Part shown: piece by piece, positions 1 to 3,483 of the stretch
Position numbering within the stretch: the first letter of the stretch is position 1
Layout: every line of letters begins with the position of its first letter
Virus record (IMG/VR): IMGVR_UViG_2728369593_000026
Coordinates: 1 to 3,483 of that record
From: a virus
Taxonomy: Duplodnaviria > Heunggongvirae > Uroviricota > Caudoviricetes
Direction: 5' to 3' (one strand)
Length of the DNA stretch: 3,483 nucleotides
The notes under the pieces: generated by a model
What the model was told of the DNA's origin: nothing
The model's database searches: none
The model's input: only the letters and a program-made list of their open reading frames with translations
Made by a program: the position numbers and the translations under genes

Positions 1-99
1 CCTCGTAGTGTTAAACGTTATGGTGAAATTAGTGGAAATGTAGGTACAGAAACCCGTCCACGAAATATTGCATTTAACTTTCTGGTGAGGGCTAAATAA
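1..99 (+). CDS. Tail-fibre protein, C-terminal end (5'-truncated by window edge); variable receptor-binding portion of the + orientation
   Basis: Frame 1 is open from the window edge to TAA at 97-99, translating ...PRSVKRYGEISGNVGTETRPRNIAFNFLVRAK*. It sits immediately upstream of a tfa gene, the usual stf-tfa arrangement. The homology is recalled, not searched. Confidence 0.55.
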   Translation, partial: PRSVKRYGEISGNVGTETRPRNIAFNFLVRAK

Positions 100-132
100 T
101 GAAACCTTTTTGATGAAAATGGGCTGGCTACA

Positions 133-690
133 GTGCCGGGCGATATGCGTTGTTTTTATTATAATGCAGTAACGTATGAATATACCGGCTGGTCTGATGA
201 ATATATTAATACTGGCGTAAGTATGCCCGCCTGTTCCACTGGTATTGACCCGAGCGAAAACATTCCGGGAAAAGTGGCAGTATTTACGGGTAAGGGATGG
301 AGCCATGAAGAAGACCATCGCAATGAGACCGTTTACTCAACTGAAAATGGCGCAGCTGTTACAGTGGATTATATCGGTGCCATCAAAGACGGTTATGTCA
401 CGCTTTCACCGTTAACGCCATACGATAAATGGGATGGTGAGAAATGGGTGACGGATACCGAGGCACAGCATAGCGCCGCAGTAGAAGCGGCAGAAGCACA
501 GCGCCAGTCGCTGATTGATGCTGCAATGGCTTCCATCAGTCTGATTCAACTGAAATTACAGGCCGGGCGGAAGCTGACGCAGCCAGAAAACACCCGACTT
601 AACGCTGTGCTGGATTATATTGACGCGGTGACGGCAACAGATACCAGCACAGCGCCGGACGTCATCTGGCATGAACTGCCGGAGGCGTAG
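133..690 (+). CDS. tfa: Tail-fibre assembly protein (Tfa/U family chaperone)
   Basis: 185-codon ORF ending TAG at 688-690. It aligns in my recollection with lambda Tfa (e.g. AVF..EEDHR..TVY and DKWDGEKWVTDTEA against lambda QKWNGTAWVKDTEA) and carries the C-terminal DTSTAPD motif. The start is uncertain: GTG at 133 or ATG at 145, both with weak Shine-Dalgarno sequences; in-frame stops at 97-102 exclude anything earlier. Confidence 0.85.
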   Translation: MPGDMRCFYYNAVTYEYTGWSDEYINTGVSMPACSTGIDPSENIPGKVAVFTGKGWSHEEDHRNETVYSTENGAAVTVDYIGAIKDGYVTLSPLTPYDKWDGEKWVTDTEAQHSAAVEAAEAQRQSLIDAAMASISLIQLKLQAGRKLTQPENTRLNAVLDYIDAVTATDTSTAPDVIWHELPEA

Positions 691-1105
691 GCCATTCAAT
701 ATCTGGCGCACCGGAAGTATCGACCAGCTCCAGTGCGTCCAGATAATCCAGCCACAAATTATATTGCGCCAGTTCCTCACCTTTCAGGCGACCAATCGCT
801 GCTTTACCAGGCCATTGCTTACTGTTTATGTATTCGTTGACCTGATTAATCAATTGCTGCTTTTCCAGCGCGGCTGCGGCAATTTGTTCCTCATGAGTTG
901 GCGGTGGAATTTCCCCCCAGGTGGGAAGGCCATCATCACCCGCGATGCGTACTTTCCCTTGCAACGTTCTGTCTTCAATAAATTCCATGTAAGTGTCATA
1001 TGTCACTTCGACAACATCAGCAAGTTCCCATCCGGCCTGTTCATATTTCGCCGCATCATTTTTAGCGAAAAAACTATTATTTGAGGCGCTATAAACCATT
1101 TCCAT
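662..1105 (-). CDS. Alternate tail-fibre assembly protein (Tfa'/U'-like) belonging to the opposite-orientation cassette
   Basis: 147-aa ORF with ATG at 1103-1105 (reverse strand) and stop at 662-664. Its C-terminus carries the same Tfa signature (LWLDYLDALELVDTSGAPDIEWP) as the + strand Tfa. It lies directly downstream of the minus-strand fibre cassette, with one nucleotide between that stop and this start. Confidence 0.8.
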   Translation of the reverse strand: MEMVYSASNNSFFAKNDAAKYEQAGWELADVVEVTYDTYMEFIEDRTLQGKVRIAGDDGLPTWGEIPPPTHEEQIAAAALEKQQLINQVNEYINSKQWPGKAAIGRLKGEELAQYNLWLDYLDALELVDTSGAPDIEWPTPPAVHAR

Positions 1106-1106
1106 A

Positions 1107-1505
1107 TTAATACCCTACTGCAATATAAAAAACTGATTCACCAGCGTCCTGAGCACCTGTCCCCGGAATTCCAGACCAGCCTTTGTTAATGAATGCAAAA
1201 CCGGTATTACTCAGATCAGATGCTCTGTACATCGGGCTGAATATCCAGTAGTTGGCTGCATATGTTTGTCCGAAAACAATGCCATAGCACTGATTTGTAA
1301 ATGGCGTAGAAAATAATTTTCCACCATTACCAGCGATAGCACCGAATCGCATCTGGAATCCATTAGGGAAATTAACGCCACCCGATGGGGAAGACCAGTA
1401 AGACATATCAGGTATCTGATTATCTCCTGTGCCCACATCCCTTTTCGCCGCTTCTCCTAAACCAACGTTTATGAAAATACAGAAATAACGAGCAAATGGC
1501 ATCAT
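1107..1505 (-). CDS. Alternate tail-fibre C-terminal (variable) cassette, Sv'-like; appears promoter-less and unfused in this orientation
   Basis: Minus-strand ORF ending TAA (reverse of 1107-1109), Gly/Asn/Ser-rich like phage fibre tips (…GTGDNQIPDMSYWSSPSGGVNFPNGF…). The reading frame runs through the crossover site at 1452-1477 and stops being meaningful beyond it; the ATG at 1505 is probably not a real start. This is the expected layout for a cassette that becomes fused to the constant fibre 5' part after inversion. Confidence 0.7.
   Translation of the reverse strand: MMPFARYFCIFINVGLGEAAKRDVGTGDNQIPDMSYWSSPSGGVNFPNGFQMRFGAIAGNGGKLFSTPFTNQCYGIVFGQTYAANYWIFSPMYRASDLSNTGFAFINKGWSGIPGTGAQDAGESVFYIAVGY
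1452..1477. other. Din-family invertase crossover site (pix/gix/hix-like), right boundary of the invertible segment
   Basis: TTCTCCTAAACC-AA-CGTTTATGAAAA: two 12-bp half-sites in inverted orientation (9 of 12 positions symmetric) around a 2-bp AA core. It fits the recalled consensus TTnTCnnAAACC-NN-GGTTTnnGAnAA and the hixL sequence TTCTTGAAAACCAAGGTTTTTGATAA. It lies 55 bp upstream of the invertase start and inside the minus-strand fibre reading frame, as gixR does in Mu. Confidence 0.75.
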
Positions 1506-1531
1506 TCCTGCTTTTGTCAGGGAGAGCTACC

Positions 1532-2086
1532 ATGCTTATTGGCTATGTACGTGTGTCAACAAATGACCAGAACACAGATCTACAACGTAATGCGCTGAAC
1601 TGTGCAGGATGCGAGCTGATTTTTGAAGACAAGATAAGCGGTACAAAGTCCGAAAGGCCGGGACTGAAAAAACTGCTCAGGACATTATCGGCAGGTGATA
1701 CGCTGGTGGTCTGGAAACTGGACCGACTGGGGCGCAGTATGCGGCATCTTGTCGTGCTGGTGGAGGAGTTGCGCGAACGAGGCATCAACTTTCGTAGTCT
1801 GACGGATTCAATTGATACCAGTACCCCAATGGGGCGCTTTTTCTTCCATGTGATGGGTGCCCTGGCTGAAATGGAGCGTGAACTGATTGTTGAACGAACA
1901 AAAGCTGGACTGGAAGCTGCTCGCGCACAGGGACGAATTGGCGGTCGCCGTCCCAAACTTTCACCAGAACAATGGGCACAGGCCGGACGATTAATTACAT
2001 CAGGAGTTCCTCGCCAGAAGGTGGCGATCATCTATGATGTTGGCGTATCGACTTTGTATAAGAAGTTTCCGGTCGGAGATAAATGA
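1532..2086 (+). CDS. pin: Serine site-specific DNA invertase, Pin/Gin/Cin/Hin (Din) family
   Basis: 184-aa ORF starting ATG at 1532, with GGGAGAG Shine-Dalgarno at 1520-1526. The N-terminus MLIGYVRVSTNDQNTDLQRNAL carries the catalytic Ser9 in the VRVSTNDQ motif; the resolvase-type catalytic domain (GDTLVVWKLDRLGRS) and C-terminal helix-turn-helix (VAIIYDVGVSTLYKK) follow. It is near-identical in my memory to E. coli PinE/PinR. The ORF-track start at 1496 is rejected as a spurious upstream extension. Confidence 0.95.
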   Translation: MLIGYVRVSTNDQNTDLQRNALNCAGCELIFEDKISGTKSERPGLKKLLRTLSAGDTLVVWKLDRLGRSMRHLVVLVEELRERGINFRSLTDSIDTSTPMGRFFFHVMGALAEMERELIVERTKAGLEAARAQGRIGGRRPKLSPEQWAQAGRLITSGVPRQKVAIIYDVGVSTLYKKFPVGDK

Positions 2087-2390
2087 AACCGCAGCACGTC
2101 GTATGCAAGAACGTGCCACGGCTGGCTGATGGACGTTCGATAGCGCGAGTTTGAATGAAAATCAGCCGGAGATGATTTTACATAATTGCTACGGAATTAT
2201 TCAATACAGGGATTGCTTGTGTCTGCATGGATTGACCTGAAATAGTCCCGAAAATTTCTCTAAAAAACTCGAAAAAAATGGTAACTAATTGAATGTATTA
2301 ATATGCAATGGTACGTGTTTGGGATTAAAAGATGAACGTAATTTTGTTTAACACATTAATTTTAAATGATTTTCTTGTTTGTTGACGAAA

Positions 2391-2416
2391 ACAGGAATCG
2401 TGTTCGGTCTCTTTTT
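2391..2416 (+). terminator. sdsR: Hairpin plus T-tract matching the 3' end and intrinsic terminator of sRNA SdsR (RyeB); probable attR core at the prophage-chromosome junction
   Basis: ACAGGAATCGTGTTCGGTCTCTTTTT is 25 of 26 identical to the SdsR 3' end as I recall it (…ACAGGAAUCGUAUUCGGUCUCUUUUU). It is a stem-loop followed by a T5 run on the + strand, immediately upstream of pphA, which matches the known pphA-sdsR synteny. The conserved 5' part of SdsR is absent upstream, where AT-rich DNA sits instead. Confidence 0.55.
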
Positions 2417-2550
2417 ATCTGTTAAAAGCCAGAAGCATTCCCTTCGCTGACTTTATAGTCAACCATAACACACACTCTACTGTCTGAGTCCAGCGTTTTT
2501 TAACATTCTTGTTAAGATTATGTGATCTTTAGCGCGGGAGGAAAATATTG

Positions 2551-3207
2551 ATGAAACAGCCTGCGCCCATTTATCAGAGAATTGCGGGTCATCAATGGCG
2601 ACATATCTGGCTTTCAGGCGATATACACGGTTGTCTTGAGCAATTGCGCCGCAAATTATGGCATTGTCGTTTTGATCCGTGGCGAGATTTACTTATCTCA
2701 GTGGGAGACGTTATCGATCGTGGGCCGCAAAGTTTACGTTGCCTGCAGTTACTGGAACAACATTGGGTTCGTGCGGTAAGAGGCAATCATGAACAGATGG
2801 CGATGGATGCGCTGGCATCCCGGCAGATGTCTTTATGGTTGATAAATGGCGGCGACTGGTTTATTGCGCTGGCAGATAATCAACAGAAACAAGCGAAAAC
2901 GGCGCTGGAAAAATGTCAGCATTTGCCCTTTATTCTTGAATTACACAGTCGCACCGGCAAACATGTTATTGCTCATGCCGATTATCCAGATGATGTCTAT
3001 GAATGGCAAAAGGACGTCGATTTGCATCAGGTCTTGTGGAGCCGCTCGCGATTAGGTGAACGCCAAAAAGGGCAGGGAATTGCAGGTGCTGATCATTTCT
3101 GGTTTGGTCATACACCTTTGCGCCATCGCGTGGATATTGGCAACCTGCATTATATTGATACCGGTGCTGTCTTTGGGGGAGAACTGACTCTTGTGCAATT
3201 GCAATAA
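2551..3207 (+). CDS. pphA: Serine/threonine protein phosphatase 1 (PrpA/PphA), calcineurin-like metallophosphoesterase
   Basis: 218-aa ORF starting ATG at 2551, with GGGAGG Shine-Dalgarno at 2535-2540. It carries the metallophosphatase motifs GDIHG, GDVIDRG and GNHE. The sequence MKQPAPIYQRIAGHQWRHIWLSGDIHGCLEQL… matches my recollection of E. coli PphA. The ORF-track start at 2548 is a TTG one codon upstream and is rejected in favour of the ATG. Confidence 0.92.
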   Translation: MKQPAPIYQRIAGHQWRHIWLSGDIHGCLEQLRRKLWHCRFDPWRDLLISVGDVIDRGPQSLRCLQLLEQHWVRAVRGNHEQMAMDALASRQMSLWLINGGDWFIALADNQQKQAKTALEKCQHLPFILELHSRTGKHVIAHADYPDDVYEWQKDVDLHQVLWSRSRLGERQKGQGIAGADHFWFGHTPLRHRVDIGNLHYIDTGAVFGGELTLVQLQ

Positions 3208-3399
3208 TTAAAAATCACCGTACTCCTGTGCAGGTCGCCAGAAACCATCTATAAAATCCTCAATCGGAAAACAACCGCCATGGCGGATCCGTTGATCGCT
3301 CATAGAATAAAGACACTGCTGTTCCGTGTTGTAGACATCCACAACAATATCTTCACAACCGCCATCCAGGTAGCAAACAAAAAGTACCAGCGCGAACAT
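3208..3399 (-). CDS. yebW: Small conserved hypothetical protein, 63 aa, consistent with YebW
   Basis: Minus-strand ORF with ATG at 3397-3399, preceded by GGGGA, and stop at 3208-3210: MFALVLFVCYLDGGCEDIVVDVYNTEQQCLYSMSDQRIRHGGCFPIEDFIDGFWRPAQEYGDF. Size and position next to pphA match what I recall for E. coli yebW. The frame stays open upstream to the window edge, so a longer form cannot be excluded. Confidence 0.55.
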   Translation of the reverse strand: MFALVLFVCYLDGGCEDIVVDVYNTEQQCLYSMSDQRIRHGGCFPIEDFIDGFWRPAQEYGDF

Positions 3400-3483
3400 T
3401 TCATCCCCGAAGTGTGGTGCCGTACCGTTAAGTTTAGGAGAGATTTTACAACGGGGGAATAACCCGGACAAATAACCCGCCAT

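Follow-up and report, generated by a model that had tools for sequence, protein, structure and literature searches.

The C segment of phage P1 with cin, the Min system of p15B, and the B segment of Shigella boydii with pinB belong to the same Din family (Hin/Gin/Cin/Pin) of DNA inversion systems. Systems of this family have two inverted 26-bp sites, in each of which imperfect 12-bp half-sites flank an identical central dinucleotide, and their invertases of about 180-195 aa use Ser9/10 as the nucleophile. The P segment of the K-12 element e14, associated with pinE, is composed of two gene pairs, stfP-tfaP and tfaE-stfE. It is 1797 bp long (PMC12529663), and e14 flips in culture (PMC4272514; PMC12529663). 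In the G segment of phage Mu with gin, the gene pairs are S-U and U'-S'. This segment has a constant N-terminus, two inverted cassettes, and the invertase gene directly outside the right site, all as in the locus described here. The G segment is, however, about 3 kb long, and its fibres are much longer (S = 504 aa). In the flagellar switch of Salmonella, Hin acts on hix sites. While the 26-bp sites and a serine recombinase with a C-terminal HTH are common to Hin and our locus, Hin flips a promoter; here it is the 3' end of a gene that flips. Min and certain P2-like prophages are shufflon-like, with more than two sites (PMC4272514).

The DNA analysed here (the window) is a stretch of 3,483 nucleotides, and its position 1 is the physical end of the draft contig AKYH01000074.1 (100% match) of the assembly GCA_001605745.1. 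We put the probability at about 0.92 that positions 1-2086 comprise an invertase gene and, to its left, the right three quarters of a Pin-type invertible tail-fibre segment with two sites. The switch is of the Din family, a textbook host-range switch of an already known kind. It offers little new biology, and its value is as a record of the switch state in the source genome. The features are as follows (window coordinates, strand, description).

1..99, plus strand: 3' end of the tail-fibre gene (last 32 codons and stop), C-terminus of the ON variable cassette, StfE-like
1..1463, no strand: part of the invertible segment in the window, ~77% of the ~1897 bp between the two core dinucleotides
99..690, plus strand: tfa, TfaE-like tail-fibre assembly chaperone, partner of the ON cassette
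662..1105, minus strand: tfa', TfaP-like chaperone, 147 aa, partner of the OFF cassette
1107..1464, minus strand: OFF fibre cassette, 119 codons, alternative C-terminal receptor-binding part, promoterless, of a divergent Gp53-like_C type
1452..1477, no strand: right crossover site, pixR-like, TTCTCCTAAACC AA CGTTTATGAAAA, core dinucleotide at 1464-1465
1532..2086, plus strand: pin, DNA invertase of the small serine recombinase type, 184 aa, intact
1554..1616, no strand: candidate Fis-dependent recombinational enhancer inside the 5' end of pin, proposed from a motif and spacing scan

ORF, domain, and protein comparisons put each element of the gene order (fibre 3' end, tfa, tfa', fibre cassette', site, and pin) where the first-pass annotation had placed it. 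The layout, which that annotation regarded as canonical for an inversion switch, is the same as those of the annotated Mu G/gin record and of e14 P/pinE. It had also described a complete right half. The right half is indeed present, but its extent was understated; the ~1.9-kb segment is similar in size to that of e14, and 1463 bp of its ~1897 bp (about 77%) are inside the window. This part covers both chaperone genes, the OFF cassette in full, and the end of the ON cassette, and the missing 432 nt and the left site are beyond the contig end. When the window is taken together with its relatives (denoted L001, L002, and so on), a constant fibre N-terminus, two inverted tip-plus-chaperone cassettes, and an invertase just outside one site are all found, which is the layout of a tail-fibre segment. 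In the source genome, completeness of the segment is unproven, as the contig stops short of the left site, the constant fibre part, and the remainder of the prophage.

A window that starts at the end of a draft contig, and whose first base differs from all relatives, could be an assembly chimera or a chance juxtaposition in which no real invertible unit exists. However, L012 and L015 (99.8%), which were assembled independently, show this arrangement too, as do the complete genomes L001 and L002 (95-97%), and zero chance matches to the crossover site are expected. A chimera is already refuted by the independent assemblies, and we give this explanation virtually no weight.

The right crossover site matches pixR of K-12 e14 at 25 of the 26 bases. 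It is unique in the window, where 0.00 matches are expected by chance (200 shuffles). No second site is found in the window with up to three mismatches, nor with up to eight mismatches when the AA core is fixed. An inverted copy of the site had been expected within 1-2 kb upstream, and such a copy, TTCTCCCAAACCAAGGTTTTCGAGAG, is present in L012, which is collinear with the window and 99.8% identical to it; its core precedes the counterpart of window position 1 by 432 nt. The two sites of L012 are 1899 bp apart, centre to centre. All relatives with sequence across the region (L001, L002, L003, L005, L012, L017-L019, and L021-L026) have the inverted two-site arrangement, and the left site of relatives is identical to that of e14. 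The proposed location of the left site, upstream in the fibre gene, thus holds in every relative that reaches that far, while the source contig stops at position 1. For the source genome itself, the left site is predicted to be CTCTCGAAAACCTTGGTTTGGGAGAA, about 420-445 nt upstream of window position 1 and inside the fibre gene. A shufflon with more than two sites is not supported, with one site in the window and two in relatives. The halves of the site are also conserved in Mu, although gix departs from the window site at several positions.

At the left end of the window, frame 1 is open up to the TAA at 97-99. All 31 residues of this fibre end recur at the C-terminus of the 289-aa fibres in L005 and L012, and the last 20 residues show 70% identity to the end of e14 StfE. 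In the full-length relative, the Collar domain is found weakly (E=0.0036). As read from the assembly, the orientation in the source genome is the one that expresses the StfE-like tip as a fusion to the constant fibre N-terminus. The orientation of e14 in the K-12 reference is the opposite of that in the window, where the StfE/TfaE-like cassette joins the fibre.

The OFF cassette, a match to PHROG 1396 'tail fiber protein' (E=5e-25), shares 99% identity with residues 113-231 in the full-length 231-aa fibre of L003, in which the OFF cassette of the window is joined to the constant N-terminus and read as the C-terminus of the fibre. The constant 112-aa N-terminus carries one of the cassettes in L003 and the other in L012. 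The joint of the constant region, ...RKNPFGDIKSDGTV.TALENLGLGE, is the same in e14. Pfam Gp53-like_C spans the full OFF cassette, below threshold (E=0.011). In BLASTP, the match between the OFF cassette and the StfP tip of e14 is limited to the GLGE joint, and the absence of further BLASTP similarity between these two tips is one of the differences from e14. No NCBIfam family was found for the fibres or the chaperones.

The tfa gene belongs to Pfam Caudo_TAP (E=1e-25). In the assembly, it has a 2-bp deletion after nt 107 (CCT[GT]TTTT), seen against L001, L002, and L003, so that it reads ATG AAA CCT TTT TGA with a stop at codon 5 (111-113). Restoring the two bases brings identity to 100% with the 197-aa Tfa encoded by L003, and to 61% with e14 TfaE, whose gene lacks this frameshift. 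The remainder of tfa is open from 103 to 690, with possible restarts at GTG 133 and ATG 145. The truncated 181-aa product is found on no other contig in the collection. Since tfa is frameshifted as assembled, the ON orientation may give non-functional fibres.

The product of tfa' also belongs to Caudo_TAP (E=3e-30), matches PHROG 188 (E=3e-57), and is 55% identical to e14 TfaP. The 3' ends of tfa and tfa' overlap by 29 bp, as do those of the convergent tfaP and tfaE of e14. The cassettes are unrelated to those of Mu, except for a weak similarity (30%) between tfa' and U'. A search of the window for inverted repeats gave only short imperfect pairs. Pairs of 18-23 nt at about 603-752 fall where the convergent chaperone genes have their 3' parts, and homology between the chaperones probably accounts for them. 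A 29-nt inverted pair at 155-183/1104-1132 is probably due to chance.

The 2-bp frameshift of tfa is private to this assembly. It is among the observations that favour a fossil switch, i.e., a decaying prophage remnant that is truncated, or whose fibre gene is interrupted to the left of the window, with the segment locked and Pin left as an orphan or acting in trans. The source contig ends inside the fibre cassette; on the same contig, within 8 kb, two neighbouring chromosomal genes are also disrupted: letB is split and has three single-base insertions, and rsmF is shortened. Among relatives, L013 has the same cassette beside a truncated 42-aa resolvase, and IS insertions are found near pin. 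Contig breaks in fibre genes are, however, common in short-read assemblies because the cassettes repeat among prophages, and the assemblies L005, L006, L015, and L016 are likewise interrupted in the segment or close to it. The disrupted letB and rsmF may indicate either a decaying genome or a poor assembly. Against decay of the switch itself, Pin is full length, its allele recurs unchanged in 365 blocks of the public collection, and the right site is perfect. L012 and L015 are collinear with the window at 99.8% identity, with L012 extending intact across the left site and the baseplate genes. We therefore consider a fossil unlikely, and prefer to read the locus as part of a two-site invertible segment with its own invertase.

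Pin, the invertase of this segment, contains the Resolvase (E=1.5e-51) and HTH_7 (E=4.9e-14) domains and matches PHROG 125 'DNA invertase' (E=1e-96). It is 96.2% identical to PinE and 77.9% identical to Gin. Residues 1-181 align without gaps to the Gin structures 3UJ3 and 4M6F (E=5e-93), and the catalytic Ser9 is present. Pin also matches the structure of the Hin DNA-binding domain (1HCR). The residues that contact Fis and the enhancer are conserved among Hin, Gin, and Cin, and are reported to be specific to invertases that depend on Fis and the enhancer (PMC3798978). Pin carries them as K46/K47/R50 and Q150/R153/L154, corresponding to K47/R48/K51 and Q151/R154/L155 of Hin (Hin numbering is one higher).

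The enhancer of hin, a 65-bp element with two Fis sites, is located in the invertase gene, at a distance of about 100 bp from one hix site (PMC3798978). In the window, two Fis-like 15-bp cores exist at 1554-1568 and 1602-1616. They are 48 bp apart, and the centre of the proximal core is 96.5 bp from the crossover centre. This geometry matches that of the hin enhancer, suggesting 1554-1616 as a candidate Fis enhancer. Note that in the motif scan this pair of cores scores no better than other pairs in pin. Both cores are invariant across pin of the window, e14 pinE, and Mu gin, with coding constraint as a confounder; the conserved 5' region shared by pin and gin includes both of them. A simple scan of 1380-2560 found neither a sigma-70-like promoter for pin nor a terminator.

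Inversion was assessed by comparison between genomes. In L003, window positions 2-1470 are exactly inverted at 99.8% identity, while 1451-3483 are collinear; the two alignments overlap exactly at 1451-1470. L021 and L022 differ from each other only by inversion of the segment, the sequence outside it being 100% identical. A T/C marker in the inner half-site travels with the cassette while the outer half-sites stay put, which maps the recombination joint to the central AAACCAA. Complete E. coli genomes include both junction types: the StfE-like cassette is found beside pin in 248 of them, and two O55:H7 strains, DEC5E and DEC5B, are in opposite orientations. The flips between L003 and the window and between L021 and L022 show, by genome comparison, that this element family does invert in nature. 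The region causes breaks in assemblies as well as apparent differences between strains that are mere flips, e.g., L021/L022 and DEC5B/DEC5E.

From what is known of the family, the following mechanism can be proposed. Pin dimers would bind the 26-bp site at 1452-1477 and, in the fibre gene about 1.9 kb further left, its inverted copy. An enhancer within the initial ~90 bp of pin would be bound by Fis, and the Pin dimers and Fis would form an invertasome, which would cut both sites at the central AA/TT, rotate one pair of subunits by 180 degrees, and religate the ends. Comparison of flipped and unflipped genomes shows that the flip swaps the 3' part of the fibre gene and the downstream chaperone gene. 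In one orientation, the constant N-terminus of ~112 aa (ending in ...ENLGLGE) carries a 177-aa StfE-like, Collar-type tip, with the 197-aa TfaE-like chaperone. In the other, the same ~112-aa constant N-terminus carries the 119-aa Gp53-like tip, with the 147-aa TfaP-like chaperone. Progeny phage would carry one of two receptor specificities.

The OFF reading frame does not stop at the edge of the segment. It continues outside to an ATG at 1502/1505, giving an ORF of 131/132 aa that consists of the leader MMPFARYFCIFIN and the Gp53-like tip. The ORF beside pin is thus made up of a leader of 13-14 codons outside the segment and whichever cassette adjoins pin. The exact 132-aa ORF is not on record, while a 131-aa call is. 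Such an ORF (1107-1502/1505) could be expressed alone and block adsorption of other phages, as e14 StfE2 does; the switch would then give the host a defence activated by the recombinase, in addition to or in place of a role in phage host range. StfE2 is reported to block adsorption of T2 (PMC12529663), and the ORF in the window has its architecture, i.e., the stfE leader followed by a Gp53-like tip (Gp53-like_C: E=8e-16 for e14 StfP, E=0.011 for the window). The leader, M(M)PFA(R/C)YF(C/F)IFINVGLGE, and its ATG are conserved between the window element and e14, and a gene is called from the position of the leader ATG in nine of ten contexts with identical Pin. On the other hand, an open run of thirteen codons has roughly an even chance of arising at random, and conservation of the leader is confounded by the sequences of the pin promoter and the crossover site. 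No promoter-like site is found on the minus strand at 1380-1600, where the ATG of the ORF is only 26-29 bp from that of pin, and the cassette has no BLASTP similarity to the StfP tip past the GLGE joint. The complete and apparently functional prophage of relatives is also sufficient to explain the switch. We find a defence role improbable. It is more doubtful still that the 131/132-aa ORF is a separate protein acting at or near host receptors, by which the widespread Pin switches of the sdsR prophages would double as a recombinase-toggled superinfection defence against unrelated phages, with two blocking specificities. If defence of the StfE2 type does extend past e14, the common sdsR-prophage element is a natural test case.

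The invertible tail-fibre segment is at the extreme right end of a prophage that is inserted in the 3' end of sdsR (ryeB), next to pphA, in a chromosome of the Escherichia/Shigella lineage. Downstream of pin, there are about 300 bp of AT-rich DNA, a 3' fragment of sdsR, pphA, and yebW. The chromosome junction is inside sdsR at window position 2386, and the prophage-chromosome joint is within the last ~31 nt of sdsR. In DEC5E, a prophage of ~42 kb with integrase, lysis genes, terminase, contractile tail, and baseplate exists between yebY and pphA. While e14 sits at icd, the element here is a prophage at sdsR/ryeA-pphA with a contractile-tail module (Baseplate_J, Phage_Wedge1). The window is not part of e14 itself, in which mcrA is downstream of pinE; the neighbours here are the sdsR fragment, pphA, and yebW, and only 1451-2087, 409-817, and 47-92 of the window align to e14 DNA. 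The sdsR gene is a published prophage hot spot (PMC7380047). The ryeA/ryeB attachment site of the Salmonella phage PhiW104 is within the last 23 bp of ryeB (Balbontin et al. 2008, summarised in PMC7380047). The joint is at the 3' end of sdsR (ryeB) in both cases, although the host is Salmonella for PhiW104 and Escherichia here, and the window shows the right joint only.

No Rfam family is found above threshold in the window. Two matches below the cut-offs were rejected as RNA genes: CssrB (28 bits against a cut-off of 76) is merely the hairpin after pin, and RyeA (24 bits against 37) reflects the truncated sRNA locus. The remnant of the sdsR terminator gives no fold, because the 5' half of its stem is phage DNA. 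The prophage splits the sdsR/ryeA small-RNA locus, and this could shift the balance between SdsR and RyeA.

Over its full length (3483/3483) the window is identical to one end of AKYH01000074.1, a draft contig in assembly GCA_001605745.1; window position 1 is that contig's physical end. Every element and coordinate that the first-pass annotation had listed for 1-2086 as a tail-fibre switch with its invertase is borne out by ORFs, Pfam, PHROG and protein identities. The features, together with a candidate enhancer, are the following.

1-99, + strand: 3' end of the tail-fibre gene (last 32 codons and stop)
99-690, + strand: tail-fibre assembly chaperone gene (tfa, TfaE-like); Pfam Caudo_TAP E=1e-25, 61% identity to e14 TfaE
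662-1105, - strand: second chaperone gene (tfa', TfaP-like), 147 aa; Caudo_TAP E=3e-30, 55% identity to e14 TfaP
1107-1464, - strand: alternative fibre C-terminus, promoterless; PHROG 1396 'tail fiber protein' E=5e-25
1452-1477: 26-bp crossover site, TTCTCCTAAACC AA CGTTTATGAAAA
1532-2086, + strand: pin, 184 aa
1554-1616: candidate enhancer, a pair of Fis-like cores of 15 bp, spaced 48 bp apart

The ATG of tfa overlaps the fibre stop (TAATG), and the 3' end of tfa' overlaps tfa by 29 bp. An imperfect inverted repeat (29 nt, 83%) between 155-183, in the 5' part of tfa, and 1104-1132, at the junction of the OFF-cassette stop and the tfa' start, is probably due to chance.

The system is already known, and in many complete genomes in RefSeq the locus is annotated as pinE plus tail-fibre assembly proteins. 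It belongs to the Din family: all the family features that can be sought in the window are found there, the second site is found in relatives, and an enhancer can be inferred. Its mode of working is the same as that of e14 P/pin and Mu G/gin, and P1 C/cin, of the same family, works like it. The element is not e14 itself. Only three patches align to e14 DNA: the stretch with pin and the site (92.8%), the part where the chaperone genes overlap (89%, reversed), and 46 nt at the end of the fibre gene.

The right crossover site occurs once in the window and differs by one base from the K-12 e14 right site, TTCTCCCAAACCAACGTTTATGAAAA; among 200 shuffled sequences there was no match to it at up to 3 mismatches. 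Pin shares 96.2% of its residues with PinE and 77.9% with Mu Gin. Its alignment to the sequences of the Gin crystal structures is gap-free (E=5e-93), and the nucleophilic Ser9 is present. At K46/K47/R50 and Q150/R153/L154 it carries the equivalents of Hin residues whose conservation McLean et al. report to be specific to Fis/enhancer-dependent invertases (PMC3798978). The index of the public collection lists exactly this Pin protein in 365 blocks.

Inversion is evident when genomes are compared. In a related genome, L003 (GCA_047897415.1), window 1451-3483 is collinear at 99.7% while window 2-1470 is reversed at 99.8%, and the two alignments overlap exactly at the crossover site. There the OFF cassette of the window (the silent alternative beside pin) supplies the C-terminus of an entire fibre of 231 aa, and the ON cassette of the window (fibre C-terminus and chaperone in the expressed orientation) is the silent one. 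The inner half-site is polymorphic (T/C), and this marker moves with its own cassette; the outer half-sites are fixed, CGTTTATGAAAA next to pin and GGTTTTCGAGAG within the fibre gene. The joint is thereby placed within the central AAACCAA, where an exchange at the core AA would be expected to put it. Two chicken isolates (CP148498 and CP148483; loci L021 and L022) have 100% identical flanks and differ solely by an inverted 1.87-kb segment. In both, an IS3-family element (2214-3427 of the locus) separates pin from the right crossover site, and that they still differ by inversion is consistent with an enhancer acting at a distance. The O55:H7 strains DEC5E and DEC5B also carry the segment in opposite orientations, and the StfE-like cassette adjoins pin in 248 complete E. 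coli genomes. Ten contexts of the identical Pin include eight full fibre genes, with the fibre-fused tip of Collar type in three and Gp53-like in five. For e14, it is reported that both orientations are present together in culture (PMC4272514; PMC12529663).

The left site had been predicted to lie upstream of the window within the fibre gene. The window's contig ends at position 1, and the prediction holds in five related genomes (L001, L002, L003, L005 and L012). Window 2-3483 has a collinear counterpart in L012 (GCA_043524845.1) at 99.8% identity, differing by 5 mismatches and one 2-bp gap. Upstream, L012 has a 289-aa fibre gene that contains the inverted site TTCTCCCAAACC AA GGTTTTCGAGAG, which is identical to the e14 left site and whose core lies 432 nt before the base corresponding to window position 1. 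The centres of the two cores are 1899 bp apart. By this spacing the window holds 1463 of ~1897 bp (77%) of the segment; the right part is thus present, but the share is larger than the 'right half' first described.

By analogy with the family, Pin dimers at the two inverted sites and Fis at the enhancer would form an invertasome, in which cutting at the core dinucleotide would be followed by 180-degree rotation of one subunit pair and religation. We infer these steps from the family, the genome comparison giving the position of the joint only. The constant ~112-aa N-terminus (ending ...ENLGLGE) would be joined either to a StfE-like tip of 177 aa with a weak Collar domain, followed by the 197-aa TfaE-like chaperone, or to a Gp53-like tip of 119 aa, followed by the 147-aa TfaP-like chaperone. 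The 119-aa tip matches Gp53-like_C over its full length at a sub-threshold E=0.011 (e14 StfP, E=8e-16), and sequence and domain comparison found no similarity of this OFF tip to the e14 StfP tip above family level. The putative Fis-dependent enhancer at 1554-1616 agrees in geometry with that of hin, which is 65 bp long and ~100 bp from hixL (PMC3798978): the centre of its proximal core is 96.5 bp away from that of the crossover. Both cores are unchanged across the window pin, e14 pinE and Mu gin, in a sequence that also encodes the conserved catalytic N-terminus, and their Fis-motif score is not distinctive.

A conserved leader of 13-14 codons, lying outside the segment, and the adjacent cassette together make up the ORF beside pin (131/132 aa), which has the same architecture as e14 StfE2. 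StfE2 is reported to block phage T2 adsorption following P-segment inversion (PMC12529663). A promoter scan for the window's ORF gave no promoter evidence, and it is very improbable that this ORF would act as a StfE2-like adsorption-blocking protein.

The orientation expressed in the window is that of the StfE/TfaE-like cassette, opposite to the K-12 reference e14 arrangement. The ON chaperone gene has a 2-bp deletion at 105-113, CCT[GT]TTTT, giving ATG AAA CCT TTT TGA with a stop at codon 5. The shortened 181-aa product is on record for this contig alone among all indexed public contigs, so the lesion is either private to the strain or an assembly error. Elsewhere in the same contig, letB (yebT), ~6.9-7.1 kb from the contig end, has three single-base insertions, two of them making CTAG...CTAG, and is divided into ORFs of 315 and 511 aa; rsmF is called at 401 aa, not 479. 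These lesions suggest either a decaying, pseudogene-rich (Shigella-like) genome or poor assembly. Given these and the chaperone frameshift, the switch in this genome may be incomplete or inactive; this fossil reading is rather unlikely. pin and the right site are intact.

K-12 homology (98.2%) starts at window 2386 within sdsR (ryeB), so window 1 to ~2385 is the right end of a prophage with pin as its last gene. Of sdsR only the last 31 nt (2386-2416) are left; next come the native promoter region of pphA, pphA itself (2551-3207) and yebW. Balbontin et al. 2008, as cited in PMC7380047, describe the ryeA/ryeB locus as a hot spot for prophage insertion. In DEC5E the prophage is ~42 kb, with integrase and excisionase beside yebY, then a rac-like early region, lysis genes and terminase, as well as head genes, contractile tail and baseplate.

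The sdsR terminator hairpin no longer folds because the 5' half of its stem has been replaced by phage DNA. Over 2317-2454, ryeA has its native promoter side (K-12 start ~window 2454, minus strand), which now faces the prophage end, antisense to pin; the Rfam RyeA match is partial and below threshold. A hairpin directly 3' of the pin stop (2064-2120) has a folding z-score of only -1.6; at a sub-threshold 28 bits (cut-off 76) it matches the 3' end of CssrB, an sRNA family of Shigella. The AT-rich, ORF-free 2130-2385, between pin and the attachment-site remnant, has three promoter-like minus-strand matches and is possibly an arm of the phage attachment site. The yebW frame (3208-3483) is open for 91 codons to the window end, while most RefSeq records annotate 63 aa. 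In another locus (L013, 2852-6905), a tail module of a different, Mu-like kind (Gp46/Gp48) contains the identical 131-aa pin-proximal ORF and tfa', beside a resolvase fragment of 42 aa and a gene for GmrSD, an arrangement that shows cassette exchange between unrelated prophages.

Follow-up and report, generated by a model that had tools for sequence, protein, structure and literature searches.

The invertible P segment of prophage e14 of Escherichia coli K-12, with its crossover sites pixR and pixL, was reportedly described by Plasterk and van de Putte in 1985. Both sites have published sequences (Table 3 of PMC3241671): in e14, pixR (TTCTCCCAAACCAACGTTTATGAAAA) lies beside pinE, and its partner pixL (TTCTCCCAAACCAAGGTTTTCGAGAG) lies in the fibre gene on the opposite strand. 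Genome sequencing has documented that the P segment inverts (PMC4272514), and this inversion has been linked to phage defence via the fusion protein StfE2, for which receptor blocking has been reported (PMC12529663). The sites of the Din invertases (Hin, Gin, Cin and Pin) share a degenerate consensus, TTCNNNNAAACNNANGTTTNNNNRAA, which we took from PMC3241671. A central AA is common to hix, cix, pix and mix, and gix and bix have GA instead (Table 3, PMC3241671); the GA core of gix can also be read in the Mu sequence. In the best-described relative, the hin system, a recombinational enhancer of 65 bp lies about 100 bp from hixL (PMC3798978).

The DNA analysed here, called the window, is a stretch of 3,483 nucleotides. 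An earlier note on it had claimed a 26-bp crossover site at 1452-1477, and the 26-mer TTCTCCTAAACCAACGTTTATGAAAA is indeed found at these coordinates on the plus strand. It consists of an inner half-site, TTCTCCTAAACC (1452-1463), which is part of the invertible segment, a core dinucleotide AA (1464-1465), and an outer half-site, CGTTTATGAAAA (1466-1477), which is fixed beside the invertase gene pin. The half-site symmetry that the note had described is present, since TTCTCCTAAACC and the reverse complement of CGTTTATGAAAA (TTTTCATAAACG) agree at 9/12 positions around the AA. Its statement that a central AA is characteristic of hix, gix, cix and pix sites holds for hix, cix and pix, but not for gix with its GA core. 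Alignment with published sites, which the note had proposed as a check, gave 25/26 identity to pixR, both as read in the K-12 e14 genome and as listed in Table 3 of PMC3241671. The only change is C to T at site position 7 (window 1458). A T at this position occurs also in cix and in several mix sites (PMC3241671), and here it raises the dyad symmetry from 8/12 to 9/12.

The Din consensus has a single match in the window, namely 1452-1477, with 0 mismatches on the plus strand and 2 on the minus strand; the number expected by chance is 0.03 (200 shuffles). A species-level scan for the exact site returned 3 loci, all from Escherichia or Shigella, so that the exact sequence is narrowly distributed among species representatives. 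Judged by sequence comparison, 1452-1477 is very probably (probability roughly 0.93) the invertase-proximal, pixR-type site of a Pin/P-segment tail-fibre switch in a myovirus-type prophage beside pphA. In many E. coli genomes, the neighbouring invertase carries the RefSeq annotation pinE; the crossover site is unannotated.

The invertase gene itself, pin (1532-2086, plus strand), is intact and encodes a serine DNA invertase of 184 aa (Pfam Resolvase, 1.5e-51; HTH_7, 4.9e-14) with the conserved N-terminal motif GYVRVSTNDQ. The protein is 96.2% identical to e14 PinE, 85.9% to Fels-2 Fin, 82.6% to P1 Cin and 77.2% to Mu Gin. Between the site and the pin ATG lies a spacer of 54 nt (1478-1531, plus strand) with a Shine-Dalgarno-like GGAG at 1521-1524. 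Ungapped alignment of 95 nt upstream of the invertase genes showed that this length is kept without insertions or deletions in e14, Mu, Fels-2, SEN8 and Chris1. Within the 5' end of pin, 1550-1621 (plus strand) corresponds in position to nt 19-90 of P1 cin, where an enhancer is annotated, with 55/72 positions identical to P1 and 70/72 to e14. It contains two Fis-like G-N13-C 15-mers (1553-1567 and 1602-1616) that span 64 bp, the proximal one centred 95 bp from the crossover core. By analogy with P1 and hin, 1550-1621 is probably a Fis-dependent recombinational enhancer.

The spacer shows two further features. The block 1494-1505, read on the minus strand as ATGATGCCATTT, lies 27-38 nt upstream of the invertase ATG. 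It is largely conserved in e14, Fels-2, SEN8 and Chris1, with a shorter form in pro483 and Mu, and it provides the annotated start ATG of the "silent" cassette ORFs e14 stfE, SEN8_25 and pro483_34; on the plus strand it holds a -10-like CATCAT. In one related locus (L011, 4660-5969; CP148498.1), an IS3-family element has come to separate the pixR site from the start codon of pin. The insertion is equivalent to window 1501-1503, and that trinucleotide is present on both sides of the element. In this variant, any promoter overlapping the site would be cut off from pin by the element.

As the earlier note had proposed, the site is embedded in a minus-strand fibre reading frame: within the ORF 1107-1505 it reads (t)TTC ATA AAC GTT GGT TTA GGA GAA, that is, FINVGLGE. 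The silent alternative C-terminal fibre cassette (Sv'-like) runs from the crossover core to the stop codon (1107-1465, minus strand). The mechanically called ORF of 132 aa extends beyond it to an ATG at 1505 and has no constant N-terminal part. Next to the cassette is its paired tail-fibre assembly chaperone (662-1105, minus strand; Pfam Caudo_TAP, E = 3.3e-30). On the plus strand, the window begins with the end of the other fibre cassette (Sv; 1-99, the last 32 codons and the stop), which is joined to the constant part in the orientation of the window, followed by the chaperone of the currently expressed cassette (99-690; Caudo_TAP, E = 7.9e-26). In this orientation, the plus-strand cassette is the expressed one and the minus-strand cassette is silent.

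Close relatives were gathered by exact-protein look-up, and two of them show both fusions of the fibre gene. L003 comes from a different assembly and has the element at the same chromosomal position, flipped. Its fibre of 231 aa consists of 113 constant residues ending in KTALENLGLGE and of AAKRDVGTGDNQ...AVGY up to the stop codon, which is the minus-strand cassette of the window. The junction reads ...TALENLGLGE/AAKRDVGTG..., and directly 3' of this fused gene, on the same strand, follows the chaperone found at 662-1105 in the window. The expectation that recombination would join the minus-strand cassette in frame to the constant fibre part is thus borne out by a natural recombinant junction without a frameshift. 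The second relative, L005, carries the other fusion, ...LGLGE/GAPAIGV...LVRAK and a stop codon; the translation of window 1-99, ...PRSVKRYGEISGNVGTETRPRNIAFNFLVRAK followed by the stop, is the C-terminus of this 289-aa fibre. Both fibres (...TALENLGLGEAAKRDVG... in L003 and ...TALENLGLGEGAPAIGV... in L005) are open to their stop codons. The core TT occupies codon positions 2-3 at both sites, in CTT (Leu) at the partner and in GTT (Val) at the window site on the minus strand; therefore, the constant N-terminal 113 residues join either cassette in frame.

The start of the cassettes has its own pattern of conservation. The first 50-70 nt inside the site (window 1400-1451) are 83-93% identical among cassettes that otherwise differ, and they encode AAKR(D/N)VGTG(D/E)NQIPDMS in the window and in L002 and L007-L014. 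The inner half-sites vary by cassette (TTCTCCC, TTCTCCT or TGCTCTT). This suggests that cassettes are exchanged between elements as modules.

Searches of the window with the site and with the Din consensus gave no second match and hence no partner. The partner is not visible because the source contig stops before reaching it: by homology to L005, it would lie about 421-446 nt beyond window position 1, with the predicted sequence CTCTCGAAAACCTTGGTTTGGGAGAA in the source genome. A missing inverted partner had been named as a result that would speak against the site. In the nearest relatives the partner is present; L005, which has the same orientation as the window and is 99.8% identical to window 2-1190, carries an inverted AA-core partner, TTCTCCCAAACC AA GGTTTTCGAGAG, on the opposite strand. 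The form TTCTCC(C/T)AAACC AA GGTTTTCGAGAG, again on the opposite strand, is found in L005, L003 and 10/11 other related loci that were fetched, one of which (L013) has a variant inner half. In the 11 loci that share this arrangement with L005, the distance between the two sites is about 1.8-1.9 kb, and the segment here measures about 1.9 kb. Since the partner and the constant fibre part lie outside the window and its contig, the activity of the switch in the source genome is deduced from these relatives. A multi-site, Min- or shufflon-like system was also considered; as only one consensus match exists in the portion of the segment that the window covers, it was rejected for that portion.

Comparison with L003 narrows down the place of the exchange. 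L003 matches window 1451-3483 on the plus strand (99.7%) and window 2-1470 on the minus strand (99.8%), and the two alignments overlap at 1451-1470, the inner part of the site. When L003 was inverted in silico between its central dinucleotides, it contained window 1401-1500 exactly; native L003 lacks that stretch. The position-7 variant serves as a marker: in the window the T is in the pin-proximal site, and in L003 it is in the distal site beside the same cassette, with C in the pin-proximal site. The outer halves are stationary, with CGTTTATGAAAA on the pin side and GGTTTTCGAGAG on the side of the constant fibre part, and they are invariant in every locus that carries them. Because the position-7 T travels with the cassette and the outer halves stay, the exchange maps to 1459-1465, the core AA included. 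The comparison of natural variants thus indicates that inversion occurs and that the exchange takes place around the central dinucleotide. This mapping to 7 bp is a tidy confirmation of textbook serine-invertase mechanics and adds nothing new.

Further genomes fit this picture. Six contigs that encode the 147-aa chaperone of the window include both orientations, and the presence of elements 99.7-99.8% identical in both orientations implies recent inversion. In megablast searches, matches to numerous other E. coli genomes have window 1451 as their first position, which is the edge of the swappable cassette; the site therefore accounts for the break in homology. A census of complete genomes found this cassette in 7 genomes, at about 90% identity and beside a recombinase gene, with 0 instances of the fused form. 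As the cassette is rare in complete genomes, the evidence on orientation comes from the draft assemblies L003-L006.

By analogy with Hin and Gin, a Pin dimer would bind the two imperfect 12-bp half-sites at 1452-1477, and a second dimer would occupy the inverted partner, which lies within the fibre gene at a distance of about 1.9 kb. Fis, bound to the enhancer near the start of pin, would unite both sites in an invertasome. All four strands would then be cut at the central AA/TT, leaving a stagger of 2 nt at each site. After one pair of subunits had turned by 180 degrees, the ends would be rejoined; the invertasome and subunit-rotation steps come from the Hin/Gin literature (PMC3798978). The natural variants show that the whole stretch between the two cores is inverted, namely the two cassette-plus-chaperone modules together with both inner half-sites.

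The window corresponds to L004 3623-7105, read as the reverse complement, and its position 1 is the end of contig AKYH01000074.1 (assembly GCA_001605745.1), which is of E. coli/Shigella type. The best match among complete E. coli genomes is 95.7% identical over 87% of the length, and the exact source is absent from that set. Homology to the K-12 chromosome (98.2%) begins only at window 2386, inside the sdsR/ryeA locus beside pphA (2551-3207), which is followed by yebW (3208-3483, minus strand). The DNA before about 2385 therefore belongs to the prophage, which is inserted in this bidirectional sRNA locus. Only about the last 31 nt of sdsR remain beside pphA (stretch 2087-2416), and an Rfam scan of the window for SdsR/RyeA or other RNAs gave zero matches. 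In relatives, the genes upstream belong to a myovirus-type baseplate module.

Several irregularities lie in the plus-strand chaperone gene or at contig ends. The plus-strand chaperone has a 2-nt deletion after codon 3 (99-133), ATGAAACCTTTTTGATG here versus ATGAAACCTGTTTTTGATG in L003 and L005 (99.8% identical); its frame meets a stop at 111-113 and reopens only from a GTG at 133. The prophage may be decaying, or the assembly may contain an error at this point, which is about 100 nt away from the end of the contig. The draft contigs L005 and L006 also end in or near the invertible segment. Such breaks may stem from mixed orientations in the sequenced culture or from repeated fibre sequences. 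L005 matches the window only up to 1190, and its positions 1-127 do not align with the cassette at window 1191-1317, which may indicate a different 5' part of the cassette or an artefact of the contig end.

The site could also have a second role, compatible with recombination, in which bound Pin occludes a weak promoter of its own gene, overlapping or bordering the site, and so regulates its own synthesis. The conserved distance of only 54 nt from the site to the pin ATG speaks for it: given this spacing, a promoter immediately in front of pin is bound to overlap or adjoin the site, unless it lies in DNA that inversion changes. A -10-like GAAAAT (1473-1478, with A2 and T6; GATAAT in Mu) spans the outer boundary of the site, and its last T, just outside the 26 bp, is conserved in 6/7 aligned elements. 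However, GAAAAT may be conserved merely as a recombinase half-site. The earlier failure to find convincing -35 and -10 hexamers in 1440-1531 was repeated, with no sigma-70 site of at least 9/12 on the plus strand. A position-wise promoter scan of 7 homologous upstream regions gave only weak candidates, the best at 7/12: TTCTCC-15-GAAAAT (1452-1478) and TACAGA-16-CATCAT (1478-1505), which suffer from poor -35 hexamers or a 15-nt spacer. Upstream of the seven invertase genes, three blocks are conserved, namely the site, ATGGCAT(C/G)AT (1497-1505) and GC.TTT. Among the papers that we searched, none documents a gin, pin or hin promoter overlapping a crossover site, including the overlap of the gin promoter with gixR that the earlier note gives for Mu. 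Autoregulation of pin via the site is plausible but unsupported, neither supported nor refuted by these data, and we consider it possible but rather unlikely. A broader idea, that the site and the 54-nt spacer do more than recombine, through pin repression, a free fibre-tip fragment or an orientation bias, appears improbable to us. Pin at 1452-1477 could repress a weak pin promoter via GAAAAT. Translation of the "silent" cassette from the conserved start in ATGATGCCATTT could yield a free fibre-tip fragment of 132 aa, which might have a host function such as receptor blocking, as reported for e14 StfE2. The position-7 T variant could bias the equilibrium between orientations.

Two other readings would deny the site an active role. 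In one, the difference in orientation arose by RecA recombination across a short inverted repeat, and the likeness to pix is only that of a conserved fibre peptide, NLGLGE. The two sites do share about 20 bp of inverted identity, and the shared stretch does encode a conserved peptide, but about 20 bp of homology is very short for efficient RecA recombination. Moreover, the pin-side outer half-site lies outside the expressed fibre frame and is nevertheless invariant in related prophage loci, the same outer half-site recurs in e14 and pro483, and the recombinase consensus is matched over all 26 bp, with a dedicated invertase and a probable enhancer alongside. We give this reading almost no credence. 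Less remote, and still very unlikely, is a site that is a true pix by descent in a switch that is now dead because the partner was lost, the prophage decayed or Pin is not expressed. The partner is indeed unseen, with a contig that ends inside the invertible segment; the plus-strand chaperone carries its 2-nt deletion, and the IS3-family element between site and pin in L011 shows that such loci do decay. Against this, Pin has its full length and 96% identity to PinE, neither the site nor the enhancer region is damaged, and the near-identical elements in both orientations point to recent inversion. In addition, a pix-flanked segment can be inverted in trans by other Pin paralogues that the cell contains (PMC12529663). 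We favor an active Pin/pix switch.

This is an ordinary, well-understood tail-fibre switch, and the wider significance of the result is small. The site may explain why the source contig ends inside the segment. Annotators should treat the 132-aa ORF (1107-1505) as the silent half of a fibre gene with two states, and not as a separate gene or a pseudogene.

The closest described system is the P segment of e14. The outer half-site and the AA core are identical to those of pixR, which leaves the single mismatch among 26 positions, and the spacer has the same length. The order of elements also agrees, with the constant fibre part followed by one cassette and its tfa, then by a second pair of tfa and cassette on the other strand, and finally by pixR and pin. 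The systems differ at position 7 (C in e14, T here), in their fibre cassettes, in the length of the segment (1,797 bp in e14 versus about 1.9 kb here) and in chromosomal location, as e14 is at icd and the prophage here is in the sdsR/ryeA-pphA region. Among P2-like phages, pro483 has an exact e14-type pixR beside its invertase and an inverted partner about 1.9 kb away in the fibre gene. In contrast to the prophage here, pro483, Fels-2 and SEN8 are complete P2-like phages with other fibre constant parts, and Fels-2 and SEN8 have a GA core.

The G segment of Mu resembles this locus in that the invertase lies just outside the right-hand site, with the same 54-nt spacer, the crossover falls inside the S fibre gene at the junction of constant and variable parts, and Gin is 77% identical to Pin here. 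In contrast, gix has a GA core, and its two copies share one 26-mer sequence, which differs from the window site at 8/26 positions. The C segment of P1 shares the AA core and the T at position 7 in the inner half-site of cix (TTCTCTTAAACC), and its annotated Fis enhancer within cin is collinear with window 1550-1621; however, cin lies on the other side and reads towards cixL, so that the site is just past the cin stop rather than upstream of its start. Salmonella Hin likewise uses a 26-bp AA-core site with 12-bp half-sites, and its Fis-bound enhancer about 100 bp from one site and its subunit rotation (PMC3798978) have probable counterparts here, but the hin segment carries a promoter and hin and switches flagellin transcription, whereas pix swaps fibre C-termini. 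The system described here is therefore of the known Pin/pix type, carried by a prophage related to e14 that occupies another place in the chromosome and has other fibre cassettes; as a type, it was already known.

Follow-up and report, generated by a model that had tools for sequence, protein, structure and literature searches.

DNA invertases of the Gin/Hin/Cin/Pin family act at two inverted sites. They cut at the central dinucleotide and flip the DNA between the sites, and they need Fis and an enhancer located in the invertase gene. In Escherichia coli K-12, the e14 element carries such a switch, with the genes in the order stfP (ycfK), tfaP, tfaE, stfE, and pinE, of which stfE is curated as a pseudogene. 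Inversion of the e14 segment fuses stfE to ycfK (PMC4272514). According to another report (Kirigo et al. 2025, PMC12529663), the flip creates a pin-proximal chimeric gene, stfE2, in which the leader of stfE is joined to the gp53-like end of StfP. In the light of this report, the silence of a cassette stored beside the invertase is the majority view rather than a certainty.

The window, which is the whole stretch of 3483 nt analysed here, is identical to the first 3483 nt of the draft E. coli contig AKYH01000074.1 (assembly GCA_001605745.1), with offset 0. The right half of an invertible tail-fibre segment of the e14/Mu type lies within it. The gene order is stf-end, tfa, tfa', stf', and pin, the same as in e14 (Table 1). 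We consider, with a probability of roughly 85%, that the region is the right half of a Pin-type switch, as in the P region of e14 and the G segment of Mu, and that the pin-proximal cassette is parked. This class of switch, its invertase, and its site are already known and are already annotated in RefSeq (pinE, tail fiber assembly protein). The myovirus prophage adjacent to pphA, the constant part of 112 aa, and the divergent Gp53-like tip are cargo variation, with no new mechanism.

Table 1. Features of the 3483-nt window (positions from its first nucleotide)
Feature	Position	Strand	Evidence
Tail-fibre cassette A, end (32 codons and stop)	1-99	+	ORF list
tfa A, assembly chaperone gene	99-690	+	Caudo_TAP
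tfa B, assembly chaperone gene	662-1105	-	Caudo_TAP
132-aa ORF, cassette B and fixed leader	1107-1505	-	ORF list, translation
Right (pin-proximal) crossover site	1452-1477		e14-type site match
Fixed spacer, crossover point to pin	1466-1531	-	translation; e14 comparison
pin, serine DNA invertase, 184 aa	1532-2086	+	Resolvase and HTH_7
Prophage right end to approximate chromosome junction (pphA upstream region)	2087-2386		genomes without spacer
pphA, chromosomal	2548-3207	+	ORF list
yebW, chromosomal	3208-3483	-	ORF list

The element is a myovirus-type prophage inserted beside pphA. At the same spot in related E. coli genomes, the tail module of myovirus type is complete, with tube, tape measure, baseplate J, and wedge. 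This module ends with a fibre gene of 215-295 aa, located directly upstream of the tfa genes. The prophage spacer between pin and pphA (at least 80%) is carried by 228 of the 5426 complete E. coli genomes. Among the matches listed, the spacer-less genomes H67-H70 match only from ~2386, indicating that the junction between prophage and chromosome is there. No RNA family was matched in the window with Rfam.

Position 1 of the window is the end of the contig, and the break lies 99 nt upstream of the fibre stop codon. Because the contig ends there, the left crossover site and the constant part of the fibre are absent from the molecule. It was considered whether the break itself is the inversion point. 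This was rejected: the break is ~440 nt off the expected left site, and the right site is crossed unbroken.

The right crossover site, TTCTCCTAAACCAACGTTTATGAAAA, is 26 bp long and is composed of TTCTCCTAAACC-AA-CGTTTATGAAAA, with the central AA at 1464-1465. No other place in the window matches the e14-type site, from which it differs by 1 mismatch, and none of 200 shuffles gave any match. The e14 site and Mu gixR can both be aligned to it base for base. The inner half-site (1452-1463) travels with the cassette and the outer half (1466-1477) stays fixed. In the comparison with e14, different cassettes cease to be homologous at precisely the inner edge of the site. In the relatives L001, L003, L005, and L007-L016, the left site is TTCTCC(C/T)AAACC-AA-GGTTTTCGAGAG and is located ~440 nt beyond window position 1, outside the contig. 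In L003, the polymorphic T1458 has moved with the cassette and is found at the left site, and C1466 remains beside pin, which places the exchange within 1459-1465. This interval surrounds the central AA, as expected for the Gin/Hin/Cin/Pin family.

The Pin protein starts with MLIGYVRVS9TNDQ and contains the Resolvase (1.5e-51) and HTH_7 (4.9e-14) domains. It shows 96% identity to PinE of K-12 e14. Over its first ~170 nt, pin is almost the same as e14 pinE, and in P1 the recombinational enhancer is annotated at the corresponding place in cin. It is likely that Pin is active in this strain. The best phage match to Pin, vB_EcoM-689R6, was rejected as a relative of the prophage, being an e14 region with the chromosomal flanks icd, hflD, and mnmA.

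The flipped form of the segment is observed in a closely related genome. Window positions 2-1470 are the exact inverse of positions 9636-11106 of locus L003 (GCA_047897415.1), with 99.8% identity, and contig positions 1451-10371 are collinear with L003 on the same strand, with 99.3% identity. The fibre of L003 (231 aa) consists of a constant part of 112 aa (MAKNDF...TALENLGLGE) fused in frame to cassette B. Residues 13-132 of the window ORF are 100% identical to residues 112-231 of this fibre, apart from V14/L113 at the junction. The parked ORF beside pin in L003 (189 aa) carries the plus-strand cassette of the window and ends with ...SRSVKRYGEISGNVGTETRPRNIAFNFLVRAK. The tfa B protein of 147 aa is found, identical, in the expressed position in L003. 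L005 (GCA_023546125.1) shows the orientation of the window with 99.83% identity, and has an intact fibre of 289 aa and an intact Tfa of 197 aa. In this between-strain comparison, therefore, the segment is present in both orientations, with the window and L005 on one side and L003 on the other, and the breakpoints are at the sites. In 14 related loci, both tip types (Gp53-like_C and Collar) are found in either position, and the ORF next to pin is the shorter in every case (124-189 aa vs 215-295 aa).

The preliminary description of this stretch had proposed that the minus-strand cassette is stored unfused. This was borne out, as the cassette here is without the 112-aa constant part that it has in the flipped twin L003. 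These comparisons support the reading of the cassette adjoining pin as the unfused, stored copy. The layout is the usual one for switches of the e14, Mu, and Fels-2 types, and the unfused position of cassette B follows from this architecture, in which the pin-adjacent cassette is left unfused.

The orientation may, with somewhat less than even chances, be only the path taken by the assembler. In that case the culture held both orientations and the molecule has no fixed state. Consistent with this, Pin is intact and near-identical prophages are found in both states. In K-12 cultures, both orientations of e14 are present side by side (PMC4272514), and PMC12529663 gives about 30% of e14 as inverted. 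The contig is smooth through the right site, with no break, indicating that one orientation at least dominated.

Under the Pin-type switch, the fibre gene would have a constant 5' part of ~112 codons, located outside the segment and upstream of the window. It would be completed by one of two alternative 3' cassettes, each with its own Tfa chaperone gene, and the two pairs would be arranged tail to tail in a segment of ~1.9 kb. Pin would cut both 26-bp sites at the central AA, and the segment would flip. The fibre ORF, last in the late tail operon, would be completed by the cassette brought beside the constant part, and the completed fibre would be made on induction, with the translationally coupled tfa. 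The other cassette, beside pin, would have only 18 fixed codons and no constant part for attachment to the baseplate. On this contig, the parked pair is the Gp53-like cassette (minus strand, 1107-1465) with its tfa (662-1105), and the collar-type cassette and its tfa are turned toward the side expected to hold the constant part. The parked copy is probably untranslated. The constant part is probably present upstream in this genome, and the relatives suggest that the plus-strand cassette is in the "on" state. The late operon is off in a lysogen. Because the fibre gene ends the late tail operon, "expressed" would mean expressed only on prophage induction. Segment orientation would determine the host range of the induced phage. 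The 132-aa ORF is better annotated as the unfused 3' cassette of a phase-variable fibre gene than as a free-standing "hypothetical" or "gp53-like" protein.

Both the minus-strand ORF and the crossover site of the preliminary description are real. It had stated that the ORF continues only 28 nt beyond the site before a stop at 1506-1508. The first ATG (1505-1503) is indeed 28 nt beyond the site, but there is no stop there. The reverse-strand triplet at 1506-1508 is GGA (Gly), and there are seven more open codons (LSLTKAG), with the in-frame TAG at 1527-1529. The further claim that the ORF lacks a plausible start is contradicted by two ATGs (1505 and 1502), and the equivalent ORF is annotated as a CDS. 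Gene callers and RefSeq give it 131-133 aa, under the names "hypothetical", "gp53-like domain-containing", and "phage tail protein". The exact sequence of 132 aa gave no record on look-up; the gene caller of the contig took the second ATG, resulting in 131 aa.

On the minus strand, 1466-1531 encodes the leader, with ATG-ATG followed by MMPFARYFCIFIN, and 18 fixed codons join cassette B. The ORF of 132 aa is thus composed of the leader MMPFARYFCIFINVGLGE and a tip of 114 aa. The start of the ORF is 26 nt from the start of pin (1532). At the other end, the stop of cassette B (1107-1109) is one nt from the start of tfa B. The similarity of cassette B to Gp53-like_C (E=0.011, 16.7 bits) is below the cutoff of 24.9 and covers positions 4-84 of the 84 of the profile. 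The product of tfa B matches Caudo_TAP (PF02413) with E=3.3e-30, and the gene has a convergent overlap of 29 nt with tfa A. The PDB sequence search with the fused fibre gave noise only, and NCBIfam gave no matches for the fibre or Tfa proteins.

The absence of a ribosome-binding site, as proposed earlier, is roughly right. AGGA is present, abutting the first ATG, but its anti-SD pairing is -4.7 kcal/mol and the spacer is 0 or 3 nt. The values for pin and pphA are -8.2 kcal/mol at 6 nt and -10.3 kcal/mol at 8 nt, respectively. The earlier text had also named a promoter and a start codon serving the minus cassette as evidence against storage. Start codons do exist, whereas a crude consensus promoter scan gave no sigma-70-like match upstream of the ORF on the minus strand. 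On the plus strand, 1466-1531 is the upstream region of pin, with the SD sequence GGGAGAG (~1520-1526), and in the same type of scan no convincing -35/-10 pair for a pin promoter was found within it. To read the minus-strand ATGATG as the complementary strand of a CATCAT -10 box would be a guess.

These start codons bear on a different view of the pin-proximal ORF, in which it is not silent. A free protein of ~14 kDa would be made from the ATG at 1505 or 1502, consisting of the 18-residue leader and the Gp53-like receptor-binding tip. Its transcript would be shared with tfa B, and the protein would act like StfE2, sitting on surface receptors and keeping other phages from adsorbing, which would give the switch two outputs per orientation. 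We consider this improbable, even though several observations are in line with it. The ATG-ATG is in frame with cassette B, and the frame is open through the site. The build is the same as that of e14 StfE2 (leader and gp53-like tip), and the e14 leader, MMPFACYFFIFINVGLGE, is near-identical. The e14, Mu, SEN8, and KP12 systems all keep the leader ATG, the open frame, and a site core 61-62 nt away from the invertase start. PMC12529663 reports that T2 adsorbs less when StfE2 is overproduced from a PT5-lac vector, and that a strain cured of the plasmid, in which ~83% of the chromosomes are inverted, is resistant to T2.

However, the SD sequence of the minus-strand ORF is weak and too close to either ATG, and the minus strand offered no promoter-like site to the scan. 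The gap between the ORF and the pin start is only 26 nt, so any promoter of the ORF would be located inside pin, in antisense. The leader start is absent in five of nine other systems (LLS, mEpX1, phi80, YenM_201.16, and Shae_phiSM). The upstream regions of LLS, mEpX1, phi80, and YenM_201.16 are unrelated, and Shae_phiSM has the 61-nt spacing but lacks a leader start with an open frame. Chance alone would leave ten codons open in ~60% of cases. The leader peptides vary freely (MMPFARYFCIF, MPCVPKSTII, and MPFTTVFCIF), giving no sign of constraint at the protein level. An element upstream of the invertase gene would be an equally good reading of the conserved plus-strand DNA block, ATGGCATSAT. 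The available part of PMC12529663 does not include native stfE2 expression among its measurements; the protein was made from a vector promoter and RBS. Outside the junction motif, the tip of the window ORF and that of StfP are not significantly similar.

It is similarly doubtful that the parked slot of e14, Mu, Fels-2-like, and KP12-like switches yields a low-level free receptor-binding fragment with its chaperone. If this were true, each flip of the segment would give a lysogen a different block to the adsorption of other phages, and the StfE2 report would be generalised beyond e14. The locus is a second, divergent example bearing on whether invertase-proximal cassettes are silent.

At the other side of the segment, the end of cassette A translates as PRSVKRYGEISGNVGTETRPRNIAFNFLVRAK, and its stop codon TAA (97-99) overlaps the ATG of tfa A (TAATG, 97-101). 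The 289-aa fibres of L005 and L001, like the 189-aa parked ORF of L003, have a C-terminus that matches PRSVKRYGEISGNVGTETRPRNIAFNFLVRAK. The residue at the contig end is P instead of S in L005, L001, and L003, and L001 has one more difference (G vs D). The cassette A type, represented by L005, matches Collar with E=0.0036 and 17.7 bits, below the cutoff of 24. For tfa A, the match to Caudo_TAP has E=9.9e-26.

The preliminary description had found the plus-strand fibre end at 1-99 followed by its tfa in the expected expressed arrangement. Both are present, but the tfa is frameshifted: because of a 2-bp deletion at about 106/107, the frame from ATG 99 meets TGA at 111-113. The sequence is ATGAAACC--TTTTTGATG, compared with ATGAAACCTGTTTTTGATG in L002 and ATGATACCTGTTTTTGATG in L001, and TG is missing relative to both. 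The deletion is absent from all compared relatives, and it is the sole indel against L003 and L005 over about 1.2-1.5 kb. The rest of the tfa A frame runs from 103 to 690, with possible restarts at GTG 133 and ATG 145. The gene caller of the contig gives a tfa A product of 181 aa. The deletion may be an error at the contig end or a real lesion. If the lesion is real, the "on" fibre would be without its normal chaperone, unless translation restarts at GTG 133 or ATG 145.

Such a lesion would also fit a decaying remnant, in which the switch of this strain has lost function through the tfa A frameshift and perhaps an IS insertion or rearrangement at the contig end, and neither cassette leads to a working fibre, so that on and off would mean nothing functionally here. 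This is unlikely, although less so than a free product of the pin-proximal ORF. Of three near-identical copies, only this assembly has the 2-bp deletion, the contig breaks away from any crossover site, and the chromosomal yebT is frameshifted on the same contig. In the related loci L010 and L011, IS insertions or missing fibre genes are observed in the fibre module. On the other hand, the deletion is only 106 nt from the contig end, where assembly errors are common, and a restart would cost only 11-15 residues. Pin, both cassettes, tfa B, and the crossover site are all intact, and the rest of the segment is 99.8% identical to intact relatives. No IS end is visible at the contig terminus, where the homology to the relatives begins at base 2.

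Among the known switches, P1 was set aside for the comparison of the layout, as its C segment is downstream of cin. The G segment of Mu (gin; S/U and S'/U') shows the same architecture, with 61 nt from the site core to the invertase start. Its parked S' ORF likewise has an ATG ~29 nt outside the G boundary, in the frame of the fibre, and in the Mu record the expression of S'/U' is annotated as confined to G(-) phage. In contrast, the invertase of Mu is only ~78% identical, the cassettes and the constant part are unrelated and much longer, and the leader is MPCVPKSTII.

SEN8 of Salmonella and KP12 of Klebsiella, which are Fels-2/P2-like, have the same layout (H, tfa, tfa', H', and invertase), and their invertases are 86-88% identical to Pin. 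They share the leader ATG and the spacing of 61-62 nt, and the parked cassette of KP12 begins with GLGEAAKRDVGTGDNQIPDM, like that of the window. They differ in having a P2-type tail module, with the invertase between the fibre and sheath genes, and other constant parts.

StfE2, as described in PMC12529663, resembles the 132-aa ORF in its fixed leader, its gp53-like tip of ~110 aa, and its pin-proximal position. The tips are unrelated beyond the junction motif, and StfE2 was provided with a vector promoter and RBS.

The e14 element is different in being a lambdoid remnant at icd, whereas the window belongs to a myovirus-type prophage at pphA whose relatives have the full baseplate and sheath module. 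The constant part is also different (112 aa, MAKNDF..., in the relatives of the window), and the Gp53-like tip of the window is highly divergent from that of StfP. In the two elements the site, the 54-nt spacer, and the leader, MMPFA(R/C)YF(C/F)IFINVGLGE, are all nearly identical. Both have one collar-type and one Gp53-like cassette, the StfP tip of K-12 being a strong match to Gp53-like_C. The K-12 counterpart of the state of the window is the "inverted" (StfP2/StfE2) one rather than the reference one.

Contig AKYH01000074.1 has one of its ends at the first position of the window. The break falls within the variable cassette of the tail fibre, outside any crossover site, and no insertion sequence (IS) end is visible at the contig terminus (window position 1). 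The first base of the window is C, versus T in the related loci. A 2-bp deletion is located in tfa A, the tail-fibre assembly chaperone gene of cassette A (window 99-113), at about 106/107, where CCTGTTTTT is changed to CCTTTTT. It cuts the open reading frame to 4 codons. In sequence comparison, the deletion is absent from the related E. coli loci L001 and L002, and also from the near-identical L003 and L005. As the deletion is only 106 nt from the contig end, it may be an assembly error.

Sequence comparison between L005 and the window indicates that the fibre tips are mosaic inside the cassette. The parked cassette, which is the unfused fibre cassette next to pin, matches the window in L005 (1-127) only up to window position 1190 and is divergent beyond it. 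The chaperone gene of this cassette, tfa B, is identical between the two despite the diverged parked cassette.

The prophage-chromosome junction is placed at about 2386 of the window. This position is approximate; in the complete E. coli genomes sampled that lack the prophage spacer, the match begins only there. At least 80% of the spacer between pin and pphA is present in 228 of 5426 complete E. coli genomes. Neither a tRNA nor an Rfam RNA was found at the junction.

On the chromosomal flank, the minus-strand yebW ORF (3208-3483) is open for 91 aa, with its ATG at the extreme end of the window. YebW is annotated as 63 aa in most RefSeq genomes, and the 91-aa call is also seen in the relatives L007, L013, and L015. 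Outside the window, yebT is split in L004 at about 4018-4177 (contig about 6929 and 7083-7088). The first lesion is a +1 insertion, and the second, 155 nt further on, changes CAGCTG to CTAGCTAG by two 1-nt insertions, creating TAG stops. Taken together, the insertions bring the reading frame back about 53 codons later. They are either an odd lesion or sequencing errors.

In three relatives, a gene pair for a PhdYeFM-like antitoxin and Fic lies within the tail operon, flanked by baseplate genes. The same slot contains DUF4282 or unrelated ORFs in other relatives. It looks like a hot spot for cargo ("moron") genes.

Features and their coordinates.
Feature	Locus	Coordinates
PhdYeFM-like antitoxin and Fic pair	L003	5431-6251
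PhdYeFM-like antitoxin and Fic pair	L005	5143-5963
PhdYeFM-like antitoxin and Fic pair	L007	3853-4673
ATGGCAT(C/G)AT block with 61-62 nt spacing	window	1466-1531
ATGGCAT(C/G)AT block with 61-62 nt spacing	L017	5620-5685
ATGGCAT(C/G)AT block with 61-62 nt spacing	L018	4027-4092
ATGGCAT(C/G)AT block with 61-62 nt spacing	L020	
ATGGCAT(C/G)AT block with 61-62 nt spacing	L023	

In e14, Mu, SEN8, and KP12, the invertase gene begins a constant 61-62 nt from the core of the crossover site, and the plus-strand block ATGGCAT(C/G)AT is conserved. Read on the complementary strand, this block gives the parked ORF its leader ATG. The block may be a promoter element of the invertase gene. Block and spacing are absent in four of the five other systems compared. 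Shae_phiSM keeps the block and a 61-nt spacing, but without an open leader frame.

What the first reader, a model, noticed from the sequence alone, without database searches (positions are those of the whole stretch)
2087..2416. Prophage-chromosome junction inside the sdsR/ryeA small-RNA locus
After pin comes about 300 bp of AT-rich, ORF-free DNA, ending in a hairpin and T-run that matches the last roughly 26 nt of SdsR. The conserved SdsR 5' portion, which I recall as GCAAGGCGAUUUAGCC…, is absent. pphA and a yebW-like gene follow, the known chromosomal neighbours of sdsR. This pattern is what an attR looks like when a phage integrates into the 3' end of an RNA gene. The ryeA/ryeB locus has been described as an insertion hot spot for horizontally acquired DNA, which I recall without being able to verify here. 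The prophage therefore probably splits or remodels the sdsR/ryeA pair in this strain.
Basis: partly seen in the sequence, partly recalled or inferred. Interest (0 to 1): 0.6.

Follow-up and report, generated by a model that had tools for sequence, protein, structure and literature searches.

The report
Prophage right end inside sdsR/ryeA locus
This stretch is the right-hand junction (attR) of a lambda-type prophage that integrated into the terminator of the E. coli small-RNA gene sdsR. This kind of phage attachment site is already described in Salmonella, so the finding is correct but ordinary.

Summary
Window 2391-2416 is an exact copy of the last 26 nt of K-12 sdsR. The rest of sdsR is absent. 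From 2391 to pphA the window matches K-12 except for one base.

Window 2087-2390 is phage DNA. It is the P arm of an attP that occurs intact, next to a lambda-type integrase, in two free-phage records. It sits next to pphA in only 228 of 5,426 complete E. coli genomes.

A comparison of 2 attB, 2 attP, 5 attR and 3 attL sequences shows a clean reciprocal exchange. It confines strand exchange to the 11 bp ACAGGAATCGT (2391-2401).

In three related lysogens the integrase end holds a complete sdsR, rebuilt with a phage-supplied 3' half. sdsR is therefore not destroyed. What is split is ryeA: its promoter and first 64 nt stay in this window and point into the prophage. pphA is also moved about 42 kb from the sdsR promoter that normally drives it.

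The hairpin at the junction is a crippled hybrid, not a predicted terminator.

The site was described for Salmonella phage PhiW104 in 2008. This is an E. coli member of a known kind, and interest is low to moderate.

The parts
1532..2086 (+). pin, a serine DNA invertase and the last prophage gene. It lies next to the invertible tail-fibre segment at 1-1505.
   Evidence: Pfam Resolvase plus HTH_7. Annotated pinE in matching genomes.
2087..2390 (.). P arm of the phage attachment site (prophage DNA). The AT-rich part is about 2170-2390.
   Evidence: Colinear with attP of phage record PP818812.1 (88.7% identity) and with an IMG/VR contig; in both it continues through the core into a P' arm and int. 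It lies next to pphA in only 228 of 5,426 genomes. GC profile.
2087..2123 (.). GC-rich hairpin just after the pin stop codon. On the - strand it forms a 14-bp stem followed by UUCAUUUAUCU. It is a possible transcription stop or processing site for transcripts coming from the int/core side. Function is inferred.
   Evidence: Fold -22.6 kcal/mol, z = -2.5 on the - strand. Partial Rfam CssrB hit at 2064-2120, 28 bits against gathering 76. About 80-83% conserved in HK97, phi80, HK106 and Stx phages in the segment between the tail-fibre genes and int (int positions).
2247..2273 (+). Candidate arm-type Int binding sites: CCCGAAAATTT ... CTCGAA.
   Evidence: Direct repeat between the P arm and the P' arm of attP (family D1). 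The motif CYCGAAAWTT occurs once in every P arm and every P' arm fetched, and only once elsewhere in the loci. The integrase has a lambda arm-DNA-binding domain. Binding was not tested.
2391..2401 (.). Crossover region (core): ACAGGAATCGT. These are the only bases shared without difference by attP and attB between the diagnostic mismatches at 2390 and 2402.
   Evidence: Twelve-sequence comparison of attB, attP, attR and attL.
2391..2416 (+). Remnant of sdsR: its last 26 nt, comprising two bases of the 5' stem half, the terminator loop, the 3' stem half and the U-run. The promoter and bases 1-78 of the 104-nt annotated gene are absent.
   Evidence: Rfam score is below threshold. The hybrid hairpin is weak and no terminator-like site is found.
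2402..2550 (.). Chromosomal B' flank: the sdsR-pphA spacer, including the pphA leader.
   Evidence: Identical to K-12 except for one base at 2444. Window 2386-2550 matches in all 5,426 genomes.
2391..2454 (-). First 64 nt of RyeA. The transcription start maps to 2454. After 2391 the transcript would run into the phage P arm and then antisense to pin.
   Evidence: K-12 ryeA is annotated at 1923066-1923337, and the 5' end was mapped in PMC6610125. Coordinates were transferred through alignment A1.
2455..2534 (-). Fragment that carries the sigma-70 ryeA promoter in K-12 (-80 to -1 relative to the RyeA start).
   Evidence: PMC6610125 used -80 to +10 as the promoter fragment. The sequence here is identical to K-12. 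The consensus scan misses this promoter in both K-12 and the window, so the scan is insensitive to it.
2551..3207 (+). pphA, a serine/threonine phosphatase. It is separated here from the sdsR promoter.
   Evidence: Pfam Metallophos. Annotation. Promoter dependence from PMC6610125.
3208..3399 (-). yebW (DUF1482), the chromosomal neighbour.

Best explanation
Window 2087-2416 is the attR junction (P-O-B') of a roughly 42-kb temperate phage. The phage uses a lambda-family tyrosine integrase with an arm-binding domain, plus an excisionase.

**How the site works**
- The phage's attP core imitates the intrinsic terminator of the sRNA gene sdsR.
- Strand exchange took place within ACAGGAATCGT (2391-2401), which is the terminator loop and the adjoining stem bases.
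- Because the phage brings its own copy of the terminator's 3' half, a complete sdsR is rebuilt at the integrase end (attL, next to yebY).
- The end seen in this window keeps only the displaced last 26 nt of sdsR, fused to the AT-rich P arm.

**Consequences, inferred from published K-12 work and not measured here**
1. SdsR stays intact, with two terminator changes. A U·G pair becomes U-A, and the tail UCUCUUUUU becomes UCUUUUUUU.
2. RyeA, the antisense partner, is cut. Its sigma-70 promoter and first 64 nt remain here and now transcribe into the P arm and antisense to pin. The RyeA body at attL loses that promoter.
3. pphA normally depends on read-through from the sigma-S sdsR promoter. It is now about 42 kb from that promoter, downstream of pin and a crippled hybrid hairpin.
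For: **Shown**
- Exact 26-nt sdsR 3' end at 2391-2416, with K-12 identity running from there to pphA.
- All 5,426 complete E. coli genomes match 2386-2550, but only 228 carry 2087-2385 beside it. The K-12 intergenic region (attB) is contiguous, at least 80% of it in one place, in 5,189 genomes and not in 237.
- Two independent phage records hold attP as P arm, core, P' arm and a 358-aa int.
- attL with full-length sdsR (Rfam 118.1 bits), int and xis is present in DEC5E, FDAARGOS_946 and 2003-3014.
- Hybrid signatures are consistent in 5 attR and 3 attL sequences.
- The integrase has Phage_integrase, central and lambda Arm-DNA-bind_1 domains. It is 41% identical to HK022 Int. The excisionase belongs to the Exc family.
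- The native terminator folds at -15.8 kcal/mol at attB and attL, against -4.9 for the hybrid in the window. Scans detect a terminator at attB and attL but not in the window.

**From the literature**
- pphA is transcribed mainly from the sdsR promoter by read-through. ryeA is sigma-70 dependent and starts 141 nt downstream of the sdsR start (PMC6610125).
- In Salmonella DT104, PhiW104 integrates within the last 23 bp of ryeB. Lysogeny lowers ryeA transcription and raises ryeB transcription (PMC7380047 summarising Balbontin 2008).
Against: - The window holds only one prophage end, and no genome in the collection is identical to it. The best are 98.9% over 1500-3483 and 99.6% over 2087-2550. The intact sdsR, int and xis are therefore inferred from relatives.
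- No expression data exist for this strain. The effects on RyeA, SdsR and pphA are extrapolated from K-12 promoter mutants and from Salmonella.
- The arm-type sites are only a repeated motif. IHF-like matches are no more frequent than chance.
- One of the two attP records is labelled an Actinobacillus phage, which is odd for a phage that targets an enterobacterial sRNA gene.
Confidence: 0.9

Rival explanations
1. The junction belongs to a decayed prophage remnant. In this strain the other end has been lost by deletion together with the body of sdsR, so SdsR is truly missing.
For: The window shows only 2.4 kb of phage DNA and no sdsR 5' part. Some genomes show secondary damage at this locus: IS1 inside sdsR in FDAARGOS_944 and IS600 in pphA in strain 2003-3014.
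Against: All three related lysogens examined for their int end carry an intact attL with full-length sdsR. The two with the same pin-type backbone hold a prophage of about 42 kb with a full set of annotated gene functions. All 5,426 genomes match the K-12 pphA-yebY intergenic region somewhere.
Confidence: 0.05
2. The 26-nt remnant with its T-run still works as an intrinsic terminator. It would end pin or late-operon transcription and insulate pphA from the prophage.
For: The 3' stem half, the loop and the U-run are native. A 2 + 4 bp interrupted stem can still be drawn (sequence).
Against: The predicted fold is -4.9 kcal/mol, no better than shuffles (z = +0.54), and the minimum-energy structure is not the terminator hairpin. 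The terminator scan finds nothing in the window but does find the attB and attL terminators. Even the native sdsR terminator allows substantial read-through (PMC6610125).
Confidence: 0.07
3. The AT-rich tract is a lineage-specific chromosomal variant of the sdsR-yebY spacer rather than phage DNA, and the match to the sdsR end is only a shared terminator motif.
For: None beyond the low GC content, which is also typical of intergenic DNA.
Against: The tract is colinear with attP in two phage or viral records, where it is joined through the same core to a P' arm and int. It is absent from 5,198 of 5,426 genomes. In every case examined it is flanked by phage tail genes. The 26-mer match has a chance expectation of 0.
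Confidence: 0.01

Closest known systems
PhiW104 attachment site in ryeB/ryeA of Salmonella enterica DT104 (Balbontin, Figueroa-Bossi, Casadesus and Bossi 2008, J Bacteriol 190:4075; summarised in PMC7380047)
   Same: - The target is the same: the Rho-independent terminator at the 3' end of ryeB (= sdsR), which is internal to the antisense gene ryeA.
- The sRNA 3' end is duplicated at the prophage ends.
- ryeA is altered by lysogeny.
   Different: - The host is E. coli.
- Here the exchange is mapped to 11 bp (ACAGGAATCGT) that overlap the first 8 nt of the 'last 23 bp'.
- Relatedness of this integrase to that of PhiW104 could not be tested. The closest Salmonella hit is a truncated int at 73% identity.
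- In E. coli the insertion also separates pphA from its sdsR promoter. I found no paper that describes this.
- I could not read the primary paper.
Lambda / HK022 Int-Xis-attP integration module
   Same: - The integrase is a heterobivalent tyrosine recombinase with an N-terminal arm-binding domain, 41% identical to HK022 Int.
- An Exc-family excisionase lies upstream of int.
- attP has AT-rich P and P' arms that carry a repeated motif.
- The prophage order is attL-int-xis ... tail genes-attR.
   Different: - The core and target differ: the sdsR terminator rather than the gal-bio attB.
- The P arm has no sequence similarity to lambda's.
- Arm, IHF and Xis sites are not defined experimentally.
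Phages and islands that integrate into the 3' end of tRNA or tmRNA genes (for example P22 at thrW, P4 at leuX; reviewed by Williams 2002, recalled from memory)
   Same: attP carries a copy of the 3' end of a structured RNA gene, so the gene is rebuilt at one junction and a short 3' remnant is left at the other. That remnant is what this window shows.
   Different: The target is an Hfq-dependent sRNA with an overlapping antisense gene and a downstream read-through gene. Rebuilding sdsR therefore does not preserve ryeA or the sdsR-pphA transcription unit.

Membership tests
Prophage attR at the sdsR/ryeB terminator | The chromosomal flank is identical to an unoccupied attB up to a point inside the last ~23-26 bp of sdsR. 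| tested here: met
   K-12 identity runs from 2391 to pphA. The 26-mer is exact.
Prophage attR at the sdsR/ryeB terminator | The other flank is homologous to one arm of an attP found intact in phage genomes. | tested here: met
   PP818812.1 and IMGVR_UViG_2690316286_000019 carry P arm, core, P' arm and int.
Prophage attR at the sdsR/ryeB terminator | A reciprocal attL with the core repeat, a rebuilt sdsR and int/xis lies at the other prophage end. | tested here: inconclusive
   Met in three related lysogens. The window itself does not reach the other end, and no identical genome is in the collection.
Prophage attR at the sdsR/ryeB terminator | Hybrid junction sequences are consistent with one reciprocal exchange between attP and attB. 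| tested here: met
   At the three diagnostic positions nearest the core (2390, 2402, 2411), attR reads phage, host, host and attL reads host, phage, phage. This holds in 5 attR and 3 attL sequences.
Prophage attR at the sdsR/ryeB terminator | Lysogeny changes RyeA and SdsR levels. | not testable with these tools
   Reported for Salmonella PhiW104 (PMC7380047). No expression data are available here.
SdsR_RyeB RNA (Rfam RF00111) | A covariance-model score at or above the gathering threshold (38 bits), covering the 5' seed region and both hairpins. | tested here: not met
   20.7 bits, E = 1.9, with only the terminator aligned convincingly. The 5' part is absent.
SraC_RyeA RNA (Rfam RF00101) | A covariance-model score at or above the gathering threshold (37 bits). 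| tested here: not met
   24.4 bits on the - strand at 2420-2317. Only the first 64 nt of K-12 RyeA are present, at 2454-2391.
Rho-independent terminator | A stable GC-containing hairpin immediately followed by a U-run. | tested here: not met
   The U-run is present but the stem is a crippled hybrid: -4.9 kcal/mol, z = +0.54, and no hit in the scan.
Lambda-family heterobivalent tyrosine integrase system | A catalytic tyrosine-recombinase domain plus an N-terminal arm-DNA-binding domain, with an excisionase upstream. | tested here: met
   PF00589, PF22022 and PF09003 in the int of relatives, and PF07825 in xis. These genes lie outside this window.
Lambda sib/tI-type retroregulator (considered for the hairpin at 2087-2123) | A hairpin across attP from int, on the int-sense strand, homologous to lambda sib. 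| tested here: inconclusive
   The position and strand fit, and the fold is good. There is no sequence similarity to lambda 27399-27744. Function is untested.

The most novel reading that the evidence does not exclude
The attachment site may be more than a neutral landing pad. It could act as a regulatory rewiring device through three linked changes:
- The host's constitutive sigma-70 ryeA promoter, left at attR, becomes an antisense promoter. It reads into the P arm, a conserved hairpin and pin, which could modulate tail-fibre inversion or int-side transcripts.
- The RyeA body at attL comes to lie 128 nt downstream of int and behind a sigma-70-like TTTACA-16-TACAAT element in the P' arm. Phage transcription would then control the SdsR antagonist.
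- pphA moves from RpoS/SdsR control to prophage control.

Lysogeny would then change stationary-phase SdsR targets and phosphatase expression in about 4% of E. coli strains.
Probability: 0.12. Interest if true: 0.5.

Novelty: new member of a known kind. Interest (0 to 1): 0.25.

Why it matters
SdsR is a conserved RpoS-dependent sRNA. Published work links it to porin, tolC and mutS regulation and to toxicity that RyeA counteracts. pphA is expressed from the sdsR promoter by read-through.

A prophage sitting exactly in the sdsR terminator keeps SdsR, removes RyeA's promoter from RyeA's body, and detaches pphA from its promoter. About 4% of complete E. coli genomes (228 of 5,426) carry this junction.

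Strain-to-strain differences in SdsR, RyeA and pphA expression may therefore simply reflect lysogeny at this site. This is useful for annotation and for interpreting sRNA data. It is not a new principle.

Tried and rejected
- **Lambda sib homology.** Aligning the P arm with lambda 27399-27744 showed no real similarity. I do not claim sib homology for the hairpin at 2087-2123.
- **Wider species scan.** A scan of species-representative genomes with the single integrase returned only two near-identical loci, in Shigella flexneri and E. coli. The link to the PhiW104 integrase is untested.
- **Primary paper.** Balbontin 2008 (PMC2395037) is not held. I relied on a review's summary.
- **Python analysis of the loci.** It failed because only L001 was exported to /data. 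I used the alignment and pattern tools instead.
- **IHF consensus search.** There were 6 matches with at most 1 mismatch against 5 expected. Two fall in the P arm. Uninformative.
- **Sigma-70 consensus scan.** It does not detect the experimentally known ryeA promoter in K-12 or in the window. Its negative results for + strand promoters upstream of pphA carry little weight.
- **Weak Rfam hits.** The Burkholderiales-2 and Xanthine hits inside the tail-fibre genes (E = 1.9-4.8) were dismissed as chance.
- **Search for the window's own genome.** No identical genome was found, so its attL could not be inspected.

Full report
**Anatomy of the window**

- Bases 1-1505 hold tail-fibre and tail-fibre-assembly genes in opposing orientations.
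- 1532-2086 (+) is the serine invertase pin.
- 2087-2550 is non-coding.
- 2551-3207 (+) is pphA, and 3208-3399 (-) is yebW.
- In K-12 the order is yebW, pphA, then ryeA overlapping sdsR, then yebY. sdsR is on the pphA strand and ryeA is antisense to it.

**Checking the observation**

- No ORF of 30 aa or more lies wholly between pin and pphA; two, of 31 and 39 aa, run out of pin as far as 2129 and 2119.
- The last 26 nt of K-12 sdsR (ACAGGAATCGTGTTCGGTCTCTTTTT) occur once, exactly, at 2391-2416. Chance expectation is 0.
- Rfam scores are below threshold for both families: SdsR_RyeB 20.7 bits against 38, and SraC_RyeA 24.4 against 37.
- AT-richness is real only for about 2170-2390, at 26-38% GC. 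The first 80 nt after pin are about 50% GC.
- The junction 'hairpin' is a hybrid. Most of its 5' stem half is phage DNA (GACGAAAAC against the native GACCGAATAC). It folds at -4.9 kcal/mol, no better than shuffles. The native terminator folds at -15.8.
- The terminator scan finds the native hairpin at attB and at attL but nothing in the window.

**Where chromosome ends and phage begins**

- Alignment with K-12 gives identity from 2391 to pphA with a single difference, at 2444. Upstream of 2386 there is no similarity.
- All 5,426 complete E. coli genomes match 2386-2550. Only 228 have 2087-2385 attached to it.
- The K-12 pphA-yebY spacer is contiguous in 5,189 genomes and interrupted in 237.
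  - One interrupted genome I examined has IS1 inside sdsR.
  - The other has the same integrase module.
- Two phage or viral records contain the window's 2087-2401 sequence continuing through the core into a different arm and a 358-aa integrase. They are GenBank PP818812.1 and an IMG/VR contig. This arrangement is an intact attP.

**The reciprocal junction**

- In O55:H7 DEC5E and in FDAARGOS_946, a prophage of about 42 kb lies between pphA and yebY. FDAARGOS_946 is the closest genome for the junction, at 99.6% identity.
- The pin end of that prophage resembles the window. Xis and int sit at the yebY end.
- Strain 2003-3014 also has int and xis next to yebY. Its int-proximal junction and those of DEC5E and FDAARGOS_946 all hold a full-length sdsR, at 118.1 bits in Rfam.

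**Four-way comparison and the crossover**

I lined up 2 attB, 2 attP, 5 attR and 3 attL sequences.

| Site | Sequence around the core |
|---|---|
| attB | GACCGAA**T**ACAGGAATCGT**G**TTCGGTCT**C**TTTTTATCTGT |
| attP | GAC-GAA**A**ACAGGAATCGT**A**TTCGGTCT**T**TTTTTAATTGT |

- Every attR, including the window, reads A...G...C. That is phage to the left and host to the right.
- Every attL reads T...A...T.
- Exchange therefore occurred within the 11 bp ACAGGAATCGT, window 2391-2401. This is the terminator loop and the adjacent stem bases.
- The phage-type bases that end up in the rebuilt sdsR (A and U) agree with the Rfam family consensus. They keep the stem at -15.8 kcal/mol and lengthen the U-run.

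**Recombination machinery (in relatives, outside this window)**

- The integrase has catalytic, central and lambda arm-DNA-binding domains.
- It is 41% identical to HK022 Int and 97.5% identical to the int of PP818812.1.
- The upstream gene is an Exc-family excisionase.
- As expected for such an enzyme, the two attP arms share a direct repeat. It reads CCCGAAAATTT...CTCGAA at window 2247-2273, with a related copy in the P' arm.
- The motif CYCGAAAWTT occurs once in each P arm and each P' arm fetched and almost nowhere else in those loci.
- Binding is inferred, not shown. IHF-like matches are at chance level.

**What the insertion does to the host locus (inference from published K-12 data)**

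Choi et al. 2019 (PMC6610125) reported three relevant results:
- RyeA starts 141 nt downstream of the sdsR start, from a sigma-70 promoter on the pphA side.
- ryeA transcription interferes with sdsR transcription.
- pphA mRNA arises mainly from the sigma-S sdsR promoter by read-through of the sdsR terminator.

Transferred to the window:
- The RyeA start is at 2454 on the - strand, and its promoter fragment is 2455-2534. Both are identical to K-12.
- In this lysogen the ryeA promoter and the first 64 nt of RyeA remain at attR. They should produce a chimeric RNA that enters the P arm and then runs antisense to pin.
- That RNA keeps only 26 of the roughly 100 nt of complementarity to SdsR.
- The RyeA body at attL has lost this promoter. 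It lies 128 nt downstream of int on the same strand.
- In DEC5E it also sits behind a sigma-70-like TTTACA-16-TACAAT in the P' arm. That element is less well conserved in the two attP records.
- pphA is cut off from the sdsR promoter by the prophage. It now follows pin, a GC-rich hairpin without a U-run on this strand, and the crippled hybrid hairpin.

This matches the Salmonella report that PhiW104 lysogeny alters the 5' part of ryeA, lowers ryeA transcription and raises ryeB transcription (PMC7380047).

**Diversity at the site**

The same P arm, core and int module is attached to different phage bodies:

| Backbone | Example |
|---|---|
| Baseplate and pin type, as in the window; 43 genomes share the pin-attR-pphA arrangement | DEC5E, FDAARGOS_946 |
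| Lambda-like with gpJ and Lom | strain M6 |
| Lambda-like carrying the effector gene nleG7 | strain 2003-3014 |
| Different tail fibres | PP818812.1 |

In E. coli the 'hot spot' is therefore one integration module moving among mosaic phages.

**Comparison with what is known**

- Integration into the ryeB terminator was described for Salmonella in 2008. Later work cites it.
- Bobay et al. list ryeB in Salmonella as a known phage target and find further sRNA-adjacent sites in E. coli (PMC3603311).
- An island catalogue names a Citrobacter island by its RyeB site (PMC10111431).
- I found no paper that describes the E. coli site, its 11-bp crossover segment or the pphA consequence. The principle is nonetheless established.

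**Verdict**

The main refinement is that sdsR is rebuilt at the other end, while ryeA and the sdsR-pphA unit are what get split.
- This is an E. coli member of a known kind of attachment site. Interest is 0.25.

**Limits**

- Only one prophage end is in the window.
- No identical genome was available.
- All functional consequences are inferred.

Noticed in passing
window 2087-2123, with tail to 2076 on the - strand: A GC-rich hairpin lies directly after the pin stop codon. On the - strand it is a 14-bp stem followed by UUCAUUUAUCU (-22.6 kcal/mol, z = -2.5). It gives a partial Rfam CssrB hit of 28 bits against gathering 76. Positions 2087-2185 are about 80-83% identical to a segment of HK97, HK106, phi80 and many Stx phages that lies between the tail-fibre genes and int; in HK97 and HK106 it sits 300-400 bp from int. 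The position resembles that of lambda sib/tI, but there is no sequence similarity to lambda.
   Followed up: partly
L004 43419-43446 (+), the P' arm at attL of strain DEC5E: A sigma-70-like TTTACA-16-TACAAT (10 of 12) in phage DNA points across the core into the ryeA body. It could replace the displaced ryeA promoter. It is less well conserved in the two attP records.
   Followed up: partly
L005 / PP818812.1 (whole record): This record is labelled 'Actinobacillus phage vB_Apl-pPE4'. Its integrase is 97.5% identical to that of the E. coli prophages, and its attP copies the terminator of the enterobacterial sRNA gene sdsR. The stated host looks doubtful.
   Followed up: no
L011 3249-3946 (E. coli FDAARGOS_944): An IS1 element is inserted inside the 5' part of sdsR. 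The pphA-side homology starts at about +10 of sdsR. This is a different, non-phage disruption of the same locus.
   Followed up: partly
L014 15592-19121 (E. coli 2003-3014): Here the sdsR-site prophage is lambda-like and carries the type III effector gene nleG7 next to attR. pphA itself is truncated by an IS600 insertion.
   Followed up: no
window 1-1505: This is an invertible tail-fibre cassette region next to pin. It holds two opposed tail-fibre-assembly genes (133-690 +, 662-1105 -) and a tail-fibre C-terminal segment (1107-1505 -). Only 1 of 5,426 genomes matches window 1-2420 colinearly over at least 80%, which suggests orientation or cassette variants among relatives.
   Followed up: no
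L007 25958-26156, 28328-28502, 34605-34656, 40136-40314 (prophage in FDAARGOS_946): The related prophage encodes several known RNA regulators, all above Rfam gathering scores: C4 antisense RNA with its a1/b1 targets, IsrK, Sok, DicF and RalA.
   Followed up: no
window 2444: This is the single difference from K-12 in the chromosomal flank (C here, T in K-12). It falls at +11 of RyeA.
   Followed up: no
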